From sequence record PQ356294.1: a stretch of 64,000 nucleotides of DNA; one strand, written 5' to 3'. The position numbers and the translations under genes are program-made. Of this stretch, positions 1 through 64,000 are shown in pieces (positions within the stretch are counted from its first letter, which is position 1; each line of letters starts with the position of its first letter). The notes under the pieces are model-generated. The model saw only the letters and a list, made by a program, of their open reading frames with translations, was not told the origin of the DNA and did not search any database. The stretch is from Escherichia phage Ec_YwIITB1.

Positions 1-734
1 GAATTCCTGTAACTCGTGCAGTAGATAATTTAGTTAACTGGAGAACTGCAGCAGGTTCATACACTGATAATAACTTTAATATCAGTTCAACCTATGCAGC
101 AATCGATGGCAACTACAAATATCAGTATGACAAATATAATGATGTAAATCGTTGGGTTCCATTAGCTGCTGACATTGCTGGTTTATGCGCAAGAACTGAT
201 AACGTTTCTCATACTTGGATGTCTCCGGCTGGTTATAATCGTGGTCAAATTCTTAACGTTATTAAACTTGCTATTGAAACTCGCCAGGCGCAGCGCGATC
301 GTTTATATCAAGAAGCTATCAACCCGGTAACTGGTACAGGTGGCGATGGTTACGTATTGTACGGTGATAAAACAGCTACTTCTGTTCCTTCTCCGTTTGA
401 TCGTATTAACGTTCGTCGTCTGTTTAATATGTTGAAAACGAATATCGGACGTAGTTCAAAATATCGTTTATTCGAATTAAACAACGCGTTTACTCGTTCA
501 TCGTTCCGCACAGAAACTGCCCAATACTTACAGGGAATTAAAGCTCTCGGTGGAATTTATGAATATCGTGTAGTTTGCGATACAACAAATAATACTCCGT
601 CAGTAATTGATAGAAATGAGTTTGTTGCAACATTCTACATTCAACCGGCTAGAAGCATTAACTACATTACCTTAAACTTCGTAGCAACTGCTACTGGTGC
701 AGATTTCGATGAGTTAACTGGTCTTGCAGGTTAA
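1..734 (+). CDS. 18: Tail sheath protein gp18, C-terminal part (5' end lies upstream of window)
   Basis: Frame open from window start to TAA at 732-734; translation recognisable as conserved T-even tail sheath C-terminus; directly precedes tail tube gene. Confidence 0.9.
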   Translation, partial: IPVTRAVDNLVNWRTAAGSYTDNNFNISSTYAAIDGNYKYQYDKYNDVNRWVPLAADIAGLCARTDNVSHTWMSPAGYNRGQILNVIKLAIETRQAQRDRLYQEAINPVTGTGGDGYVLYGDKTATSVPSPFDRINVRRLFNMLKTNIGRSSKYRLFELNNAFTRSSFRTETAQYLQGIKALGGIYEYRVVCDTTNNTPSVIDRNEFVATFYIQPARSINYITLNFVATATGADFDELTGLAG

Positions 735-740
735 TTGATT

Positions 741-1391
741 ATGGGGCTTCGGCCCCTATTCTCGAGGAAACAAGTGATTATTTCTAAGTTTGTTAAAGTG
801 AAAATTGTACCATCAAATTTTAAACATTATCAATCAAAGGGTTATAAATTAACACCTCTTGGAGCGGTTAAACATGGATTTAGGTATTATGAAATTGATG
901 TTAAAGTTGAAGACATTAAAGGTAATACCGCGTATGTAAAATGCCGTTGCGATAAATGTGGAATTGAATATAACCAACGCATTGGAAGAAACACTGATAT
1001 TTGTCGTGATTGCCGTCATAAAGATAAAATGCGCAATAATTCATATGGTTCCGCGAATAAAGGAAAAACAGTAGAATGTATGCATGGCGTAAATCATCCA
1101 AGATGGAACCCAAATAAATCTGAAATGCGTGAATATATTTCATTGGTATATAAAGAAACTCGTAAGCATAAGAAAATTTGGTCAAAATGGCCAAATGCTG
1201 ATAAAATAGGAGTGTGCGGTACAAAAGGTGCTTACCAACTTGATCATAAGGTATCTATCAAATACGGTTTTGATAATTTAATTCCTGTTGAAATAATTGG
1301 CGGTATTAATAATTTAGAAATAATCACTTGGGAATCTAACCGAGAAAAATCAAAAAGAAATAGTGTAGATCTTTGGGATTTACTAGAATGA
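741..1391 (+). CDS. HNH-family (putative homing) endonuclease with N-terminal Cys-rich zinc-finger region; free-standing between genes 18 and 19
   Basis: ORF 735..1391; first ATG at 741; Cys cluster CRCDKCG...CRDCRH; C-terminal HNH-like motif QLDHKVSIKYGF...NNLEI..W.SN; position atypical for T4 backbone. Confidence 0.7.
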   Translation: MGLRPLFSRKQVIISKFVKVKIVPSNFKHYQSKGYKLTPLGAVKHGFRYYEIDVKVEDIKGNTAYVKCRCDKCGIEYNQRIGRNTDICRDCRHKDKMRNNSYGSANKGKTVECMHGVNHPRWNPNKSEMREYISLVYKETRKHKKIWSKWPNADKIGVCGTKGAYQLDHKVSIKYGFDNLIPVEIIGGINNLEIITWESNREKSKRNSVDLWDLLE

Positions 1392-1417
1392 TTCTAAAGG
1401 CCTGTTTCGGCAGGCCA

Positions 1418-1425
1418 TATAAATA
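1418..1425 (+). promoter_or_regulatory. Late promoter motif TATAAATA (first of two upstream of gene 19)
   Basis: Exact TATAAATA downstream of HNH gene hairpin. Confidence 0.5.
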
Positions 1426-1476
1426 CACTATATCCTTAATTCTTTAATTCTATATGCCCTAGGTTAAACATAGGGA

Positions 1477-1484
1477 TATAAATA
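1477..1484 (+). promoter_or_regulatory. Late promoter TATAAATA for gene 19
   Basis: Exact TATAAATA about 15 nt upstream of gp19 start. Confidence 0.65.
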
Positions 1485-1498
1485 CTACAGAGGCTAAT

Positions 1499-1990
1499 AT
1501 GTTTGTAGATGATGTAACACGAGCGTTTGAATCTGGTGATTTTGCTCGACCTAACTTATTCCAAGTAGAAATTTCTTATCTTGGACAAAATTTTACGTTT
1601 CAATGTAAAGCCACTGCTTTACCAGCTGGTATTGTAGAAAAAATTCCAGTCGGTTTTATGAACCGTAAAATTAACGTAGCAGGCGATCGTACATTCGATG
1701 ACTGGACTGTTACAGTAATGAACGATGAGGCACATGATGCTCGCCAGAAGTTTGTTGATTGGCAAAGCATTGCTGCTGGGCAAGGGAACGAAATTACTGG
1801 TGGAAAACCAGCAGAGTATAAAAAGAGTGCTGTTGTTCGCCAATATGCTCGTGACGCTAAAACTGTAACAAAAGAAGTTGAAATTAAAGGCCTGTGGCCT
1901 ACTAACGTGGGTGAACTTCAATTAGATTGGGATTCAAACAATGAAATCCAAACCTTTGAAGTAACTCTCGCTCTCGATTATTGGGAATAA
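1499..1990 (+). CDS. 19: Tail tube protein gp19
   Basis: 163-aa ORF matching T4 gp19 (MFVDDVTRAFESGDFARPNLFQVEISYLG...); TATAAATA late promoter upstream. Confidence 0.95.
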   Translation: MFVDDVTRAFESGDFARPNLFQVEISYLGQNFTFQCKATALPAGIVEKIPVGFMNRKINVAGDRTFDDWTVTVMNDEAHDARQKFVDWQSIAAGQGNEITGGKPAEYKKSAVVRQYARDAKTVTKEVEIKGLWPTNVGELQLDWDSNNEIQTFEVTLALDYWE

Positions 1991-2022
1991 AATGAATGGG
2001 GAGAAATCCCCATCCTGCTTAA

Positions 2023-3647
<1,625 letters not shown>

Positions 3648-3648
<1 letters not shown>

Positions 3649-3887
3649 TGGAAGGTTTAATTGAAGCTATTAAATCAAACGACCTCGTAGCCGCTCGTAA
3701 ATTATTTGCTGAAGCCATGGCTGCAAGAACGACTGATTTAATTAAAGAAGAAAAAATCGCTATCGCTCGTAATTTCTTAATCGAAGGTGAAGAACCTGAT
3801 GACGAGGATGATGACGAAGACGAAGATAGTGATGATAAAGACGACAAAAAAGACAAAGACTCTGACGAAGACGAGGATGATGAATAA
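3648..3887 (+). CDS. 67: Prohead core protein gp67 (acidic C-terminus)
   Basis: 79-aa ORF with Asp/Glu-rich tail; position between 20 and 68. Confidence 0.85.
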
Positions 3888-4312
3888 TGCTTCTGATCCC
3901 TGAAACTCATGAATTGGTTCTCGAGAATGTCGAAGCACTTATTCCTGAAGCACAGGGTCGCTTTGACGAATTGTCTTCTGCTTTAAATAAAGACGATATA
4001 AATACAATTGTCGAGAATATGCTTGATGATGAAACTGATTTAGCGGTTGCATTAGCTTCTATTAATGAAAATATGCCGTTAAATGAATTTATCGTTAAAC
4101 ATGTTTCTGCCCGTGGTGAAATTACTCGCACCAAAGATCGCAAAACCCGCGAACGTAATGCATTTCAAACTACCGGGTTGTCTAAAGCAAAACGTAGACA
4201 AATTGCTCGTAAAGCTACCAAAACGAAGATTGCCAATCCAGCAGGTCAATCTCGTGCTCAGCGTAAGCGTAAAAAAGCTCTTAAACGCCGTAAAGCATTA
4301 GGATTAAGCTAA
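3887..4312 (+). CDS. 68: Prohead core protein gp68
   Basis: 141-aa ORF, ATGA-type coupling with neighbours; conserved order. Confidence 0.85.
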
Positions 4313-4950
4313 TGAATGAACCCCAATTACTAATTGAAACTTGGGGTCAACCTGGCGAAATTATTGATGGCGTACCAATGCTTGAATCTCATGATGGAAA
4401 AGACTTAGGTTTAAAACCGGGTTTATACATCGAAGGAATATTCATGCAAGCGGAAGTCGTCAATAGAAATAAACGTCTTTATCCAAAACGTATATTAGAA
4501 AAAGCGGTAAAAGACTATATTAATGAGCAAGTTTTAACTAAACAAGCTCTCGGAGAATTAAATCATCCTCCACGCGCTAATGTTGACCCGATGCAAGCCG
4601 CTATCATTATAGAAGATATGTGGTGGAAAGGAAATGACGTATACGGACGAGCTCGTGTTATTGAAGGTGACCACGGTCCTGGAGATAAATTAGCAGCTAA
4701 TATTCGTGCCGGATGGATTCCAGGAGTTTCTTCTCGTGGATTAGGTTCATTGACTGACACAAATAAAGGTTATCGTATCGTAAACGAAGGATTCAAATTA
4801 ACTGTAGGTGTTGATGCAGTATGGGGTCCAAGTGCTCCAGATGCATGGGTAACTCCTAAGGAAATTACCGAATCACAGACGGCGGAAGCCGATACAAGTG
4901 CCGATGACGCCTATATGGCTCTCGCAGAGGCCATGAAAAAAGCGTTATAA
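4312..4950 (+). CDS. 21: Prohead core scaffold protease gp21
   Basis: 212-aa ORF matching T4 gp21. Confidence 0.95.
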   Translation: MNEPQLLIETWGQPGEIIDGVPMLESHDGKDLGLKPGLYIEGIFMQAEVVNRNKRLYPKRILEKAVKDYINEQVLTKQALGELNHPPRANVDPMQAAIIIEDMWWKGNDVYGRARVIEGDHGPGDKLAANIRAGWIPGVSSRGLGSLTDTNKGYRIVNEGFKLTVGVDAVWGPSAPDAWVTPKEITESQTAEADTSADDAYMALAEAMKKAL

Positions 4951-4953
4951 ATA
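4946..4953 (+). promoter_or_regulatory. Late promoter TATAAATA for gene 22
   Basis: Exact motif 27 nt upstream of gp22 ATG. Confidence 0.65.
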
Positions 4954-4980
4954 TTATTATCTAAACAACAGGACTACAAA

Positions 4981-5790
4981 ATGCTTAAAGAACAACTGAT
5001 TGCTGAAGCGCAAAAAATTGATGCTTCCGTTGCTCTTGATAGTATTTTCGAATCAGTTAATATTTCTCCGGAAGCAAAAGAAACTTTCGGCACTGTATTC
5101 GAAGCTACCGTCAAGCAGCACGCCGTTAAATTAGCTGAATCTCATATCGCTAAAATTGCTGAAAAAGCAGAAGAAGAAGTAGAAAAAAATAAAGAAGAAG
5201 CCGAAGAAAAAGCTGAGAAGAAAATCGCTGAGCAAGCTTCTAAATTCATCGACCATCTTGCAAAAGAATGGCTCGCTGAAAATAAATTAGCAGTTGATAA
5301 AGGCATCAAAGCCGAACTATTTGAATCCATGCTTGGTGGATTAAAAGAGCTCTTTGTTGAACACAACGTTGTTGTTCCAGAAGAATCAGTTGATGTTGTA
5401 GCTGAAATGGAAGAAGAGCTGCAAGAACATAAAGAAGAATCAGCTCGTCTGTTCGAAGAACTCAATAAGCGTGACGCATATATCAATTATGTGCAGCGTG
5501 AAGTGGCATTGAGCGAAAGTACTAAAGATCTGACTGAGTCTCAAAAAGAAAAAGTCTCTGCTCTGGTCGAAGGTATGGATTATTCAGATGCATTCTCAAG
5601 TAAATTGAGTGCCATCGTAGAAATGGTGAAGAAGTCTAATAAAGATGAAAGCACTATTACTGAGGGTATAAATACTCCTGATACTGAAGCAGCCGGACTG
5701 AATTTCGTCACTGAAGCTGTAGAAGATAAAACTGCACCTGGTGCAGAAGATATTGTAAGTGTATATGCGAAAGTCGCATCTCGTTTCTAA
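4981..5790 (+). CDS. 22: Prohead scaffolding core protein gp22
   Basis: 269-aa Glu/Lys-rich coiled-coil protein; TATAAATA upstream. Confidence 0.9.
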   Translation: MLKEQLIAEAQKIDASVALDSIFESVNISPEAKETFGTVFEATVKQHAVKLAESHIAKIAEKAEEEVEKNKEEAEEKAEKKIAEQASKFIDHLAKEWLAENKLAVDKGIKAELFESMLGGLKELFVEHNVVVPEESVDVVAEMEEELQEHKEESARLFEELNKRDAYINYVQREVALSESTKDLTESQKEKVSALVEGMDYSDAFSSKLSAIVEMVKKSNKDESTITEGINTPDTEAAGLNFVTEAVEDKTAPGAEDIVSVYAKVASRF

Positions 5791-5808
5791 TTTTAAAGGT
5801 TAACACAA

Positions 5809-7370
5809 ATGACTATCAAAACTAAAGCTGAACTTTTGAACAAATGGAAGCCATTACTGGAAGGTGAAGGTTTACCGGAAATTGCTAATAGCAAACAAGC
5901 GATTATCGCTAAAATCTTTGAAAACCAGGAAAAAGATTTCCAGACAGCTCCAGAGTACAAAGACGAAAAAATCGCCCAGGCGTTCGGTTCTTTCTTAACA
6001 GAAGCTGAAATCGGTGGTGACCACGGTTACAACGCTACTAACATTGCTGCTGGTCAGACTTCTGGCGCAGTAACTCAGATTGGCCCAGCTGTTATGGGTA
6101 TGGTACGTCGTGCTATTCCTAACCTGATTGCTTTCGATATTTGCGGTGTTCAGCCGATGAATAGCCCGACTGGCCAGGTATTTGCACTGCGTGCAGTATA
6201 TGGTAAAGACCCAATCGCTGCTGATGCTAAAGAAGCATTCCACCCAATGTATGGTCCAGATGCAATGTTCTCTGGTCAGGGTGCTGCTAAGAAATTCGCG
6301 CTAGCACACAAACTACTGTAAGTTGGAACCATTTACACCTATTTCTTCCAGGAAACTGGTACTGTATATCTGCAAGCTACCTCTAGTTAAAGCAAATTGA
6401 TACAAGTGCTTCTGACGCAGCTAAATTAGATGCTGAAATTAAGAAACAAATGGAAGCTGGCGTATTGGTAGAAATCGCTGAAGGTATGGCTACTTCTATC
6501 GCTGAACTTCAGGAAGGTTTCAACGGTTCTACCGATAACCCATGGAATGAAATGGGATTCCGTATCGATAAACAAGTTATCGAAGCTAAATCTCGTCAGC
6601 TGAAAGCTGCTTACTCTATCGAATTAGCACAAGACCTCCGCGCTGTTCACGGTATGGATGCTGATGCTGAACTGTCTGGTATTCTGGCTACCGAAATCAT
6701 GCTGGAAATCAACCGTGAAGTTGTTGATTGGATTAACTACTCAGCTCAGGTTGGTAAATCTGGTATGACCCTGACTCCGGGTTCTAAAGCTGGTGTATTT
6801 GACTTCCAGGATCCGATTGATATTCGCGGTGCTCGCTGGGCAGGTGAATCCTTTAAAGCTCTGTTGTTCCAGATTGACAAAGAAGCAGTTGAAATTGCTC
6901 GTCAGACCGGTCGTGGTGAAGGTAACTTCATTATCGCTTCCCGTAACGTAGTTAACGTTCTGGCTTCAGTTGATACTGGCATTTCTTATGCTGCACAGGG
7001 TCTGGCTACCGGCTTTAACACTGATACTACCAAGTCAGTATTTGCTGGTGTTCTGGGTGGTAAATACCGTGTATACATCGACCAGTATGCTAAACAGGAT
7101 TATTTCACTGTAGGTTATAAAGGTCCGAACGAAATGGATGCTGGTATTTACTACGCTCCATATGTAGCTCTGACTCCGCTGCGTGGTTCCGATCCGAAGA
7201 ACTTCCAACCGGTAATGGGATTCAAAACTCGTTACGGTATCGGTATCAACCCATTTGCAGAATCCGCTGCTCAGGCTCCGGCTTCTCGCATCCAAAGCGG
7301 TATGCCTTCTATTCTTAATAGCCTTGGTAAAAACGCTTACTTCCGCCGTGTATATGTTAAAGGTATCTAA
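5809..7370 (+). CDS. 23: Major capsid protein gp23; reading frame broken by several small indels between about 6290 and 6450 in the sequence as given (probable sequencing error)
   Basis: ORFs 5809..6321 and 6450..7370 match T4 gp23 N- and C-terminal parts; intervening residues (TQTTV, VGTIYTYFFQETGTVYLQ, KQIDTSASDAAKLDAEIKK) are found in shifted frames. Confidence 0.9.
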
Positions 7371-7385
7371 TCTTTGACGATTTAA

Positions 7386-7404
7386 GGGACCTTCGGGTCC
7401 CTTT
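7386..7404 (+). terminator. Intrinsic terminator hairpin after gene 23 (GGGACC-TTCG-GGTCCC + TTT)
   Basis: Perfect 6-bp GC-rich stem with UUCG tetraloop and T-run. Confidence 0.65.
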
Positions 7405-7418
7405 AGTTGTTTTTATGG

Positions 7419-7426
7419 TATAAATA
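7419..7426 (+). promoter_or_regulatory. Late promoter TATAAATA for gene 24
   Basis: Exact motif 27 nt upstream of gp24 ATG, just after gene 23 terminator. Confidence 0.65.
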
Positions 7427-7453
7427 AATCATATAAACCAAAAGGAAAGCGCA

Positions 7454-8737
7454 ATGGCTAAAATCAACGAACTTCTGCGCGAATCAACCACAACGAATAG
7501 CAACTCAATCGGTCGCCCAAATCTCGTTGCTTTGACTCGCGCTACCACTAAATTAATATATTCTGACATTGTAGCAACGCAAAGAACTAATCAACCTGTT
7601 GCTGCTTTTTATGGTATCAAATACCTTAACCCGGATAACGAATTTACATTTAAAACTGGTGCTACTTACGCCGGCGAAGCTGGGTATGTAGACCGAGAAC
7701 AAATCACAGAATTAACAGAAGAGTCTAAATTAACTCTCAATAAAGGCGATTTATTCAAATATAATAATATCGTTTATAAAGTATTAGAAAATACACCATT
7801 TGCTGATATTGAAGAAAGTGATTTAGAATTAGCTCTTCAGATTGCAATTGTTCTTTTAAAGGTTCGTCTATTTTCTGATGCTGCAGTAACAAGCAAATTT
7901 GAAAGCTCTGATAGTGAAATTGCGGATGCTAGATTCCAGATTAATAAATGGCAAACCGCAGTTAAATCTCGTAAACTTAAAACTGGCATCACAGTCGAAT
8001 TAGCACAAGATTTAGAAGCAAACGGATTCGATGCTCCTAATTTCTTGGAAGATTTGCTTGCAACTGAAATGGCGGATGAAATCAATAAAGATATTTTACA
8101 GTCTTTGATTACAGTGTCAAAACGCTATAAAGTTACAGGAATTACTGATACTGGATTCATTGATTTGAGTTATGCATCTGCACCTGAAGCTGGTCGTTCA
8201 TTATACCGAATGGTATGTGAAATGGTTTCGCATATCCAAAAAGAATCAACTTATACTGCAACGTTCTGTGTTGCTTCAGCTCGTGCCGCTGCGATTCTTG
8301 CTGCATCAGGTTGGTTAAAACATAAACCGGAAGATGATAAATATCTTTCACAAAATGCCTACGGGTTCTTAGCTAATGGTTTACCGCTTTATTGCGATAC
8401 CAACAGTCCATTAGATTATGTAATCGTTGGCGTAGTAGAAAATATCGGTGAAAAAGAAATTGTTGGATCAATTTTCTATGCTCCGTATACAGAAGGTCTT
8501 GACTTAGATGACCCTGAACATGTAGGTGCATTTAAAGTTGTAGTTGATCCAGAAAGTTTGCAGCCATCTATCGGTTTATTAGTTAGATATGCTTTATCTG
8601 CAAATCCTTACACTGTAGCAAAAGATGAAAAAGAAGCAAGAGTAATTGATGGTGGAGATATGGATAAAATGGCGGGTCGTTCAGATTTGTCTGTTTTATT
8701 AGGTGTTAAGCTACCAAAAATTATCATTGATGAATAA
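7454..8737 (+). CDS. 24: Capsid vertex protein gp24
   Basis: 427-aa ORF matching T4 gp24; TATAAATA at 7419-7426. Confidence 0.95.
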   Translation: MAKINELLRESTTTNSNSIGRPNLVALTRATTKLIYSDIVATQRTNQPVAAFYGIKYLNPDNEFTFKTGATYAGEAGYVDREQITELTEESKLTLNKGDLFKYNNIVYKVLENTPFADIEESDLELALQIAIVLLKVRLFSDAAVTSKFESSDSEIADARFQINKWQTAVKSRKLKTGITVELAQDLEANGFDAPNFLEDLLATEMADEINKDILQSLITVSKRYKVTGITDTGFIDLSYASAPEAGRSLYRMVCEMVSHIQKESTYTATFCVASARAAAILAASGWLKHKPEDDKYLSQNAYGFLANGLPLYCDTNSPLDYVIVGVVENIGEKEIVGSIFYAPYTEGLDLDDPEHVGAFKVVVDPESLQPSIGLLVRYALSANPYTVAKDEKEARVIDGGDMDKMAGRSDLSVLLGVKLPKIIIDE

Positions 8738-8743
8738 AACAAA

Positions 8744-8768
8744 GGGACCGAAAGGTCCCTTTTTTATT
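8744..8768. terminator. Bidirectional terminator between convergent genes 24 and rnlB (GGGACC-GAAA-GGTCCC flanked by A-run and T-run)
   Basis: Hairpin with GNRA loop; T-run downstream on plus strand, A-run upstream. Confidence 0.65.
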
Positions 8769-9772
8769 TAACTTACCAATTCAATCCAAGCCGGACGAAG
8801 TACATCTTGTACCATTTTAACTAATTCCTTCTTAATCAAAGAAGGATTATCCGCTTGAGTTAGAGTAATACCTTCACGAGAAGTTTCTTCCAAAATATCT
8901 TGAACCGTTAGCCCCATCACCTTTCCAAAATCTTTTGGACCAATTTCACCAATTTTAGAAATAACGTTATTTACTCGGTTCAGTGTAACGTAACAAGCTA
9001 AAATTCCAAGCAATTTATTATCAGCTTCTGACAGTTCAACTTTAGCTTTAATAGGCTTATCAGACTTTTTCTTTTCACTAAATTTAGAGTTCTTGCATTT
9101 GATAGCTACGCGATTGCCGTTATGCATCCAAGAAGGATAACAAGGTTTCAATACATATCCTTCAGCGGTAAATACTTCGCCTTTTACTTCAGCATTCCAA
9201 ACGCATTTATTTGCATCAACTAATCCAGCATGGTCTACCGTAAAATTATAATCCTGGACGACAGAATCTAAATCATTTGGCAATTTAATAAGTTCTTCAA
9301 ATTTACCGCGACCTAAAAGTGGAGCCATTTTAAATTTAAATGTATTACAGAATGATTCCATCATATAATCATCGACATAAGTCACATCACCACTTTCTGT
9401 AGTAACAATAATGTCAAATACATAAAAATCTTTATCGCCATAATCGACATTCTTCTGAATGCCAGGTCCAGCGAATTCGCCAAAAACTTGATAAGATACA
9501 ACCGCTGAAGTTTCCATAATTTCTTGTACTGCTTTAATGGAATCAGAGTAATTCTTCAAAATAATTTCATACCCAAAGAAATCTTCAGCAGGAAGAATAG
9601 GACCAGTACGTTTAGCGCAAGTTACTTTATCACGCTCAATAATCAATGAGAAATTTGTGCCGTGAATCTTTTCACGAGCTACCCACTCCCCACCAGTCAA
9701 TCCCAAGCTATAAAGTTTTTCAATGAATTTAGAATTGTAATGATTTTCAAGACTGCTATACTTTTTAAACAT
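8768..9772 (-). CDS. rnlB: RNA ligase 2 (Rnl2)
   Basis: 334-aa ORF matching T4 Rnl2, lysine nucleotidyltransferase motif KIHGTN. Confidence 0.95.
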
Positions 9773-9781
9773 AATTAATCC

Positions 9782-10060
9782 TCAAAATGTAATTTCTAAC
9801 CAATCACCATCACGCTGATCACTATTGACTTTAAAGCTAAATCCTTCTTTTCTCAGCCAATCACCAATTTCTTCAGTAATCAATTTATCACGAGCAGTAC
9901 AATAATAACTAAAATATGTTTTACCTTGTTCAGCTGCTTTATTAGCAAGTTCCGAAAAATCTTTAATAAAACACTCTAACTTAAACTGTTTACTTTTAAG
10001 TGCTTTTTCACGTAATTGATTAGCAAAAGATTCATTTTCATAAAGATCATACTGTTCCAT
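9782..10060 (-). CDS. Hypothetical protein (24.2-like position)
   Basis: 92-aa ORF downstream of rnlB, tight spacing. Confidence 0.6.
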   Translation of the reverse strand: MEQYDLYENESFANQLREKALKSKQFKLECFIKDFSELANKAAEQGKTYFSYYCTARDKLITEEIGDWLRKEGFSFKVNSDQRDGDWLEITF

Positions 10061-10063
10061 TTT

Positions 10064-10261
10064 TCACCTTTTATTAATATGTCTTTTTCTATAGACAACT
10101 TTTTCTCGAGTTTCAAATTTATTCTTAGCAGTCATAGCTCGAGCCCATAATACAGCCACTTCTTTCGCCTGTAAGTTCAATTCACGAGCAATTTCAATGA
10201 ATGACTTTCCAGACTCATGAAGAGTAAACACCACAACCTCAGTTCTCATAATCAATCTCAT
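10064..10261 (-). CDS. Hypothetical protein (24.3-like position)
   Basis: 65-aa ORF, operon context. Confidence 0.55.
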   Translation of the reverse strand: MRLIMRTEVVVFTLHESGKSFIEIARELNLQAKEVAVLWARAMTAKNKFETREKVVYRKRHINKR

Positions 10262-10320
10262 GTTATCGAGTTGATGCCATTATATACATCATTTTCTGAG
10301 TATGTTTTGTGTGCTTTCAA

Positions 10321-10344
10321 AATGAAGAAAGGGGCCGAAGCCCC
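10321..10344 (-). terminator. Terminator hairpin after hoc (GGGGC-UUCG-GCCCC + U-rich on minus strand)
   Basis: Stem-loop 10331-10344 followed on the minus strand by a T-rich tract. Confidence 0.55.
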
Positions 10345-10356
10345 TTATGATTATGA

Positions 10357-11786
10357 TTATGGATAGGTATAGATGATACCAGTTTCTAAAGCAGTTTTAT
10401 GAATGATGTATCCATTGCGTGATTCTTGAACATCAACTTCTGGATAGTCTTTCATCATCTTCTGAAGAGTGTAACGATGCAGGTAGTATTTACTGTCTGG
10501 ATCTTCAGTTTTCCAATCTTTACCTTCTTCGGTCATTTTTTGGATTTCATCCATAACCCACCAGCCGCACCAGATATAAGCCGAAGTACGATGTGGAAGA
10601 GGATGAACATAAGGCAATTCACCTTCTGGTTCCGGAGCAACTTTATCAGTTACCTGAACTTGGCCTGTTGCTTTAACTGTTTTACTATCATAGTCGGTTG
10701 CTGTAACGACAGCAGTAACTTCAATAGTTTGACTTCCAATAGATGAGGTGTCAACGGTGTATACATTAGTTGACCCTTCTACAGGAGAAGAATCTTTCTT
10801 CCATGAATAAGTAATTTGAGCTGCTTCAGGTGCTCCGTGACATTAGCCGTAAATGTAGCCGAAGCATCTTGCTGAACGTTAATAGAAGGAGGAGTCAATG
10901 TAACCTGTGGATTCATTGTCTTCTTATTAACTGTCAATGATACTTCATTAGAAGTAACTTCCTTTGCATCATAATTTTCAGCCGTTACTTGGGCTACACA
11001 CTTAACTGTTTTAGCTCCAACTGTGGTAGGAGTATAGTTAAATGTAGTAGTAGTTTCTCCATCGACCAGAGAACCGTCAACATACCACTGATACGTAGCA
11101 GACGCTCCTGGTGGCTGTGAAGCCAAGGTAGCAGTAAATTGAACTGGGGTTCCAATAACTCCTGCTGGAGGATTAGCAGGAGTTACGGCTAACGTAGTTG
11201 TCTGTGTTTTCTTATTAACAGTCAGTGACACTTCATTAGAAGTAACTTCCTTTGCATCATAATCTGTCGCGGTTACTTGAGCTACACACTTAATTGTTTT
11301 AACTCCGCTTGCGTCAGGAGTGTAATTGAATGTAGTGCCAGTTGCTTCGCCCACAGGAGAACCGTCAACGTGCCATTGATACGTAGCGTTTGCACTTGGT
11401 GGCTGTGAAGCTAAGGCAGCGGTAAATTCAATTGGAGTTCCAATCACTCCAGCATCAGGGCTACCAGGAGTTACAGCTAAAATAGTTGTTTGTGTCTTAT
11501 TTTGAACCGTGATAGTTGTCGTAGTTTCTGCTGTTTCAGGTTCAGGTTCAGATTCAGATTCTGGAACTGTATTTGTTGCAACGACTTTAATAGTCTTTTG
11601 ACCTGCAGGTCCTTTTAATACATAGCCAAAAGTTGCCGCTTCTCCATCTTGCGGAACATTATCTACACTCCAAGCATAGGTAATAGTTCCATCTCCAGTT
11701 TCACCACTGGGTGTAGCAGTAAACTGCTTGGTTTCATCAATAACTCCTGTTGGGGTTTTAGGAGTTATATCAACTGTAAAAGTCAT
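10357..11786 (-). pseudogene. hoc: Head outer capsid protein Hoc; extra tandem Ig-like domain and an apparent 1-nt deletion (about 10836) separating the Ig domains from the capsid-binding C-terminal domain
   Basis: ORF 10779..11786 (N-terminal Ig domains) and ORF 10357..10617 (conserved Hoc C-terminus LPYVHPLPHR...IIYTYP) in different frames; pseudogene or sequencing error. Confidence 0.8.
10917..11498 (-). repeat. Tandem direct duplication (2 x about 291 bp) encoding two near-identical Hoc Ig-like domains
   Basis: Protein repeat KTQTT.LAVTP...ATYQW.VDGS...KCVAQVTA..YDAKEVTSNEVSLTVNKKT occurs twice in tandem; DNA copies at about 11208-11498 and 10917-11207. Confidence 0.75.
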
Positions 11787-11795
11787 AAGTTATCC

Positions 11796-12476
11796 TTATT
11801 TTAATGTTACGAAAGAAGAATTACGTGTTTCACGAATTAGAACTGATCCGTCGCGATTAATGTAATAAATTAAGCTAAATAAAGTTTGATGCGCAGACGC
11901 ATGCTCAAAACTGGTTGGGCGAGATTTCCAATCTGGAGTTTCAGCAATCCATTGGTAAATCCACCAAGGAACAGTGCAGAATCCTGGATTTTTTCCAATC
12001 AGCTGAAGATTCGGGCTAAAGTTTTCCGGAAGAGTAAATACAGACGGCTTTTCAGATTCAATAATCTCAGCTACAGCCTGCTCGAATTTTTCTTCAACAA
12101 AAGGAGTATCTTCAATCAAAACATCGGTATTTTCAGGAATTTTATCCATTTCTACTACTTCAATTTTAATGTCAGATTTAACCGGAGAATCAATCAGAAG
12201 TGCTGCCTCTGGATTGACTTCTTCATCGTCATATTTTAATCCGTCTGCGGCATCAGCAGCATCAATTAAGTCTTTAATAGATAACCCATCAGTCTCTGGC
12301 ATAGGTTCACTAGCGAGCTTCTGGAGGGCTTCTTCAATATCAACAACGATATTATCAAAAGATTTATTCTTTTTGACTTTTATACCAAACTGTTCAGCAT
12401 ATTCAGCTAATTTAGCTTTAGCTTCTTTATTATCATCAAGAGCCTTCAGCTCTGCAATATAATCTTTATCTATCAT
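11796..12476 (-). CDS. inh: Inhibitor of prohead protease (Inh)
   Basis: 226-aa ORF at conserved position between hoc and uvsW. Confidence 0.8.
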   Translation of the reverse strand: MIDKDYIAELKALDDNKEAKAKLAEYAEQFGIKVKKNKSFDNIVVDIEEALQKLASEPMPETDGLSIKDLIDAADAADGLKYDDEEVNPEAALLIDSPVKSDIKIEVVEMDKIPENTDVLIEDTPFVEEKFEQAVAEIIESEKPSVFTLPENFSPNLQLIGKNPGFCTVPWWIYQWIAETPDWKSRPTSFEHASAHQTLFSLIYYINRDGSVLIRETRNSSFVTLK

Positions 12477-12489
12477 AATATTTCCTCAG

Positions 12490-12497
12490 TATAAATA
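12490..12497 (+). promoter_or_regulatory. Late promoter TATAAATA for uvsW
   Basis: Exact motif 29 nt upstream of uvsW ATG. Confidence 0.6.
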
Positions 12498-12526
12498 TAG
12501 ATATATTTATTACATGGTATTTAGAC

Positions 12527-14038
12527 ATGACTGACATTAAAGTACATTTTTATGATTTTAGTCACGTGAGAATTGATTGTGAAGAAAGTACATTTCATGA
12601 ACTCCGTGATTTCTTTAGCTTTGAAGCCGATGGGTATCGTTTTAATCCAAAGTACAGATATGGTAACTGGGATGGACGAATCCGTCTTTTAGATTATAAT
12701 CGTCTTCTTCCATTCGGCTTAGTCGGGCAAATTAAAAAGTTCTGTGATAACTTTGGCTATAAAGCCTGGATTGACCCACAGATTAACGAAAAAGAAGAAT
12801 TATCAAGAAAAGATTTTGATGAATGGCTTTCTAAATTAGAAATCTATTCAGGAAATAAAAGAATTGAACCGCATTGGTATCAAAAAGATGCAGTGTTCGA
12901 AGGATTAGTTAATCGTCGTAGAATTCTTAATCTTCCAACATCCGCAGGTAAATCTTTAATTCAAGCTTTGCTTGCTCGATATTATTTGGAAAATTATGAA
13001 GGCAAAATTCTTATCATTGTTCCAACAACTGCTCTGACAACTCAGATGGCTGATGACTTTGTTGACTATCGTTTATTCAGTCATGCAATGATAAAGAAAA
13101 TCGGCGGTGGAGCATCAAAAGATGATAAATATAAAAATGATGCACCAGTCGTTGTTGGTACATGGCAAACTGTAGTAAAACAACCGAAAGAATGGTTCTC
13201 ACAGTTTGGAATGATGATGAATGACGAATGCCATCTTGCTACAGGAAAAAGTATTTCATCTATCATATCAGGTTTAAATAACTGTATGTTTAAATTTGGT
13301 TTATCTGGTTCATTGCGCGATGGCAAAGCCAATATCATGCAGTATGTTGGAATGTTTGGTGAAATATTTAAGCCAGTAACGACCTCTAAATTAATGGAAG
13401 ATGGACAAGTAACTGAGTTAAAAATTAATAGTATTTTTCTTCGCTATCCCGATGAGTTCACTACTAAATTAAAGGGAAAAACTTACCAAGAAGAAATAAA
13501 AATTATTACTGGACTCAGTAAAAGAAATAAATGGATCGCTAAATTAGCTATTAAGCTTGCACAAAAAGATGAAAACGCTTTTGTCATGTTTAAACACGTA
13601 TCACATGGTAAAGCTATTTTCGATTTAATTAAAAATGAATACGATAAAGTTTATTACGTATCAGGGGAAGTTGATACCGAAACCCGCAATGTAATGAAAA
13701 CCTTAGCTGAAAACGGTAAAGGAATAATTATAGTAGCTAGTTATGGTGTATTTTCTACCGGTATTTCAGTTAAAAATCTGCATCACGTTGTTTTAGCACA
13801 CGGTGTTAAATCTAAAATTATTGTATTACAAACAATCGGTCGTGTATTACGTAAGCATGGTTCCAAAACAATCGCAACAGTCTGGGACCTCATAGATGAT
13901 TGTGGTGTTAAACCAAAATCTGCTAATACGAAAAAGAAATACGTTCATTTGAACTATCTTTTAAAACACGGCATTGATCGTATTCAGCGCTACGCAGATG
14001 AAAAATTTAATTACGTAATGAAAACAGTTAATTTATAA
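12527..14038 (+). CDS. uvsW: UvsW SF2 DNA/RNA helicase
   Basis: 503-aa ORF matching T4 UvsW; Walker A-like PTSAGKS, DECH box. Confidence 0.95.
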   Translation: MTDIKVHFYDFSHVRIDCEESTFHELRDFFSFEADGYRFNPKYRYGNWDGRIRLLDYNRLLPFGLVGQIKKFCDNFGYKAWIDPQINEKEELSRKDFDEWLSKLEIYSGNKRIEPHWYQKDAVFEGLVNRRRILNLPTSAGKSLIQALLARYYLENYEGKILIIVPTTALTTQMADDFVDYRLFSHAMIKKIGGGASKDDKYKNDAPVVVGTWQTVVKQPKEWFSQFGMMMNDECHLATGKSISSIISGLNNCMFKFGLSGSLRDGKANIMQYVGMFGEIFKPVTTSKLMEDGQVTELKINSIFLRYPDEFTTKLKGKTYQEEIKIITGLSKRNKWIAKLAIKLAQKDENAFVMFKHVSHGKAIFDLIKNEYDKVYYVSGEVDTETRNVMKTLAENGKGIIIVASYGVFSTGISVKNLHHVVLAHGVKSKIIVLQTIGRVLRKHGSKTIATVWDLIDDCGVKPKSANTKKKYVHLNYLLKHGIDRIQRYADEKFNYVMKTVNL

Positions 14039-14063
14039 GGGCTTCGGCCCTTTGGAGAAAAAG

Positions 14064-14294
14064 ATGTTACTAGAATTTAAACAATTTCTTTATGAAGCTT
14101 CTATTGATGAATTTATGGGTAAAATTGCCTCTTGTCAAACAATAGAAGGTTTAGAAGAACTTGAAGCTTATTACAAGAAAAGAGTTAAAGAAACTGAATT
14201 AAAAGATACTGATGACATCTCAGTCAGAGATGCTTTGGCAGGAAAAAGAGCTGAATTAGAAGATTCAGACGATGAAGTAGAAGAAAGCTTTTAA
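14064..14294 (+). CDS. uvsW.1: UvsW.1 small acidic protein
   Basis: ORF 14052..14294; ATG at 14064 preceded by GGAG; 76 aa. Confidence 0.7.
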   Translation: MLLEFKQFLYEASIDEFMGKIASCQTIEGLEELEAYYKKRVKETELKDTDDISVRDALAGKRAELEDSDDEVEESF

Positions 14295-14349
14295 ATTAAA
14301 AAAGGCCCAACCAAAAAGGAAGGGCCAAAACTATAGACTAAAGGTCACA

Positions 14350-14517
14350 CTATAGCAAAAGTTGTGTTTCATTTAATTGTTCTTCCGAACTTTCTGAAAC
14401 TGGTAGTTCTTTAATGTAATTATAACAAGGCCCAGGATGTACAGGACCTTTGTCTGTTTCAACAACCAATGCAGAATCGATTGGAGTTTTACAGACAACA
14501 CAAATCTTATCTGACAT
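14350..14517 (-). CDS. Small Cys-containing protein (uvsY.-2-like)
   Basis: ORF 14350..14580; start placed at internal ATG (MSDKICVVCK...) which has AAGGAG and a TATAAATA motif upstream. Confidence 0.55.
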   Translation of the reverse strand: MSDKICVVCKTPIDSALVVETDKGPVHPGPCYNYIKELPVSESSEEQLNETQLLL

Positions 14518-14543
14518 GATTGTCTCCTTTTGAATATAGTAAT

Positions 14544-14551
14544 ATTTATAA
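14544..14551 (-). promoter_or_regulatory. Late promoter TATAAATA (minus strand) upstream of small Cys-containing ORF
   Basis: Reverse complement reads TATAAATA, followed by AAGGAG and ATG. Confidence 0.5.
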
Positions 14552-14621
14552 ACCCATTTTAATCCGCATTTCTTGCACACGGATTAAGCAAGCTTCCATC
14601 TCTGCTAAATTATATATCTAT

Positions 14622-14846
14622 TTATATAACTCTCATATGCATATCAATGCCCATATCTTTAGAATAAAAATATTCATCAAGATATCCGGCAAATTTTCCT
14701 TTAACATAAAGTACATCTTCACCACATGGATGGTCGGCCAGGATACGAATATCCTGACGCTTGAGATTATACTTTTTCATTAAGAATTGAATTTCCGTTT
14801 CGAATTCTTCTTCATAATTAAAAGCATCATCAATGCTATATCTCAT
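14622..14846 (-). CDS. Hypothetical protein (uvsY.-1-like)
   Basis: 74-aa ORF immediately downstream of uvsY. Confidence 0.6.
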   Translation of the reverse strand: MRYSIDDAFNYEEEFETEIQFLMKKYNLKRQDIRILADHPCGEDVLYVKGKFAGYLDEYFYSKDMGIDMHMRVI

Positions 14847-15259
14847 TATTTTCCAGCCTCAAATGCTCGCATGTCTTGAATATGCTTAATAGCAAATCCG
14901 CGCGATTTAATAGCATCAAGAGCTCCGCTACAGAAATCCAATAAAATTCCCCAATACTGCAATGAAGTATCAACTTTTAAAACATCCTTATCAGCTGATA
15001 GAACTGTCTTCATTTCTGATTTCTCATAGCGGTCCATACTAAATTCATCACCATCTCCTCGTCCCGAGTAGTAGTCTAATCTAGCTTTAAGAGCAACTTT
15101 TTTCTGTGCGTCAATTCTAAGCATTTCCTTTTTAATACTTGAATGCTTATTGAGCCATTTACTATATAACATCACATTATTAGCTGCTTCATACTGTAAT
15201 TTAGTCGAATCTATAAACACATCTTTCTTCAATTCTTCTTGAAGATCTTCTAATCTCAT
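14846..15259 (-). CDS. uvsY: Recombination mediator protein UvsY
   Basis: 137-aa ORF matching T4 UvsY. Confidence 0.9.
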   Translation of the reverse strand: MRLEDLQEELKKDVFIDSTKLQYEAANNVMLYSKWLNKHSSIKKEMLRIDAQKKVALKARLDYYSGRGDGDEFSMDRYEKSEMKTVLSADKDVLKVDTSLQYWGILLDFCSGALDAIKSRGFAIKHIQDMRAFEAGK

Positions 15260-15325
15260 ATTGCTCTCTATTCAATTGTTATTGGATGGACTTAGATTCA
15301 TTATACCACGTTTATACGTGAAGCA

Positions 15326-15724
15326 TTATACTCTGTTACTGGAAGCCAGTTGTAGTTTTATCTGCTCAATATCATCAGGGTTATCGATGACTGAAAAGCG
15401 TATTTCTACTATCAGAGTATAATCATCATAAACCGGTATTACATTAACTGCTAATTTATCAATACGTGGCTCGTAGTTTCTTACTGCGCTTTCAATGTTA
15501 CGCTCAACAGTATCAGCAGTAAGAGGAGTCATATTCTCAAAAAGTTGATCAGATAAATCGCATCCAAATTCTGGGTCAAATGGCCTTGACCCTTTCCTGG
15601 TTGTAATAATTCCTAAAAGGCTATTTTTAATTGACCTTAATCCAAGAGATCTTGAAACATCTTTGTCCCAATCCATTTTCATTTCTGGGTCAATGTCAGA
15701 ATAAAGCTTATTAATATTTGCCAT
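15326..15724 (-). CDS. 25: Baseplate wedge protein gp25
   Basis: 132-aa ORF, conserved order 25-26 divergent from 51. Confidence 0.9.
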   Translation of the reverse strand: MANINKLYSDIDPEMKMDWDKDVSRSLGLRSIKNSLLGIITTRKGSRPFDPEFGCDLSDQLFENMTPLTADTVERNIESAVRNYEPRIDKLAVNVIPVYDDYTLIVEIRFSVIDNPDDIEQIKLQLASSNRV

Positions 15725-16350
15725 TACAATAGCTCAAAGAATTCTTTGAGTCCTCTTATTACATGAGCGTGAGTTTTTCCACACTCTGGACACTTAATTG
15801 GAACAGCCAAATAAACAGTAGGCTTTAAAAGCATATCTTTTATAGCTACAATATCTGACTCTGTGATGATAGAGTATAAATCTTCCAGTTCTTTTTCATT
15901 TAAATCTTCAACTGGAATGCTTTCACCGTTAGCATGAATCGTTTCTATGCATGATACTATCATGTGGGCTATATTTTTATCATCAAAAATTTTAGGGTAA
16001 TGGAACTTAATTTTAATGTCACCCAGTGTATACCAGAGGTCTTCTGGTGCATCTATTTGTGTATGTAATAGATTTATATGGGTTGGTATTTCAGCTCCGC
16101 AGGTGCACTTCCAGGAATTTTCATGATTAACTTCTCCAAGAGAATGTGCCCATAAATGAATCAGCAGTAGTTCTGATTCTTGACGGTTTAAATCTTTTGC
16201 ATTTGTGCATTCTTTGATTAGCTTTTTAACGATCTCTTCTACTGAACCGTTCTTTTTAGCAGTAATAAGTTCTAGATATTCTTTAAGAGTAAATGCGCGG
16301 CAGTTGATTATTTTAGAACCAACTCTCACGTCAAATTTGTATTCATACAT
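15724..16350 (-). CDS. 26: Baseplate hub protein gp26
   Basis: 208-aa ORF, overlaps gene 25 start. Confidence 0.85.
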
Positions 16351-16371
16351 ATTTAGCTCCTTTATTTATCA

Positions 16372-16383
16372 TATTTATAAATA
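16372..16383. promoter_or_regulatory. Divergent overlapping late promoters (TATAAATA on both strands) between genes 26 and 51
   Basis: Plus strand TATAAATA at 16376-16383; minus strand TATAAATA at 16372-16379. Confidence 0.6.
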
Positions 16384-16400
16384 GAATAAAAGGAGCATCT

Positions 16401-17150
16401 ATGGCAAACATTATTCGTTGTAAATTACCAGATGGTGTTCATCGTTTTAAACCATTTACGGTAGAAGATTATCGAGATTTTTTGTTAGTTCGAAACGATA
16501 TAGAACATCGGTCACCACAAGAACAAAAAGAAATAATTGCTGATTTAATTGCTGATTATTTTGGAGACTATCCGAAGACTTGGCAACCATTTATATTTTT
16601 GCAGGTATTTGTAGGGTCAATAGGTAAAACTAAAGTACCGGTCACATTTGTATGTCCAAAATGCAAAAAAGAAAAGACAGTTCCATTTGAAATATATCAA
16701 AAAGAATTAAAGGAACCTGTTTTTGATGTAGCTAATGTTAAAATTAAATTAAAGTTTCCTTCTGAGTTTTATGAAAATAAAGCAAAGATGATTACTGAAA
16801 ATATTCATTCCGTTCAAGTAGATGAAATGTGGTATGATTGGAAGGAAATTAGCGAATCGAGTCAAATAGAACTTGTTGATGCCATCGAGATAGAAACATT
16901 AGAAAAAATTCTCGATGCAATGAATCCTATTAATTTAACGTTGCATATGTCATGTTGTAATAAGTATGTAAAAAAATACACTGATATAGTAGATGTGTTT
17001 AAGCTATTAGTTAATCCAGATGAGATATTTACTTTTTATCAAATCAATCACACGCTCGTAAAAAGTAATTATAGTTTAAATTCAATAATGAAAATGATTC
17101 CTGCTGAGCGCGGATTCGTATTAAAACTGATTGAGAAGGATAAACAATAA
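16401..17150 (+). CDS. 51: Baseplate hub assembly protein gp51
   Basis: 249-aa ORF; TATAAATA upstream. Confidence 0.85.
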
Positions 17151-18325
17151 TGAGTATGTTGCAACGCCCAGGATATCCAAATCTCAGCGTTAAATTATTT
17201 GATAGCTACGACGCTTGGAGTAATAATAGATTTGTTGAATTAGCTGCTACTATTACCACATTAACTATGCGGGATTCTCTTTATGGCCGAAATGAAGGAA
17301 TGCTGCAGTTTTATGATTCTAAAAATATCCATACAAAAATGGATGGGAACGAAATAATTCAGATTTCTGTGGCTAATGCAAACGATATTAATAATGTTAA
17401 AACAAGAATTTATGGATGTAAGCATTTTTCAGTGTCAGTAGATTCAAAGGGTGATAACATCATTGCTATTGAATTGGGAACTATTCATTCTATAGAAAAT
17501 CTTAAATTTGGCAGACCGTTTTTCTCTGATGCAGGTGAATCTATAAAGGAAATGCTTGGCGTCATTTATCAGGATCGCACGTTATTAACTCCAGCAATAA
17601 ATGCTATAAATGCTTATGTTCCTGATATTCCATGGACTAGCACATTTGAAAACTATTTGTCGTATGTCAGGGAAGTTGCTCTAGCTGTAGGAAGTGACAA
17701 ATTTGTATTTGTGTGGCAAGACATCATGGGAGTTAACATGATGGACTATGATATGATGATAAATCAAGAACCGTATCCAATGATTGTCGGTGAGCCATCT
17801 TTAATAGGTCAATTCATCCAAGAATTAAAATATCCATTAGCATATGATTTCGTTTGGTTGACTAAATCGAATCCTCATAAACGTGACCCAATGAAAAACG
17901 CTACTATCTATGCGCATTCATTTTTAGATTCTTCAATACCAATGATTACTACAGGAAAGGGCGAAAACTCTATTGTAGTGTCAAGGTCAGGTGCTTATTC
18001 TGAAATGACTTATAGGAATGGCTATGAAGAAGCTATTCGTCTTCAAACTATGGCGCAATATGACGGCTATGCTAAATGTTCTACTGTCGGTAATTTTAAC
18101 TTGACTCCTGGTGTTAAAATTATTTTTAATGATAGTAAAAACCAATTTAAAACAGAATTTTACGTTGATGAAGTTATCCATGAATTATCCAATAATAATT
18201 CAGTAACTCATCTATATATGTTCACTAATGCAACGAAACTGGAAACAATAGACCCAGTTAAGGTTAAAAATGAATTTAAATCTGATACTACCACTGAAGA
18301 AAGTAGTTCTTCCAATAAGCAATAA
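17150..18325 (+). CDS. 27: Baseplate hub protein gp27
   Basis: 391-aa ORF matching T4 gp27. Confidence 0.95.
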
Positions 18326-18803
18326 AGAAGTTTCTATTCCTAAAATGGGTCTTAAACATTATAACATTTTAAAAGATGTTAAAGGTCCTGATGAAAATTT
18401 AAAACTTCTTATTGATTCTATTTGTCCGAATTTATCACCAGCAGAAGTTGATTTTGTTTCTATTCATTTATTGGAATTTAATGGAAAGATTAAATCTCGT
18501 AAAGAAATAGATGGTTATACTTATGACATTAATGATGTTTATGTGTGCCAAAGATTAGAATTTCAATACCAAGGAAATACATTTTATTTTAGACCTCCTG
18601 GAAAATTTGAACAATTTTTAACGGTGAGCGATATGTTATCCAAATGCTTGCTTAAGGTCAATGATGAAGTTAAAGAAATTAATTTTCTTGAGATGCCAGC
18701 ATTCGTTTTAAAATGGGCAAATGATATTTTTACAACTTTAGCAATTCCTGGCCCTAATGGTCCAATAACTGGAATTGGTAATATTATTGGATTATTTGAA
18801 TGA
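18270..18803 (+). CDS. 28: Baseplate hub distal subunit gp28
   Basis: 177-aa ORF overlapping 3' end of gene 27; exact start uncertain. Confidence 0.8.
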
Positions 18804-20572
18804 AAAAGCCACAAGAAATGCAAACGATGCGTAGAAAAGTTATTTCAGATAATAAACCAACACAGGAAGCGGCTAAATCCGCTTCTAACACTTTATCTGG
18901 GCTTAATGACATTTCTACAAAATTGGATGATGCTCAAGCTGCTTCCGAATTAATAGCTCAAACCGTTGAAGAAAAATCGAATGAAATAATTGGAGCAATT
19001 GACAATGTAGAAAACGCAGTGAGTGATACTACTGCTGGTTCTGAGTTAATTGCTGAAACTGTAGAAATTGGCAACAATATTAATAAAGAAATTGGTGAAT
19101 CACTCGGAAGTAAATTAGATAAATTAACGAGTTTACTAGAACAAAAAATTCAAACAGCCGGAATTCAACAAACAGGAACTAGTTTAGCTACGGTTGAAAG
19201 CGCTATTCCTGTTAAAGTCGTTGAGGATGATACAGCTGAATCTGTTGGTCCTTTATTACCAGCTCCTGAAGCGGTTAATAATGATCCTGATGCTGATTTT
19301 TTCCCTACCCCTCAACCAGTTGAACCTAAACAAGAATCGCCAGAAGAAAAACAGAAAAAAGAAGCATTTAACTTAAAATTATCTCAAGCTTTAGATAAAT
19401 TAACAAAGACTGTTGATTTTGGATTTAAGAAATCTATTTCAATTAGTGATAAAATATCAAGCATGTTATTTAAGTATACCGTTAGTGCTGCTATTGAAGC
19501 TGCTAAAATGACTGCAATGATATTGGCTGTTGTTGTTGGAATAGATCTGTTAATGGTTCACTTCAAATATTGGTCAGATAAATTTTCACAGGCATGGGAT
19601 TTGTTTAGTACAAACTTTACCAAATTCTCAAGCGAAACCGGAACTTGGGGTCCTTTATTACAGAGCATCTTTGAATCTATTGATGAAATTAAAAAGTTCT
19701 GGGAAGCTGGAGACTGGGGCGGATTGACAGTAGCTATTGTCGAAGGACTTGGAAAGGTTCTTTTTAATTTAGGAGAGCTTATTCAACTTGGAATGGCTAA
19801 ATTATCTGCGGCAATTCTTCGAGTTATTCCTGGTATGAAGGATACTGCTGATGAAGTAGAAGGAAGAGCGCTAGAAAATTTCCAAAATACTACAAATGCT
19901 TCTCTTAGCAAAGAAGACCAGGAAAAAGTTGCGAATTATCAATATAAAAGAATGAATGGAGACCTTGGTCCGATAGCAGAAGGGCTAGACAAGATTGCGA
20001 ACTGGAAAACTCGCGCATCTAACTGGATTCGTGGTGTTGATAATAAAGAAGCACTAACGACTGATGAAGAACGAGCAGAGGAAGAAGAAAAATTAAAACA
20101 ACTTTCACCAGAAGAAAGAAAAAATGCTTTAATGAAAGCTAATGAAGCCCGGGCCGCGATGATTCGTTTTGAAAAATATGCTGATTCAGCTGATATGAGT
20201 AAAGACTCAACGGTTAAATCAGTTGAAGCTGCCTATGAAGACCTTAAAAAACGGATGGATGACCCGGATTTAAATAATTCACCGGCAGTTAAAAAAGAAC
20301 TTGCTGCTAGATTTTCTAAAATTGATGCTACTTATCAAGAGCTCAAGAAAAATCAGCCTAATGCCAAACCTCAAACTTCTGCTAAATCGCCAGAAGCAAA
20401 ACAAGTCCAGGTAATAGAAAAGAACAAAGCACAGCAAGCTCCTGTTCAACAAGCATCTCCTTCAATCAATAATACTAATAATGTTATTAAGAAAAATACT
20501 GTCGTTCATAATATGACACCCGTAACGAGCACGACTGCTCCTGGTGTATTTGATGCGACTGGAGTTAATTAA
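18800..20572 (+). CDS. 29: Tail tube length determinant / baseplate hub protein gp29 (tape measure)
   Basis: 590-aa ORF matching T4 gp29. Confidence 0.9.
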   Translation: MKKPQEMQTMRRKVISDNKPTQEAAKSASNTLSGLNDISTKLDDAQAASELIAQTVEEKSNEIIGAIDNVENAVSDTTAGSELIAETVEIGNNINKEIGESLGSKLDKLTSLLEQKIQTAGIQQTGTSLATVESAIPVKVVEDDTAESVGPLLPAPEAVNNDPDADFFPTPQPVEPKQESPEEKQKKEAFNLKLSQALDKLTKTVDFGFKKSISISDKISSMLFKYTVSAAIEAAKMTAMILAVVVGIDLLMVHFKYWSDKFSQAWDLFSTNFTKFSSETGTWGPLLQSIFESIDEIKKFWEAGDWGGLTVAIVEGLGKVLFNLGELIQLGMAKLSAAILRVIPGMKDTADEVEGRALENFQNTTNASLSKEDQEKVANYQYKRMNGDLGPIAEGLDKIANWKTRASNWIRGVDNKEALTTDEERAEEEEKLKQLSPEERKNALMKANEARAAMIRFEKYADSADMSKDSTVKSVEAAYEDLKKRMDDPDLNNSPAVKKELAARFSKIDATYQELKKNQPNAKPQTSAKSPEAKQVQVIEKNKAQQAPVQQASPSINNTNNVIKKNTVVHNMTPVTSTTAPGVFDATGVN

Positions 20573-20580
20573 GGAATAAT

Positions 20581-21675
20581 ATGGCAATTGTTAAAGAAAT
20601 AACTGCTGATTTAATTAAAAAGTCCGGTGAGAAAATTTCAGCCGGACAGAGTACTAAATCAGAAGTAGCAACTAAAACATACACTGCCCAGTTTCCAACT
20701 GGGCGTGCTAGTGGTAATGACACTACAGGGGACTTCCAGGTAACAGATCTATATAAGAATGGATTATTATTTACTGCATACAATATGTCATCTAGGGATT
20801 CTGGAAGTCTTAGATCGATGAGATCTAACTACTCTTCTTCATCTTCGAGTATTTTAAGTACAGCTAGAAACACTATTAGTAGTACAGTATCAAAACTATC
20901 AAATGGATTAATATCAAATAACAATTCAGGAACAATAAGTAAAGCTCCTGTCGCAAACATTCTTTTACCAAGATCTAAATCTGACGTTGATACGTCATCA
21001 CATAGATTTAATGATGTTCAAGAAAGTCTTATCAGCAGAGGCGGAGGTACTGCTACTGGCGTGTTAAGTAATATTGCTTCAACTGCAGTATTTGGGGCAC
21101 TGGAAAGTATAACACAAGGTATAATGGCTGATAATAATGAACAGATTTATACGACAGCCAGAAGTATGTATGGCGGTGCTGAGAATAGAACTAAAGTGTT
21201 TACTTGGGATTTGACGCCACGTTCAACAGAAGATTTGATGGCTATTATCAATATCTATCAATATTTTAACTATTTTTCTTACGGTGAAACTGGCAAATCT
21301 CAATATGCTGCTGAAATAAAGGGGTATTTAGATGATTGGTATCGTTCTACATTAATTGAACCTTTATCTCCGGAAGACGCAGCTAAAAATAAAACACTAT
21401 TTGAGAAAATGACATCGAGCTTAACTAACGTTCTAGTAGTTTCAAACCCGACAATTTGGATGGTGAAAAACTTTGGTGCAACATCTAAGTTTGATGGAAA
21501 AACGGAAATATTTGGTCCATGCCAAATTCAAAGTATTAGATTTGATAAAACACCTAATGGTAATTTTAACGGATTAGCTATTGCTCCAAACCTCCCTAGT
21601 ACATTTACTCTTGAGATTACTATGAGAGAAATTATCACGTTAAACCGTGCTTCTTTATATGCGGGGACTTTTTAA
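20581..21675 (+). CDS. 48: Baseplate tail tube cap gp48
   Basis: 364-aa ORF matching T4 gp48. Confidence 0.9.
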   Translation: MAIVKEITADLIKKSGEKISAGQSTKSEVATKTYTAQFPTGRASGNDTTGDFQVTDLYKNGLLFTAYNMSSRDSGSLRSMRSNYSSSSSSILSTARNTISSTVSKLSNGLISNNNSGTISKAPVANILLPRSKSDVDTSSHRFNDVQESLISRGGGTATGVLSNIASTAVFGALESITQGIMADNNEQIYTTARSMYGGAENRTKVFTWDLTPRSTEDLMAIINIYQYFNYFSYGETGKSQYAAEIKGYLDDWYRSTLIEPLSPEDAAKNKTLFEKMTSSLTNVLVVSNPTIWMVKNFGATSKFDGKTEIFGPCQIQSIRFDKTPNGNFNGLAIAPNLPSTFTLEITMREIITLNRASLYAGTF

Positions 21676-22640
21676 TGTATTCTTTAGAGGAATTTAACAA
21701 TCAAGCAATAAACGCAGATTTTCAACGTAATAATATGTTTAGCTGCGTTTTTGCGACAACTCCATCAACTAAAAGCTCTTCGTTGATAAGTTCAATTAGC
21801 AACTTTTCTTATAATAATTTGGGTCTAAATTCAGATTGGTTAGGATTGTCTCAAGGCGATATTAATCAGGGAATTACCACGCTAATTACTGCTGGCACAC
21901 AAAAACTGATAAGAAAATCAGGGGTTAGTAAATATCTTATTGGTGCCATGAGTCAACGTACAGTTCAAAGTTTATTGGGCTCATTTACAGTTGGTACATA
22001 TTTAATTGACTTCTTTAATATGGCATATAATTCGTCTGGGTTGATGATATACTCTGTAAAAATGCCAGAGAATAGATTATCCTATGAAACTGACTGGAAC
22101 TATAATTCTCCTAATATTCGTATAACTGGGAGAGAATTAGACCCTTTGGTTATTTCATTTAGAATGGATTCAGAGTCGTGTAATTATCGTGCGATGCAAG
22201 ACTGGGTTAATGCCGTTCAAGACCCAGTAACTGGACTGCGTGCTTTGCCGCAAGATGTCGAGGCAGATATTCAGGTTAATCTTCATGCTCGTAATGGATT
22301 ACCTCATACTGCGGTGATGTTCACCGGATGTATTCCAGTGTCAGTGAGCGCTCCTGAGTTATCATATGATGGAGATAACCAAATAACTACATTTGATGTT
22401 ACTTTTGCATACAGAGTCATGCAGGCTGGGTCTGTTGATAGACAAGCTGCGCTTGAGTGGCTTGAATCTGCTGCTATAAATGGCATTCAAAGCGTTCTCG
22501 GAAATAGTGGAGGCGTCACTGGATTATCTAATTCGCTTTCACGACTTAGTAGATTAGGGGGAACTGCTGGAAGCATTTCAAACATTAATACTATGACGGG
22601 AATTGTCAACTCGCAAAGTAAAATATTAGGAGCAATATAA
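21675..22640 (+). CDS. 54: Baseplate tail tube initiator gp54
   Basis: 321-aa ORF, gp19-like fold family, conserved order. Confidence 0.9.
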   Translation: MYSLEEFNNQAINADFQRNNMFSCVFATTPSTKSSSLISSISNFSYNNLGLNSDWLGLSQGDINQGITTLITAGTQKLIRKSGVSKYLIGAMSQRTVQSLLGSFTVGTYLIDFFNMAYNSSGLMIYSVKMPENRLSYETDWNYNSPNIRITGRELDPLVISFRMDSESCNYRAMQDWVNAVQDPVTGLRALPQDVEADIQVNLHARNGLPHTAVMFTGCIPVSVSAPELSYDGDNQITTFDVTFAYRVMQAGSVDRQAALEWLESAAINGIQSVLGNSGGVTGLSNSLSRLSRLGGTAGSISNINTMTGIVNSQSKILGAI

Positions 22641-22644
22641 CAAT

Positions 22645-22668
22645 GGGGACCGGTCCCCATATTTTTAT
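22645..22668. terminator. Bidirectional terminator between convergent genes 54 and the alt cluster (palindrome GGGGACCGGTCCCC + T-run)
   Basis: 14-nt perfect palindrome followed by ATATTTTTATTT. Confidence 0.6.
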
Positions 22669-22955
22669 TTACGGAATGATATAAAAGCAGCAACTGAAGC
22701 GACTAAACTGTCTTCAATATAAACTTCAATTTTTACCGGAGCTTCTGACTCAAATTTACCTGTTACTACACCTTGAAAAATGCTTTCAGTCTGTTCTGGC
22801 TTTGAAAAATTTTCAGAAGGAAAAATTCCGAACTTTTTATCTGTTCCAAAAATTTTGATAAATTCATCATAAACTGCTTCATTGAAAGCGTTATCAGCAG
22901 GAATAACGCCTTCAACTACAAGTTCTTGACCTAAAAAGCGTAAAGAAGATTTCAT
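22665..22955 (-). CDS. Hypothetical protein (alt.-3-like position)
   Basis: 96-aa ORF downstream of alt paralog; early promoter-like element immediately upstream. Confidence 0.6.
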   Translation of the reverse strand: MKSSLRFLGQELVVEGVIPADNAFNEAVYDEFIKIFGTDKKFGIFPSENFSKPEQTESIFQGVVTGKFESEAPVKIEVYIEDSLVASVAAFISFRK

Positions 22956-22962
22956 TTTGTGT

Positions 22963-23016
22963 TCCTCATGTTATGTCAGTAAGACTATTATAACACAGCA
23001 CGAGGGACTTGTAAAC
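22963..23016 (-). repeat. 54-bp dispersed repeat (copy 1) comprising early promoter plus 5' leader
   Basis: TCCTCATGTTATGTCAGTAAGACTATTATAACACAGCACGAGGGACTTGTAAAC; second copy at 38653-38705. Confidence 0.7.
22987..23016 (-). promoter_or_regulatory. Early (sigma70-type) promoter: -35 GTTTAC, 18-nt spacer, -10 TATAAT; part of a 54-bp repeated promoter-leader element
   Basis: Minus strand reads GTTTACAAGTCCCTCGTGCTGTGTTATAAT; followed by leader with GAGG and ATG of ORF 22665..22955. Confidence 0.6.
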
Positions 23017-25073
23017 TACATCTTGAACTTTTTAGACATTCCGTTGATGTTAACCAAAGAAGCCAAGATTTGAGAAACTTCGTTTTCCTCTTCTTTTGAT
23101 TCTTCTACAAGGAATTGATTAAACCCAGCCATTGGACGAACTTCACCAGTTTCCATTAGATGATCGCCATCATATACCGATTCTTCTAATTGTTCAGAAG
23201 GAGGAACGATTGTGCCTTCAATTAGATACTTGTTATAAGCAGTTTCTTTCATCATGTACGTGCTCACTTTATTAATCTTCAGCAAAATTCCACGTGGTAG
23301 AATAACTTCAGCTTCTGATGGAAATCCTGATAAATGACCTGGAACGATAACTTTGATTCGCTCAGCCCCTTTAATTACCATACCTACGCTAGCTTCAGCA
23401 TCTTCATTAGCATATGCAGAATGACTACCCATATGCATTAAATCTTCAGCATCAACAGAACCTTCTCCTTCACCAGAAAATACTGCGCCGGAATCATCTA
23501 GAGCCATATAGTTTTTACCATGCTCACCGAAGATATTTGGTTTAAGCGATGTTGATACGAAGTTCTTGAAATAGAACATTTTATTTTCAATATTATGGCG
23601 TAAAGTTTTAAAAGTAACTTCTTGTCCACGATAAAGCGTAATTCCCGGAGGAAGAACTGAACCTTTGGCAAAGGCAGAATCCAGCGTCTCGATGTGTTTA
23701 ATAGCTCGTTCCATATATTCTTCACGGGTAGAATCTGGTTTACCCAAGAGGAACGAGTTCATTTCAACATATGAATCTGCACAATAATCTTCAATTACAA
23801 CAGACTCAGCCTGAGTTAATCCTTTTGGAGTTACTTCAGTGCTTGCGTATTCATATGCCTGAGCAGCAGATTCATTAATCAATTTATAAATGCCATTCAT
23901 GACAAATTGAATAATAGCTACCTTTTCGTCTGGCGTAGCTTTAGAACCTTTAACTAAATCATTGATAATTTTCTTAATAACATCAAAGCTATTAGAAATA
24001 TTAATGTCAGCGAGATCGCTCAAAATTTTATCGGTTTTATAATCAAAAAATTCTTTATTCTTTAAATATTCTTGAGAACCTTGATATGTTATATCGCTCT
24101 GCAGTCTGATAGACGGATCGCGTAAACGTGCATGGGCCAATGCAATATGATTTCGGAGGCTTTCTAGTTCATAATCGTTAGATTTAAAACGAGAAGCACT
24201 TCTCATACCACCGATAGCTCCTTTGCTGAAGTTGGAACCAATCTGAATAACGCCAGAGTTCATTGGTCCTTCTGCTTTATATACCGGAACTTTAGATTCA
24301 AACTCTTGATATTTCTTGGCGGCGAAGCTATCGCCCTGAAGTGAAGCATCGACAGTAGAATATTGAGCTTGCGCTGCCAATCGACGACTAATTTTAGTTT
24401 TCTGAATAACAGCTTGATCCGTGCGCTTATCATTTTCTAAAGCAATAGAAGCAGCAACAGCAACAGCTTTAGGAACAGCATTACCTGTTTTAACATCTAC
24501 ATAAACATCACCAACCTTTGATTCAACTTTTGTGAATAACTCAGTTGAAATAGGAGGTACACCTGGAATGTCTTCTAAATTGGCATTTTTACGGTAAACC
24601 ATAATATATGCATACTTTTTATCATAATCCCAGATTTCCTTTAAAAGAACATATCGACCTGCTCCTTTAGTACGTACTAAACGGTCAGCAATAACTTGCA
24701 TCTGACGAGCTGCGCCATTTGTTTTACTTTTTAGTACGCGGAATAGGCATGCATCAATTTTATACTGTTTCATTGTTTGAAGAGCAGTATCAAAAACCGC
24801 ATTAATGACACCAATTGGATTTCCACCCAAGTTTTTAAGTTTAACTAATGATAGTTTCTCATTAACACCTATCATTACGATATGCATCATTTTATCGCCT
24901 GGCTTAACGTTTTTATTTGTATCACCGCCAGAGGTGTATGTACAAAATCTAAATCCAGGAAGCACACTTTCTTCGCCGGCTTGAATAGCAAAAATTTGAG
25001 GTATTTTATGCTTAGGATTTAAGTTAACAACCGGCGCCGAAGCGCCGTCAAATAATTCTGTAATAAGTTCCAT
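23016..25073 (-). CDS. Alt-like mono-ADP-ribosyltransferase paralog (intact R-S-EXE motifs)
   Basis: 685-aa ORF; N-terminus MELITELFD...; motifs YRGQ, FVSTSLKPNIFG, SEAEVILPRG; paralogous to adjacent alt. Confidence 0.8.
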   Translation of the reverse strand: MELITELFDGASAPVVNLNPKHKIPQIFAIQAGEESVLPGFRFCTYTSGGDTNKNVKPGDKMMHIVMIGVNEKLSLVKLKNLGGNPIGVINAVFDTALQTMKQYKIDACLFRVLKSKTNGAARQMQVIADRLVRTKGAGRYVLLKEIWDYDKKYAYIMVYRKNANLEDIPGVPPISTELFTKVESKVGDVYVDVKTGNAVPKAVAVAASIALENDKRTDQAVIQKTKISRRLAAQAQYSTVDASLQGDSFAAKKYQEFESKVPVYKAEGPMNSGVIQIGSNFSKGAIGGMRSASRFKSNDYELESLRNHIALAHARLRDPSIRLQSDITYQGSQEYLKNKEFFDYKTDKILSDLADINISNSFDVIKKIINDLVKGSKATPDEKVAIIQFVMNGIYKLINESAAQAYEYASTEVTPKGLTQAESVVIEDYCADSYVEMNSFLLGKPDSTREEYMERAIKHIETLDSAFAKGSVLPPGITLYRGQEVTFKTLRHNIENKMFYFKNFVSTSLKPNIFGEHGKNYMALDDSGAVFSGEGEGSVDAEDLMHMGSHSAYANEDAEASVGMVIKGAERIKVIVPGHLSGFPSEAEVILPRGILLKINKVSTYMMKETAYNKYLIEGTIVPPSEQLEESVYDGDHLMETGEVRPMAGFNQFLVEESKEEENEVSQILASLVNINGMSKKFKM

Positions 25074-25076
25074 GAT

Positions 25077-27131
25077 TTATCCTTGAACGAACTTGTAAGG
25101 CATGTTTGTAATATCTATGCAAGACGCAATAATTCCAAGAGATGATTCTACTTTTTGTTTAACATTTGATGAAACAAATGATGCAAAGTCAACTCTGTCT
25201 TCTATTTCAATATCATCTGTCATTGCAACTACTTCACCAGTTTCCATTAGACGATCACCGTCATAAATTACTGATTCGGTGAGTTCTTCGGTAGTCATAA
25301 CTTCAGCTTGAATAAGCTTGTTGTTAGTTTTAGCTGTTCCATCATTGTAAGATGCGTCGGTTATTTTATTGACTTTGACCATCAATCCACGCGGCAAAAT
25401 GACTTCCATTTCATTTGAAGGCGCTAAACTTCCACCTGGTAAAACAACGTTGACTTTATCAGCCCCAGTAATAACCCATCCAATTCCAACTAAATTATCG
25501 CTAGAATTAACAAGTCCTTCATCGTTTTTATCGATAGAAATGTTTAGACGCTTTTCGTCTGGTAAAACACCCACAGCTGAATCAGTCATCCAAGTACCAA
25601 AAATGTTTGGATATAATGATGTTGATACAAAATTTCTAAAATAAAAAACTCGATTTTTTACCAATGCTTCATATATTGAAGGAGCAGTCATGCTTTGAGC
25701 ACGATAAACTGTAATGCCTTCTGGTATACGGTCACCATTTTCAAAGGCTGAATCTAAATTATTTATCGCAGATTCAATTTCTTTTTCACTCATTACCTCA
25801 TATCGTTCTGGATTATATAATCCCAAAAGAGCATTATTCATGTCTACATATCCTGAACCTACGTATTCACGAATTCCGCGTTTTTGTGCCGGTGTGTATT
25901 TAGATGAATCTTTATTTTCGACTATAGAATGCAATGACCATCCAACGGTAAGAGCATATCCACGTAATTCTCTTCGAATAATCTTTGTTTTTATTGCATT
26001 CCAAGAATTTTGCACTAACTCATTCGCAGCATCTTGATTTAAATGCGAATGCTTGTTAATATTTCTTTCTAACCAAGCACCTTTATATTTTTCTAAAGTA
26101 TCATCAACTATAGAAGCAATAGTTTCTAAAGTTTTTATTGAAGTAATAGATTCTTTTCGTAATCTTTCTAAAGCTTTATTTTTTATTTCTGCATTAACAT
26201 CAGATTCTTTATCTTCAGGAATTATAGAAGCTTCTCTGAATGCCATTCCAGCTGTAACACTATTAAGAGCATTCTCTAATGCAAATCCTGAAGTAGAAAT
26301 AACAGTTAATTCGTTAGCATCAGAAATTAAAGGCGCGTCAGCGGGTTTATTTAATTCTGCTGCTGAAGCCTCAAATTTTTGAAACATTGGTGTTTCAAAT
26401 CTAGAAGATTCTAATGATTGACTTTGTGCAATTGCTCTACGGGAAATTTTAACTTTAACGATTACAGCTTGGTCAGAACGTTTATCGTTTTCTTGCGCAA
26501 TAGATGCAGCAATGGCCTCATTTTTAGTTACTTGAGCTCCGGTATCTTTATTGATATAAACATCGCCGACTTTCGATTCAACTTTAGTAAAGAGCTCTGT
26601 ACTAATTTCAGGAACTCCTGGAATGTCTTCTAATGATACATTTTTGCGATGTATAAGAATATATGCATACTTTTTATCGTAATCCCAGAGTTCCTTAAGA
26701 AGGACGTATCTGCCACCTGAACGACTACGGATAAGTCTATCAGCAATAAGTTGAATTTGACGAGCTTGACCAGCAGTTTTAGACTTAAGAATACGGAGCA
26801 TGCAGGCATCAATTTTATACTGACGCATCGTTTGCATTGCAACAGTAAAAACTGAATTGATATAATTAATTGGGCTTGGACCGAGACCTTTTAATTTAGC
26901 GATTGAACCTTTAGCAGTTAATGTAAAAGGAACAATATGCATCATTTTATCGCCCATCTTTAAATCGCGATTAGTATCACCTCCAGATGTGTAGGTACAT
27001 AAACGAAAACCTGGTTGTTCAATTGCGTCATCAACATGAACTGAAAAAATTTGCGGTATTTTCTTCTTTGGATTTAAGTTTGTAATCGGAAGAGTAGTAT
27101 CTTCGTCAAATAATTCTGTAATGAGTTCCAT
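25077..27131 (-). CDS. alt: Alt ADP-ribosyltransferase (packaged, modifies host RNA polymerase)
   Basis: ORF 25077..27134; start at MELITELFDEDTT...; motifs YRAQ, FVSTSLYPNIFG, NEMEVILPRG; matches T4 Alt. Confidence 0.9.
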   Translation of the reverse strand: MELITELFDEDTTLPITNLNPKKKIPQIFSVHVDDAIEQPGFRLCTYTSGGDTNRDLKMGDKMMHIVPFTLTAKGSIAKLKGLGPSPINYINSVFTVAMQTMRQYKIDACMLRILKSKTAGQARQIQLIADRLIRSRSGGRYVLLKELWDYDKKYAYILIHRKNVSLEDIPGVPEISTELFTKVESKVGDVYINKDTGAQVTKNEAIAASIAQENDKRSDQAVIVKVKISRRAIAQSQSLESSRFETPMFQKFEASAAELNKPADAPLISDANELTVISTSGFALENALNSVTAGMAFREASIIPEDKESDVNAEIKNKALERLRKESITSIKTLETIASIVDDTLEKYKGAWLERNINKHSHLNQDAANELVQNSWNAIKTKIIRRELRGYALTVGWSLHSIVENKDSSKYTPAQKRGIREYVGSGYVDMNNALLGLYNPERYEVMSEKEIESAINNLDSAFENGDRIPEGITVYRAQSMTAPSIYEALVKNRVFYFRNFVSTSLYPNIFGTWMTDSAVGVLPDEKRLNISIDKNDEGLVNSSDNLVGIGWVITGADKVNVVLPGGSLAPSNEMEVILPRGLMVKVNKITDASYNDGTAKTNNKLIQAEVMTTEELTESVIYDGDRLMETGEVVAMTDDIEIEDRVDFASFVSSNVKQKVESSLGIIASCIDITNMPYKFVQG

Positions 27132-27183
27132 CATATCCTCTCTAGTGTTTATTCTATTTATAAAATTAAAGGCCCGAAGGCCT

Positions 27184-27372
27184 TTAATAATCTATTGGTA
27201 AGAGAGTACGATATATTTCAAACTTTGGACCTTTTTCATAGGTATCAAATGTTTCTGTGAATTTATTATAAGCATATGCATCTATAAATTCAATCATAAT
27301 TTGTGATACAGAAGTAGAAACATCTCCACCTTCTTTTTGAGCCACGACAATTGTTTCTAAATAAGCTTTCAT
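27184..27372 (-). CDS. Hypothetical small protein
   Basis: 62-aa ORF, start overlaps ligase stop (ATGA). Confidence 0.5.
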   Translation of the reverse strand: MKAYLETIVVAQKEGGDVSTSVSQIMIEFIDAYAYNKFTETFDTYEKGPKFEIYRTLLPIDY

Positions 27373-28832
27373 AGACCAGTTACCTCATGAAAATCACCAA
27401 ATACATCCTCGAATGTATTAGCTTTAGTTTTATCTTCACGCAAACGAATCGCAATCGGAAGAAATAATTTAACGTAATCAGTGCGGCCATCAGATTTTAA
27501 CCAACCATTGCATTCACACTCTAGAATTTTTCCAATATAATAATTTTGGTTTTCCATAATGCGAGTACGGTCAAGTTCATGTGATTTTACACCGGCTTTA
27601 TCTTTTAAGCCTGAACCAGCATTTACTTTAATTTTTCCACACTCTGATTCAAGAATAAATCCACCTGCTTTAGTAGGGTCTTTACGGTGAGGATAAATTC
27701 CTACAATTTTTAAATCAACATCAATTACTTCTTTAAATTTATAAAGATTTTTTGAACGAGCATTTTCCCACAATCCATCGGTATTTTTGAGAATAATACC
27801 TTCAAGACCTTGGTCAATATATTTTTTATAAATTACCTTAGCTTCATCTAGATTATTTACTACTTGGTTTTCAATTAAAATTACTTTATCATATCCTGAT
27901 GTCATTTGTTCTAGTTTAGAAAAACGTACATCATATTTTAAACGAAATGCTGGAAGACCGTATATTTCTACCAACGGGACATAATCCCAGACCTGAAACT
28001 TCATGCATTGAGCTTCTTTTTCTGAAATAGTTCCTTTTAAGGATTTATTGGCGATTCCATTAGAAGTAGTACGCGATTCCGCTACTTCGGAGAATTCTTT
28101 AGCTTTACTAATTTCAGGATAAGCATCAAAAAGAAAATCTAGGCCTTCTGGTTCCTTTTTAACCTGCTCATGGTATACCAATTCACCGTCAATTAACACA
28201 CCTTCTGGATGAATCTGGCGAGCTTCAGCAGTCATTTTGATTAACTCTTCCTTAAGAAGATCTAATCCTAGATATTCATTACCAGCTCGTGATAAAAGAC
28301 GAACATCATCTAATTCATCACCTCTGACTTCAGCAAAACATCGAGCTCCATCTGCTTTTAACTGCGCAAAAGCTGGAAACTTAATATTCTTACTAATGCC
28401 TTTTTCATCATAAGAACTTGCCAGCATTTGAGGTTGTTCGGGAATTAAACCTGGCCAAACTTTATTTGCAATAGATACCGAAGCACCACATTCAAGGTCT
28501 CGCATCATAACTCGACGCAAAACTTCAACATCATCCTTTTTACCGTCAGTAATATAACCTACTAATTCCTCAATTGCTGCATTTCCAGTCAATTTCCGAG
28601 TAGCTAACGTGAATTCAATGAAGTCAAGCATATCGGTAATAGTCAGCATCCCAAAACTCTGGGTAGAAATACCAGGTTTAGGCCATTTCTTGATATAATA
28701 CTGTAACCCACGAGAATAAGTCAGACGATATACTCTTTTAAGCAATTCATTATCTTTATTCTTTTCAAGAATTGCTTGCTTCTGCTTAGTTGATCCAATA
28801 GATGCTATTTCATTCAGAATTTTAAGAATCAT
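27369..28832 (-). CDS. 30: ATP-dependent DNA ligase gp30
   Basis: 487-aa ORF matching T4 DNA ligase, KADGAR adenylation motif. Confidence 0.95.
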   Translation of the reverse strand: MILKILNEIASIGSTKQKQAILEKNKDNELLKRVYRLTYSRGLQYYIKKWPKPGISTQSFGMLTITDMLDFIEFTLATRKLTGNAAIEELVGYITDGKKDDVEVLRRVMMRDLECGASVSIANKVWPGLIPEQPQMLASSYDEKGISKNIKFPAFAQLKADGARCFAEVRGDELDDVRLLSRAGNEYLGLDLLKEELIKMTAEARQIHPEGVLIDGELVYHEQVKKEPEGLDFLFDAYPEISKAKEFSEVAESRTTSNGIANKSLKGTISEKEAQCMKFQVWDYVPLVEIYGLPAFRLKYDVRFSKLEQMTSGYDKVILIENQVVNNLDEAKVIYKKYIDQGLEGIILKNTDGLWENARSKNLYKFKEVIDVDLKIVGIYPHRKDPTKAGGFILESECGKIKVNAGSGLKDKAGVKSHELDRTRIMENQNYYIGKILECECNGWLKSDGRTDYVKLFLPIAIRLREDKTKANTFEDVFGDFHEVTGL

Positions 28833-29098
28833 TGCTCATCCTTCAAGGTTTGGTTTACAGCTCTATTATAAATCAATTCATCATTAAGCTCAGTTAAAGA
28901 CCTATGATATGTAGTTCTAACTTTATTTCCTTGCATCCAGTGCTTAATATAAATGAAACCTTGCTCTACACATTTTTTAAAAATTCGTTCGTCTTTTTGA
29001 GCTCTGAATTCTGGATTACATCTAAAGAATTGATTTACGTGACCGTAATCACGTGTAGTATTACCTTCATTTTCATAAATAGTGTGAACGACAAACAT
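28829..29098 (-). CDS. Hypothetical protein (30.1-like)
   Basis: 89-aa ORF, coupled to neighbours. Confidence 0.6.
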   Translation of the reverse strand: MFVVHTIYENEGNTTRDYGHVNQFFRCNPEFRAQKDERIFKKCVEQGFIYIKHWMQGNKVRTTYHRSLTELNDELIYNRAVNQTLKDEQ

Positions 29099-29937
29099 TA
29101 GAATGCTCCTTGGAAAATATTATCACCGCTAGTAGGTCTATTATACAAATACTCTATGCCACCAGGTTTAATATAGTTCCATGTCTGAAACGGATGTGTC
29201 TGATATGGATGATATAGATGATTATAAGGATTAAATCCAGGCGTTCTCCAGGTAGTGTTCCAACGAAAAGAATCGTTTTTAACCATCTTCTCAATTAAAT
29301 CTTTTATAGCTTTTTCACTATCAAAACTTTCTTTATTTTCCTTCGGCGAAAAAAGCTTATTTTCTACATCATTCCATGTATAAACTCGCTGCGCAGTTTT
29401 TGGAATATTGTCACGCTCTCCTCGCGCCATCCAATAAACAGGAACATTTAATATTTCACTCGCATGATCGCAGTGGTGAGCGAGATCGTCAATATAACAA
29501 ATTACGTTATATTTCTCTTTTGCCTTTTTAAACAACTCTTCTTTTGAAGAATCATGACCACACATCATTACTTCTGAGAAGGCACCAGGAAAAAGAGCAT
29601 TCAAATTAAATTGACGATTCAACAGAGCGTCAATAGAATCACCCAATGCTGTGACAGCTACAAAATTATAATCTTCTTTTAATTTGTTAATTACACACAG
29701 TGCATCTTTATATGGAGACAAGTAACGAATAAAATCTGATCGATTATATTTTTCAATTAACTTGACACCAAGTTCTTCATCGCATTTAAATAGTTTACCT
29801 GGAGAAATAAATTTCTCATCTTGGATCATTTTTAAAATATGTTCTAACGGAAGATTATATTTCTGAGCAAAATAAGGAAGACCTGATTGCCAGCTTAAAC
29901 ATACTCCATCAATATCAGTTAAAATAGTAGGCTTCAT
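29098..29937 (-). CDS. HAD-superfamily phosphatase/nucleotidase-like protein (30.2-like)
   Basis: 279-aa ORF; N-terminal DxDGV motif (LTDIDGV) typical of HAD hydrolases. Confidence 0.65.
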   Translation of the reverse strand: MKPTILTDIDGVCLSWQSGLPYFAQKYNLPLEHILKMIQDEKFISPGKLFKCDEELGVKLIEKYNRSDFIRYLSPYKDALCVINKLKEDYNFVAVTALGDSIDALLNRQFNLNALFPGAFSEVMMCGHDSSKEELFKKAKEKYNVICYIDDLAHHCDHASEILNVPVYWMARGERDNIPKTAQRVYTWNDVENKLFSPKENKESFDSEKAIKDLIEKMVKNDSFRWNTTWRTPGFNPYNHLYHPYQTHPFQTWNYIKPGGIEYLYNRPTSGDNIFQGAF

Positions 29938-30392
29938 AGAGAGTCTCTTAATAGGTTTAACACATCAATAAATTCAGCTTCGGTTAGTATTGTATCATCT
30001 TTTGTTAGACCACTAGCCATGCTGTGCTTCAAAACTTTTCCTTTCGAGGCTTGTAATGCATCACGAAAGCCCCTGTTTTGGAACGCTGCTTCAAAATATG
30101 CATTTGTGTATAATTCTTTCCACGCTGGAGAGTATCTTGAAAACGGAACTCCAAGCCAGAAGAGGGTCCCACGGTCCTGAGCTCTAGCATAAGACCTTCC
30201 AGCTTGTTGGGCTGCAAGCCCGGATAACCCAAATATACGTCTTTGCTGTTCAACATTTTTCACCTTACATCCTTGGAGGAATCCTTCGAGACCTCCAAAT
30301 TGAATGTCATCCATAACGAAAGGCCATTGGGCGAAATTACTTAATGCACATGATGGCCATTTAAAATTGCTTCTAATCTCTAACTCAGACAT
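29934..30392 (-). CDS. NADAR (YbiA-like) domain protein (30.3-like)
   Basis: 152-aa ORF; LSNFAQWPF motif resembling YbiA/NADAR FSNFAAWP signature. Confidence 0.55.
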   Translation of the reverse strand: MSELEIRSNFKWPSCALSNFAQWPFVMDDIQFGGLEGFLQGCKVKNVEQQRRIFGLSGLAAQQAGRSYARAQDRGTLFWLGVPFSRYSPAWKELYTNAYFEAAFQNRGFRDALQASKGKVLKHSMASGLTKDDTILTEAEFIDVLNLLRDSL

Positions 30393-30600
30393 CTTTAATA
30401 CTTATAATTTCAATATCAGCCCAATGACCGTAACTTGGTAAACGGTCTTCAATAGATAATCCGCCATCATATTTAAGCATTTTAATTGTCATAATATATG
30501 GCTCTAAATGGTCTTCAGTGAGCGGAGAGACATCAGTCACACGATAAGTAACTTCGACCATTTCCGTGCCCAGTAATTTCTTGATTAATTTCTTAAACAT
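30385..30600 (-). CDS. Hypothetical protein
   Basis: 71-aa ORF in co-directional cluster. Confidence 0.5.
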   Translation of the reverse strand: MFKKLIKKLLGTEMVEVTYRVTDVSPLTEDHLEPYIMTIKMLKYDGGLSIEDRLPSYGHWADIEIISIKDV

Positions 30601-30604
30601 TTTA

Positions 30605-30892
30605 TTAGAACCTCATCTGAAAACCGTGCGATTTAACATTACCGCCGCCAATATCAGAAATGTTAATTTCACACGCAATTGAAGGGTCAATGTCAATTTC
30701 ACGATTGAGTTTAGTGATAGCTAAAGTATCGCGGCCATTTACAGTACGGAACTCTAAAGGACATACTACATTAACGTAGTTTTTAATCGATTCGCTGGTA
30801 GGTTGCAAATGAGCAGGAAGGTCTTTAGGTGCCTTAGAGAAAACCACTTCACAGAAATTTTTGCGGGTGTCAAAATAAGTAGTCATAAACAT
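30605..30892 (-). CDS. Hypothetical protein
   Basis: 95-aa ORF. Confidence 0.5.
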   Translation of the reverse strand: MFMTTYFDTRKNFCEVVFSKAPKDLPAHLQPTSESIKNYVNVVCPLEFRTVNGRDTLAITKLNREIDIDPSIACEINISDIGGGNVKSHGFQMRF

Positions 30893-30933
30893 AGTATTTT
30901 CCTCAGTGAGGGGCCGAAGCCCCTCATTTTATT

Positions 30934-31299
30934 TTAAATATCAAATTCGTTAAGAACTACATCAAAGATTGCTTCAAGATGCTCAGGTTTAGCTCTGTTA
31001 CTCAGAATATGACGAATCCAAGTTTTAACCAGAAGCTTGCGATTAACGCCATTCCAGCAAGGATGAGTCCCTAAATCGCGCTGACAAAAATCATCATCCA
31101 AAGCGATTTTGAAGTTGGAACCTTCCATTGTGATTGAAACCGTGATGCCATTTTCAAATCGCATATAAACGTAGTTAGGAGTCATATACTGTTCAATTTC
31201 GCATACTGATCCATTTTGATGTTTCCAAAGGCAAATAGTATCAATAGAACCTGCAATACCATTAGAAACATATTTACGTTCAAAGTTGATGTAGTTCAT
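30934..31299 (-). CDS. Hypothetical protein
   Basis: 121-aa ORF. Confidence 0.55.
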   Translation of the reverse strand: MNYINFERKYVSNGIAGSIDTICLWKHQNGSVCEIEQYMTPNYVYMRFENGITVSITMEGSNFKIALDDDFCQRDLGTHPCWNGVNRKLLVKTWIRHILSNRAKPEHLEAIFDVVLNEFDI

Positions 31300-31367
31300 T
31301 TTTATTCTCCGAGATGTTTAATTGCGGTACAGGTATATAATATCATATCCTGTACCAAAGTAAACAA

Positions 31368-31700
31368 TTATTTTACTACTTTCCAATGCTTCATGTCAAG
31401 TTTACCAACTTTTTTCATCTTCTCAATTAAGCGTTCTGCGCGTTGGCGAGCTGTAACATAATGCCATTCACCTAATTCATTTTGTTCAATTTTTCCAACG
31501 ATTACTGTATTCAATTCATAAATCCAACCAGTAAAGAAATTATGAACTTGAATTGTAAAGGTGAAATCTGTCCCCATACCTTCTGTTGTTTCTACTTCAA
31601 TGATATCACCTTCAACTGCCATTAAGAACCACATAGTTTCATCATATTTACCATTGAAGCATTTAGTTTTAACTGCAGCGTTCAGATTAATCGTTTTCAT
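31368..31700 (-). CDS. Hypothetical protein
   Basis: 110-aa ORF with early promoter-like element upstream. Confidence 0.55.
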   Translation of the reverse strand: MKTINLNAAVKTKCFNGKYDETMWFLMAVEGDIIEVETTEGMGTDFTFTIQVHNFFTGWIYELNTVIVGKIEQNELGEWHYVTARQRAERLIEKMKKVGKLDMKHWKVVK

Positions 31701-31727
31701 TTTATTCTCCTTTGTTTGTGTAAGATA

Positions 31728-31757
31728 ATACTATCACAAAGGAACCATACTGTAAAC
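31728..31757 (-). promoter_or_regulatory. Early promoter-like element (-35 GTTTAC, 18 nt, -10 TAGTAT)
   Basis: Upstream of ORF 31368..31700. Confidence 0.45.
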
Positions 31758-31810
31758 AACTTTGTGCAGTCTTTGGAAAATAAAAAAGGACTCCCGAAGG
31801 AGTCCTCAAC

Positions 31811-31987
31811 TTATGCTTTCTGCTTACCAAAACGAGAAGCATCATCTCGAAGAACCGCACGTGCTCGGCGCATGATCTTCTCAACAGTTTGATTGATACG
31901 AGAGTTCGACCCACGCTTGTAACCAGCGCGTTTAGAATCACCAACTTTCTTTTCAACTGCTTTCTTTGCTTTAGCTTGTTTTGCCAT
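31811..31987 (-). CDS. Small Lys/Arg-rich protein (possible nucleic-acid-binding)
   Basis: ORF 31811..32029; start placed at ATG of MAKQAKAKKAVEKK...; 58 aa, highly basic. Confidence 0.45.
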   Translation of the reverse strand: MAKQAKAKKAVEKKVGDSKRAGYKRGSNSRINQTVEKIMRRARAVLRDDASRFGKQKA

Positions 31988-32340
31988 TATAAATTCTCTT
32001 TTAAATGAAAATGCAGGACTTATTGACATTGCCTGCTAAAGCCCTCAAGGGGGACATAGGTTTTTGAATATTTAACGACCAGGATAACCATAAACCCGTC
32101 AACATACCTTATAGCTCTTATCTGTTGCACACCGTTAGCTTAAAGGTTCCGGGTTCGATTTCTCGAGGATAAGATATATACTGATGGATATATAGGCCTT
32201 GAGGCGTACTCCCGATTAGCCATCACCTCGGGGTAGCATGCACTTGCCGCTATAAAATAACATTCAAGAGGTACACCGTAAAACAAAGTTCGACGGCTCC
32301 TCGATTTTAGCTCACACTAAGGCAGTGAATCTCCAATAAA

Positions 32341-32589
32341 TTACTTCAGTGTTACCACAAAGTGACGAACTGCTTTTCGTGCAGCAGAAGCCAGTGGCTT
32401 AGCATATTTAAGTTCATCTTTTTCCTGAAGCTCAGCAGCTAATGCAGTTTGAGCAGGATTCAGATGTTTGAAATAACGCAGGATTTCAAGAGCTTCGGCT
32501 TCAACATCAATAGATGCGCCATAGTTTTCGTGACCATTATTCCATGCGTTTCGTTGCAGTTCAAGAGCGTGTTGTAATTGTTTAATCAT
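32341..32589 (-). CDS. rIII: RIII lysis inhibition accessory protein
   Basis: 82-aa ORF matching T4 RIII (MIKQLQHALELQRNAWNNGHENYG...). Confidence 0.85.
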   Translation of the reverse strand: MIKQLQHALELQRNAWNNGHENYGASIDVEAEALEILRYFKHLNPAQTALAAELQEKDELKYAKPLASAARKAVRHFVVTLK

Positions 32590-32715
32590 TTAAAAATTCT
32601 CGTTAGAGATTAAAACTCGGTAGTCACGTTCTTCTGAATTTCATCTTCTTTCGACAGATCTCTCAGTTGTAGACTACCACATAGAATTGAAACCCAATTC
32701 ATATTATTATTTATA

Positions 32716-33051
32716 TCACTTATAAAGACATGGAATAGCTTTATAGTGACAGGTAACGAATTTTTGTTTAATTTCTTTTGGCTGCTTAAGACCCAGAGCT
32801 ACAAAAGGATGCGGAACGTTTCGAATTTGACCAACTGGAAGAGAAGTCAAATCACCAACTTCACAGAAACCTTCAGGAACATCAGGACCAACGGAGTGAA
32901 CTACACACAGTTCAGGAACTTCACCTTGAACACGTTTACCGATAATAAGTCCTGATTCTGTAACTTCTTCATCACCAGCCTGTGCAGGTTCAGAAACTAA
33001 AATAACATATTCACCGACAGCACGAATTGGTAGCTGTTGTACTTCAGACAT
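32716..33051 (-). CDS. 31: Head assembly co-chaperonin gp31 (GroES-like)
   Basis: 111-aa ORF matching T4 gp31. Confidence 0.95.
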
Positions 33052-33107
33052 CGTTTTTCCTTTTTGTTAACAGATGAATTAATAATAACAAATAATTCTT
33101 AAAGCAT

Positions 33108-33416
33108 TTATTTACCAATAAATTGAAGCAAATGCTCAACTTTCATACCATTAACGGAAATCAATTTGTCAATAGAAAAACCTCGCCATGCACCAAGCTC
33201 AACATCAAATACTGGAACCATATCAGTAGATTCTTTCCGAGTAGATTCAGTCAATTTACCGGTTTGCATGGTTGGCATAAAATCGGCATCACGAGTACCT
33301 TTCATAGTACGAATAGTACCATCAGACTTTTCAAAAACTATGTTTGAAACACCCATGGACAATTTAGTTTTCAAAATTTCACGAATTGCTACTTTCTGTT
33401 CAGTTGTCAGTTTCAT
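33108..33416 (-). CDS. Hypothetical protein (31.1-like)
   Basis: 102-aa ORF downstream of gene 31. Confidence 0.6.
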   Translation of the reverse strand: MKLTTEQKVAIREILKTKLSMGVSNIVFEKSDGTIRTMKGTRDADFMPTMQTGKLTESTRKESTDMVPVFDVELGAWRGFSIDKLISVNGMKVEHLLQFIGK

Positions 33417-33653
33417 TTATTTACCTATTACAGTTTTAATATGGGTTGTTCCACGTTCTTTAAGAGTGGAAAGCAATTTTTGGCATTTTTCTAAATCAGA
33501 TTTCCAACTATACGGTCTATCAATACAAACCCATTCTGACTTATAATACTGCTTCCATTTAGAGAAAAAATACTTCTTATACTCTACAGCAAATGAAATA
33601 TTCTCGTTAGAATAAGAACTAATTGCTGTGAGCTGTACCAAACGAAATTTCAT
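33417..33653 (-). CDS. Hypothetical protein (31.2-like)
   Basis: 78-aa ORF. Confidence 0.55.
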   Translation of the reverse strand: MKFRLVQLTAISSYSNENISFAVEYKKYFFSKWKQYYKSEWVCIDRPYSWKSDLEKCQKLLSTLKERGTTHIKTVIGK

Positions 33654-34234
33654 TATTCACCACAGAATTCGTTGATGTTTTCCCAGTTTAACTTATTCAA
33701 GTTTTTCTTAGGAACATTAAACACTTCAATACCCGCATTTCGCAGAATATCATCCCAGCCAGGTTTATTTTTATCGTATGTTTCACAATAAACCAGCTTT
33801 TTAATACCAGATTGAGCTATCGCTTTTGCACAATCTGGGCATGGAGAAAGTGTTACATACATAGTAGCACCTTCAATTGAAGAACCATTTCGTGCAGCAA
33901 ACAAAATTGCATTTAGTTCAGCATGAATTTCATTTTTAGACGACCATTCAGAGTGCGCGCTACGGTGTTCTTTCGCCAAGACAAAACGATCAGTTGAACC
34001 AAATGATACGCATTCAGGCTTATGACCTTGAATGATAGTATGTTTAGGCTTATTCAACAACCAACCTTGCTCAGCAGCATAATCACAGCAATTCACACCA
34101 CCTGCAGGTGAACCATTATATCCGGTAGAAATAATACGTCCATTCTTTTCAATTACTGCTCCTACCTTCCAGGAGCAACATTTTGATTCTTGCGATACTA
34201 AATATGCAATTTGAAGTACTGTACTCGCTTTCAT
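33653..34234 (-). CDS. cd: dCMP deaminase
   Basis: 193-aa ORF; zinc-binding HAELNAI and PCxxC motifs; matches T4 Cd. Confidence 0.95.
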   Translation of the reverse strand: MKASTVLQIAYLVSQESKCCSWKVGAVIEKNGRIISTGYNGSPAGGVNCCDYAAEQGWLLNKPKHTIIQGHKPECVSFGSTDRFVLAKEHRSAHSEWSSKNEIHAELNAILFAARNGSSIEGATMYVTLSPCPDCAKAIAQSGIKKLVYCETYDKNKPGWDDILRNAGIEVFNVPKKNLNKLNWENINEFCGE

Positions 34235-34569
34235 TTCATAATCACCAAATAAGCAGATTTAGCAGTTTCAACACGATAAATTTCGTGACGAAGTTTAGTT
34301 ATACTTTTAATAACAGAACTAATTATATTCTGCCCATCTTTAAAGCGGTTTTTCTTATCAATAAAAATTGCGCCAACCATCTTTTTGTGAAGCTCAACTG
34401 GATACTTCGTCACAATAATAGCATCATACACAGAAGGATGAATACTATTCACTAGAGTGTCATTCATTAAAGTTATTCTAATAAACTGTGCCGTTTCAGA
34501 GTCAAGCGCTCTATGATCGCCAGTATCATTTTCAAGACAATTATCAATTATATCAGTTAAATTCATCAT
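34231..34569 (-). CDS. Hypothetical protein (cd.1-like)
   Basis: 112-aa ORF. Confidence 0.55.
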   Translation of the reverse strand: MMNLTDIIDNCLENDTGDHRALDSETAQFIRITLMNDTLVNSIHPSVYDAIIVTKYPVELHKKMVGAIFIDKKNRFKDGQNIISSVIKSITKLRHEIYRVETAKSAYLVIMK

Positions 34570-34802
34570 AGTACGCCATACACCCTTTGTGCTTCAACTA
34601 ATCCATCAAAATCCAATTTGAGATGTGTTATTTGGTCACCATCACCTGGATTCACAATTACTAATACTGAACGAGGAGTTTCGGTAATAACGCGAACCGA
34701 TGTTTCAGGAAATCGTTCAGAAACCTTATTTACCAATTCCTGGGCAAATAGTTTAACTTTTTCTTGGAATTCTTTAACAGTAATTGGTTTTTCGCTTAGC
34801 AT
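34566..34802 (-). CDS. Hypothetical protein (cd.2-like)
   Basis: 78-aa ORF. Confidence 0.55.
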   Translation of the reverse strand: MLSEKPITVKEFQEKVKLFAQELVNKVSERFPETSVRVITETPRSVLVIVNPGDGDQITHLKLDFDGLVEAQRVYGVL

Positions 34803-35323
34803 GTTGATCCTAGCTCCTTACTTTCAACGTTTTTAACTAATTTGACAGAAACTAATTCAGCATCTCGAGTAATCATTACCGGGCCTTCTTCATACTCTTC
34901 AAGATATTCTAGAGCTTTCTTTTTAGCTTCTTCCTTCGTATCAGTTTGAGCATAGATATAAAACATGCAACCAGTAATACCTACTACTTTCCACTTAATT
35001 TCTTTATCAGTTTTAATTTCAAATTTACTGACAGAATCATCTTTTTGAACTTCTTCGAAAAAAGAATATTCTAACATATAAGCAATTGAAAATAACGGGC
35101 TAACTTTATAAGATTCGCCCATTACATCAACAGCTTTATACCAGCAGTCATCAATTTCGCGTTTAATGCTAATAACATTTTTCGCAGGATCTATTTTTAC
35201 TTTAAATGAATTTTCCCCAATAAACTGGGCAATTCGTTTATTAGCCCCGCAAGTTTCATTAAAAATATCTTTATATCCAGCTTTAAAGCGATAAACCTTA
35301 TCTTCTTCAAACCATTCGCTCAT
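34796..35323 (-). CDS. Hypothetical protein (cd.3-like)
   Basis: 175-aa ORF with early promoter-like element upstream. Confidence 0.6.
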   Translation of the reverse strand: MSEWFEEDKVYRFKAGYKDIFNETCGANKRIAQFIGENSFKVKIDPAKNVISIKREIDDCWYKAVDVMGESYKVSPLFSIAYMLEYSFFEEVQKDDSVSKFEIKTDKEIKWKVVGITGCMFYIYAQTDTKEEAKKKALEYLEEYEEGPVMITRDAELVSVKLVKNVESKELGSTC

Positions 35324-35353
35324 TTCAATTTCCTCATTTGTTTTGGTAGAGCT

Positions 35354-35383
35354 ATAATATCACAACTCTACCGTAAAGTAAAC
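35354..35383 (-). promoter_or_regulatory. Early promoter-like element (-35 GTTTAC, 18 nt, -10 TATTAT)
   Basis: Upstream of ORF 34796..35323. Confidence 0.45.
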
Positions 35384-35385
35384 TA

Positions 35386-35661
35386 TTAAATTGCTTTGAA
35401 TTCTGATGTCTGCGATTCAAAGCGAATATCACCTTTGATGACTAGCTCAGCATCAAGACCGAATACGACAATGATATGCGCAGAACCTGGATACAGCGTA
35501 ATGGAAATAGAATCCACTTGGTCTGGAAGCAAAGTATTCAATACATGAGTCACTTGAGCATGAATTCGAAGCTCAGCTGCGTTATCAAGCTTTTCAAACA
35601 TATTATTAGCAATAATTTGGCTAAACACTACTTCTACGATTTTAGAATAAGTCGGAAACAT
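35386..35661 (-). CDS. Hypothetical protein (cd.4-like)
   Basis: 91-aa ORF. Confidence 0.55.
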   Translation of the reverse strand: MFPTYSKIVEVVFSQIIANNMFEKLDNAAELRIHAQVTHVLNTLLPDQVDSISITLYPGSAHIIVVFGLDAELVIKGDIRFESQTSEFKAI

Positions 35662-35663
35662 AT

Positions 35664-35856
35664 TTACCTCACATAATTTTCTTCAAGCCAATCAATAACA
35701 TCCAACGCATTATCAAAAGTTGAACCATCTACTTTGTCTTCTGTTTCATAATCAAGAACATCTAAGCCTACTCTTCCATCAACAATAGGCCATAAACAAA
35801 ATAGATATTTCTTTTCTTTTTCAATTTTATCACAAAGTCGATAAATCTTTTCTATG

Positions 35857-35864
<8 letters not shown>
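35664..35864 (-). CDS. Hypothetical protein (cd.5-like)
   Basis: 66-aa ORF. Confidence 0.5.
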
Positions 35865-37276
<1,412 letters not shown>

Positions 37277-37279
37277 TTA

Positions 37280-37510
37280 TTATTTCTCAACCAATGATTG
37301 AATATAATCATGTAAGTCTTTAGATGCTTTACCCCACTTGTTTTGATATTCATTTTTAAGATTAGCACGTGATTGAGCTAATAAAACATCATTAGTTGGA
37401 GGTAAAGATTCTAATCGTTGAATCTGGCGTCCATAAATCATTGCAGCCATCTCGGATTCATAAATCAATCCTTTGAGATGTTCAAATTGATGCCATGAAA
37501 TCATTTGCAT
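37280..37510 (-). CDS. Hypothetical protein
   Basis: 76-aa ORF. Confidence 0.5.
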   Translation of the reverse strand: MQMISWHQFEHLKGLIYESEMAAMIYGRQIQRLESLPPTNDVLLAQSRANLKNEYQNKWGKASKDLHDYIQSLVEK

Positions 37511-37800
37511 TTATCCTCTTTTAACTCTTGGCGATAATAACATATCATAGTTTTCTGATCATGTACATATCGTTTTACATCATTAAGCCAAATACGAAAT
37601 TCCTGGGAATCTTCGAATGGCATACCGACCCAAGCTTTACCATCAATAACTTTAACTTGCCAAGATAGTTTAGCTTCATCGTATGACTTTATTTGTACAG
37701 GCCAATTAGGATGAACTGTTTCTTTCTTTACTTCTAGAGGCTTTGTCGAACAACCAACTAGAATACCAATAGATAATATTACTGCTGATAGTTTAATCAT
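37501..37800 (-). CDS. Putative outer-membrane spanin (lipoprotein, Rz1-like)
   Basis: 99-aa ORF with signal peptide and lipobox LVGC (MIKLSAVILSIGILVGC); adjacent to i-spanin-like gene. Confidence 0.65.
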   Translation of the reverse strand: MIKLSAVILSIGILVGCSTKPLEVKKETVHPNWPVQIKSYDEAKLSWQVKVIDGKAWVGMPFEDSQEFRIWLNDVKRYVHDQKTMICYYRQELKEDKCK

Positions 37801-38150
37801 TTAGAAAGGTCCTGGATGTCTTCTGCAAACTTGTTGAAGGAGTTGTTGATTTGTTTTTCAACCAATCCTGGCTTATGAGCCACCACATCCGCCTTCTTTG
37901 CGTCTTTGCGCAGTTTTTCATTTTCACGCTCAATAGCAGCAATTGCCTCACGATTTTTATTATTCATCGCATCAATATAATTATACTGAATTCGCAAATT
38001 ATTTAATGCTAAAGCGTTTTCATTGGCCGTTTTTGTAATTTCTACAACAGACGTTTCTAATCTTTCAATTTTATTTTTTAAAATTAAAGAAGTTCCGCCC
38101 AATGCAATTACAATTAATAACAAACCTGTTGTCGTATTACTTAATTGCAT
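37797..38150 (-). CDS. Putative inner-membrane spanin (Rz-like)
   Basis: 117-aa ORF; N-terminal TM segment followed by coiled-coil-like charged region. Confidence 0.65.
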   Translation of the reverse strand: MQLSNTTTGLLLIVIALGGTSLILKNKIERLETSVVEITKTANENALALNNLRIQYNYIDAMNNKNREAIAAIERENEKLRKDAKKADVVAHKPGLVEKQINNSFNKFAEDIQDLSK

Positions 38151-38644
38151 AAAGTTTTAATAACCTCTATAATATCGTCTTGAGAAAGACCGTTAATTAA
38201 AATATGATGTTCAGCAGGAGATTTAGAAATTTTAAAGCATGCCTCAACATCTTCTGCCATATCTGATGCGCTACGATTTGGATTACTAATTCCAAGACGA
38301 TGTTTTCCCGTCAAAGGATTAACGATGATATAGCATTTACAGTTATTAATATGAACATTAGGTTGAGTCTGATTAATGAACACATCACAATCATATTTCG
38401 CAAGCTGATTTTCTAAAAAGACTTTCATCTCCTCAACCGCATCAGGAAGCATATCACGGGCTTGCTCAAGACGACGATTTCGATATTCTTTAATGGTCGT
38501 TTTCCGCTTGACTTGCTTAGCTAAATCTTTCTTAAGATCGGTGATATATCCAACTCGACGATTTCCTTTAAATACAGAAATCCCATCTGTAGTATCACCG
38601 TATGCTTCAACGACCATCTCAGTAGTAATAAGCTGCAAATCCAT
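38141..38644 (-). CDS. alc: Alc (transcription terminator on dC-containing DNA)
   Basis: 167-aa ORF matching T4 Alc. Confidence 0.85.
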   Translation of the reverse strand: MDLQLITTEMVVEAYGDTTDGISVFKGNRRVGYITDLKKDLAKQVKRKTTIKEYRNRRLEQARDMLPDAVEEMKVFLENQLAKYDCDVFINQTQPNVHINNCKCYIIVNPLTGKHRLGISNPNRSASDMAEDVEACFKISKSPAEHHILINGLSQDDIIEVIKTLCN

Positions 38645-38652
38645 TATAAAGT

Positions 38653-38705
38653 CCTCATGTTATGTCAGTAAGACTACTGTAACACAGCACGAGGGACTTG
38701 TAAAC
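38653..38705 (-). repeat. 54-bp dispersed repeat (copy 2) upstream of alc
   Basis: 52/54 identical to 22963-23016. Confidence 0.7.
38676..38705 (-). promoter_or_regulatory. Early promoter-like element upstream of alc; second copy of the 54-bp promoter-leader repeat (-10 degenerate: TACAGT)
   Basis: 38653-38705 is 52/54 identical to 22963-23016. Confidence 0.5.
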
Positions 38706-38708
38706 AGC

Positions 38709-40296
<1,588 letters not shown>

Positions 40297-40323
40297 AATA
40301 AAATGGGCCTTGTGGCCCACTCC

Positions 40324-41498
40324 TTAAAAATATTTTTTAAAACTCATCATAACTTTATCATCAACATCATTATCAATCTGTGCTACAAGATAAGATGACA
40401 GTTCTACTTCTTGCGGCGCGGATTGAACATTATCAGAATTAAGATATTCACGAATCCAAGGATACGGGTGTTTAACCGGAGCATCGGTAATTGGGCATGG
40501 AAGACCACACTGTTTCATACGAGATACAGTTAAGTAATCAATAAAGTTCCACATGCTATTTGTATTTAATCCAGGAACATCGCCATCTTTAAATAAATGA
40601 ACTGCCCAGTCTTTTTCTTGGCGGTTAACTTCCATGAAAATATCAACTGCTTCTTGTTCACACTCTTGGGCGATTTTAACCCATTCATCACCATCAGTGC
40701 CAAGTTGAAGTTGACGAATAATATATTGGGTGCCTTTAAGGTGAAGCTGTTCATCACGTGCAATGAACTTCATAATCTTGGCATTACCTTCCATGATTTC
40801 CATGTTTTTATGGAAGTTAAAGGTACATGCGAAAGATACGTAAAAACGAATAGCTTCCAGTGCGTTGATTACATGCAGACAAAGGTAAAGAGAACGCATT
40901 AGTTCACGTTTCCAATACATTTCATGCTCTATGGCATCTTTAATATCATCTTCGTCTGCGTTAATTTCTTTTTGGTACTCAATATCAGCTTTAGCATTCT
41001 GCCACGAGTTTTCTCAATAACATCATCATAGTAACGACCAATAGATTCAGCACGTTTCATGATAGCTTTATCTAATACAATCTCATCAAATACTTTTGAC
41101 GGATCAGTATAAAGATTCCGCATGATATGAGTGTATGAACGACTGTGAATAGTTTCGCTAAAAGTCCATGTAGCAACCCATGTATCAAGGCTTGGGTCTG
41201 AAATTAACGACATAAGTACAGCAGACGGTGCACGACCCTGAATGCTATCCAAAAGTGATTGATACTTCAGGTTATTAGTAAAAATATCTTGCTGATACTG
41301 AGGAAGCTTGTTAAATTGTGCAGCATCCATCATCAAGTTTACTTCTTCAGGACGCCAGAAAAATGACAACTGCTTTTCGGTTAAATCTTCAAAAACTTTA
41401 TGGCGTTGAATATCATAACGCGCAATACCAAGACCTGAACCGAAGAACATAGGTTCTTTTAAAACATCAACTGGATTTGTATTAAAAACTGTGCTCAT
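40324..41498 (-). pseudogene. nrdB: Ribonucleotide reductase beta subunit NrdB, intron-less, with apparent net -1 frameshift near 40994 in the sequence as given
   Basis: ORFs 40929..41498 (N-terminal 165 aa good, then out-of-frame tail) and 40324..40920 (C-terminal part) together span about 388 codons; pseudogene or sequencing error. Confidence 0.85.
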
Positions 41499-41549
41499 AA
41501 ATTTTCCGCTTAGTTAATAGATAGTGACTCATCCGTGAGTCAAATTATA

Positions 41550-43814
41550 TCATAATTTACAGGATGAACAATCTTCAGCTTTTGGAGTTTCTATTTCATA
41601 ATCATCAGTACCAGAACCGTCACGGGTATTATGATAATAGAAATTTTTTCCGCCAAAATACCAAAAATACAAAAGGTCATCAATCATTATTGACATTGGA
41701 ACCTTTCCTTTTGGAAAAATCTGCGGGTCATAATATGTATTCGCTGAAGCTGATTGACACACCCATTTCAGCATAATAGCTACTTGCGTAAGATAAGGTT
41801 TATTGCCTTTCTTAGCTAATTTCCATGTATAATCATAGAGGTCTATGTTGTGCTCAATATTGGGCACGACTTGATTAAAGGAGCCCTCTTTTGATTCTTT
41901 AACAGAGACTGGTCCACGTGGAGGCTCGATACCGTTTGTACTGTTAGAAACTTGGGAAGATGACTCACATGGCATAAGTGCTGATAATGTGCTATTACGG
42001 ATGCCAAAGAGCTTAAGGTCTTCCCGCAGCGACGACCAGTCACAAACGTATTTTGGAGCTGCGATTTGGTCAATCTTTTTATTGTACCAGTCGATAGGTA
42101 ATTCGCCTCGAGACCAACGAGTGTCTGAATAATATTCGCAAGGTCCTTTTTCTTTGGCGAGCTTAATGGATGCTTTAATGAGTCCATACTGTAGTCTCTC
42201 AAATAGTTCATGTGTTAAATCGTTAGCATCTTCATAAGAAGCAAAATTACTTGCCAGCCAAGCTGCATAGTTAGTAACACCTACGCCAAGGTTTCGACGT
42301 TTTTTAGCTTTTTCTGCTTCAGGAACTGGATATCCTTGGTAATCCAAAAGATTATCAAGAGCACGAACTTGGACTTCTGCCAATTCATTAATTTTATCTT
42401 GGTCTTGCCAATCGAAGTTATCTAACACAAATGCAGATAACGTACACAATCCAATTTCAGCATCAGGACTATTCACATCATTTGTTGGAATAGCAATTTC
42501 ACAACACAAGTTGCTCTGACGAATAGGTGCCTTTTCACGAATAAACGGAGTATAGTTATTCGTATTATCTATGAACTGTACATAAATCCTTGCTGTTCCT
42601 GAGCGTTCAGTCATGAGCAATTCAAACAGTTCACGGGCTTTAATACGCTTTTTACGAATATTAGGGTCTTTTTCTGCAGCTTCATATAATTCACGGAAAC
42701 GGTCTTGGTCTTTAAAATAAGAATAGTAAAGTTCGCCACCCATTTCATGCGGACTGAACAAAGTAATGTAATCATTCTTTCCAAATCGTTCCATCATCAA
42801 ATCATTCAGCTGGACGCCATAATCCATATGACGGATACGGTTTTCTTCTACACCTTTGTTATTTTTCAAAACGAGAAGATTTTCAACTTCCAAATGCCAA
42901 ATAGGATAATAAGCAGTAGCAGCGCCGCCACGAATTCCACCCTGTGAGCATGATTTAACAGCAGTTTGAAAATGTTTCCAAAAAGGAATAACACCAGTAT
43001 GACGTACTTCACCTGTGCCAATCTTAGAACCTTCGGCACGAATCATACCAACGTTAATACCAATTCCAGCGCGTTTGGAGATATACTCAACAATTGAAGC
43101 GGAAGCCTTATTGATAGACTTTAATGAATCACCTGCCTCAATAACAACGCATGAACTAAACTGCCGAGTTGGAGTACGGCAACCAGCCATAATAGGGGTT
43201 GGCAGTGAAATCTGTCGAGTAGATACTGCTTCATAAAAACGAATAACGTGTTTTAATCTATCAACAGGTTCATCTTGATGCAATGCCATTCCAATAGTCA
43301 TAAATGCAAACTGTGGAGTTTCATAAATTTGACCAGTGGTTTTATCTTTAACTAGATATTTTTCTTTTAATTGCATCGCCCCGGAATAAGTAAATTCCAT
43401 ATCCCGTTCGTGCTTAATTTTTGATTCTAAAAATGTAATTTCTTCTGCTGAATATTTTGACAACAATTCAGGGTCGTATTTACCTTCATTTACACAGTAA
43501 GAAATATGGTCAATAAATGAACGTGGTTCATACTGCCCGTAAACATGCTTACGAAGAGCGAACATTAAGCAGCGTGCAGCTACATATTGATAATCAGGCT
43601 CTTCAACTGAAATAGAATTCGCAGCAGCCTTAATTACAATGGTTTGAATGTCATCAGTTGTCATTCCATCACGGAGATATGATTTAATATTTTCATATAA
43701 TTCATAAGGATCTACAGATGTTCCTTCAGCTGCCCAAGATAAAACTTTAATAATTTTTTGTGGGTCAAAGCTCTGAGAAACACCACTACTTTTGATAACA
43801 TTAATTAATTGCAT
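41550..43814 (-). CDS. nrdA: Ribonucleotide reductase alpha subunit NrdA
   Basis: 754-aa ORF matching T4 NrdA. Confidence 0.95.
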   Translation of the reverse strand: MQLINVIKSSGVSQSFDPQKIIKVLSWAAEGTSVDPYELYENIKSYLRDGMTTDDIQTIVIKAAANSISVEEPDYQYVAARCLMFALRKHVYGQYEPRSFIDHISYCVNEGKYDPELLSKYSAEEITFLESKIKHERDMEFTYSGAMQLKEKYLVKDKTTGQIYETPQFAFMTIGMALHQDEPVDRLKHVIRFYEAVSTRQISLPTPIMAGCRTPTRQFSSCVVIEAGDSLKSINKASASIVEYISKRAGIGINVGMIRAEGSKIGTGEVRHTGVIPFWKHFQTAVKSCSQGGIRGGAATAYYPIWHLEVENLLVLKNNKGVEENRIRHMDYGVQLNDLMMERFGKNDYITLFSPHEMGGELYYSYFKDQDRFRELYEAAEKDPNIRKKRIKARELFELLMTERSGTARIYVQFIDNTNNYTPFIREKAPIRQSNLCCEIAIPTNDVNSPDAEIGLCTLSAFVLDNFDWQDQDKINELAEVQVRALDNLLDYQGYPVPEAEKAKKRRNLGVGVTNYAAWLASNFASYEDANDLTHELFERLQYGLIKASIKLAKEKGPCEYYSDTRWSRGELPIDWYNKKIDQIAAPKYVCDWSSLREDLKLFGIRNSTLSALMPCESSSQVSNSTNGIEPPRGPVSVKESKEGSFNQVVPNIEHNIDLYDYTWKLAKKGNKPYLTQVAIMLKWVCQSASANTYYDPQIFPKGKVPMSIMIDDLLYFWYFGGKNFYYHNTRDGSGTDDYEIETPKAEDCSSCKL

Positions 43815-44131
43815 AAGTCCTCAACTTGAAAATCGTCTTTAAACAATCGGTTAACTATATGAGCTATTATATCACCATGACACGGCTTTGGTTTACATGT
43901 GCATCCTAGCCTCATTCCACGTAAAGGCTCTAAATGTGCTTTAGTTATTTCTCCGGATTTAATTCGACGTATAAAATCTTTTTTGAATAATTCAATGGCA
44001 GCCTCCCGGCTGCCAGCATCTTTACCGACGTAATTTCCCCAAAATGTACCACGGTGAATATTAACATCAAAGTCGGATTTATATTTATTCACTACCTGAC
44101 ATAGACGGCCCGCGCGGTGATAATTCGTCAT
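43805..44131 (-). CDS. Hypothetical protein with C.C.P..CH.D motif (DUF4326-like)
   Basis: 108-aa ORF; conserved-looking VNIHRG...WGN...[12 protein letters not shown] pattern. Confidence 0.55.
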
Positions 44132-44360
44132 ATTGTTTTTCCGTTAAAACAGTAATATCATAATAACAATCAGAAGAAGTTTTAACTGTAGAAATTTTAT
44201 TATCAAAATACTCACGAGTCATTTTATGAGTATAATATTTTTTGCCATAAATGATAATAGGCTGATTTGGTCCTGGAACTTCTAACTCGCTTGGATTAGG
44301 AAGTGTAAAAAGAACTACACCAGAAGTATCCTTAAATCGTAAAATCATATATCCTCTCAA
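44085..44360 (-). CDS. Hypothetical protein
   Basis: 91-aa ORF between td and nrdA; overlaps next ORF by about 47 nt. Confidence 0.45.
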
Positions 44361-44371
44361 TTAAATTAAAA

Positions 44372-45231
44372 TTACACCGCCATCTTTCCTTTAATTGGCG
44401 GGTGAGATACATAGTTGTTAAGAACAAAATTATGCGGCTTTGCGAATTGACTCAACCAAAATACCTGCGATTCTGTGTCCCATTCATCAAATTCATCTGG
44501 AAATTTTAATTGTAATTCGCATAAATCCATAGGTTCACGACGCAAAATTTCTTTACATTGTTCTACGTGATTCATATAGATATGAGTATTACCACCAGAA
44601 AATATCAAATCTCCTGGAATAAGTTTACACATCTTAGCTACAATATGAACTAACGTAGCATATGATGCAATATTAAATGGAAGACCGAGGAAAACATCTA
44701 CCGAACGTTGATACCACTGCAAATCCAAATAGCCATTACGCACATTAAATTGATAGAACATATGACAAGGTGGTAATGCCATTTGCTTGAGTTCAGCTGG
44801 ATTCCATGCTGAAACAATTTGACGTCTATCATTTGGCAGTTTTTTAATACGATCAACAACTTCTATAATTTGGTCTACACCACCAAAATCGCGCCACTGT
44901 TTTCCATAAATTGGACCAAGTTCACCACTATGGTATCCTAAATCTTTTGCTTGATTTTCGTAATTTTCATCCCAGACTGTTTTGCCTTGAATTAATGAAT
45001 CATGTTGAATTAATCGCAAATCATTGACATTTGTGCTTCCCGATAAAAACCATATTAGCTCAGCAATGCAAGCTTTCCAGGCAAGCTTCTTAGTCGTTAC
45101 TGCAGGAAAACCTTTAGTTAAATCCCAGCGTAATTTAGTACCGAACAAAGCAATTGTTCCTGTGCCTGTTCGGTCATCGGTTTCGTAACCATTTTCCAGG
45201 ATATCTTTAATTAAAAATTGGTATTGTTTCA

Positions 45232-45232
<1 letters not shown>
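44372..45232 (-). CDS. td: Thymidylate synthase (intron-less)
   Basis: ORF 44372..45244; start at MKQYQF...; continuous ORF with no intervening sequence; matches T4 Td apart from a variable C-terminal segment. Confidence 0.95.
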
Positions 45233-46257
<1,025 letters not shown>

Positions 46258-46267
46258 GTTATTTTCC

Positions 46268-46510
46268 TTAAACAGACTTTTTCACAATTTTCCAATCAGC
46301 TTTAAACTGATCAACATCAGAATGATAAATCCAGAATCCTGCGCTTTCTCCATCCTCATAAAGAGAGCATCCATCGCATTCATCTTCCCATCCCATATCA
46401 CGCAAAAGATGTTCAGCTTTTTCAACAAGTTCAGAATCTTTACCGATGATATTAAAATACCATTTACCTCTAACTTCTGAATCTTTAATACTCTGGCGTT
46501 GTAATCTCAT
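46268..46510 (-). CDS. Hypothetical protein (frd.2-like)
   Basis: 80-aa ORF with early promoter-like element upstream. Confidence 0.55.
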   Translation of the reverse strand: MRLQRQSIKDSEVRGKWYFNIIGKDSELVEKAEHLLRDMGWEDECDGCSLYEDGESAGFWIYHSDVDQFKADWKIVKKSV

Positions 46511-46535
46511 TTTATTCTCCTTAGTTGATAGGGTA

Positions 46536-46565
46536 ATAGTATCACACTACTACCCTTCTGTAAAC
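46536..46565 (-). promoter_or_regulatory. Early promoter-like element (-35 GTTTAC, 18 nt, -10 TACTAT)
   Basis: Upstream of ORF 46268..46510. Confidence 0.45.
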
Positions 46566-46950
46566 TACTTTTTGAAAGTTTTTCGCAAAAGTTCAATGAT
46601 TTCATCTACATTGTTTTCATCAACAATGCAGTGAATTTTTGTTACGCCAGAAACCTTGTCTTCGACTTCATCTTCTTCGGAAGTCGGTTCTTTATACTCA
46701 CGAAAACAATGAAATTCGTCTTCGCAAATTTCTAAAAGTCTATCTTTGAGGTAAAAATGCTTTCCGTTAGCGCACAAATGATTTCGGTTACATAATCAAA
46801 GCCATCTAAATTTGATATTGATTTAACTTCAAACCAACCACCATTTTCTTGAATGATGCCGACCATATTAGTATTTGATGAACTAATATCAATGAAAGAT
46901 TTAATACGATGTATCAATAAGTCTTGGAACAAGTTCATACTTTTTGCCAA
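46565..46950 (-). CDS. Hypothetical protein; two overlapping ORFs (46732..46950 and 46565..46777) that may be one gene split by a frameshift
   Basis: Adjacent ORFs overlap by 46 nt in different frames; downstream ORF has no ATG start. Confidence 0.4.
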
Positions 46951-47001
46951 TATACATTACGTTTTCCTCATTTTAACGGGGCTGTAATAGCCCTTTGATA
47001 A

Positions 47002-47250
47002 TTATTGTTCAATCAGTCCCATGTAAAATTCTGCGTCTTCAGAATCCATGCCATCACAATATTCATTAGCCATAAAGCGGGTGAGATCTTCAAGAGGACC
47101 TTCAATAATGATTTGAATACTCCAAAACTTAGAATCTTGCACGCTTGTGATACTAAGTTCAGGATAACGATTACGAATAATTTCTTCGAAATATTCGTAA
47201 TCAATAACATCAATATCAACTTTAGCCATATTGTTTTCCTCTTTAATCAT
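47002..47250 (-). CDS. Hypothetical acidic protein
   Basis: 82-aa ORF downstream of gene 32 terminator, early promoter-like element upstream. Confidence 0.5.
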
Positions 47251-47272
47251 CAGCAGTATTGCCGATAGTTGT

Positions 47273-47302
47273 ATAGTACCATAGTTCTTGCGGCATGTAA
47301 AC
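47273..47302 (-). promoter_or_regulatory. Early promoter-like element (-35 GTTTAC, 18 nt, -10 TACTAT)
   Basis: Upstream of ORF 47002..47250; shares extended similarity with the motA promoter region (GATAGTTGTATAGTACCA...GTAAACC..TTTGTGAAAAA). Confidence 0.5.
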
Positions 47303-47322
47303 CACTTTGTGAAAAAAATTTT

Positions 47323-47351
47323 GAAATAAAAAGGGGACCTCTAGGGTCCCC
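47323..47351 (-). terminator. Gene 32 terminator hairpin (GGGGACC-CUAGA-GGUCCCC + U-run on minus strand)
   Basis: 7-bp GC stem immediately downstream of gp32 stop, followed by T-run on the minus strand. Confidence 0.65.
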
Positions 47352-47373
47352 AATTAATTAGTAATATAATCTA

Positions 47374-48282
47374 TTAAAGGTCATTCAAAAGGTCATCCAG
47401 GTCCGTGTCATCAGCACTAGATGAACTGCCAGAGCTTGAGCTCATAAAATCATCTTCAGTTTTTGTATTGAAGTCGTCAACATTGAATGCATCCAAATCA
47501 TCAGCAACTTTATCAGCTTTCTTAGCGGCAGTCGCTGCGGCACCACCCATAGCAGCAGTTCCCATAACTTGACTGAATTTAGTGCTCAGTTCTTCAAACG
47601 ATTTGAATTTATCTTTAGAAGTCATTTCAGAAAGGTCAACCATTTGTTCAAACAGTTCTTTCTGGAAAGATTCATCATCAATGTTTGGAATCGCAGATTG
47701 ATTCAGGAATTTAGATTCGTCGTAGTTACTAAAACCAGAAACTTGTTTAACTTTCAGTACAAAGTTAGCACCTTCCCACGGACAAGTTACATCAACCGGA
47801 GTTTCACCCATTTCAACATCAACTGCAATCATTGCATTGATTTTATCCCAGATTTTCTTGCCAAAACGGTATTTAAATACTTTACCTTCATTTTCTGGAG
47901 CAGCTGGGTCTTTTACTACAAGAATGTTAGCCCAGTAAGAAGTTTTACGTTTAACAAGACCGTACTCTTTATTGTCAGTATTGTACAAATCATTTTTACT
48001 GATATACTGACATACTGGACAAGAATCGTAATCACCGTGGGTAGATGAACAGTTTTCAATATACCATTTACCATTTTTCTTGAAACCGTGATTTACAAGA
48101 ATTGCGAATGGTGCTTGTTCATCATTTTTAGACGGAAGAAAACGAATTACTGCTTGACCGTTACCCGCGTTATCGAGTTTCAGTTTCCACTCGCCTTTAT
48201 CTTCAGAAGAAAAACCACCTTTATTTCCAGCCAGTTTAGCCATTTGTGCAGCGAGTTCAGCAGTAGATTTACGTTTAAACAT
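47374..48282 (-). CDS. 32: Single-stranded DNA-binding protein gp32
   Basis: 302-aa ORF matching T4 gp32 (zinc ligands, acidic C-terminal tail [22 protein letters not shown]). Confidence 0.95.
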
Positions 48283-48381
48283 TTTTATTTCCTTTTTAAT
48301 TTAATTAACAGTTGGTGCTATGACGATGTATGACCTCATAGCTGGTCAGTGAGATAATTATAATATATTTATAATAAGCAA

Positions 48382-49035
48382 TTAATACTTGCAAGATTTC
48401 ACAGTTTCAATAAAAACACTTTTAGCTTTCTGTGAATCAATATTTAAAATTTTTCTATAAGCCTTTAACTTTATAGAATAATTATTCCAGACTAAATTAT
48501 CAGTCTGTTCATCATGTTTATCGATTATATTTAAAAACGAATCAAGTAAGATAAACGTTTCAAACGAAATTATATTCGATTGAAGTAGTTTAAAAATATA
48601 ACTTGATTGAACTTTTGGATTATACTCAAAGATTTCTTTAAAAGCAGAAACTTCAACTTTTTTACTAAAATAATAAATGTTGCGAATATCTTCTTCAAAC
48701 TTAAATTTAATTTGCTTTAAGCGTCCGATATATTCACGATAAAACACAAGTGCATCAGCGTCAGAGATGTCACCAATCCAAGCATCTTGGTTAGCAACAA
48801 GATTGCTTATAAAGATTAAAGCAAGTTCCTTTAATTTATATTTTTCTGATAACTTCTGGAAAAAATACTTATCCCTTCGCTTTTGATAAGCGGCATCAGA
48901 CACCCGCATGCACCAATTATACTTAATTACATCATACTTTCCATTCATATGTTGTTTTATCATTAAGTATAATTTATAAACTGATTTACCATCAATGTAT
49001 CTTTCACCACCAGCAGGCATGCGGAGTTTAATCAT
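48382..49035 (-). CDS. 59: Helicase loader gp59
   Basis: 217-aa ORF matching T4 gp59. Confidence 0.95.
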   Translation of the reverse strand: MIKLRMPAGGERYIDGKSVYKLYLMIKQHMNGKYDVIKYNWCMRVSDAAYQKRRDKYFFQKLSEKYKLKELALIFISNLVANQDAWIGDISDADALVFYREYIGRLKQIKFKFEEDIRNIYYFSKKVEVSAFKEIFEYNPKVQSSYIFKLLQSNIISFETFILLDSFLNIIDKHDEQTDNLVWNNYSIKLKAYRKILNIDSQKAKSVFIETVKSCKY

Positions 49036-49370
49036 AGTAGAAAATCTAATGTATTAGTTTTTTCACAACGAACAACAGAAGGACGTAAAAGATTTTCGTC
49101 AATAGCTTCTGACTGAATTTTTTCAATTATACCCGAAGGAATAAATTTAGCAAATTGAGTTTCAGGAATAGAATTTTCTTCTAAGAATGCTGTTGTAGCT
49201 TCAAGATAACTCATTCCAAACTCTTCTACCATTTTTTCAATAATAAATCCATTTTCTTGACGATCAAGAAGCTTTGCAATTTCATCTTTTTCTTTCTTAA
49301 TTGAAAGTTCTTTTTCTGAAAGACCGGTCTCATCGACCGGACGAATATCATTTAGAGAAAACTGCATCAT
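49032..49370 (-). CDS. 33: Late transcription co-activator gp33
   Basis: ORF 49032..49379; start trimmed to give 112 aa; matches T4 gp33. Confidence 0.85.
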   Translation of the reverse strand: MMQFSLNDIRPVDETGLSEKELSIKKEKDEIAKLLDRQENGFIIEKMVEEFGMSYLEATTAFLEENSIPETQFAKFIPSGIIEKIQSEAIDENLLRPSVVRCEKTNTLDFLL

Positions 49371-49617
49371 AAAGTTCAACTACCTCTTCAGTTTCAGCTT
49401 CAAACACATCACGGTTATCTTTATGATACAAAGCTAACAGACGATTAAACATCTTGCCATCAACACCAAGTTCATCTTTGGCACGAATTCGAATATCTTT
49501 AATCAATTCATTATAACCAGAAATTTTCAGTTTATGATCAGATGCTTCTTTAATAAATTTAGCCAAGTCTTCGCCATGGATAGCTTCATCAAATTCAACC
49601 ATTTCTTTTTTAGCCAT
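49348..49617 (-). CDS. dsbA: Double-stranded DNA-binding protein DsbA
   Basis: 89-aa ORF at conserved position between rnh and 33. Confidence 0.8.
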   Translation of the reverse strand: MAKKEMVEFDEAIHGEDLAKFIKEASDHKLKISGYNELIKDIRIRAKDELGVDGKMFNRLLALYHKDNRDVFEAETEEVVELYDAVFSK

Positions 49618-49625
49618 TATTCACC

Positions 49626-50543
49626 TCAAAATTCATTAATGCTATTAGTTAATTTAGAAAGACCCGCTTTTACAAAATATGAATAAATTTTGCCACGCGG
49701 TGGTAATTTATATGAATTATAGTAATTCACAATGTTTGAAGCAATATTATCAGGAATATAATCAAAATCAATTAGAACTAAATTTTCTTTATATCGATTA
49801 TATTCAGATTCGGTAAGAAGCACCTTAGCTTGCTCGCGGTCATTAGCAATAGCTTCAACAATAGAGGTTTTCATTGAAGGAGTTCGTTCACCTTCAACTC
49901 TGGTAAACCAAAAGTCAGATCGTACTTTAACTGAAGCAACGTTATCCTTTTTGTCGCCTTTAAGGATTTTAGTCATACAGTCAATTTCAGCAGAACCGCT
50001 TTTAATTTTAACCCATTTCTTGTGCATCGGTGACCATTGCTTAACATTTGGGTATTTGTGAAGTTGAGTAAAGTCACCATCCGACGAAATGATTAAAATC
50101 TTGTGTCCTTCTAAAGAGAACTTTTTAACAAGAACAGCGATATGATCATCTGCTTCATACTTATCAATATCCATAACGATGTATGGCATATAAGCTTTCA
50201 ATTCATCTATAACTTTATGACTGGATTCAAAATAACCTTCCCAGTCCCAAGTAGATTCTTCTCGTGCTTTTCCGCGGTTTTTCTTATAATAATAAGCGAA
50301 ATCACGACGCCAGTATCCAGATTTCGCGTTATCAATACACAATACAATTTTAGTGTATCCAAGAGTTTTTGCTTTTTTAACATTGAACTTAATTGAGTTC
50401 AATATCAAATGACGAACCATTGATAAATTAATTTTTTCTTTATCTGGGAAGTTTACCAGAGCAGTTGAAAGCGCAATCTGACTAAAGTCAATTAAGCAAA
50501 TTCCTTCTTTGTAATCTTCATCCAGCATCATTTCTAAATCCAT
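49626..50543 (-). CDS. rnh: RNase H (5'-3' exonuclease, FEN-1 family)
   Basis: ORF 49626..50558; start at MDLEMMLDED...; matches T4 RNase H (305 aa). Confidence 0.95.
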   Translation of the reverse strand: MDLEMMLDEDYKEGICLIDFSQIALSTALVNFPDKEKINLSMVRHLILNSIKFNVKKAKTLGYTKIVLCIDNAKSGYWRRDFAYYYKKNRGKAREESTWDWEGYFESSHKVIDELKAYMPYIVMDIDKYEADDHIAVLVKKFSLEGHKILIISSDGDFTQLHKYPNVKQWSPMHKKWVKIKSGSAEIDCMTKILKGDKKDNVASVKVRSDFWFTRVEGERTPSMKTSIVEAIANDREQAKVLLTESEYNRYKENLVLIDFDYIPDNIASNIVNYYNSYKLPPRGKIYSYFVKAGLSKLTNSINEF

Positions 50544-50605
50544 ATGAACCTCGTTCAATTAGTGAGATTTCTATTATATACTATCTAAATCTTAAAGTAA
50601 ACAAG

Positions 50606-50613
50606 TATAAATA
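50606..50613 (+). promoter_or_regulatory. Late promoter TATAAATA for gene 34
   Basis: Exact motif 34 nt upstream of gp34 ATG. Confidence 0.65.
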
Positions 50614-50647
50614 CTTATTATTGAAAACACAATAGGAGCCCGGGAGA

Positions 50648-53600
50648 ATGGCCGAGATTAAAAGAAAGTTCAGAGCAGAAGATGGTCTGGACGCAGGTGG
50701 CGATAAAATAATCAACGTAGCTTTAGCTGATCGTACCGTAGGAACTGACGGTGTTAACGTTGATTACTTAATTCAAGAAAACACAGTTCAACAATACGAT
50801 CCAACTCGTGGATATTTAAAAGATTTTGTAATCATTTATAATAATCGTTTTTGGGCAGCAACGGATAATATTCCAAAACCAGCGGGAAGTTTTAATAGAA
50901 TTCGTTGGAAAGCATTACGTACTGATGCAAACTGGACAACTGTTTCGTCAGGACCTTATCAATTAAAGTCAGGTGAATCAATTTCAGTTAATACTGCAGC
51001 AGGAAATGATATCACATTTACTTTGCCAACTTCTCCAATTGATGGAGATACTATCGTTCTTCAAGATATTGGTGGAAAACCTGGAGTTAACCAAGTTTTA
51101 ATTGTAGCTCCAGTGCAAAGTATTGTAAACTTTAGAGGCGAACAAGTACGTTCAGTACTAATGACTCATCCAAAGTCACAGATAGTTTTCATTTTTAATA
51201 ATCGTTTGTGGCAAATGTATGTTGCTGATTATAGCAGAGAAGCTGTAGTTGTGACTCCAGCAAGTTTCTATCAAGCGCAATCAAACGATTTTATCGTGCG
51301 TAGATTTACTTCCGCAGCGCCGATTAATATTAAACTTCCGAGATTTGCTAATCATGGCGATATTATTAATTTCGTTGATTTAGATAAATTAAATCCACTT
51401 TATCATACAATTGTCACGACATATGATGAAACAACTTCAGTACAAGAAGTTGGAACTCATTCCATTGAAGGCCGTACATCGATTGACGGTTTCTTGATGT
51501 TTGATGATAGTGAAAAATTATGGAGATTGTTTGACGGGGATAGTAAAGCACGTTTACGCATTATAACGACTAATTCAAACATTCGTCCAAATGAAGAAGT
51601 TATGGTATTTGGTGCGAATAACGGAACAACTCAAACGATTGAGCTTCAGCTTCCAACTAATATTTCTGTTGGTGATACTGTTAAAATTTCCATGAATTAC
51701 ATGAGAAAAGGACAAACAGTTAAAATCAAAGCTGCCGGTGAAGATAAAATTGCTTCTTCAGTTCAATTGCTGCAATTCCCAAAACGCTCAGAATATCCAC
51801 CTGAAGCTGAATGGGTGACTGTTCAAGAATTAGTTTTTAACGGTGAAACTAATTATGTTCCAGTTTTACAGCTTGCTTATATTGAAGATTCTGACGGAAA
51901 ATACTGGGTTGTACAGCAAAACGTTCCAACTGTTGAAAGAGTCGATTCTTTAAATAATTCTACTAGAGCAAGATTAGGCGTAATTGCTTTAGCTACACAA
52001 GCCCAAGCTAACGTTGATTTAGAAAATTCTCCACAAAAAGAATTAGCAATTACTCCAGAAACATTAGCTAACCGTACTGCTACAGAAACTCGTAGAGGTA
52101 TCGCAAGAATAGCAACTACTGCTCAAGTAAATCAGAACACTACATTCTCTTTTGCTGATGACCTTATCATCACTCCTAAAAAGCTGAATGAAAGAACTGC
52201 TACAGAAACTCGCAGAGGTGTCGCTGAAATTGCTACGCAGCAGGAAACTAATACAGGTACTGATGATACTACAATCATCACTCCTAAAAAGCTTCAAGCT
52301 CGTCAAGGTTCTGAAACATTATCGGGTATTGTAACTTTTGTATCTACCGCAGGAGCTACTCCAGCCTCTAGTCGTGAATTAAATGGTACAAATGTTTATA
52401 ATAAAAATACTAATAATTTAGTTGTTTCGCCTAAAGCACTGGATCAGTATAAAGCTACTCCAACGCAACAAGGTGCAGTAATTTTAGCAGTTGAAAGTGA
52501 AGTAATTGCTGGACAAAGCCAAGAAGGATGGGCAAATGCGGTTGTAACACCAGAAACGTTACATAAAAAGACATCAACTGATGGAAGAATTGGTTTAATT
52601 GAAATTGCTACGCAAAGCGAAGTTAATACAGGAACTGATTATACTCGCGCAGTCACTCCTAAAACTTTAAATGACCGTAGAGCAACTGAAAGTTTAAGTG
52701 GTATATCTGAAATTGCTACACAAGTTGAATTCGACGCAGGCGTCGACGATACTCGTATCTCTACACCATTAAAAATTAAAACTAGATTTAATAGTACTGA
52801 TCGTACTTCTGTTGTTGCTCTATCTGGATTAGTTGAATCAGGAACTCTCTGGGACCATTATACCCTTAATATTCTTGAAGCAAATGAGACACAACGTGGT
52901 ACACTTCGTGTAGCTACACAAGTTGAAGCTGCTGCAGGAAAATTAGATAATGTTTTAATAACTCCTAAAAAGCTTTTAGGTACTAAATCTACCGAATCGC
53001 AAGAAGGTGTTATTAAAGTTGCAACTCAGTCTGAAACCGTGACTGGAACGTCAGCAAATACTGCTGTATCTCCAAAAAATTTAAAATGGATTGTGCAGAG
53101 TGAACCTACTTGGGCAGCCACTCCAGCCATAAGAGGATTTGTTAAAACTTCATCCGGTTCAATTACATTCGTTGGTAATGATACAGCTGGTTCTACGCAG
53201 GACTTAGAGCTATACGAGAAAAATAGTTATGCAGTATCACCATATGAATTAAACCGTGTATTAGCAAATTATTTGCCGTTAAAAGCAAAAGCTGCTGACG
53301 CAAATTTATTAGATGGTCTAGATTCATCTCAGTTCATTCGTAGGGATATTGCCCAGACAGTTAATGGTTCACTAACCTTAACCAAACAAACGAACCTGAG
53401 TGCCCCTCTTGTATCATCTAGTACTGCTACGTTTGGTGGATCAGTTTCAGCAAATAGTACACTAACTATTTCTAATACTGGAACGGCAACTCAATTAATT
53501 TTTGAGAAAGGACCTCAAACTGGAACAAACCCGACTCAAACAATGACTGTAAAAGTGTGGGGAAATCAATTTAGCGGAGAGTCAGACACAACACGTTCTA

Positions 53601-54517
53601 CTGTATTTGAAGTTAGTGATGAAACTTCTAGTCATTTTTATTCTCAGCGTAATAAAGCTGGTAATATAACATTTAATATCAACGGTACAGTAACACCGAT
53701 AAATGTGAATGCTTCAGGAACATTGAATGCGAATGGCGTTGCAACATTTGGTAATTCAGTCACTGCAACTGGTGAAATTATTTCTCGAAGCGCAAATGCT
53801 TTCCGTGCTATTAATGGAAATTACGGTTTCATTATTCGTAATGACGGGTCAGTAACGAATTTTATGCTTACTGCATCAGGCAATCAAACTGGTGGATTTA
53901 ATGGATTGCGTCCATTGTCCATTAATAATCAATCTGGGCAGGTCACAATTGGTGAAAGCTTGATCATTGCTAAAGGTGCTACTATAAATTCAGGGGGTTT
54001 AACTGTTAACTCGAGAATTCGTTCTCAAGGTGTTAAAACATCTGATTTATATACCCGTGCGCCGACATCTGATACTGTAGGATTCTGGTCAATCGATATT
54101 AATGATTCAGCCACTTATAACCAGTTCCCGGGTTATTTTAAAATGGTTGAAAAAACTAATGAAGTTACTGGACTTCCATACTTAGAACGTGGCGAAGAAG
54201 TTAAATCTCCTGGTACATTGACTCAGTTTGGTAACACACTTGATTCACTTTACCAAGATTGGATTACTTATCCAACGACTCCAGAAGCACGTACCACTCG
54301 CTGGACACGTACATGGCAAAAAACTAAAAACTCTTGGTCAAGTTTTGTTCAGGTATTTGATGGAGGTAACCCTCCTCAACCTTCGGATATAGGAGCAATT
54401 CCATCTGATAATGGAATAATAGGTAATCTTACTATTCGTGATTTCTTACGAATTGGTAATGTTCGCATTATTCCTGACCCAGTGAATAAAACTGTTAAAT
54501 TTGAATGGGTTGAATAA
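50648..54517 (+). CDS. 34: Long tail fibre proximal subunit gp34
   Basis: 1289-aa ORF matching T4 gp34; TATAAATA at 50606-50613. Confidence 0.95.
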   Translation: MAEIKRKFRAEDGLDAGGDKIINVALADRTVGTDGVNVDYLIQENTVQQYDPTRGYLKDFVIIYNNRFWAATDNIPKPAGSFNRIRWKALRTDANWTTVSSGPYQLKSGESISVNTAAGNDITFTLPTSPIDGDTIVLQDIGGKPGVNQVLIVAPVQSIVNFRGEQVRSVLMTHPKSQIVFIFNNRLWQMYVADYSREAVVVTPASFYQAQSNDFIVRRFTSAAPINIKLPRFANHGDIINFVDLDKLNPLYHTIVTTYDETTSVQEVGTHSIEGRTSIDGFLMFDDSEKLWRLFDGDSKARLRIITTNSNIRPNEEVMVFGANNGTTQTIELQLPTNISVGDTVKISMNYMRKGQTVKIKAAGEDKIASSVQLLQFPKRSEYPPEAEWVTVQELVFNGETNYVPVLQLAYIEDSDGKYWVVQQNVPTVERVDSLNNSTRARLGVIALATQAQANVDLENSPQKELAITPETLANRTATETRRGIARIATTAQVNQNTTFSFADDLIITPKKLNERTATETRRGVAEIATQQETNTGTDDTTIITPKKLQARQGSETLSGIVTFVSTAGATPASSRELNGTNVYNKNTNNLVVSPKALDQYKATPTQQGAVILAVESEVIAGQSQEGWANAVVTPETLHKKTSTDGRIGLIEIATQSEVNTGTDYTRAVTPKTLNDRRATESLSGISEIATQVEFDAGVDDTRISTPLKIKTRFNSTDRTSVVALSGLVESGTLWDHYTLNILEANETQRGTLRVATQVEAAAGKLDNVLITPKKLLGTKSTESQEGVIKVATQSETVTGTSANTAVSPKNLKWIVQSEPTWAATPAIRGFVKTSSGSITFVGNDTAGSTQDLELYEKNSYAVSPYELNRVLANYLPLKAKAADANLLDGLDSSQFIRRDIAQTVNGSLTLTKQTNLSAPLVSSSTATFGGSVSANSTLTISNTGTATQLIFEKGPQTGTNPTQTMTVKVWGNQFSGESDTTRSTVFEVSDETSSHFYSQRNKAGNITFNINGTVTPINVNASGTLNANGVATFGNSVTATGEIISRSANAFRAINGNYGFIIRNDGSVTNFMLTASGNQTGGFNGLRPLSINNQSGQVTIGESLIIAKGATINSGGLTVNSRIRSQGVKTSDLYTRAPTSDTVGFWSIDINDSATYNQFPGYFKMVEKTNEVTGLPYLERGEEVKSPGTLTQFGNTLDSLYQDWITYPTTPEARTTRWTRTWQKTKNSWSSFVQVFDGGNPPQPSDIGAIPSDNGIIGNLTIRDFLRIGNVRIIPDPVNKTVKFEWVE

Positions 54518-54525
54518 GAGGTATT

Positions 54526-55641
54526 ATGGAAAAATTTATGGCAGAGTTTGGACAAGGATATGTCCAAACGCCATTTTTATCGGAAAGCAATTCAGTAAGA
54601 TATAAAATAAGCATAGCGGGCTCTTGCCCGCTTTCTACTGCAGGGCCATATGTTAAATTTCAGGATAATCCCGTTGGAAATCAAACATTTAGTGCAGGTC
54701 TTCATTTAAGAGTTTTTAACCCTTCTACCGGAGCATTAGTTGATAGTAAGTCATATGCTTTTTCTGCTTCAAACAATACAACATCTGCCGCTTTTGTCAG
54801 TTTTATGAATTCTTTGACGAATAACAGACTTGTTGCTATATTAACTAACGGAAAGGTTAATTTTCCTCCTGAAGTGGTATCTTGGTTAAGGGGCGCAGGA
54901 ACTTCAGTTTTTCCATCAGATTCAGTATTGTCAAGATTCGACGTATCATATGCTGCTTTTTACACTTCTTCTAAAAGAGCTATTGCATTAGAGCATGTTA
55001 AACTGAGCAACAGAAAAAGCACAGATGACTATCAAACTATTTTAGATGTGGTGTTTGATAGTTTAGAAGACGTCGGAGCTACGGGATTTCCTAAAAGAAC
55101 ATACGAAAGTGTCGAGCAATTTATGTCAGCGGTTGGTGGAACTAACAACGAAATTGCGCGACTGCCAACTTCAGCTGCTATAAGTAAATTATCTGACTAT
55201 AATTTAATCCCTGGTGATGTTCTTTATCTTAAAGCACAGTTATATGCTGATGCTGATTTACTTGATCTTGGAACTACAAATATATCTATCCGTTTTTATA
55301 ATGCATCAAATGGATATATTTCTTCGACACAGGCTGAGTTTACCGGGCAAGCTGGGTCTTGGGAATTAAAGGAAGATTATGTAGTTGTTCCTGAAAACGC
55401 TGTCGGATTTACTATATATGCGCAGAGAACTGCTCAAGCTGGTCAAGGCGGAATGAGGAATTTAAGCTTTTCTGAAGTGTCAAGAAATGGAGGTATTTCG
55501 AAACCCGCCGAATTTGGCGTCAACGGCATTCGCGTTAATTATATCTGTGAATCGGCTTCACCTCCAGATATAATGGTACTTCCTACGCAAGCCTCTTCTA
55601 AAACTGGCAAAGTGTTTGGGCAAGAATTTAGAGAAGTATAA
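54526..55641 (+). CDS. 35: Long tail fibre hinge protein gp35
   Basis: 371-aa ORF matching T4 gp35. Confidence 0.9.
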   Translation: MEKFMAEFGQGYVQTPFLSESNSVRYKISIAGSCPLSTAGPYVKFQDNPVGNQTFSAGLHLRVFNPSTGALVDSKSYAFSASNNTTSAAFVSFMNSLTNNRLVAILTNGKVNFPPEVVSWLRGAGTSVFPSDSVLSRFDVSYAAFYTSSKRAIALEHVKLSNRKSTDDYQTILDVVFDSLEDVGATGFPKRTYESVEQFMSAVGGTNNEIARLPTSAAISKLSDYNLIPGDVLYLKAQLYADADLLDLGTTNISIRFYNASNGYISSTQAEFTGQAGSWELKEDYVVVPENAVGFTIYAQRTAQAGQGGMRNLSFSEVSRNGGISKPAEFGVNGIRVNYICESASPPDIMVLPTQASSKTGKVFGQEFREV

Positions 55642-55646
55642 ACTGA

Positions 55647-55669
55647 GGGAGCCTTCGGGTTCCCTTTTT
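55647..55669 (+). terminator. Terminator hairpin after gene 35 (GGGAGCC-UUCG-GGUUCCC + UUUUU)
   Basis: Stem with UUCG loop plus T5 run, 6 nt after gp35 stop. Confidence 0.65.
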
Positions 55670-55672
55670 CTT

Positions 55673-55680
55673 TATAAATA
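55673..55680 (+). promoter_or_regulatory. Late promoter TATAAATA for gene 36
   Basis: Exact motif 23 nt upstream of gp36 ATG, after gene 35 terminator hairpin. Confidence 0.65.
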
Positions 55681-55703
55681 ATATTAAAATAAAGGGGCAT
55701 ATA

Positions 55704-56375
55704 ATGGCTGATTTAAAAGTAGGTTCAACTGTGGGTGGATCTGTCATTTGGCATCAAGGAAATTTTCCATTGAATTCAGCCGGTGACGATGTACTCTACA
55801 AATCATTTAAAATATATTCAGAATATAATAAACCGCAGGCAGTTGATAACGATTTCGTTTCTAAAGCTAATGGCGGTACGTATTTAAATAAAGTAATTTT
55901 TAATAAAGGAATGACTGTTCCCGGTGCAGGGTCAGCTGTAAACAATACAAACCAGTGCGGTATTTATCCAGGTAATGGCGATGCAGCTACTTTTGCTACA
56001 GCAAATATTGATATTGTTTCATGGTATGGTATTGGTTTTAAATCATCACAGGGTTCAGCAGGTAGAACTGTAGTAATTAACACGCGAAATGGAGATATTA
56101 GCTCAAAGGGTGTAATTGAAGCATCACAAATACGCGCAACTTCATTATCTCCAGTAAATAATTATGACCTTACACGGAAAGATTATGTCGATGGAGCAAT
56201 AAATATTGTTACAGCAAACGCAAACTCTAGAGTTTTGCGTAAAGGTGACACCATGACAGGTAACTTAACAGCACCAAACTTTTTCTCGCAGAATCCTGCG
56301 TCTCAACCCTCACACGTTCCGCGATTTGACCAAATCGTGATTAAGGATTCTGTTCAAGATTTCGGCTATTATTAA
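55704..56375 (+). CDS. 36: Long tail fibre distal connector gp36
   Basis: 223-aa ORF; TATAAATA at 55673-55680. Confidence 0.9.
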   Translation: MADLKVGSTVGGSVIWHQGNFPLNSAGDDVLYKSFKIYSEYNKPQAVDNDFVSKANGGTYLNKVIFNKGMTVPGAGSAVNNTNQCGIYPGNGDAATFATANIDIVSWYGIGFKSSQGSAGRTVVINTRNGDISSKGVIEASQIRATSLSPVNNYDLTRKDYVDGAINIVTANANSRVLRKGDTMTGNLTAPNFFSQNPASQPSHVPRFDQIVIKDSVQDFGYY

Positions 56376-56383
56376 GAGGACTT

Positions 56384-60502
<4,119 letters not shown>

Positions 60503-60532
60503 TTTGAATAAATATCCTTAAAAGGAGGGTCT

Positions 60533-61189
60533 ATGACAGCACCTAGAATATCATTTTCGCCCTCTGATATTCTGTTTGGTGTTCTAGATCGCTTGTTCAA
60601 AGATAATGCTACCGGGGAAGTTCTTGCTTCCAGGGTAGCTGTCGTAATTCTTTTGTTTATAATGGCGATTGTTTGGTATAGGGGAGATAGTTTCTTTGAG
60701 TACTATAAGCAATCAAAGTATGAAACATACAGTGAAATTATTGAAAAGGAAAGAAATGCACGCTTTGAATCTGTCGCCCTGGAACAACTCCAGATAGTTC
60801 ATATATCATCTGAGGCAGACTTTAGTGCGGTGTATTCTTTCCGCCCTAAAAACTTAAACTATTTTGTTGATATTATAGCATACGAAGGAAAACTACCTTC
60901 AACAATAAGTGAAAAATCACTTGGAGGATATCCTGTTGATAAAACTATGGATGAATATGCAGTTCATTTAAATGGACGTCATTATTATTCCAATTCAAAA
61001 TTTGCTTTTTTACCAACTAAAAAGCCTACTCCCGAAATAAATTACATGTACAGTTGTCCATATTTTAATTTGGATAATATCTATGCTGGAACAATAACCA
61101 TGTACTGGTATAGAAATGATCATATAAGTAATGACCGCCTTGAATCAATATGTGCTCAGGCGGCCAGAATATTAGGAAGGGCTAAATAA
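60533..61189 (+). CDS. t: Holin T
   Basis: 218-aa ORF matching T4 holin T (single TM plus large periplasmic domain). Confidence 0.95.
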   Translation: MTAPRISFSPSDILFGVLDRLFKDNATGEVLASRVAVVILLFIMAIVWYRGDSFFEYYKQSKYETYSEIIEKERNARFESVALEQLQIVHISSEADFSAVYSFRPKNLNYFVDIIAYEGKLPSTISEKSLGGYPVDKTMDEYAVHLNGRHYYSNSKFAFLPTKKPTPEINYMYSCPYFNLDNIYAGTITMYWYRNDHISNDRLESICAQAARILGRAK

Positions 61190-61462
61190 TTATTTGTTTG
61201 TATACATCTCTAGATATCGATATACACCCTCAAAACCCTCGTTGAATTCGTCAATGAGGGTTTTCTTATCTTCTTGAGTTAATTCAGAAACAATTTTACG
61301 GAATGAATTCTGATTCAACTTTCTACCTTCATGCATTACTCCAATCTCATTCAGAAATGCAATAAAATTAGCGCGATTCTCAACAATATCTTCTCTGGAA
61401 AATTTAATCAAAATAGACGCAACAGTAATAATTTCGCGAACTGTATCAATATTCTTATTCAT
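61190..61462 (-). CDS. asiA: Anti-sigma70 factor AsiA
   Basis: 90-aa ORF matching T4 AsiA. Confidence 0.9.
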   Translation of the reverse strand: MNKNIDTVREIITVASILIKFSREDIVENRANFIAFLNEIGVMHEGRKLNQNSFRKIVSELTQEDKKTLIDEFNEGFEGVYRYLEMYTNK

Positions 61463-61493
61463 TAACTATACCACTCAATTAGTTGACTTTACT

Positions 61494-61523
61494 ATAATAT
61501 CATCAGACGTTTGATTTGTAAAC
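61494..61523 (-). promoter_or_regulatory. Early promoter for asiA (-35 GTTTAC, 18 nt, -10 TATTAT)
   Basis: About 30 nt upstream of asiA start on minus strand. Confidence 0.55.
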
Positions 61524-61623
61524 TGGTCTGTGGTATTTTCTTCAAAAATTTTTTCTACGAATTCCTTGAACGACTTACGTTCCTGAGCTACATTATGCTC
61601 GATTACTTTTTCAAGATTATGAC

Positions 61624-61902
61624 TCATTCAAAATAATCTTCAATTTCATAATCAAGGACATAAATCATTATAGTTTTTAATACATCATCAATACTTTTTC
61701 CCGGAGCTGGAATTACGTAGAAATGTCCCGCTTTTGAGAGGTCTTTATAAGTTCCAACCAAGAAATCATTATTCTCGAGATGTAGTTCTTCAACTAATTC
61801 ATTAACAATTGAGTGGTATAAATTTGGTAGAAACTTATATAGTTTTTCTAGAATATCAATTTTGATTGTGTATTGAACCACAGATTGAGAATCAATAATC
61901 AT
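61624..61902 (-). CDS. arn: Anti-restriction nuclease Arn (McrBC inhibitor)
   Basis: ORF 61624..62010; start at MIIDSQSVVQYT... (92 aa); matches T4 Arn. Confidence 0.8.
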   Translation of the reverse strand: MIIDSQSVVQYTIKIDILEKLYKFLPNLYHSIVNELVEELHLENNDFLVGTYKDLSKAGHFYVIPAPGKSIDDVLKTIMIYVLDYEIEDYFE

Positions 61903-61978
61903 AGACCTTCCCTTATGTTTCTGTTTGCGATTAGATTCTTTAAACGCTTTCTTCTTATCTTTATGGACAGAAGCTTTA

Positions 61979-62203
61979 TTAAAATTGTGTTTTGCGACTA
62001 AATTGTTCATAGTGCTGAATTACCTCTCTCAAACACTTGCATGTGAATGAAAACTTTTTAGCTACACCACATTCAAATATATGTTCTCTTAAATCACGTG
62101 TGTCAGTATATCCCATCTCAACAATAAAATGCCGTATTAGATTTTTATCTTTATCATTGAGAGAATTAAAATAATCGGATTTTGAATTAATTTCCCTGGC
62201 CAA
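61979..62203 (-). CDS. Hypothetical protein
   Basis: 74-aa ORF between arn and motA. Confidence 0.5.
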   Translation of the reverse strand: MAREINSKSDYFNSLNDKDKNLIRHFIVEMGYTDTRDLREHIFECGVAKKFSFTCKCLREVIQHYEQFSRKTQF

Positions 62204-62483
62204 ATTGAATAACCTTTAGTTGACGTTTTAGTTCTTTTATCATTTCTTCGTTCATCGCAATATAAAGATCGCGTAAAGCAGGTTTTAACATTCCATTTAT
62301 TGGAGAACTAAATGGACATACATAATCTTTTCCTACGAGCTTTTTGGTGAATTCCATATTACAGAACTGAAATGCCGGTTCATTGGCATAAATTCCCCAA
62401 TTAGTTGACATCATTTTATTGGCATATTCCAATGCCTGGATTTGATTCTTAATTCCATCAATTTGAAACTTTTTAATATTCAT
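62187..62483 (-). CDS. Hypothetical protein
   Basis: 98-aa ORF. Confidence 0.5.
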   Translation of the reverse strand: MNIKKFQIDGIKNQIQALEYANKMMSTNWGIYANEPAFQFCNMEFTKKLVGKDYVCPFSSPINGMLKPALRDLYIAMNEEMIKELKRQLKVIQFGQGN

Positions 62484-62944
62484 TAGTAAAGGTCCTCAGA
62501 GTAAAGTTCTTTTTCACTACCACCGCGTTCAATACGTACTTGTCCGGCATAAGTTGCAATAATCATTGCTTCTTCGCGGGTCCAGTAATTGCTATACTGA
62601 TCAATAAACCCTTGGTCATCATCACAAACTTGCTGAGTAACTAATTGGGGTTTAACTACATCTAAAACTTCTGCCATATCTTTAGAATAATGACGAGCAA
62701 CTGGAATAACAAGAGTTCGTCCATCTTTTAATTTAAAACGGTTGGCGGCACAAACAATTCGTCGTTGATACTTTTGGTTTTCATCCCAGTATGCGGTCTG
62801 CCAACAGATTTCAGGAACTTCTTCCAGAATATCTTCTTCTGTGCATTTATAACCATGTGCTTTAAATTTTTCAACAAGACTTTCTGGAGTTTCACGACAT
62901 AAAGGAACATTCAGCATTTTTAAACGATTAATAAATGGGTTCAT
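62483..62944 (-). CDS. Hypothetical protein
   Basis: 153-aa ORF. Confidence 0.5.
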
Positions 62945-63270
62945 TTAAACCATCCTTTAATACGCTGCCACAAAGTTTTCTGTTGAGCTTTGTTAACACC
63001 AATTGAGCGAATAACTGGTTGAGATTCCTGGAATTCTTTATAATCAGCAAGGTAAATTTCGTAAGCTGCATCTGTAAATGAACTTATCGCTGCCATAAAA
63101 TTATTGCGAATACCTACTGGAGCATCTTTACTTTCACGAATAATCATGTATTTACCAGTCTTAATCTTTACGATAGTTCCAAGATAAGCTCCATGATACC
63201 AGATATCCCACCCCTCTTGAGTGGGTTCTGCACAACGACGAAGTTCATTAACAATTTCTAACTTGTTCAT
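62941..63270 (-). CDS. Hypothetical protein
   Basis: 109-aa ORF immediately downstream of motA. Confidence 0.5.
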
Positions 63271-63280
63271 TATTTATTCC

Positions 63281-63916
63281 TCACAGTTCAGATGCTACGG
63301 TGATTACTGCTTCAATGTTTTCTGCCGAGCGTTTAATGTCAAGATACACATTGCCGTTTTTAGCGATTTTACATGACATTCCAATATCAGTAAATTTCTG
63401 AATATGGTGTTCCATCATTTTGTATCCAAAAATTCGCATATTTCCATTGTTGTTAATTTCAAAATTACGAATTCCGTGAGTGCGTTTTTCTAAAATAGCA
63501 AGATAGTTACTGCGGTAAGTTTCAACCTTTTTAAGAACAAATCCATTTTCATCTAAAAGTTTTAGCATAAGGTCTTTATCTTCTTCCATATCGGAAGTAA
63601 TCTCACGAGCTTTACGAGTCGCCCGTTTTTTCAGTAGTTCAGGAGCATTTTCCTGCGCGTATAAAGTTGCTGCATTTGAAATAATATCCTGAGCTTCACC
63701 AGTAATGATTAATCCATCACCAGATTTCTCCACCAGGCCTTTTTTAATCAATACCCCAATATTACTATTAACTACTGCGTTACCTAAATCTGGATGCACC
63801 TCACGAACTTCTGCGGCTGTAATGAAATCTTTCTTAGCAATGGTAATTAAAATCGCAGCAGTTTTTTCATTCAGAACATCGTTAGAAGCTTTGATGATGT
63901 AAGTTACTTTAGACAT
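63281..63916 (-). CDS. motA: Middle transcription activator MotA
   Basis: 211-aa ORF matching T4 MotA. Confidence 0.9.
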   Translation of the reverse strand: MSKVTYIIKASNDVLNEKTAAILITIAKKDFITAAEVREVHPDLGNAVVNSNIGVLIKKGLVEKSGDGLIITGEAQDIISNAATLYAQENAPELLKKRATRKAREITSDMEEDKDLMLKLLDENGFVLKKVETYRSNYLAILEKRTHGIRNFEINNNGNMRIFGYKMMEHHIQKFTDIGMSCKIAKNGNVYLDIKRSAENIEAVITVASEL

Positions 63917-63955
63917 TTTAATCTCCGTAATTCTGTATCAGTAGTTGATAGTTGT

Positions 63956-63985
63956 ATAGTACCACAGTATGCTTTGGTTGTAAAC
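63956..63985 (-). promoter_or_regulatory. Early promoter for motA (-35 GTTTAC, 18 nt, -10 TACTAT)
   Basis: About 40 nt upstream of motA start on minus strand. Confidence 0.55.
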
Positions 63986-64000
63986 CGTTTTGTGAAAAAT

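Follow-up and report, generated by a model that had tools for sequence, protein, structure and literature searches.

Between the tail sheath gene (18) and the tail tube gene (19) of Escherichia phage Ec_YwIITB1 lies a gene that we read, with a probability of roughly two in three, as a free-standing homing endonuclease of the family of phage T6 'ORF19.1', a family otherwise uncharacterised. It occupies positions 774-1391 of the stretch of DNA analysed here (one strand, 64,000 nt, record PQ356294.1; hereafter the window), which opens inside gene 18. The source phage is a Tequatrovirus, and the window is 97-98% identical to Shigella phages sb1 and sb3 and to many other T4-like phages. T-even phages are well known for free-standing homing endonucleases, and an element of this kind is ordinary for them; the ORF19.1 family itself has never been studied. 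A search of the accessible literature for experimental work on any family member found none, and the database records examined assign no function to ORF19.1.

Gene anatomy and boundaries at the sheath-tube junction

A first-pass annotation, made from the letters of the sequence, had placed a mobile HNH endonuclease gene at positions 735-1391, and an intact open frame is present there between genes 18 and 19. The features of the locus are as follows.

1-734, plus strand: 3' part of gene 18, tail sheath (open reading frame list; 99% tblastn identity to T4 gp18)
732-734, plus strand: gene 18 stop codon TAA (read from the sequence)
735-1391, plus strand: open frame of 218 aa from TTG 735 (open reading frame list)
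735-1390, plus strand: segment of 656 nt missing from T4, which has TACGGTGC in its place (junction comparison with T4 and five gene-free Tequatrovirus loci)
743-756, plus strand: UUCG-tetraloop hairpin GGGGC-UUCG-GCCCC in the 5' leader (-10.8 kcal/mol, z = -2.3)
764-767, plus strand: Shine-Dalgarno motif GAGG, 6 nt before the GTG (read from the sequence)
774-1391, plus strand: gene of the ORF19.1 family, GTG start, 205 codons, TGA at 1389-1391 (homologues starting MIISK, note in the T6 record, dN/dS)
1399-1416, plus strand: second UUCG hairpin, GGCCUGU-UUCG-GCAGGCC (-12.8 kcal/mol, z = -2.9; identical in T4)
1418-1425, plus strand: late-promoter motif TATAAATA, first of two before gene 19 (identical in T4)
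1477-1484, plus strand: late-promoter motif TATAAATA, second before gene 19 (identical in T4)
1499-1990, plus strand: gene 19, tail tube (open reading frame list; 99-100% identity to T4 and T6 gp19)

In T4 (NC_000866) there is no gene between 18 and 19 and the spacer measures 117 nt, which bears out the compact T4 junction assumed in the first-pass annotation. When the two junctions are aligned, a single replacement separates them: the 656 nt at window positions 735-1390 stand against an 8-nt T4 sequence, and this 8-nt spacer recurs in five further gene-free Tequatrovirus contigs. Upstream of the replaced segment the end of gene 18 is almost identical to that of T4. Downstream of it 170 nt are identical, including the UUCG hairpin and both TATAAATA motifs, the hairpin directly following gene 18 in T4, and the last base of the TGA stop codon is the first base that the window has in common with T4. 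The alignment of the 18-19 junction across T-even genomes, which the first-pass annotation had suggested, yields exact boundaries (656 nt versus 8 nt) and supports the conclusion that the gene is optional relative to T4, with razor-sharp ends. No paralogue of the ORF was found within the 64-kb window.

The gene is present in ~125 of ~497 Tequatrovirus-level records (about 25%), and not, as had been considered in advance as grounds for doubt, in most T-even genomes as an orthologue devoid of nuclease homology. Of 15 junctions sampled from IMG/VR contigs with gene 19 as anchor, one was occupied (L019); this contig comes from another lineage, in which the sister genomes L018 and L020 have an empty junction. 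In the course of these comparisons, records named 'Staphylococcus phage SAJK-IND' and 'Pseudomonas phage PsgM02F' were seen to match the 18-19 region at 97.8% and 94.5%, and one named 'Pseudomonas phage vB_PSGBLB0006' to match the T4 nrdA-nrdB region at 92.7%; for the GenBank records with odd host names (MG010123, OR584013 and PV654520), the host labels look wrong, or else the records look contaminated.

Translation very probably starts at GTG 774, 39 nt after the gene 18 stop, rather than at 735 or 741. This placement follows from the homologues, which begin M-I-I-S-K at this point, from the GAGG six nt upstream, from phage phiC600P9, which lacks an ATG at the position equivalent to 741, and from the GenBank entry for the T6 copy, which states that it 'likely begin by GTG codon'. 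The first-pass annotation had the ORF begin within 10 nt of the gp18 stop and had embedded a hairpin in its first codons. The start was misread, and the hairpin, although real, falls in the 5' leader, outside the first codons, if translation begins at GTG 774. It is identical in the T6 allele, and most other occupied loci have a comparable hairpin after gene 18. The second hairpin and the two TATAAATA motifs described before gene 19 were all found.

No clear sequestration of the ribosome-binding site by the leader hairpin was seen, the extended fold being no better than shuffled sequences (z = -0.3). The 39 nt that separate the GTG from the gene 18 stop contain no TATAAATA late promoter, so that expression by read-through from gene 18 transcripts would be the simplest arrangement. 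Further along, the spacer that separates gene 19 from gene 20 has a GC-rich hairpin of its own (GAATGGGGAGAAATCCCCATTC-like, window 1994-2015), followed by TATAAATA at 2038-2045, and the hairpin-then-promoter layout after gene 19 is the same as that after gene 18.

Zinc-finger module and predicted nuclease domain

The protein divides into two parts, joined at a conserved motif.

774-1073, plus strand: N-terminal module, a small beta/alpha region with a CxxC...CxxC zinc finger; presumed DNA-binding/specificity module
948-956 and 1002-1013, plus strand: cysteine codons of the zinc finger
1074-1388, plus strand: C-terminal nuclease-like domain of ~100 residues
1086-1112, plus strand: linker motif G-x-N-H-P-R-W-N-P, with G, R and W invariant (alignment)
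1236-1349, plus strand: beta-beta-alpha core with the D-H...N...N motif

The N-terminal cysteine cluster that had been picked out by eye, CRCDKCG...CRDCRH, is conserved in an alignment of 28 homologues, in which only one of the four paired cysteines varies, and it is kept in at least 90% of the sequences. Sub-threshold matches to DUF4379, a treble-clef zinc finger, were obtained for 11 of these 28 members. In the metagenomic homologue P0024, an internal insertion of ~40 residues duplicates G-E-N-H-P-R-W-N-P, so that the linker motif appears to act like a repeatable module, reminiscent of NUMOD-type repeats.

The C-terminal domain is the most conserved part of the family, its ~100 residues containing an invariant Q-x-D-H, N-L, W, N and K in the 28-homologue alignment. 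In the window protein these residues form QLDHK...NNLEI..W.SN, the HNH-like motif of the first-pass annotation, and none of D, H, N, L, W, N and K varies, either in the 28 homologues or in a more diverse set of 36. A loss of the catalytic His and Asn residues on proper alignment had been named as evidence that would speak against a nuclease; D168-H169, N191 and N200 (numbered from ATG 741) are retained in every sequence of both sets. There are 9 residues between the two Asn, a spacing typical of HNH nucleases.

An AlphaFold model of the protein was of good confidence (pLDDT 85 overall, 90 in the C-terminal domain). In this model D-H lies on one strand, the first Asn opens the second strand and the second Asn sits on the helix that follows. 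As predicted, this layout is that of an HNH (beta-beta-alpha-metal) unit in its H-N-N form, with the fold and the residues that define the His-Me finger superfamily: a catalytic His, as a rule with Asp/Glu before it, on the first strand, a structural Asn just ahead of or within the second, and a His or Asn on the helix as metal ligand. The best two structural matches were the Gme HNH nicking endonuclease 4h9d and the phage GVE2 HNH protein 5h0o, and the ranks below them were enriched in His-Me finger nucleases, among them Cas9 HNH domains, T5 SciA, the SspE C-terminal domain, an Rhs toxin, Vibrio endonuclease I, BrxU, TagI and Cap5, with low scores throughout. A Foldseek search of the full model against the PDB returned nothing.

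Sequence searches gave little to set beside the model. With the window protein as query, Pfam, NCBIfam and PADLOC returned no family and no HNH match; among the 28 members, 1 of 28 reaches HNH_4 (E = 0.078) and 1 of 28 reaches HNH_5 (E = 0.22); and PHROGs places the protein in phrog_5104, of 'unknown function'. A profile search of the PDB found no HNH protein up to E = 10, and PDB sequence searches gave weak zinc-ribbon matches only. Weak zinc-ribbon matches of this kind in the Pfam, NCBIfam, PADLOC and PDB searches neither support nor contradict the nuclease call. Taking the predicted fold together with its invariant residues, an HNH-type assignment of the C-terminal domain is likely.

By profile and domain comparison, the ORF19.1 family is distinct from Mob, Seg and Hef, the groups to which the first-pass annotation had suggested that it be compared. 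The T4 Mob proteins (MobA-E) share with it a free-standing intergenic gene in a T-even genome, a sporadic occurrence among relatives and an HNH-type motif. Membership was rejected after hhalign against MobE, the one member tested, gave a probability of 0.1%. A search of the T4 nrd region with the family profile (hmmsearch) gave no match, and MobE reaches the Pfam HNH model whereas the ORF19.1 family does not. Mob proteins nick their targets, and their layout is reversed in the window gene, where the N-terminal part is the presumed DNA-binding module and the C-terminal part the nuclease domain (PMC2988022). Membership of the Seg (GIY-YIG) group was likewise rejected, none of the 28 members having a GIY-YIG match in Pfam. 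Hef of phage U5 (AY262133) resembles ORF19.1 as a free-standing, optional homing endonuclease gene at an intergenic site of a T-even phage. It is a protein of 544 aa with weak Pfam matches to REase_MTES_1575 and DUF559, which we read as a PD-(D/E)XK/Vsr-like nuclease; its Pfam content differs from that of the ORF19.1 family, and hhalign gave a probability of 0.6%. As a separate observation, the end of nrdA and the start of nrdB lie ~50 nt apart in Ec_YwIITB1 (window 41498-41550), and mobE and nrdB.1, which T4 carries there, and the hef of U5 are all absent, so that this classic homing-endonuclease site is empty.

Two further systems resemble ORF19.1 in design. I-HmuI of Bacillus phage SPO1 is an intron-encoded HNH nickase with an N-terminal nuclease domain, a modular 'beads on a string' architecture that includes NUMOD-type modules, and an H-N-N variant of the motif, in which no Cys zinc site lies inside the beta-beta-alpha core and the metal is held by Asp and Asn. 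Compared by description, the H-N-N motif is common to both, as is a link to NUMOD modules (NUMOD3 is fused to the ORF19.1-family nuclease domain in relatives), while ORF19.1 differs in being free-standing, with its nuclease domain at the C terminus. The CapR/DUF4379-type phage homing endonucleases, mostly unannotated in databases, have N-terminal DUF4379-like zinc fingers followed by a C-terminal nuclease domain of ~100 residues, as here; that domain is of EDxHD/Vsr type, whereas the ORF19.1 domain is predicted to be beta-beta-alpha and HNH-like (PMC12350094).

Locus fidelity, discordant alleles and a hypervariable patch in gene 18

When 1.84 billion cluster representatives were searched with the family profile, 5547 matched at E <= 1e-3 and 1304 at E <= 1e-10. 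Members of the zinc-finger type lay directly after the sheath gene in 18 of 18 IMG/VR loci and in 12 of 12 loci inspected individually, and the same held for every relative of this type that was examined, down to about 30% identity. Among isolates, the gene was found between sheath and tube in T6, Klebsiella phage Roth21, Acinetobacter phage Mokit, Pectobacterium phage POP12, the Dhakavirus phages Bp7 and UP19, Serratia phage CHI14 and Aeromonas phage AS-zj. Sinorhizobium phage phiM19 is the sole exception: there the gene follows the sheath gene, but the gene downstream is not the tube gene. In two environmental contigs, at 31-37% identity, it again follows the sheath gene.

Some of these neighbourhoods contain additional frames. 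On a T4-like contig from a Candidatus Thiodiazotropha MAG (L028), an extra ORF of 115 aa (4564-4911) separates the family member from the tube gene. In Bp7 (L007) an extra hypothetical ORF of 193 aa (3769-4350) lies between the tail tube and portal genes, and the portal gene (4408-5630) is annotated as two CDS; this region may hold another mobile insertion or a split gene.

Relatives that have only the C-terminal domain in common with the window protein carry DUF7487 or a NUMOD3 motif at the N terminus instead of the zinc finger. NUMOD3, a motif that is a hallmark of homing endonucleases, was a Pfam match in P0120, with similar repeats recognised by eye in P0119 and P0121. Proteins with these architectures adjoin other conserved phage genes (encoding the RNR small subunit, baseplate J and 5-hmdU kinase), and the C-terminal domain is also found alone. 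Locus and N-terminal module go together, as they should if the module sets target specificity. The repeated fusion of DUF7487 to the same C-terminal nuclease-like domain (P0036, P0118, P0213, P0216, P0234 and P0254) suggests that DUF7487 is another DNA-binding module of homing-type nucleases.

Alleles of the gene do not follow their flanks. Between Bp7 and UP19 the gp18 C-termini and gp19 are 100% identical and the ORFs 34% identical; between the window and T6 the flanks are 99-100% identical and the ORFs 57%. Each allele has its closest relative in another genus: the window allele is nearest to one from a Klebsiella phage, the T6 allele to a Dhakavirus copy and the Bp7 allele to a copy from a Serratia phage. 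Identity of the N-terminal module was unrelated to flank identity (Spearman 0.05), and identity of the C-terminal domain was modestly correlated with it (0.42). The T6 allele, a member of the same family at the same site, has a leader, hairpin, GTG start and first eight codons identical to those of the window gene, followed by ~130 unrelated-looking N-terminal residues that represent another subtype of zinc-finger module (41% identity) and then by a nearly identical nuclease domain (the last ~75 codons). By this comparison the modules have been cleanly swapped. A gene that only some relatives carry, that has exact boundaries and an intact reading frame, and whose phylogeny disagrees with that of its flanks bears, as read from these genome comparisons, the comparative signature of a homing endonuclease gene. 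The first-pass reading of a mobile homing-endonuclease insertion holds in these respects, with a zinc finger and an HNH-like domain at ~25% occupancy and with alleles discordant with their flanks; its start codon and hairpin placement do not.

A possible target lies within the adjacent sheath gene.

641-683, plus strand: hypervariable, mostly synonymous patch of gene 18, codons for PARSINYITLNFVA; candidate recognition/immunity region
651-680, plus strand: RSINYITLNF codons within the patch

The patch covers 43 nt, 52-94 nt before the gene 18 stop. Across 11 Tequatrovirus sequences, 17 of its 43 sites are variable, compared with 42 of 457 in the rest of the 500-nt flank. Three haplotypes were seen, whose differences are nearly all synonymous, the one exception being a Thr/Gln replacement, and conservation of the peptide PARSINYITLNFVA extends over the whole superfamily. 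A T4-type patch was counted in only 2-4 of ~125 carriers versus roughly 246 of ~372 empty genomes, counts that are estimates from identity bands. Across genera, AAC-TAC/TTC encodes Asn-Tyr/Phe in 4 of 26 occupied loci versus 11 of 16 empty ones (Fisher p = 0.0008, a value that, like the other occupancy/patch statistics, ignores relatedness, in a cross-genus set that holds some duplicate phages). Patch haplotype tracks occupancy, and the patch may be the target of the nuclease. By analogy, it resembles what is found around other free-standing T4 endonucleases, namely co-conversion tracts or target alleles recoded to resist cleavage.

In the Ec_YwIITB1 window the gene stands beside a T4-type patch, as it does in sb1 and sb3, and a simple rule by which every carrier has a recoded patch fails on this ground. 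If the patch is the target, a T4-type and putatively sensitive patch in a carrier is a poor fit to a simple model in which the carrier is immune. Either the empty junction rather than the patch would be the site, or the enzyme would tolerate or also nick its own genome, or the phage would be a recent recombinant.

Alternative explanations and proposed mechanism

Modern database records mostly call the gene 'hypothetical' and in some it is unannotated (RB5-RB10), the few automated annotations being 'homing endonuclease' or 'type II restriction endonuclease'. Such labels would be compatible with a decaying, non-functional remnant or a chance ORF. This explanation is for practical purposes refuted by the conservation data: the gene is under purifying selection, dN/dS being 0.10-0.15 wherever a comparison was informative, 232 of 239 tblastn matches span nearly the full length, relatives number 5547 cluster representatives at E <= 1e-3 and the model is confident (pLDDT 85-90). 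A functional protein could also act without catalysis, as a zinc-finger nucleic-acid-binding regulator that might, for example, adjust sheath-to-tube expression by binding to the gene 19 leader or to the UUCG hairpins, in which case D-H, N and N would be structural only. Two UUCG hairpins do bracket the gene, sequence-level matches are confined to zinc ribbons and treble clefs, and the HNH evidence is weak by score. We nevertheless regard regulation as very improbable, because it is the C-terminal domain that is best conserved, with D-H, N and N invariant in a predicted beta-beta-alpha unit, because the same domain occurs alone or with other DNA-binding modules at loci unrelated to genes 18 and 19, and because T4 regulates these two genes without ORF19.1.

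An accessory nuclease that does not home is an unlikely explanation, though one with more in its favour. Tied to the packaging/morphogenesis block, it would be either a terminase helper, like HK97 gp74 or the HNH protein of Geobacillus phage GVE2, or a weapon used to degrade the DNA of competing phages, with no copying of its own gene, and its distribution would reflect vertical descent with repeated loss. The gene does sit within the block 16-17(terminase)-18-[ORF]-19-20(portal), its fidelity to this locus reaches as far as Sinorhizobium phage phiM19 and environmental T4-like contigs, and the modest correlation of C-terminal with flank identity points the same way. The best structural matches, 4h9d and 5h0o, are small stand-alone HNH nucleases; together with HK97 gp74 they form what we take to be the terminase-associated class of HNH proteins, whose genes adjoin the terminase genes of cos phages and are needed there. 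ORF19.1 is by comparison optional and found in headful-packaging phages, and it is absent from T4, from Acj9 and from ~75% of Tequatrovirus records, an absence from most close relatives that an accessory role leaves unexplained. Packaging in T4-type phages is by the headful mechanism with the nuclease of gp17 itself and involves no such helper gene, which argues against a terminase role. With the gp74 family hhalign gave a non-significant probability of 0.45%, aligning D-H with D-H and N-L with N-W, and the gp74 family alignment has two invariant Cys and an invariant final His, versus the H-N-N core of the ORF19.1 family. Descent with loss also fails to explain grossly discordant alleles between identical flanks.

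We therefore return to a free-standing homing endonuclease as the preferred reading, for which we infer nuclease activity, target site, homing and mode of expression as follows. The N-terminal zinc-finger module would bind DNA and set specificity, and the divergent HNH-type domain (D-H...N...N, beta-beta-alpha-metal) would nick or cut it. During mixed infection with a gene-free relative, the enzyme would cut the genome of that relative where gene 18 ends or close by; candidate sites are the empty junction and the conserved RSINYITLNF stretch, which lies 55-84 nt upstream of where the gene is inserted. Recombinational repair off the carrier genome would then copy the gene, along with some flanking sheath-gene sequence, into the recipient. 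The protein would be made in small amounts, from the GTG start, on late gene 18 transcripts that run on beyond the UUCG hairpin, the gene having no late promoter of its own in its 39-nt leader.

More tentatively, and at odds we would put on the doubtful side of even, ORF19.1 may represent a large, unrecognised superfamily of HNH-like homing endonucleases, with thousands of clusters and no Pfam nuclease model. Its zinc-finger branch would be locked to the sheath/tube junction across the T4 superfamily as a trans-genus polymorphism with at least 3 allele classes; N-terminal modules would be exchanged between genera, re-targeting the most conserved stretch of the sheath gene, and resistant (recoded) and sensitive haplotypes would coexist among gene-free genomes. 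As an argument against homing itself, the strict one-locus fidelity across the superfamily could also mark an old accessory gene with a local function that has often been lost.

For the biology of these phages, a 'hypothetical' gene of hundreds of genomes can now be assigned a testable function, and a nuclease family missed by current profile libraries is defined. The tie to one junction, the module-swapped alleles and the recoded patch of the sheath gene make it a tractable case for local mosaicism and marker exclusion in late genes. To our knowledge, the T4 homing endonucleases studied previously all target DNA-metabolism genes or tRNA regions. If the superfamily reading is true, ORF19.1 would offer a natural system for long-term co-evolution of a homing endonuclease with its target in an essential structural gene. 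In practical terms, the finding bears on the annotation of therapeutic T4-like phages and on how recombination between such phages is read.

Follow-up and report, generated by a model that had tools for sequence, protein, structure and literature searches.

An interrupted major capsid gene 23 in a T4-like phage sequence is probably a sequence error

The major capsid protein gp23 of T4-type phages is an essential shell protein whose I domain interlocks the capsomer and neighbouring subunits, and residues 132-160 form the I-domain linker (PMC9546572). In T4, gp23 (NP_049787.1; PF07068) is encoded by one ORF of 521 codons located between genes 22 and 24. The genes closest overall to the one analysed here are those of Yersinia phage PYps32T (QNJ50002.1) and Shigella phage Sf21 (AUV63722.1), and both are uninterrupted. 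PYps32T gene 23 is annotated as a single CDS of 1566 nt and is 97.4% identical over 100% of the query in megablast; the nucleotide identity of Sf21 is 97.1%. A gene 23 annotated as two CDS is found in the T4-like genome of Shigella phage sb1 (PQ666539.1). Messages that cannot be read in one frame are also known from the bypass in T4 gene 60 and from phage -1 frameshifting.

The window analysed here is the whole 64-kb stretch of DNA. Searches with 92 T4 proteins (tblastn) indicated that it belongs to a Tequatrovirus (T4-like) genome and extends from gene 18 to motA. Most of its products are 95-100% identical to their T4 counterparts, and the head genes 20-67-68-21-22-23-24 are in the usual order. 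The nearest public genomes in INPHARED share ~97% identity with the first 24 kb. The sequence itself is absent from INPHARED, and searches of E. coli RefSeq and PLSDB gave no match. Like its T4 counterpart, gene 23 is located between genes 22 and 24.

Gene 23 is present in the window, yet it is not intact as written. The T4 gp23 query produced two HSPs at this locus, in frames 1 and 3 (tblastn). Two ORFs match the Pfam family Gp23 (PF07068; gathering cut-off 24.4), the N-terminal one with a bit score of 68.7 over profile positions 1-62 and the C-terminal one with 327.3 over positions 109-375. The profile positions absent from both matches correspond to the interrupted stretch. In place of the single ORF of ~521 codons found in T4, the gene has stops at 6319-6321 and 6388-6390 and three frame changes, and it is 4 nt shorter. 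No second copy of gene 23 was found in the window by tblastn, where the only other match to gp23 is gene 24, at 25% identity. Since gp23 is essential, a plaque-forming phage cannot carry gene 23 as written. The coordinates of the interruption, and of the breaks in four other genes discussed below, are listed in Table 1.

Table 1. Gene 23, its parts, and breaks in other genes of the window
Feature	Position	Strand	Description
Gene 23, major capsid protein, whole	5809-7370	+	1562 nt, versus 1566 nt in relatives
N-terminal ORF, 170 aa	5809-6321	+	gp23 residues 1-163, then out-of-frame tail ALAHKLL and TAA
First frame change, 1 to 0	6298-6300	+	at least 1 nt missing; from alignments and repair
Block A, ASTQTTV, frame 0	6300-6320	+	allele of T4 type; 19 of 21 nt agree with T4 codons 168-174
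Second frame change, back to 1	6319-6321	+	surplus A at 6321 makes the frame-1 TAA
Block B, VGTIYTYFFQETGTVYLQATS, frame 1	6322-6384	+	PYps32T-type allele, 56/63 nt, codons 174-194
Third frame change	6385-6391	+	two surplus bases, TCT-A-GTT-AAA-G versus GTT AAG in relatives
Block C, KQIDTSASDAAKLD... to natural stop, frame 0	6390-7370	+	from three-frame translation, Pfam and alignment
hoc break	10829-10841	-	1-nt deletion at the boundary of two allele types; frames -3 and -2
nrdB break	40999-41012	-	4-nt deletion (ACTCG----TGG) versus intact same-allele genes of sb1 and IsaacDaniel
frd break	45681-45691	-	4-nt deletion, ATT[TCTG]GTT
frd.2 breaks	46764-46917	-	~140-nt T4-type block inside KNP5-type gene, out of register at both ends

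The gene is read in frame 1 (position mod 3 = 1) from ATG 5809 through 6299. Its N-terminal 150 residues are nearly unchanged from T4, including those around the Glu65/Ala66 maturation site. The N-terminal ORF ends at TAA 6319-6321, as the original prediction had stated and as both the ORF list and the sequence confirm. At the first frame change, the sequence TTCGC/GCTAGC is found where relatives have TTC GCT GCT... or TTC CCA GCT CTG GCT GCT AGC. Block A follows. It is the T4 allele, and both of its differences from T4 are synonymous in T4's frame. Block B shares its frame with the N-terminal ORF, and the in-frame TAA stands between them. Its codon differences from PYps32T are two synonymous and two non-synonymous ones. 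The surplus bases at the third frame change create two stops, TAG in frame 0 (6384-6386) and TAA in frame 1 (6388-6390). Downstream of them, block C reads KQIDTSASDAAKLDAEIKKQMEAG... from 6390; 58 of the 60 nt at 6390-6449 are identical to PYps32T, and both differences are synonymous. The agreement of the three blocks with known alleles far exceeds what chance would give. Block A and the region from KQIDTSAS to the end of the gene share one frame (position mod 3 = 0).

Two details of the original prediction are refined by this reading. It had the C-terminal ORF restart at 6450, and an ORF at 6450-7370 does exist, but ATG 6450 (Met216 in gp23) is just the first ATG of its frame, and homologous reading starts already at 6387-6390. 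It had also placed the intervening residues in shifted frames. The three peptides it quoted are all present in the three-frame translation of 6250-6480, with the added detail that the block VGTIY...QATS is in the frame of the N-terminal ORF.

The three frame changes are packed into ~95 bp (6298-6391), in agreement with the earlier estimate of at least three small indels. Alignments to relatives indicated a net change of -4 nt, composed of -6 around 6298-6321 and +2 around 6385-6391. The cheapest repair takes four 1-nt edits, namely insertion of T after 6299 and removal of A6321, A6385 and one A of 6389-6391. The repaired gene is an ORF of 519 codons. Over its full length, its product shares 97.9% identity with gp23 of PYps32T and 96.6% with that of T4. 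Described against known alleles, the lesions are alternatively -10, +4 and +2. In the first zone, a PYps32T-type start (TTCGC) joins the T4-type block 10 nt out of register, with the allele switch at the short shared string GC, and the T4-type block joins PYps32T-type sequence downstream 4 nt out of register. In the variable stretch, PYps32T and Sf21 share the versions VGTIYT.FFQETGTVYLQAT and KQIDTSASDAAKLD with the window. They differ from it in having AALKASDTLE where the window shows a shortened and frame-shifted T4-type ASTQTTV.

The gene varies most in the interrupted codons, ~163-197 in T4 numbering. T4, PYps32T, ZCEC15, sb1, IsaacDaniel and the IMG/VR relatives have differing versions of this stretch, all of them in frame, and all eight Tequatrovirus alleles that we translated have equal length across it. 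Because the stretch directly follows the I-domain linker, it probably belongs to the surface insertion domain of gp23, where it would form the start.

Among the public collections searched, the lesions are private to this sequence. In INPHARED, 781 records cover at least 80% of gene 23. The best 40 matches all span 1566 nt, and the gene is a single feature in each of the 37 annotated ones among these 40, named major capsid or head protein in 35. The interrupted stretch is read through in frame in more than 780 INPHARED records and in 53 of 53 IMG/VR loci. The broken arrangement is absent from all relatives examined in INPHARED and IMG/VR, and exact searches of IMG/VR, JGI metagenomes and GTDB genomes did not find the junction strings. 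The 170-aa N-terminal ORF has no record as a called protein in an exact-protein look-up. A degenerate DNA pattern search for the repaired allele found no intact natural copy; its best IMG/VR relatives are 91% identical, and none has the same combination of versions. The 94-aa repaired segment of gp23 had two word-sharing candidates and no match in a collection of 5.8 billion proteins. For so common a protein this is a surprisingly low number, which the short query and the word index may explain.

The shifted blocks differ from known alleles almost only at synonymous positions. This indicates that they have not drifted since the breaks arose, and that the lesions are either very recent or not real. 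The private and undecayed lesions, the lack of recoding signals and the similar breaks in four other genes all favour the sequencing or assembly error that the original prediction had proposed, or at most very recent lesions, over a functional arrangement. From this pattern we infer that the breaks are artefacts. Very probably, the deposited or assembled sequence is in error here, and the interruption is not a property of a working phage. The capsid gene of the phage is almost certainly normal.

The true gene 23 would be in frame and would differ in length by 2 or 4 nt, for example as ...KKFAASTQTTVVGTIYTYFFQETGTVYLQATSVKQIDTSAS... or as a 521-codon variant. The phage, or a sequenced mix of closely related T-even phages, would thus have an ordinary gene 23 of ~519-521 codons, from which a few bases would have been lost or gained in the consensus within the most variable stretch.

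If the sequence is instead correct, full-length gp23 might be produced by translational recoding. Ribosomes would have to move to the -1 frame near 6298, by +1 at 6320-6321 and by -1/+2 at 6385-6390, or alternatively to read through TAA 6319-6321 and shift once. The homologous residues are in the right order across the alternative frames, and the gene 60 bypass is a famous recoding event in T4. The features expected of a programmed -1 ribosomal frameshift, however, are lacking: a slippery heptamer, a downstream stimulatory structure and conservation in relatives. No X XXY YYZ heptamer accompanies any of the three sites, and direct reading of 6290-6300 and 6380-6392 found none. The MFE of the 141-nt stretch is -29.4 kcal/mol, where shuffled sequences average -28.3 (z = -0.33), and its fold is equalled or bettered in 73 of the 200 shuffles. 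No relative has the arrangement, and four other genes are broken similarly. Three inefficient recoding events in series could not supply the ~930 copies of gp23 that each head needs. Taken together, we regard recoding as extremely improbable.

Gene 23 in the window resembles T4 gene 60 and the known -1 frameshifting genes in that its message is unreadable in one frame. In contrast to a gene 60-type bypass, it has no matched take-off and landing codons round a non-coding gap. The stretch after TAA 6319-6321 is not such a gap, because it encodes the conserved VGTIYTYFFQETGTVYLQ, which is identical to PYps32T at 56 of 63 nt. If the exact sequence did belong to a viable phage that makes gp23 through three frame changes, or through read-through and one frame change, recoding within codons 163-197 would be denser than any known from a highly expressed structural gene. 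That combination is hardly credible.

A shell built from two polypeptides was also considered, one of residues 1-170 and the other a fragment starting at Met216 (ATG 6450). Both ORFs are long, and both match Pfam Gp23. In this arrangement the I domain, which interlocks capsomer subunits (PMC9546572), would be missing its first ~45 residues. That other frames still code for these residues, with no decay, speaks against a split gene as a settled state. Upstream of ATG 6450, the sequence GAAATTAAGAAACAAATG read by eye contains no Shine-Dalgarno-like motif, and no relative is split at this place. A two-piece capsid protein is accordingly a most implausible reading.

Gene 23 is not the only broken gene in the window. 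In the tblastn searches with 92 T4 proteins, frame splits were found only in gene 23, hoc, frd and frd.2, besides the normal uvsW/uvsW.1. The ORF list indicated that nrdB is split too. We rejected the uvsW split as an error, as the uvsW/uvsW.1 arrangement is usual and is annotated in ZCEC15, sb1 and IsaacDaniel. Gene 67 was rejected as a broken gene; its short tblastn match is a low-complexity effect, and its 79-aa ORF is intact.

In hoc, the deletion coincides with the switch from a Killian-like to a ZCEC15-like allele. The hoc gene (10360-11786, minus strand) is otherwise of the long form known from phage Killian, which contains an additional ~280-nt repeat that T4 and ZCEC15 lack. The nrdB gene measures 1175 nt, compared to 1179 nt in intact genes. 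It is located at 40324-41498 on the minus strand and is intronless here, unlike in T4. In frd, which encodes dihydrofolate reductase (45438-46012, minus strand), a 40-nt window round the deletion equals KNP5 and ime09 at every aligned base. The frd.2 gene (46568-46957, minus strand) is a chimera of three parts, KNP5-type, T4-type and KNP5/sb1-type. The T4-type block is out of frame, whereas the two end parts are mutually in frame. Its joins add 13 nt at 46898-46917 and 2 nt at 46764-46779, and are located at the shared strings ACAT (4 nt) and TG (2 nt). The allele types of frd.2 share ~15 nt of out-of-register similarity.

The breaks cluster in variable segments. We defined a variable site as a 40-nt window in which at least one of four full-length relatives is at most 85% identical. 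Such sites make up 20.5% of positions 1-48000, and all five broken loci fall in them. The chance that five independent loci would all do so is ~0.2^5, roughly 4e-4. The breaks are thus restricted to hypervariable mosaic sites, and some of them join allele types out of register, which suggests that related T-even genomes were mixed, either in the sample or during assembly. The combinations of alleles in these patches would then be untrustworthy too.

The same consensus fault that we propose for gene 23 probably acted at these four further variable or mosaic spots. It could have arisen when a consensus was built or polished over heterogeneous or badly aligned reads, with the heterogeneity stemming from a mixed population or from divergence from the guide sequence used. 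Since several breaks are joins of two known allele types a few bases out of register, trouble in consensus building or polishing is the most likely technical route. Random base-calling noise fits less well.

Two observations stand as counterpoints to an artefact. The indels are mostly of non-homopolymer type, and some are multi-base (-4, -4 and +13), which is unusual for a simple base-calling error. In addition, the ~85 other T4 homologues tested in the window are uninterrupted, so the sequence is not generally poor. Plain homopolymer error was rejected as the cause. The earlier suggestion to check homopolymer lengths holds for two events of gene 23, which lie in A-runs; the breaks outside gene 23 (-4, -4, +13, +2 and -1) and the remaining events are of another kind. 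Fill-in from a known reference genome was likewise rejected for gene 23, on the mismatch of block A to the databases: the 20-mer GCTAGCACACAAACTACTGT (6300-6319) has no exact match in IMG/VR, and the best INPHARED matches to the 56-nt stretch 6290-6345 are partial, covering 22-24 nt at 91-96% identity (blastn). In the literature on sequencing errors in glucosyl-hydroxymethylcytosine DNA, we found nothing specific to T4 assemblies.

The main competitor of an artefact is that the sequence is correct and the genome defective. Out-of-register (homeologous) recombination between co-infecting T-even phages, together with small deletions, would have broken the five genes, and a relative would supply gp23. 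Such a genome would persist, or be merely sampled, in a mixed lysate or an environmental population. The junctions of frd.2 and of the first zone of gene 23 are consistent with this, as they switch natural allele types at ACAT, TG and GC, and the out-of-register similarity in frd.2 could misalign real heteroduplexes. The clustering of the breaks in mosaic segments also fits, and the undecayed shifted blocks are consistent with very recent events. The hoc, nrdB, frd and frd.2 genes, four of the five, are dispensable in the laboratory according to T4 genetics, so their breaks could be genuine mutations. A gene 23 null, however, cannot dominate a population without a helper, and one recombination event is unlikely to have shifted the frame of an essential gene three separate times in 95 bp. 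The junctions are found in no other public sequence in INPHARED, IMG/VR, JGI metagenomes or GTDB genomes, and a consensus over a mixed read set predicts identical signatures. On balance, a defective genome is unlikely, though clearly a better candidate than recoding or a two-piece protein. If it were true, the junctions would be real scars of illegitimate recombination in a complemented defective genome.

The sb1 sequence provides a precedent in GenBank for such breaks in deposited T-even sequences. In addition to gene 23, its gp27, gp48, gp34, gp35, rnlA and others are annotated as fragments, and this record suggests many frame errors in the deposited genome. The window's nrdB allele is present in sb1, where it is intact. 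The two sequences differ in that gene 23 of sb1 is split elsewhere and many more of its genes are broken, compared to five in the window, all in variable segments.

With a sequence error as the preferred explanation, the biological significance of the interruption is small, and its significance for data quality is real. An annotation of the sequence in its present form would list gene 23, hoc, nrdB, frd and frd.2 as pseudogenes or fragments. The marker region of gene 23 used for T4-type phylogeny would also be corrupted.

Several other features of the window were observed. No tblastn match was found in it to the T4 homing endonuclease genes segD, segE, segG, mobE and I-TevI. The td gene (44372-45244) appears as a single intronless ORF. 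Two full-length alt-like genes of 685 aa each are arranged in tandem on the minus strand, at 23016-25073 and 25077-27134. Their identities to T4 Alt are 94% and 41%, and T4 has only remnants (alt.-1 and alt.-2) at the position of the second. Genes 18 and 19 flank an ORF of 218 aa (735-1391, plus strand) that T4 lacks; a hypothetical protein is annotated at this position in ZCEC15, sb1 and IsaacDaniel. The distal tail-fibre genes (56470-60502, plus strand) are not of the T4 type. T4 gp38 has no tblastn match in the window, and gp37 is 33% identical to T4 gp37. The ORF at 59717-60502 on the plus strand occupies the position of a gene annotated as a tail fibre adhesin in IsaacDaniel.

Follow-up and report, generated by a model that had tools for sequence, protein, structure and literature searches.

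We find that the stretch of DNA analysed here (64,000 nucleotides from Escherichia phage Ec_YwIITB1, record PQ356294.1; hereafter, the window) most likely carries an ordinary Tequatrovirus hoc gene in its common five-domain form. On this reading, to which we assign a probability of roughly 85%, the two repeated modules in the middle of the gene (types A and C) would be old paralogues, their copy number would change by unequal recombination, and a one-base deletion that breaks the frame would most probably be an error. The window as a whole belongs to a Tequatrovirus, that is, a T4-like phage, with the best record, Escherichia phage vB_Eco_ZCEC15, being 97.2% identical over the first 25 kb (window 1-25000).

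What identifies the gene as hoc? A minus-strand open reading frame at 10779..11786 (335 aa in the ORF list) begins with MTFTVDITPKTPTG, the N-terminus of T4 Hoc. The gene lies downstream of gene 24, in the interval between inh on one side and 24.3/rnlB on the other, as in T4 (open reading frames, tblastn with T4 proteins, and the annotations of T4 and Killian), and the surrounding order is that of T4: inh (11796-12476), 24.3, 24.2 and rnlB. At 1430 nt, hoc lacks one base to be divisible by three. With one base added, the repaired product measures 476 aa, as compared to 376 aa for T4 Hoc, and matches PHROG 1149 ('Hoc-like head decoration'; E 2.6e-144), the T4 Hoc chain 5vf3_Z (E 8e-211) and the Pfam families PKD, Ig_3 and I-set. 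The features of the locus are as follows:

10357..11786, minus strand: hoc gene, from ATG at 11786 to TAA at 10357-10359 (ORF list, translations, T4 synteny, PHROG 1149, PDB 5vf3_Z)
11493..11786, minus strand: Ig-like domain 1 (aa 1-98), with AlphaFold strands at 4-95 (pLDDT ~90), aligning with T4 Hoc domain 1
11535..11561, minus strand: hexanucleotide repeat TTCAGA (plus-strand reading), 4.5 copies, encoding the acidic loop ESESEPEPE in domain 1 (Tandem Repeats Finder)
11205..11492, minus strand: repeat unit 1, type A (aa 99-194; repeat finders, translation, nucleotide comparison with sb4 and Killian)
10917..11204, minus strand: repeat unit 2, type C (aa 195-290; repeat finders, translation, Pfam PKD match at residues 200-267)
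10648..10916, minus strand: last Ig-like domain, the homologue of domain 3 in T4 Hoc (Pfam Ig_3 / I-set, repaired residues 293-378)
10836..10837, minus strand: one-nucleotide deletion between C10837 and G10836 (DNA alignment with Killian, UGKSEcP1, LF73P3 and T4)
10779..10781, minus strand: premature TAG in the shifted frame, ending the 335-aa ORF (ORF list, sequence)
10360..10647, minus strand: C-terminal capsid-binding domain (repaired aa 381-476), intact and out of frame with the start codon (translation ...YVHPLPHRTSAYIWCGWW...IIYTYP)
10329..10346, minus strand: terminator-like G+C hairpin with a T-rich tail, directly 3' of the hoc stop (consensus scan)

A terminator is annotated at the place corresponding to the last of these features in the phages G29, fPS-65 and NBG2.

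The tandem repeat inside hoc is real and far beyond chance. A preliminary description of the sequence had placed it at 10917-11498, and both repeat programs return those coordinates: a repeat finder places one 288-nt copy at 10917-11204 and the other, 80% identical and in direct orientation, at 11205-11492, and Tandem Repeats Finder reports 10917-11498 with a period of 288, 2.0 copies, 80% matches and a score of 766. The size and likeness given there need correction. Instead of about 97 aa (about 291 bp), each unit measures 96 aa (288 nt), in frame on the minus strand and following the pattern QTT.LAVTP...SLTVNKKT; and rather than being near-identical, the two units differ at 58 of 288 nucleotides (79.9% identity) and at 22 of 96 amino acids (77% identity). 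By codon position, the nucleotide differences number 15, 14 and 29 at positions 1, 2 and 3, respectively.

The units coincide with structural modules. An AlphaFold model of residues 1-290, comprising domain 1 and both units, shows three all-beta domains at a mean pLDDT of 93.4, with strands at 102-191 falling within unit 1 (aa 99-194) and strands at 198-287 within unit 2 (aa 195-290). As in a module array, the unit length is a multiple of three and the unit edges, including the junction at 11204/11205, are edges of structural domains. Among solved structures the model is matched best by 3SHS, which comprises the three Ig-like domains of RB49 Hoc, with multi-Ig receptors next in line; Pfam, AlphaFold and 3SHS all identify the N-terminal part of the protein as the string of Ig-like domains expected of a Hoc. 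At the other end, the translation of 10357-10836 is 91% identical to T4 Hoc residues 218-376 (tblastn), and the capsid-binding domain matches PHROG 21694 (E 1.4e-41) and is homologous to T4 residues 281-376, including the His-Arg pair of the first loop; the role of this domain and its conserved His299/Arg300 have been described (PMC10385173). The window Hoc, once repaired, is four Ig-like domains plus a capsid-binding domain, whereas T4 Hoc has three plus one. The earlier proposal that the repeats are Ig-like modules, giving one such domain more than in T4, is thus borne out by protein length (476 vs 376 aa) and by the AlphaFold model.

Where did the two units come from? We compared, at the nucleotide level, units from ten phages, and the resulting matrix resolves three unit types that are 75-82% identical to one another. 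Type A comprises the first units of multi-unit Hocs; type B the middle units and also the sole unit of T4; and type C the last units, as well as the sole unit of fPS-65. Unit 1 of the window is 97.6% identical to unit 1 of Shigella phage sb4 and 93.1% to unit 1 of Escherichia phage Killian; unit 2 reaches 97.6% with sb4 unit 2, and 96.9% with both Killian unit 2 and UGKSEcP1 unit 3 (all nucleotide identities). The T4 unit is 90% identical to the middle unit (unit 2) of UGKSEcP1, as compared to 77% and 82% for the two units of the window. On a wider scale, a comparison of 167 units taken from 120 protein clusters likewise puts the window units nearest to units of matching position in other Hocs. 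Judged by these identities, the window has an A unit followed by a C unit, neither of which corresponds to T4 domain 2. Painting the units by 'diagnostic' residues that separate the first-unit from the second-unit consensus left 3 positions above threshold, so few because the units are themselves mosaic.

These comparisons bear directly on two other origins for the pair. One is a recent, lineage-specific tandem duplication of a T4-type domain 2, creating a novel extra Ig-like domain; the other is an assembly artefact, a single unit written twice. A recent duplication would account for units that lie head to tail and in frame, with end motifs common to both, in a gene of which T4 has one unit only. 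Copies of recent origin should be each other's closest relatives, however, and here they are 79.9% identical to each other as against 97.6% to their counterparts in sb4; same-position counterparts in other phages reach 97-98% nucleotide identity, the architecture is common to hundreds of genomes, and the T4 unit is of type B, so that neither window unit is its counterpart. We therefore regard such a duplication as very improbable. The artefact, which the preliminary description had raised as a possible assembly duplication, draws some plausibility from tandem repeats being a known source of assembly errors and from the window having other sequence problems. Yet a unit written twice would be identical or nearly so, and 58 of the 288 positions differ; each copy, moreover, has its own same-position counterpart at 98% nucleotide identity in sb4, and many independently sequenced genomes have both unit types in matching order. 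This leaves the artefact with next to no credibility, the least of all explanations weighed here. Since same-position counterparts agree at ~98% while the two units of the window agree at 80%, the duplication is an old one, neither a lineage event nor an artefact: the window units are old paralogues rather than fresh copies.

Nor is the extra domain unusual, for close relatives share the domain count, an outcome that the preliminary description had itself named as counting against its reading. Among the 40 phage records that best match the hoc region, 36 have the five-domain hoc span, the rest being two with the T4 span, one with a six-domain span and one (G29) with a split hoc. When the 653 matching phage records were sampled evenly, the sample contained 53 full-length ones, which divide into 19 with the five-domain span, 33 with the T4 span and one with a seven-domain span. 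Protein clusters give a similar series: lengths of 376-379 aa account for 79 of the best 120, 472 aa for 29 and 567-570 aa for 9, the other three being of odd length; the cluster nearest to the window Hoc is 91% identical. Hocs of 472 aa are annotated in Killian, sb4, HP3 and NBG2; that of UGKSEcP1 has 568 aa (six domains), and that of slur03 has 664 aa (seven domains, four units). The five-domain architecture is already known and ordinary, with about a third of deposited Tequatrovirus genomes encoding the 472-aa form. In the literature, Hoc homologues are described as keeping the capsid-binding domain constant while the string attached to it ranges from 1 to 10 Ig-like domains (PMC10385173), and a three-domain Hoc variant has been characterised functionally (PMC11853027); we found general statements on a variable number of Ig-like domains and no explicit description of a five-domain Tequatrovirus Hoc or of recombination among its units. 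The A/B/C typing and the hybrid units described below, which we did not find in print, are an unsurprising refinement rather than a discovery.

How might copy number change? The relative closest to the first 25 kb of the window, ZCEC15, has a four-domain Hoc with a single unit (hoc, locus 365-1501), and sliding-window nucleotide comparison together with mismatch positions reveals this unit to be a mosaic. Its nucleotides 1-116 equal Killian unit 1 (type A), nucleotides 106-166 equal UGKSEcP1 unit 2 (type B) and nucleotides 158-288 equal Killian unit 2 (type C), each without a mismatch, while the same tracts have 21 or more mismatches to the other unit types. In LF73P3 the unit is mostly C-type, apart from a short tract in agreement with Killian unit 1 and UGKSEcP1 unit 2. 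The three-part hybrid of ZCEC15 reads as the signature of unequal homologous recombination that collapsed a multi-unit array. T4 replication depends on recombination, and array collapse by this route in a recombination-dependent replicator is plausible. Across Tequatroviruses, the module known from T4 as domain 2 forms an array of 1 to 4 copies, with T4 retaining type B only; unequal homologous recombination between units would shift the copy number and leave hybrids as a by-product.

A second source of length variation may reside in domain 1. The segment containing its acidic loop spans 16 aa in the window and 12-14 aa in relatives (census of 120 Hoc clusters), and the AlphaFold confidence falls to a pLDDT of 72 at residues 71-80. 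These lengths, in a loop encoded by a hexanucleotide repeat, suggest stepwise slippage. The exact DNA of this loop had no match in the viral, metagenome and genome collections searched, and neither the 476-aa length of the protein nor the 16-aa domain-1 loop occurs in any collection searched.

Together, the array and the loop invite a broader, more tentative reading, wherein the Hoc module array is a recombination-driven cassette: A, B and C modules might be gained, lost and spliced, and the loop hexanucleotide expanded, thereby varying, even among very close relatives, the length and the exposed surfaces of the most immunogenic protein of the capsid under selection by mucus adhesion or antibodies. 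Of this scheme, the genomes compared here show the series of copy numbers and the existence of hybrid units; for the scheme in full, we are somewhat more inclined to doubt than to accept it. We found no paper describing such an account of variation for Tequatrovirus Hoc.

The gene as written does not encode a complete Hoc. At the deletion site the window reads GTCAC-GGAGCA where relatives have ACTGGA or ACGGGT; the surrounding stretch measures 131 nt as compared to 132 nt in the best 12 of 587 matching records, none of which is identical to it. The break falls in the last Ig-like domain, where a tblastn alignment of T4 Hoc splits into two frames. Beyond it, 159 codons stay open in another frame at 91% identity to T4, including the entire capsid-binding domain. 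A single continuous ORF from the Ig-like string to the capsid-binding domain, as is typical of Hoc, is thus missing from the deposited sequence and restored by adding one base. Taken literally, the hoc product would lack the capsid-binding domain and could not decorate the capsid. Because the ORF stops after 335 aa without that domain, the window would encode a longer fibre only if the deletion were an error. In searches of viral contigs, the context of the frameshift had no match with or without the missing base, and exact-protein look-ups returned no match for the 335-aa ORF and for Inh.

Two ways in which the phage might make do with such a gene were considered and rejected. Programmed frameshifting would require a slippery heptamer; there is none near 10780-10840, and the relatives aligned all have the extra base. 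Separate expression of the C-terminal domain would require a start codon, and the downstream frame offers no ATG, GTG or TTG before a TTG at 10617, which is inside the domain.

Two further genes of the window have broken frames. Gene 23 (5809-7370, plus strand), which encodes the major capsid protein, is split into ORFs at 5809..6321 (170 aa) and 6450..7370; its frame switches three times within ~90 nt (near 6300, 6325 and 6385), and as compared to relatives it has lost 4 nt net. The broken stretch resembles a patchwork of T4-like (ASTQTTV) and UGKSEcP1-like (VGTIYT) variants. In frd, which encodes dihydrofolate reductase (45435-46012, minus strand), the frame is broken by the loss of 4 nt near 45688, where the sequence is locally divergent, leaving a stretch of 261 nt as compared to 265 nt in T4, the RB phages and UGKSEcP1. 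When T4 proteins are compared to the entire window, about 80 other homologues each occupy a single frame. Because gene 23 is essential and a viable phage cannot have such a break, the window sequence must contain errors, and the break in gene 23 points to an assembly or consensus error, with a mixed population as its possible source. The breaks in hoc, gene 23 and frd all fall at positions that vary among relatives, as would be expected if the consensus had been derived from reads that were mixed or poorly resolved. Gene calls in this window should hence not be trusted at face value.

Could the hoc frameshift nonetheless be real? Ec_YwIITB1 would then be a natural hoc mutant that makes a soluble protein of 335 aa—domain 1, the two repeat units and a truncated last Ig-like domain—and whose virions are bare of Hoc, like those of the T4 phage HAP1. 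The deletion is present in the sequence and unique to the window among the records compared; with neither a slippery site near the shift nor a start codon upstream of 10617, nothing would rescue the C-terminal domain. Hoc is non-essential, with HAP1 being a known spontaneous nonsense mutant that is null for hoc (PMC10580926), and there are other deposited records of Tequatroviruses in which the hoc annotation consists of two coding sequences. Against this stand the frame-broken gene 23 in the same window, impossible for a viable phage, and the broken frd, along with the position of all three breaks at sites variable among relatives, a pattern expected from consensus errors. The gene shows no decay beyond the shift, either: all 159 codons are open and highly similar to T4. 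We therefore consider a natural mutant unlikely, albeit less so than the two alternative origins of the repeat discussed above. With an essential gene frame-broken in the same window, the deletion at 10836/10837 is probably a sequence or assembly error.

As an observation in its own right, hoc is also present as two coding sequences in G29 (locus 1565-3038), vB_EcoM-172859UKE1, vB_EcoM_CE1 and one T4 record. The split hoc of deposited genomes may reflect either frequent loss of the gene in culture or frequent mis-sequencing of a repeat-rich gene.

What would an intact five-domain Hoc mean for the virion? Hoc is the capsid fibre by which T4-like phages stick to mucus and cell surfaces, and a widely used platform for vaccine display. 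By analogy to T4, the product of the intact gene is predicted to consist of four Ig-like domains in a row, after which comes the C-terminal domain that would bind the centre of each gp23 hexamer; some 155 copies of the 476-aa protein would then sit at the hexamer centres, each projecting four Ig-like domains. Since the three Ig-like domains of T4 Hoc form a fibre of ~180 angstroms (PMC10385173), one more such domain would be expected to add roughly 4 nm to it. Ig-like domains of Hoc bind mucin and fucose (PMC9271167, PMC11853027), and to judge from work on T4, the extra module would add one surface that could bind glycans or cell surfaces. Reach as well as specificity could thereby change with the extra module. 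Alongside the reach and binding of Hoc, its antigenicity could likewise depend on how many Ig-like modules it has.

Compared to other Hoc proteins, that of the window is most similar to the 472-aa Hocs of Escherichia phage Killian, Shigella phage sb4, Escherichia phage HP3 and vB_EcoM_NBG2, with which it shares the position of the gene, the order of domains and the boundaries of the units; the hoc region of Killian is 95.2% identical to the window at the nucleotide level. It departs from them in having 476 aa, with a domain-1 loop that is 4 aa longer, and in the 1-nt deletion that breaks its frame. With T4 Hoc (376 aa; PDB 5vf3 chain Z, 8t1x) it has in common the family, the capsid-binding C-terminal domain, domain 1 and the last Ig-like domain, whereas T4 has a single middle module, of type B. 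The Hocs of UGKSEcP1 (568 aa) and slur03 (664 aa) contain the same 96-aa module in tandem, with NKKT/QTT junctions, and carry three or four units in place of the two of the window. In the wider Hoc-like family, with its 1-10 Ig-like domains (PMC10385173), a variable number of modules is likewise set on a constant capsid anchor, yet the Ig-like modules of distant members such as that of Serratia phage Muldoon (10 domains) are unrelated to those described here. Variation in the domain number of Hoc is thus already documented, and the window adds one more sequence variant.

Outside phages, the Alpha C / Rib family of streptococci offers a parallel: these strongly immunogenic surface proteins are built of Ig-like repeat modules of equal length, whose copy number varies via homologous recombination. 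The likeness to Hoc is one of analogy, not homology, and the repeats of the bacterial proteins are as a rule almost identical, in contrast to the ~20% divergence of the Hoc units.

Some other regions of the window also differ from T4. In the uvsW region (12527-14291, plus strand), an ORF of 503 aa is followed by a separate short ORF, where the T4 reference record has one fused UvsW of 587 aa and itself flags sequence discrepancies at this place. The split matches the known uvsW / uvsW.1 arrangement, and we have not counted it as a frameshift. The distal tail fibre gene 37 (56413-60500, plus strand) encodes a protein only ~33% identical to T4 gp37, and a comparison of T4 proteins with the window gave no match for gp38, which suggests that the arrangement of adhesins differs from that of T4. 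Finally, two alt-like ADP-ribosyltransferase genes lie in tandem at 23025-27131 (minus strand). The product of the one at 25080-27131 is 94% identical to T4 Alt; the other, at 23025-25073, is a full-length paralogue with 41% identity, at a place where T4 contains nothing but the short remnants alt.-1 and alt.-2.

Follow-up and report, generated by a model that had tools for sequence, protein, structure and literature searches.

A one-base frame break in the hoc gene of a T4-like phage record and its probable origin in mixed templates

In the stretch of 64,000 nt from Escherichia phage Ec_YwIITB1 (PQ356294.1) that we analyzed, referred to as the window in the following, the hoc gene has a net loss of one base, which falls precisely where the sequence passes from one known allele type to another. 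The window contains at least seven frame-breaking lesions, all of them confined to polymorphic patches, and they include breaks in gp23 and gp37, two genes that are essential by established T4 genetics. Because both of these genes are broken, the sequence as written cannot be that of a viable phage. We consider it probable that the hoc break is an artifact of a chimeric or mixed-template sequence derived from at least two Tequatroviruses, a cause to which the pattern of alleles points. As a biological feature, the break is most likely not real.

The hoc gene as written and as repaired

The gene lies on the minus strand in the order inh-hoc-24.3-24.2-rnlB, the same as in T4, and starts with an ATG at 11786. 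Its first 317 codons are native and end in ...TFTANVT, after which the hoc frame continues into EHLKQLKLLIHGRKILLL, a series of 18 out-of-frame codons closed by a TAG at 10779-10781. The resulting ORF, 11786..10779, encodes 335 aa with the C-terminal end ...TFTANVTEHLKQLKLLIHGRKILLL. In the -1 frame, the sequence reads GAPEAAQITYSWKKDSSPVEGS... and encounters no stop until a TAA at 10357-10359, such that the distance from ATG to TAA amounts to 1430 nt (3n+2), i.e. one base less than a multiple of three. The break itself is situated between C10836 and G10837, within plus-strand GGTGCTCCGTGAC at 10829-10841. Since the 159 aa encoded past the break in the -1 frame share 96.9% identity with residues 314-472 of U115 Hoc (tblastn), this segment is not a chance ORF. 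The features of the locus are as follows:

10779..11786, minus strand: 5' part of hoc as written (317 native codons, 18 out-of-frame codons and TAG), comprising Ig-like domains 1 and 2, a second copy of domain 2 and the beginning of the last Ig domain
11541..11564, minus strand: linker between Hoc domains 1 and 2, with a 12-nt in-frame expansion, (GAATCT)2(GAACCT)2, translated as SESEPEPE and private to the window
10836..10837, minus strand: frame break with one base missing, at a junction of AR1/sb4-type and Killian-type sequence
10357..10836, minus strand: 3' part of hoc in the -1 frame (GAPEAAQITYSW...IIYTYP and stop), comprising the remainder of the last Ig domain and the C-terminal domain
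10360..10647, minus strand: coding region of the capsid-binding domain (residues 381-476 of the repaired protein, corresponding to T4 Hoc 281-376)
10327..10344, minus strand: GC-rich hairpin (GGGGC TTCG GCCCC) and T-run directly past the hoc stop

No further lesions were found in the 3' part of the gene (10357..10836). The limits of the capsid-binding domain, which comprises residues 281-376 in T4 Hoc (PMC10385173), were set with the help of this reference and of an alignment to PDB 5vf3_Z. With respect to the ATG at 11786, its coding region is shifted to the -1 frame; adding back a single base yields an intact and conserved domain. Owing to the frame break, the product as written is thus devoid of most of the last Ig domain and of the whole capsid-binding domain. 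The hairpin and T-run past the stop likely act as an intrinsic terminator, judging from their sequence, and a terminator is annotated at the equivalent place in the record of phage G29.

With one base restored, hoc encodes a protein of 476 aa. In a phmmer search against the PDB, residues 189-476 of this protein match residues 89-376 of 5vf3_Z with E=8e-211, and its Pfam matches are PKD (6.9e-08), Ig_3 and I-set; tblastn searches with Hoc of U115 and of Ec_MI-02 agree with this homology. The translation contains the N-terminal string of Ig-like domains, in which domain 2 is internally duplicated. T4 Hoc (NP_049793; PDB 5VF3 chain Z, 8T1X) occupies the same gene position and is strongly homologous. 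It is shorter, however, at 376 aa, as the window protein has one additional Ig-like domain, the duplicate of domain 2, as well as a longer acidic linker; a further difference is that the last 160 codons of the window gene as written are in the -1 frame. By contrast, the Hoc proteins of the closest relatives, AR1, Killian, U115, sb4 and pSs-1, have 472-474 aa and the same five-domain architecture as that of the window, but all of their genes are in frame, whereas the window gene has lost one base. Killian provides the best full-length match to the gene (95.2%), and AR1 matches its 3' 600 nt with 97-99% identity. Across 650 homologs, the number of Ig domains in Hoc varies from 1 to 10 (PMC10385173), and the gene in the window is an ordinary five-domain member of this family. 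The hexanucleotide-repeat linker of hoc is of intermediate length in AR1 and shortest in Killian and U115.

These results agree with a preliminary description made from the letters of the window, which had recognized the gene as hoc, had placed the frame break at this point with a net loss of one base and had the capsid-binding C-terminus continue in the other frame. Two details need correction. With the frame restored, the peptide reads GAPEAAQ; GAPEEAQ is the version found in T4. Likewise, the ORF 10357..10617 that had been named as encoding the C-terminus does lie within the -1 frame, but it is a mechanical ORF counted from the first TTG, in a frame that is open from about 10845. We also considered re-initiation at this TTG as a source of free capsid-binding domain, and set it aside, as the sole Shine-Dalgarno-like motif (AAGGTG) is located just 2 nt away, which we judged by eye to be too close.

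The missing base and the alleles that meet there

Overall, the window shares identities of ~95-97% with the Shigella phages sb1 and KNP5 and the Escherichia phages Ec_MI-02 and U115, and belongs to the genus Tequatrovirus. Around the hoc break, the best match is an allele of the AR1/wV7/Sf21/EPIMAM01 type, with 98.5% identity over 261 nt, each of these sequences spanning 262 nt; among the best phage-collection matches listed, all span one base more than the window at this site. To follow the alleles across the break, we used k-mers of k at least 12 together with maximal exact matches of at least 14, because painting at k=9 on 19-kb loci was too permissive; the parent alleles named here are those of the deposited genomes fetched for comparison. 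The maximal exact matches show that 10837-10890 follows the Killian path exactly and 10820-10836 the AR1/sb4 path exactly, with a diagonal shift of 1 between the two paths at the boundary of 10836 and 10837. Both alleles have a plus-strand A at this junction (AR1 CTCCAGTAAC, Killian CATCAGTGAC), where the window reads CTCC-GTGAC; on the coding strand, AR1 reads GCTAATGTTACTGGAGCACCTGAAGCAGCA and the window GCTAATGTCAC-GGAGCACCTGAAGCAGCT. Most parsimoniously, the missing base would be this lone A (T on the coding strand), which stands outside any homopolymer.

This differs from the one-C deletion in a short C-run that had originally been suggested. Such an error is formally possible from T4 and U115, which read ACG GGT GCT at this site (plus strand AGCACCCGT) and would need only a change of CCC to CC; moreover, ACG GGA would likewise encode Thr-Gly. 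However, this reading fits solely the T4/U115 allele (ACG GGT GCT CCA GAA GAA), the downstream sequence of which is absent from the window, and the adjoining window sequence GGAGCACCTGAAGCAGC represents the AR1/sb4 allele instead. AR1, sb4 and Killian have CCAGT or TCAGT, with a single A and no homopolymer at the site, and the corresponding reconstructions are CTCCAGTGAC and CTCCAGTAAC, as opposed to CTCCCGTGAC for an extra C. Furthermore, the remaining coding lesions of the window are changes of -4, -4 and +2 nt and scrambled patches, none of which lies in a homopolymer, whereas 81 genes are intact, although many of them contain homopolymer runs. We therefore regard the simple loss of one C from a CCC run as very unlikely.

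The two-frame arrangement could also be functional, if programmed -1 ribosomal frameshifting or transcriptional slippage were to yield full-length Hoc. The shift needed is indeed -1, and the 57-nt overlap of the two frames holds one weak in-frame A_AAG motif. Yet, neither an X_XXY_YYZ heptamer nor a homopolymer of at least five bases was found in this overlap, a shift at A_AAG would put 13 incorrect residues into an Ig domain, and the gene is in a single frame in 8/8 relatives examined. To us, the probability of recoding appears negligible.

A more serious alternative is that the window records a genuine and very recent hoc-null mutation, in which the loss of one base truncates Hoc before its capsid-binding domain, possibly because two T4-like phages in the same cell underwent homeologous recombination out of register. 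Such a phage would have Hoc-less virions and produce a free protein of 335 aa with three Ig domains. The gene is dispensable (Ishii and Yanagida 1977, as cited in PMC10385173), and an independent disruption is found in vB_EcoM_G29 (MK327940), where hoc is likewise annotated as two CDSs (‘PKD domain protein’; locus coordinates 1565-3038). The lesion in G29 is a 55-bp tandem duplication in the 5' half of the gene, without an allele switch, unlike that in the window.

The 160 codons past the break have pN/pS values of 0.037 relative to AR1 and of 0.07-0.15 relative to five other relatives, and no relaxed selection or secondary decay was seen in these codons against the six relatives. Given these low values and the absence of a second lesion, purifying selection has acted on the -1 frame until essentially the present. 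A recent event would likewise leave a low pN/pS downstream; the lack of any decay counts against a genuine null mutation. In addition, this allele was found in no other sequence: k-mers bearing the frameshift had no match in IMG/VR, GTDB genomes or JGI metagenomes, and the truncated protein had no exact record in a collection of 15 billion proteins. The same nucleotide collections (IMG/VR, GTDB genomes and JGI metagenomes) also yielded no match for the private linker allele or for the in-frame version of the window hoc allele, and no exact-sequence record was found for the neighboring Inh and RnlB proteins. Finally, lesions of the same kind in the essential genes gp23 and gp37 render the record unreliable at such sites. 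We thus consider a genuine hoc-null mutation unlikely, and a real hoc pseudogene cannot be inferred from the window sequence.

Other broken genes in the window

We surveyed gene integrity by comparing 96 translated U115 CDSs with the window (tblastn) and checked flagged genes against Ec_MI-02, Killian, EPIMAM01 and T4. Apart from the broken genes, 81 other genes of the window are intact. In the same test, Ec_MI-02 served as a control and showed one small hypothetical ORF split and no breaks in major genes. The lesions outside hoc are as follows:

6298..6392, plus strand: scrambled patch in gp23, with the frame running 1, 3, 1, 3 (three changes)
41003..41004, minus strand: loss of 4 nt in nrdB, at the point where the exact match passes from Ec_MI-02 (to 41004) to EPIMAM01 (from 41003) through a shared CA
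45685..45686, minus strand: 4-nt deletion in frd (TCTG on the coding strand), inside an EPIMAM01-type allele, leaving the gene in two ORFs
46772..46774, minus strand: split of a small frd-proximal ORF (homolog of U115_249) at a junction of Ec_MI-02-type and U115-type sequence
56424..56435, plus strand: +2 lesion in gp37 (distal long tail fiber), near 56431 and 14 codons into the gene

The gene for the major capsid protein, gp23 (window 5809-7370), is split into the ORFs 5809..6321 and 6450..7370. At the patch, a stretch of 151 nt in the window corresponds to 155 nt in all matches listed among 653 phage records, and the top identity over the patch is just 85% among the phage matches listed. The patch is a mosaic of fragments from the T4/Killian/MI-02 allele (GCTAGCACACAAAC) and from the EPIMAM01/U115 allele (AAGAAATTCGC, AGTTGGAAC), which lie on shifting diagonals and out of register. 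Only 6298-6420 is scrambled; on both sides, gp23 follows Killian at 99-100% identity, without indels and with 0-2 mismatches per 100 nt. We therefore dismissed diffuse sequencing noise as an explanation, given that gp23 outside the patch is 99.1% identical to Killian and free of indels.

The lesion in gp37 is a join of two exact allele paths: the window reads GCAGGTCAGCACGTCC, where U115 and EPIMAM01 have GCAGGTCAACGTCC and Ec_MI-02 has GCAGGAGCACGTCC. As a result, the product terminates after 24 aa (gene region from 56384), and the remaining 1075-codon ORF (56470..59697) is in another frame. In hoc, gp23, nrdB, gp37 and the small ORF, the lesion coincides with an allele switch; the exception is frd, where it is a clean deletion with no such switch.

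Several other differences from related phages were noted. Between genes 18 and 19, ~650 nt absent from U115 contain an ORF of 218 aa (window 735-1391, plus strand, TTG start). It has no Pfam match at E<=0.01, and its C-terminal part (...QLDHKVSIKYGFDN...N) resembles HNH proteins by eye, such that it may be an inserted homing endonuclease. The interval between nrdA and nrdB (window 41498-41550) has no homing-endonuclease gene, while U115 and Killian each have one, and td (window 44375-45232) is contiguous and encodes 286 aa, as in Ec_MI-02, while U115 annotates two pieces; both differences are ordinary mobile-element variation. At the 3' end of gene 24.3 (10064-10261, minus strand), a one-T difference from U115 in a T-run near 10073 changes the last codons and results in 65 aa, compared with 67 aa in U115 and 56 aa in T4. 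This T-run, at the variable 3' end of the gene, is the sole homopolymer within coding sequence that differs, and the difference in length may be natural variation. Two other database records also drew our attention. MG010123.1, a 32-kb sequence deposited as ‘Staphylococcus phage SAJK-IND’, contains a T4-type gp23 that is 99.0% identical to that of the window, and is probably mislabeled or contaminated. The record of Shigella phage sb4 (PQ666542, 3818-4534) divides RNA ligase 2 (rnlB) between two neighboring CDSs, an annotation that points to a frameshift there as well.

A probable chimeric or mixed-template origin and its consequences

The lesions in essential genes imply that the process which produced them was not filtered by selection for viability. 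We therefore favor a scenario in which the sequence arose from a sample with at least two related T4-like phages, either through template switching or during consensus building, polishing or assembly. Near hoc and gp23, the backbone of the window would be largely Killian-like, and in polymorphic patches it would switch to an AR1/Sf21/EPIMAM01-like, Ec_MI-02-like or U115-like allele. At the joins, the register is off by 1, 2 or 4 bases, and the two alleles often meet in a shared stretch of 2-3 nt. At hoc, Killian-type ...GCTAATGTCAC would have been joined to AR1-type GGAGCACCTGAAGCAGC..., with loss of the intervening T (plus-strand A). As a plain de Bruijn-graph chimera joins its parts in register, this scenario additionally requires template switching or a step of consensus building or polishing.

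This picture resembles known artifacts of mixed-strain consensus sequences, in which the lesions likewise lie in polymorphic patches flanked by exact matches to different alleles, essential genes are broken and the rest of the sequence is clean. The clean deletion within a single allele of frd departs from that pattern, and one mechanism may therefore not account for every lesion. In the same way, a strict two-parent model of Killian and EPIMAM01 was only partly borne out, with nrdB and the small ORF involving Ec_MI-02 and U115 types, and frd having a clean deletion. Furthermore, hoc, nrdB and frd are dispensable, and the lesions in these three genes could therefore be genuine even if gp23 and gp37 were broken by an artifact.

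It is also conceivable that the joins are real. The window would then represent a defective recombinant genome that arose in vivo when two Tequatroviruses infected the same cell and the template was switched at microhomologies, and that was maintained by complementation in a mixed population. In that case, the hoc allele would yield a free protein with three Ig domains that is not bound to the capsid, and the sequence would have directly captured an event of illegitimate homeologous recombination among T-even phages. We deem such an origin highly improbable. With an artifact of mixed templates as the preferred explanation, the two options offered at the outset, a real pseudogene or a homopolymer sequencing error, are both superseded: the broad idea of a sequencing artifact holds, but neither option is the best one, given that the break sits at an allele switch and is accompanied by the lesions in gp23 and gp37.

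Laboratory hoc-defective mutants of T4, reportedly described by Ishii and Yanagida in 1977, are viable and carry no Hoc on their capsids, and the outcome would be the same if the lesion in the window were real. Those mutants are verified, however, whereas the putative lesion described here occurs alongside others that are lethal.

If the window were accepted as it stands, a ‘natural Hoc-less T4-like phage’ would enter the record. Even if the lesion were real, its importance would still be modest, since hoc is known to be dispensable and laboratory mutants are viable. The value of our analysis thus lies in quality control: calls of pseudogenes, frameshifts and recoding from the window need to be discounted until reads or amplicons have been inspected. 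If the window is indeed a mixed sequence, the real phage or phages behind it would carry an intact five-domain Hoc of ~476 aa.

Follow-up and report, generated by a model that had tools for sequence, protein, structure and literature searches.

The analysed stretch of the T4-like Escherichia phage Ec_YwIITB1 (PQ356294.1), a window of 64,000 nucleotides, carries two neighbouring intact Alt-type ADP-ribosyltransferase genes on the minus strand. We consider it likely, by analogy with T4 Alt, that this is the usual T-even alt locus with nothing deleted and that one of the two genes, ORF A, encodes a second head-packaged and injected arginine ADP-ribosyltransferase, probably acting on other targets. 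The two genes were located as follows.

23016..25073, minus strand: ORF A ('Alt2', or full-length 'alt.-2'), 685 amino acids (aa), starting MELITELFD, the second Alt-family ADP-ribosyltransferase
25077..27131, minus strand: ORF B, the T4 Alt orthologue (T4-type allele), 684 aa counted from the second ATG

The initial annotation described tandem intact ORFs of 685 aa that both start with MELITELFD. Both are intact and ORF A has this length, but ORF B read from 27131 has 684 aa and reaches 685 aa only from its first ATG (25077-27134 in the ORF listing, starting MMELITELFD); the second ATG is preferred by Shine-Dalgarno spacing. BLASTP analysis revealed 42% identity between A and B over the full length (E 5e-163), a similarity far above chance. 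ORF B was 93.6% identical to T4 Alt, and ORF A showed 41% identity to it across residues 1-683 (BLASTP). The family phrog_802 matched residues 1-685 of A (E 3e-254) as well as B (E 1e-260), and A was collinear with T4 Alt over its full length, the roughly 240-aa N-terminal domain included. Both genes encode full-length, collinear Alt-family proteins in which an N-terminal alpha/beta domain is followed by a helical middle region, a C3/Vis/Vip2-like transferase domain and a C-terminal tail. No NCBIfam match could be found for A or B, and a single-sequence search of solved structures returned nothing, hence no Alt structure could be identified by sequence.

The catalytic domain of A has the ADP-ribosyltransferase fold. 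The PF03496 (ADPrib_exo_Tox) scores of 74.8 bits for A and 122.1 bits for B were both above the curated cut-off of 23.4 bits, and the following motifs were identified in A.

23622..23633, minus strand: YRGQ of A (residues 481-484) with the catalytic Arg482, invariant in alignments of 25-27 sequences and aligned with the catalytic Arg of C3cer and BECa
23547..23555, minus strand: STS motif of A, Ser507-Thr-Ser509, invariant across the homologue alignments
23307..23315, minus strand: ExE motif of A, Glu587-Ala-Glu589, a form typical for arginine-specific enzymes

Taken together, R482, S507/S509 and E587/E589 of A were invariant in the 25-27 homologues and aligned with the catalytic residues of the solved C3cer and BECa. 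The corresponding motifs of B are YRAQ (476-479), STS (503-505) and EME (574-576). A and B thus keep the complete Arg / Ser-Thr-Ser / Glu-x-Glu set; every arginine-specific motif that had been quoted for the pair could be confirmed with verified coordinates, and neither copy lacks catalytic residues. The two proteins differ around this core, as the ARTT loop, the turn directly before the catalytic glutamates, reads SGFPS in A versus LAPSN in B, and an insert in the catalytic domain (aa 521-565) shows 13% identity between them.

The surroundings of the two genes revealed the layout of a late transcription unit.

27168..27185, minus strand: hairpin AAAGGCC-TTCG-GGCCTTT, overlapping the alt.1 stop codon; a terminator is annotated here in relatives, and the terminator scan of the window did not flag it
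27155..27162, minus strand: T4-type late promoter TATAAATA, lying 24 nt before the start codon of B
25074..25085, minus strand: B-A junction, with an AAGGA Shine-Dalgarno sequence in the final codons of B, then TAA and, after a spacer of 3 nt, the start codon ATG of A
22987..23015, minus strand: sigma-70 early-type promoter, TTTACA-17-TATAAT with TG, 11/12 matches, directly past the A stop codon and serving alt.-3
22665..22955, minus strand: alt.-3 (DUF5498), the final gene of the unit
22643..22660, no strand assigned: hairpin separating gene 54 from alt.-3, a bidirectional terminator that closes the late B-A-alt.-3 transcript and is annotated in relatives

The hairpin at 27168..27185 probably ends the upstream early/middle unit. 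The window holds 18 copies of TATAAATA compared to 9.1 expected, and the copy before B is the sole one on the minus strand from 16.4 kb to 32.7 kb. Between B and A, neither a promoter nor a terminator was found, and no TATAAATA precedes A. Because a single TATAAATA lies upstream of B and none before A, and the genes are joined by a 3-nt spacer with an AAGGA ribosome-binding site, A would be expressed after B from one late promoter as part of a bicistronic message. ORF A occupies the genomic slot of Alt, with gene 54 and alt.-3 on one side and alt.1 and gene 30 on the other, behind the late promoter.

Alt is a prohead-core protein of about 40 copies that is ejected into the host and is non-essential (PMC9026906). 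Cleavage of T4 Alt at ITE-6 and LTE-619 yields a protein of 68.2 kDa (PMC5694885); processing at ITE-6 is also given in the X15811 annotation, and the mature mass was recomputed from sequence. The same gp21 motifs, ITE-6 and LTE-619, are present in B, and A carries motifs at the aligned positions of both ends.

25056..25073, minus strand: residues 1-6 of A, MELITE, predicted N-terminal propeptide with the gp21 motif ITE-6, identical to Alt
23019..23189, minus strand: LEE-631|S of A, predicted C-terminal gp21 site, with the 54-aa propeptide 632-685; aligned with T4 Alt LTE-619, E631 invariant
24360..25055, minus strand: residues 7-238 of A, alpha/beta N-terminal domain (AlphaFold2 model), 67% identical to B, candidate head-incorporation domain by its inferred role

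Mature A is predicted to comprise residues 7-631 with a mass of 69.1 kDa, and in the AlphaFold2 model the pLDDT falls below 50 from residue 629 on, i.e., this part is disordered. The L/I-x-E motif is short and occurs additionally in both A and B, which counts against such processing. We infer the packaging, cleavage, activity and targets of A from Alt. It is quite improbable that A is made late and stays unpackaged, acting in the producing cell or serving a non-enzymatic role in head assembly. Internal head space is limited, since Alt mutants package more DNA (PMC3012670), and this would favour such a role; however, A shares with Alt an identical MELITE propeptide, a conserved LxE|S site and an N-terminal domain of 67% identity, and a purely structural protein is difficult to reconcile with invariant catalytic residues. 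A search for virion proteomes bearing on the A orthologue found no experimental proteomics in PMC7917993 (fPS-65) or PMC10698182, and the virion preparation of fD1 (PMC8309999) included many non-virion proteins too.

The locus of T4 itself differs from that of the window. As stated in the initial annotation, T4 has one full-length alt (682 aa) and the small ORFs alt.-1 (61 aa, NP_049810) and alt.-2 (67 aa, NP_049809). The DNA of these two ORFs was 96.6% identical to nucleotides 1-348 plus the final 20 nt of A, and phrog_23015 and phrog_15247, the alt.-1/alt.-2 families, matched A better than B. Relative to A, the T4 sequence has a 1-nt deletion in an A-run, which causes a frameshift, and a 1,699-bp deletion between 9-bp CTAAAAAGT repeats.

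24726..24734, minus strand: first of the two CTAAAAAGT direct repeats, at A nt 340-348, bounding the T4 deletion on the left
23027..23035, minus strand: second CTAAAAAGT repeat, at A nt 2039-2047, bounding the T4 deletion on the right

The T4 alt.-1 and alt.-2 are pseudogene fragments of an A orthologue, and T4 represents the derived state; the gene in the window is whole. A laboratory artefact in T4 was rejected, as the identical deletion junction occurs in the natural isolates F1 and pSe_SNUABM_01. Since the T4 lineage, including these isolates, lives without A, the gene is dispensable on at least some hosts.

Of about 506 related phage records, 401 contain the segment missing from T4, as do T2, T6 and the Dhakavirus JS10, so that the two-gene locus is the majority and ancestral state. 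The pair had been presented as if unusual, which does not hold, as these records, T2, T6, RB14 and JS10 all have it. The orthologues of A in T2 (BBF63359) and T6 (BBF63615) are 98% identical, and further full-length orthologues were found in RB14 ('alt.-2', ACP30838), in BASEL phage Bas37 ('ADP-ribosyltransferase Alt2', QXV82013) and in the paralogue pair of SHFML-11 / 6phi13; these named orthologues have 685 aa, about 98% identity, the same neighbours and the same 3-nt spacing. Phage fPS-65 (PMC7917993) also carries both genes. In JS10 the same pair occurs in the same order, and the orthologue of A there is the downstream gene (45% versus 15-18% in the middle region). The comparison places the separation of the A and B lineages before the Tequatrovirus/Dhakavirus split.

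Selection on A was evaluated in 28 pairs from 8 phages, in which every ORF has 685 uninterrupted codons. The dN/dS value was 0.037 (dN 0.007, dS 0.19), demonstrating strong purifying selection, and across phages A is conserved far better than Alt (0.04 vs 0.30). A functionless decaying duplicate or an assembly artefact is scarcely credible. T4 holds exactly such a wreck, and clustered frameshifts in gene 23 of the window indicate that the record is not error-free. However, the window, T2, T6, RB14, RB7 and others all keep the 685-codon ORF uninterrupted, at a dS of 0.19 against a dN of 0.007, and the dN/dS of 0.04 effectively refutes decay. An artefact was likewise rejected because the segment occurs in 401 records and the same pair in hundreds of independent genomes, and sequencing errors break ORFs but never create them.

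Alt itself occurs as at least two alleles; the T4-type is found in the window, and a 697-698-aa RB14-type lies beside A in T2, T6, RB14 and Bas37. The two alleles differ in Mokosh type I evasion. KAW1E185 has one intact chimeric gene with the body of B and the C-terminus of A; the C-terminus is interchangeable. The N-terminal domains of the pair are closer within one genome than between orthologues.

By A residues, the identity between A and B was 67% over 1-238, 19% over 239-410, 36% over 411-620 and 32% over 621-685. This pairwise alignment bears out the divergent central regions reported initially, and the most divergent part is the following.

23844..24359, minus strand: residues 239-410 of A, helical middle region (AlphaFold2 model), 19% identical to B, candidate target-recognition region

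Because this region, the ARTT loop and the catalytic-domain insert differ from those of Alt, the target set of A is probably different. An active and packaged A that is redundant with Alt, modifying the same targets such as Arg265 of the RNA polymerase alpha subunit and providing an extra dose or a back-up, is unlikely. Such redundancy would agree with the architecture, N-terminal domain and catalytic and processing motifs that A and Alt have in common, with the T4 lineage lacking A without obvious harm, and with the non-essential nature of Alt itself (PMC9026906). It is opposed by the 19% identity of the middle region, the 13% identity of the insert and the different ARTT loop, by the distinctness of the two lineages since before the Tequatrovirus/Dhakavirus split, and by a dN/dS of 0.04 for A while Alt swaps whole cassettes, pointing to different selective regimes. 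Two packaged enzymes with different targets, as first proposed, are thus a reasonable reading; the sequence evidence in its support comprises the shared late promoter, both gp21 motifs, the divergent middle region and ARTT loop, and the dN/dS of 0.04.

Among known systems, T4 Alt resembles A in its length, domain order, R / STS / ExE motifs, MELITE propeptide and LxE|S site, and also in its genomic slot and late-promoter unit, but with 41-44% identity overall, 19% in the middle region, and another ARTT loop and catalytic-domain insert. The orthologues of RB14, Bas37, T2 and T6 differ from A in nothing of substance; only the partner Alt allele is RB14-type there and T4-type here. The bacterial R-S-E toxins of PF03496 (C3, Vis, Vip2 and iota-CDTa) share about 20% identity with the phage proteins. 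The latter have an extra N-terminal stretch of 410 aa and propeptides that a protease removes, and the virion delivers them, whereas the toxins rely on secretion or on the partner protein of a binary toxin. T4 ModA and ModB belong to the same Alt/VIP2 clade of R-S-E transferases (PMC5512222) but, by description, are set apart from A as early, unpackaged proteins of about 200 aa with genes outside the window.

In the proposed mechanism, the late promoter would produce one bicistronic message encoding alt (ORF B) and, 3 nt on, the old paralogue alt2 (ORF A). A would be made late and incorporated into the prohead core like Alt. Cutting after ITE-6 and LEE-631, the gp21 protease would reduce it to about 69 kDa; the shared N-terminal domain and both propeptides would reflect the same head-incorporation route. 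Mature A would travel in the head, be ejected along with the DNA, and use NAD+ to mono-ADP-ribosylate arginines of host proteins in the first minutes of infection. Its targets would probably be unlike those of Alt and could include host defence or toxin proteins.

The gene pair is already known, being annotated as 'Alt-like ... x2', 'alt.-2' or 'Alt2', and the idea of divergence is in print, since PMC13600099 (2026) reported 43.29% identity within the paralogue pair and proposed functional divergence. As a discovery from the window, the two-gene arrangement is ordinary, annotated and discussed. The literature search found no experiment on A or its orthologues and no paper pairing 'Alt2' with phage; the sources on the second gene, Nolan 2006 (PMC1524935), the 2026 Sextaphag paper (PMC13600099) and the HIDEN-SEQ preprint, hold no functional data on A. 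The text of the Bas37 transposon screen highlights alt (bas37_0033) and never mentions alt2 (bas37_0032), which counts against the proposed function.

A further reading, to which we give an equal chance of being right or wrong, is that the conserved core ADP-ribosyltransferase injected by T-even phages may be Alt2 instead of Alt. It would act on one or more host targets of its own, perhaps on a defence system or another factor of early infection, and would have been missed in fifty years of T4 work because the gene is deleted there. Alt, with two or more allelic cassettes, would then be the partner that changes fast, and parts are exchanged between the two genes. Knowledge of virion-delivered ADP-ribosylation in T-even phages stems from T4, which is atypical at the alt locus in holding the wreck of a second gene. 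In most natural relatives, among them T2, T6 and many candidates for phage therapy, a second Alt-type enzyme is encoded and very strongly conserved, and the targets of Alt2 may bear on host takeover or anti-defence.

The window represented a genome segment of a T4-like phage (Tequatrovirus). Near the alt locus, the plus strand carried gp29, gp48, and gp54 in this order, while comparison with the T4 annotation placed alt.-3, ORF A, ORF B, alt.1, and the DNA ligase gene gp30 on the minus strand, listed by ascending coordinate. ORF A is the paralogue next to ORF B and is also called Alt2 or full-length alt.-2.

Minus-strand genes of the alt locus in the window
22665–22955, minus strand, alt.-3 (DUF5498)
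23016–25073, minus strand, ORF A, 685 aa
25077–27134 (first ATG) or 25077–27131 (second ATG), minus strand, ORF B
27184–27372, minus strand, alt.1, 62 aa

The initial annotation of two adjacent Alt-family ORFs was borne out by BLASTP, which aligned A and B over their full length with 42% identity (E 5e-163), and by PF03496 (ADP-ribosyltransferase exoenzyme), to which A and B scored 74.8 and 122.1 bits, both above the Pfam cut-off of 23.4 bits. PHROG 802 ("Alt-like RNA polymerase ADP-ribosyltransferase") matched each ORF end to end. Every catalytic motif quoted for the two ORFs was found and its coordinates were verified. The length of 685 aa together with a MELITELFD start held for A; B is 684 aa when it starts with MELITELFD at 27131, the start favored by the ribosome-binding-site spacing. 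B shared 93.6% identity with T4 Alt and A only 41%, and B is identified by sequence as the T4 Alt orthologue. Elsewhere in the locus, alt.1, which is assigned no function in the T4 annotation, matched PF24647 "Phage blade protein" (E 5e-29), a recent addition to Pfam.

T4 had been described as having one full-length alt beside small ORFs, in agreement with its record, where alt has 682 aa and the two ORFs after it, alt.-1 and alt.-2, have 61 and 67 aa; the record's own annotation interprets these two as an ancient duplicate of the initial part of alt. The T4 interval from alt to alt.-3 (421 bp; L001:5034–5454) matched nucleotides 1–348 of A at 96.6% identity, followed immediately by A's final 20 nt. 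Two lesions could be recognized: one nucleotide missing from an adenine run near nucleotide 164 of A, which separates alt.-1 from alt.-2, and a 1,699-bp deletion with both ends within a 9-bp direct repeat.

Copies of the direct repeat CTAAAAAGT in ORF A
24726–24734, minus strand, copy 1 (nucleotides 340–348 of A)
23027–23035, minus strand, copy 2 (nucleotides 2039–2047 of A)

A laboratory accident was considered for this deletion and rejected, since the natural isolates vB_EcoM_F1 and pSe_SNUABM_01 carry the identical junction; the deletion therefore occurred once, long ago, within the T4 sub-lineage.

The 1,690-bp stretch of A absent from T4 was present in 401 phage records at ≥80% coverage (321 of them at 95–99% identity), while approximately 506 records carried any alt locus. 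T2 and T6 each contain an intact 685-aa A orthologue with 98% protein identity. Such orthologues are labeled "alt.-2 hypothetical protein" in RB14 (deposited 2009) and "ADP-ribosyltransferase Alt2" in the BASEL phage Bas37, and RefSeq records use "Alt-like RNA polymerase ADP-ribosyltransferase (x2)". Dhakavirus JS10, from another genus, has the same tandem pair, likewise with 3-nt spacing; the B orthologue lies upstream and the A orthologue downstream, the latter with a middle region 45% identical to A versus 15–18% to B. Therefore, the alt duplication is older than the split of Tequatrovirus and Dhakavirus, with two genes as the ancestral state. In 2006, alt.-1/alt.-2 were already on the list of paralogous alt duplications given by Nolan et al. 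(PMC1524935), who also pointed to a full-length alt duplicate in phage 44RR. A 2026 paper (PMC13600099) reported two Alt paralogues with 43.29% identity in 6phi13 and SHFML-11 and proposed functional divergence, so that the initial interpretation is already in print almost verbatim. The intact pair is common, ancestral, and already annotated, and T4 is the exception.

Only 175 records matched B at ≥80% coverage, because Alt exists as at least two divergent allelic forms. The T4-type allele occurs in the window (25077–27131, minus strand), T4, and DalCa, and the RB14-type allele (697 aa; e.g. L002:5042–7135, minus strand) in T2, T6, RB14, RB7, and Bas37. The two types were 22–42% identical at approximately residues 250–450, 26% at approximately 550–600, and nearly identical elsewhere. 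[quoted passage not shown]

The paralogues have also recombined with each other. Phage KAW1E185 carries one 685-aa gene at the alt locus (L003:2981–5038, minus strand), which is RB14-type B to approximately residue 620 and then A, with a C-terminus 95–100% identical to A. This chimera evidently arose by unequal crossover of the tandem paralogues around the EVILPRG motif that both have. The N-terminal domains were closer within a genome (A and B of the window, 24360–25073 and 26418–27131, minus strand: 67% protein identity, dN 0.29; the JS10 pair, L016:2330–6541: 66%, dN 0.31) than between cross-genus orthologues (42–46%, dN 0.52–0.54), whereas the catalytic domains showed the opposite and followed orthology. 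This within-genome likeness points to ancient gene conversion, or to N-terminal domains that co-evolve with a (head) partner specific to each genome.

ORF A remained uninterrupted over 685 codons in all eight phages (the window and seven others), and 28 pairwise comparisons gave a mean dN of 0.007, a mean dS of 0.194, and a dN/dS of 0.037; A is under strong purifying selection. Alignments of 25–27 homologues from both paralogue lineages revealed invariant R482, S507, S509, E587, and E589 of A, and in a profile of Alt/Alt2 homologues the Arg and E-x-E aligned with the catalytic residues of C3cer and BECa, both enzymes of solved structure.

The only minus-strand copy of the T4 late-promoter box (TATAAATA, 27155–27162) near the locus was located 24 nt 5' of the B start, directly past a hairpin overlapping the alt.1 end. 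Promoter and terminator scans of the junction between B and A found neither element. The A start lies 3 nt past the B stop, with a ribosome-binding site (AAGGA) within the final codons of B. With a lone late promoter preceding B, none in between, and a 3-nt gap, A is most likely cotranscribed with alt in a late alt–alt2 message, as its second cistron. Downstream of A, an early-type sigma-70 promoter close to consensus (TTTACA-17-TATAAT with TG, 11/12 matches; 22987–23015, minus strand) begins one base past the stop codon of Alt2 and drives alt.-3, and a bidirectional terminator hairpin (22643–22660) lies between gene 54 and alt.-3.

T4 Alt is a prohead-core protein; each head contains approximately 40 copies, which are ejected together with the DNA (PMC9026906). 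The prohead protease gp21 cuts Alt at ITE-6 and LTE-619, giving 68.2 kDa (PMC5694885), the mass also recomputed here for residues 7–619. A has the identical N-terminus MELITE, and in the alignment its counterpart of LTE-619 is LEE-631 followed by Ser; E631 does not vary across the family, and disorder begins right at this site in the AlphaFold2 model of A. As these features match the T4 Alt sites, mature A is predicted to have 625 residues and 69.1 kDa. A and B were 67% identical over their N-terminal 238 residues, consistent with a role in head incorporation in both. Thus A would be translated late, downstream of B, and, as for Alt, may be built into heads, trimmed by gp21, and ejected into the host with the DNA. 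Elsewhere in the window, the essential major capsid gene 23 (5809–7370, plus strand) was broken into 170-aa and 306-aa ORFs, and its reading frame jumped between frames over approximately 100 nt, especially at approximately 6295–6400. The disrupted stretch was 301 nt versus 305 nt in relatives, with a best match of only 90.9% identity; the probable causes are local errors made in sequencing or assembling this record, or a genome that is itself defective.

The central regions had been described as divergent, and A–B identity indeed fell to 19% across the helical middle region (residues 239–410). In the insert that follows the STS motif and precedes the ARTT loop (residues 521–565) it was 13%, and the loop itself, the turn just before the catalytic glutamates, read with E-x-E as SGFPSEAE in A versus LAPSNEME in B. 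In C3-like enzymes, such elements help to set substrate choice. The two lineages have been distinct since before the genus split, and their selective regimes differ, A being nearly frozen versus at least two allelic forms of Alt. Because of these divergences, A probably has targets different from those of Alt. The hypothesis of two packaged enzymes with different targets is reasonable and now better supported by sequence. The main value of the finding is to draw attention to this T-even enzyme, which is strongly conserved and probably injected.

Follow-up and report, generated by a model that had tools for sequence, protein, structure and literature searches.

The closest described counterpart of the locus considered here is gene 30.3 of phage T4, which encodes a NADAR-family protein. 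Phage NADARs have been named ‘gp30.3 proteins’ and constitute a clade defined by a histidine in the last strand; T4 gp30.3 hydrolyses guanine-ADP-ribose in vitro, but not thymidine-ADP-ribose (Toxins 2024, PMC11125620). The resistance of phages T2 and T4 to the DarTG1 system was traced to the same gene, which was renamed adfN, for anti-DarT factor NADAR (Johannesman et al. 2025, PMC11825919). According to that work, deletion of adfN makes T4 sensitive to DarTG1, and adfN suffices to rescue phage RB69; purified AdfN strips ADP-ribose from DarT1-modified DNA, and the T4 protein is impaired by the substitutions E36A and K43A, as well as by loss of the C-terminal helix, which results from a frameshift in RB69 (PMC11825919). 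In uninfected E. coli, AdfN neither detoxifies DarT1 nor substitutes for DarG1, and its rescue of non-T-even phages is weak; for these reasons its discoverers proposed that AdfN has a helper specific to T-even phages (PMC11825919). In an independent preprint of 2025, T4 mutants with a transposon in 30.3 disappear on DarTG1 (10.1101/2025.11.20.689424). The anti-DarT role of gene 30.3 is already known, having been published in 2024–2025 for exactly this gene.

The window, a stretch of 64,000 nucleotides from Escherichia phage Ec_YwIITB1 (PQ356294.1), belongs to a genome of the T4-like (Tequatrovirus) type. A minus-strand block at 25–34 kb comprises, as judged by ORF content and Pfam matches, alt, 30, 30.1, a 279-aa ORF, a 152-aa ORF, 30.4, 30.6, 30.7, rIII, 31 and cd; alt encodes an ADP-ribosyltransferase. 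The ORF listing confirms the two neighbouring reading frames, with their LTDIDGV and LSNFAQWPF motifs, that a preliminary description of this DNA had singled out. That description had placed the pair after the DNA ligase gene; both genes lie upstream of it in the direction of transcription. The region 28800–30650 is matched in megablast by 681 phage records, from T4-like coliphages and Shigella phages, with an identity of up to 99%, and in these records the two ORFs are labelled 30.2 and 30.3. Compared with the T4 reference, 269 of 279 residues are identical in gp30.2 and 147 of 152 in gp30.3. The occurrence of the two motifs is not a matter of chance, given the PF08010 match of the 152-aa protein, the phrog_420 match of the 279-aa protein (Table 1) and more than 1400 tblastn matches for each. 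Single-sequence phmmer searches of the PDB gave insignificant matches only, for gp30.2 and gp30.3 alike.

Table 1. Features of the gene 30–30.4 region in the window (all on the minus strand)
Feature	Position	Strand	Basis
Gene 30, ATP-dependent DNA ligase	27369..28832	-	PF01068, E 1.8e-32
Gene 30.1 (DUF3045), separating the HAD and ligase genes	28829..29098	-	PF11243, E 1.2e-64
Gene 30.2, 279 aa, predicted HAD-superfamily phosphatase	29098..29937	-	Begins MKPTILTDIDGVCLSW; phrog_420, E 2.9e-92
GIEYLYNRPT, conserved short motif near the gp30.2 C-terminus, in the disordered tail	29131..29160	-	Motif count; pLDDT below 50
HAD motif I of gp30.2, D8-I-D10-G-V, putative nucleophile and general acid/base aspartates	29902..29916	-	D8, D10 and G11 invariant in 32 homologues
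Gene 30.3 (adfN), 152 aa, full length, predicted NADAR-family DNA ADP-ribosylglycohydrolase	29934..30392	-	PF08010, E 4.9e-68
H123 codon of gp30.3, last-strand His marking the phage (gp30.3) NADAR clade	30024..30026	-	Invariant in alignment; clade per PMC11125620
E36 (30285-30287) through K43 (30264-30266) of gp30.3, AdfN catalytic Glu and Lys, in LEGFLQGCK	30264..30287	-	Codons read directly
Gene 30.4, 71 aa, overlapping the adfN start	30385..30600	-	T4 annotation

The 152-aa protein matches the Pfam family PF08010 (Phage_30_3) with E 4.9e-68 and 227.7 bits, the cut-off being 36. A profile of the gp30.3 family also recognises E. coli YbiA (E 9.6e-4), with the elements SNFA...E...Q..K aligned, and one gp30.3 homologue additionally contains the PF08719 NADAR domain. 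The LSNFAQWPF signature, preceded by alanine in the ORF (ALSNFAQWPF), occupies residues 17–25. Residues E36, K43 and H123 are invariant in an alignment of 36 homologues and are all kept in the window allele. The AlphaFold2 model (pLDDT 93.2, pTM 0.88) has the NADAR/YbiA fold. In a Foldseek search of the PDB, the only matches to this model with a probability above 0.9 are YbiA (2b3w, TM 0.68) and the NADARs of Geobacter lovleyi (8bat) and Phytophthora nicotianae (8bau); the remaining matches have a probability of 0.05 or less. On the evidence of profiles and predicted structure, gp30.3 of the window is a member of the NADAR superfamily and of its phage gp30.3/AdfN clade, as the preliminary description had surmised from the signature.

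Window gp30.3 is 97% identical to T4 AdfN and of equal length, is likewise encoded between 30.4 and 30.2 and shares E36, K43, H123 and the C-terminal helix. The differences from the T4 protein are K11R, D29G, F104I, R106K and M125I, none of which is at a known catalytic position. In the inactive RB69 allele the C-terminal helix is truncated, whereas in the window allele, a full-length protein of 152 aa, it is intact and spans residues 138–151 of the model. The YbiA fold and the SNF...E...K motif are common to gp30.3, DarG1/the G. lovleyi NADAR (8bat), the P. nicotianae NADAR (8bau) and E. coli YbiA (2b3w). However, gp30.3 is without the N-terminal extension present in DarT1-linked NADARs, and its last strand carries His in place of Asp or Glu. 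From the near identity with the T4 protein, the product of the window allele can be expected to hydrolyse guanine-ADP-ribose and to protect against DarTG1. As the allele is full length and all AdfN features are kept, the earlier suggestion that this ORF antagonises DarT-type ADP-ribosylation was right, and it had already been established for T4 gp30.3; the accompanying remark that no function was established in T-even phages is outdated, since AdfN action has been shown both in vitro and in vivo (PMC11125620, PMC11825919).

The 279-aa protein gp30.2 belongs to phrog_420, a family of unknown function. No family was matched in Pfam (E ≤ 0.1) or NCBIfam, the threshold of Pfam NT5C included; weaker matches were to a polynucleotide kinase family, phrog_415 (E 0.002), and to a phosphoheptose isomerase phrog. 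Homologues occur in 1452 phage records (tblastn) from T4-like phages of many hosts. Some records among the matches of the two genes bear the GenBank labels ‘putative phosphatase’, ‘5' nucleotidase’ or ‘HAD-like protein’. A literature search by the name ‘gp30.2’ found no publication, and a broader one combining ‘30.2’ with HAD gave nothing relevant. Gene 30.2 is non-essential, all 72 of its 72 TA sites being hit in a reference transposon library of T4 (10.1101/2025.11.20.689424).

All four HAD motifs are present in gp30.2: D8/D10, within the LTDIDGV stretch (residues 6–12), T96, K132 and D150-D151. In an alignment of 32 sequences D8, D10 and K132 are invariant, and T96 and D150-D151 nearly so; W16, S18, Y64, S67, Y76, D78, R108, N111 and R172 are also invariant. 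Among 111 distant representatives D8, D10 and K132 are still invariant, and D151 and W16 are each found in at least 90%. Conservation is confined to residues 1–200; in the final 80 residues the homologues diverge or end early. The AlphaFold2 model has the same division, with pLDDT above 90 at residues 1–200 and a disordered tail (residues 200–279) with pLDDT below 50. The modelled domain has a Rossmann-like HAD core and, after motif I, a C1 cap, namely a helical insert (residues 16–86) between core strands 1 and 2. The assignment of gp30.2 to the HAD-superfamily phosphatases, in both fold and phosphatase chemistry, is well supported by its motifs and model, and here too the preliminary description is borne out. 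In dehalogenase-type HADs the second aspartate of the DxD motif is missing. The presence of this motif in gp30.2 suggests that phosphoryl transfer would be Mg2+-dependent and would proceed via an aspartyl-phosphate.

As regards the substrate, deoxyribonucleotidases (3bwv, 2jao, 2i7d, 4yih, 4mum, 1q92) rank first among the Foldseek matches of the gp30.2 model, both by rmsd (lowest) and by target-normalised TM-score (highest). The gp30.2-family profile reaches mouse cdN (2jao) with an E of only 0.028, and W16 falls on the Phe eight residues past the nucleophile. This is the position of what we take to be the base-stacking aromatic residue of these enzymes, Phe18 in cdN and Phe49 in mdN; W16 is invariant in the 32 homologues. 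An exhaustive search with the gp30.2 profile yielded 1471 cluster representatives. Pfam NT5C (PF06941) was matched by 43 of the 111 representatives scanned, with a best E of 4.2e-10, most other matches being to generic HAD models; P0333, a representative found with the gp30.2 profile, passes the NT5C gathering score, and one family member matches HAD_PNKP. Compared with the 5'(3')-deoxyribonucleotidases cdN and mdN and the bacterial NT5C-like proteins (PF06941; 2jao, 2i7d, 1q92, 3bwv), gp30.2 on its own misses the Pfam NT5C threshold, has an extra disordered tail of 80 residues and has invariant residues of its own (R108, N111, R172). Taken together, the profiles and the model indicate that gp30.2 is most probably closest to the 5'(3')-deoxyribonucleotidases (NT5C), a nucleotide being the best guess for its substrate. 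The tail contains a short motif, G[IV]EY[LWY]xx[RQ]PT, which 15 of 100 gp30.2 homologues carry 6–10 residues before the C-terminus (54 of the 100 are at least 250 aa long); this GIEYLxxxPT motif may be a docking site for a replication or repair partner.

The explanation that we regard as very likely comprises two independent activities. AdfN, as demonstrated for T4 and expected of the window allele, is a DNA guanine-ADP-ribose glycohydrolase directed against DarTG1: by cleaving the N-glycosidic bond that joins ADP-ribose to guanine in DNA, it erases the DarT1 marks on phage DNA and allows replication to continue in DarTG1-carrying cells. gp30.2 would be a separate, laboratory-dispensable HAD phosphomonoesterase with a cap and a small, nucleotide-like substrate; it is predicted to require Mg2+, and the helical C1 cap would enclose this substrate, most probably a nucleoside monophosphate. 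The HAD gene would travel with DNA ligase and nucleotide-metabolism genes, and the proximity of the two genes in T-even phages would reflect local gene order and not joint action.

The genomic surroundings of the two genes were compared in related loci from IMG/VR, taken with 10 kb on either side and scored with local profiles; the counts therefore refer to samples. A T4-type ligase gene is adjacent to the gp30.2-type HAD gene in 70 of 75 loci, in either gene order (HAD–ligase or ligase–HAD), and the adjacency is kept where the order is swapped (L062, L067–L072). A distant HAD clade from environmental T4-like contigs was searched with a six-sequence subclade alignment (A4), a 111-sequence alignment (A3) being too diverse as a seed. 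The neighbours of this clade include nrdA, nrdB, clamp loader, PhoH and PD-(D/E)XK nuclease genes, of which the nrd and clamp loader genes are in keeping with the NT5C affinity; ligase is rare (3/80 loci) and, where present, is located about 250 bp downstream. The HAD gene is thus stably associated with the DNA ligase gene and with a block of replication and nucleotide-metabolism genes.

This linkage lends itself to another interpretation, in which gp30.2 is an end-healing 3'-phosphatase or some other ligase helper that clears the 3'-phosphates blocking T4 DNA ligase. The persistence of the ligase neighbour through changes of gene order, its proximity in the few distant-clade loci that have it, the weak phrog_415 polynucleotide kinase match and the family member matching HAD_PNKP are all consistent with such a role. 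With T4 PseT and other PNKP-type HAD 3'-phosphatases gp30.2 shares the HAD DxD chemistry and a genomic tie to a nucleic-acid ligase. However, enzymes of this kind have a capless, PNKP/PseT-like HAD domain open to nucleic-acid ends, whereas gp30.2 has a C1 cap and PNKP-like folds are absent from its structural matches; a ligase-helper function accordingly seems rather improbable to us.

The two genes had also been regarded in the preliminary description as a functional pair. In a module of this kind AdfN would free ADP-ribose, and gp30.2 would dephosphorylate or otherwise process the product, or would itself be the T-even factor of AdfN. Several observations fit: the 30.3 stop overlaps the 30.2 start in an ATGA at 29934–29937, and there is no terminator-like site between the two genes; nearly all T4-like phages have both genes, and the host-genus counts of the two agree; AdfN is fully active only in T-even infection (PMC11825919); and gene 30.2 is present in RB69, a phage in which ectopically supplied AdfN is functional. 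The overlap, however, is uninformative about the pair, since overlapping or abutting genes run without a break through the entire chain 30.4-30.3-30.2-30.1-30. A promoter and terminator scan found no terminator-like site on the minus strand anywhere in this chain; its hits were no more frequent than in shuffled sequence, and an internal terminator is absent.

The comparison of loci likewise argues against joint function. A gp30.3-type NADAR gene is found within 10 kb of the HAD gene in 32 of 75 gp30.2-type loci; of 80 gp30.3-type genes, 21 have a HAD gene and 20 a ligase gene within 10 kb; and none of the 80 loci of the distant HAD clade contains a NADAR gene. On contigs common to both locus sets, which represent several T4-like genomes (for example those of 167,773 bp and 171,175 bp), the HAD and NADAR genes are 47–91 kb apart. 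A conserved HAD–NADAR module is not supported, the adjacency being limited to some lineages. Among the individual loci, L097 has the ligase gene directly after the NADAR gene and no HAD gene, and L130 has the HAD gene, two small ORFs and then the NADAR gene, with no ligase gene.

Published transposon data bear on the question directly. In the HIDEN-SEQ comparison of T4 on control and DarTG1 hosts, apparently with one library per condition, the only genes with a significant change are 30.3 and 30.4 (10.1101/2025.11.20.689424, Data S6). Insertions in 30.3 (28 TA sites) fall from a mean of 261.0 in the control to 0.7 on DarTG1 (log2FC -7.25, Padj 0), whereas insertions in 30.2 (71 TA sites) are neutral, with means of 271.5 and 249.8 (log2FC -0.12, p 0.61; Data S6). 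This suggests that gene 30.2 is dispensable for the DarTG1 counter-defence of T4; gp30.2 is apparently not needed for the job of AdfN in this phage. The candidacy of gp30.2 as an AdfN-potentiating factor was rejected on these data and on the lack of conserved linkage, and a two-enzyme counter-defence module as a whole appears highly unlikely.

Equally unlikely is a role of gp30.2 on a small molecule derived from NAD or ADP-ribose (for example NMN, ADP-ribose phosphates or ribose-5-phosphate) in place of DNA precursors, as part of a broader NAD/ADP-ribose economy of the phage to which the nearby Alt would also belong. Clusters of Alt, ligase, HAD and NADAR genes do occur in loci of the T-even and Morganella/Proteus types and in some others, and bacterial systems couple phosphatases, including HAD 5'-nucleotidases, to ADP-ribose-releasing enzymes (PMC9503650), but most lineages show no coupling of the HAD gene to the NADAR gene, and the distant relatives of the HAD gene stand beside nrdAB and replication genes. 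One JGI record calls a gp30.2 homologue ‘FMN phosphatase YigB’. The riboflavin pathway involves both YbiA and the HAD phosphatase YigB. A corresponding link of gp30.2 and gp30.3 to this pathway was considered and dropped, the DNA substrate of AdfN being demonstrated.

The second gene affected by DarTG1 in the transposon data is 30.4 (21 TA sites), for which the mean for insertions declines from 375.9 in the control to 108.0 on DarTG1 (log2FC -1.79, Padj 0.014; 10.1101/2025.11.20.689424, Data S6). Gene 30.4 is restricted to T-even-like loci, where the NADAR gene invariably follows it immediately. If its depletion on DarTG1 is not polar, gp30.4 could be the T-even factor needed by AdfN. A bolder reading, unlikely as a whole, would have gp30.2 act on nucleotides or 3' ends as a phosphatase in functional association with the phage DNA ligase, possibly docking through its tail motif, and would separately make 30.4 the T-even factor of AdfN, again on condition that the effect is non-polar.

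The reversal by a phage NADAR of the ADP-ribosylation of DNA by DarT is a genuine counter-defence mechanism. As this mechanism was published for the same gene in 2024–2025, the window adds only another intact adfN allele. Its neighbour gp30.2 is a conserved yet dispensable HAD phosphatase, present in more than 1400 phage genomes, whose gene tracks that of DNA ligase. Leads in this region of T4-like genomes come from gp30.2, namely its substrate, its link with ligase and its conserved tail motif, and from gene 30.4 with its mild phenotype on DarTG1.

In the compared IMG/VR loci that are centred on genes for gp30.2-type HAD phosphatases (L001-L075), the HAD gene adjoins a gene for a T4-type DNA ligase in 70 of 75 cases. 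This adjacency survives an inverted order, ligase then HAD, which is found in L062 (8408-10585) and in L067-L072. Two other arrangements of the NADAR, HAD and ligase genes, in L097 and L130, are listed in the table. NADAR genes of the gp30.3 type (His-clade) are also borne by very large viral contigs, 248-501 kb in length (loci L092, L094, L101, L111, L127, L133, L134, L136, L142, L149, L150 and L152); profile searches of 10 kb on either side of these genes found neither a gp30.2-type HAD gene nor a T4-type ligase gene.

The C-terminal tail of gp30.2 is predicted to be disordered (pLDDT below 50) and is rich in aromatic residues and proline. The short, conserved tail motif is present in 15 of 100 gp30.2 homologues (54 of the 100 being 250 aa or longer), where it lies 6-10 residues before the C-terminus; it looks like a docking site for some partner. 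HAD domains similar to gp30.2 are also found joined to extra regions, in the cluster representatives P0242, P0231, P0305 and P0193. A Pfam search with the extensions of P0305 (660 aa) and P0193 (430 aa) matched no family.

Upstream of adfN (gene 30.3), gene 30.4 has the homologue of 30.6 as its immediate neighbour, whereas in T4 gene 30.5 lies between them; a comparison of the ORF list with the T4 annotation showed that 30.5 is missing from the window phage. The reading frame of 30.3′, annotated in T4, is kept within adfN of the window. Further upstream, a terminator scan gave the hairpin between 30.7 and 30.6 a terminator-like score solely for the plus strand, whereas the genes there are encoded on the other strand.

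Features of the window, the related loci and the fused HAD proteins
Feature	Position	Strand	Description
gp30.2 C-terminal tail motif	29131-29160	-	G[IV]EY[LWY]xx[RQ]PT
30.3′	30029-30256	-	putative out-of-frame internal ORF, 75 aa
Gene 30.4	30385-30600	-	
30.6 homologue	30605-30892		
Hairpin	30905-30928		GC-rich, 10-bp, AGTGAGGGGC/GCCCCTCATT
L097	9908-11756		NADAR gene overlapping DNA ligase start; without HAD gene
L130	8736-10456		divergent HAD gene, two small ORFs, NADAR gene; without nearby ligase
P0242			591 aa; N-terminal region with GDLDI nucleotidyltransferase-like motif
P0231			365 aa; C-terminal region with ParB-like GRHR motif

In the T4 transposon screen, adfN and 30.4 were the only genes significantly depleted on DarTG1, with a log2FC of -1.79 (Padj 0.014) for 30.4 (10.1101/2025.11.20.689424). 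Since gene 30.4 overlaps the start of adfN, its depletion is likely to reflect a polar effect on adfN. Alternatively, 30.4 could encode the helper that has been proposed for AdfN. Comparison of the related loci showed that the 30.4 family is confined to T-even-like loci, always with the NADAR gene directly downstream.
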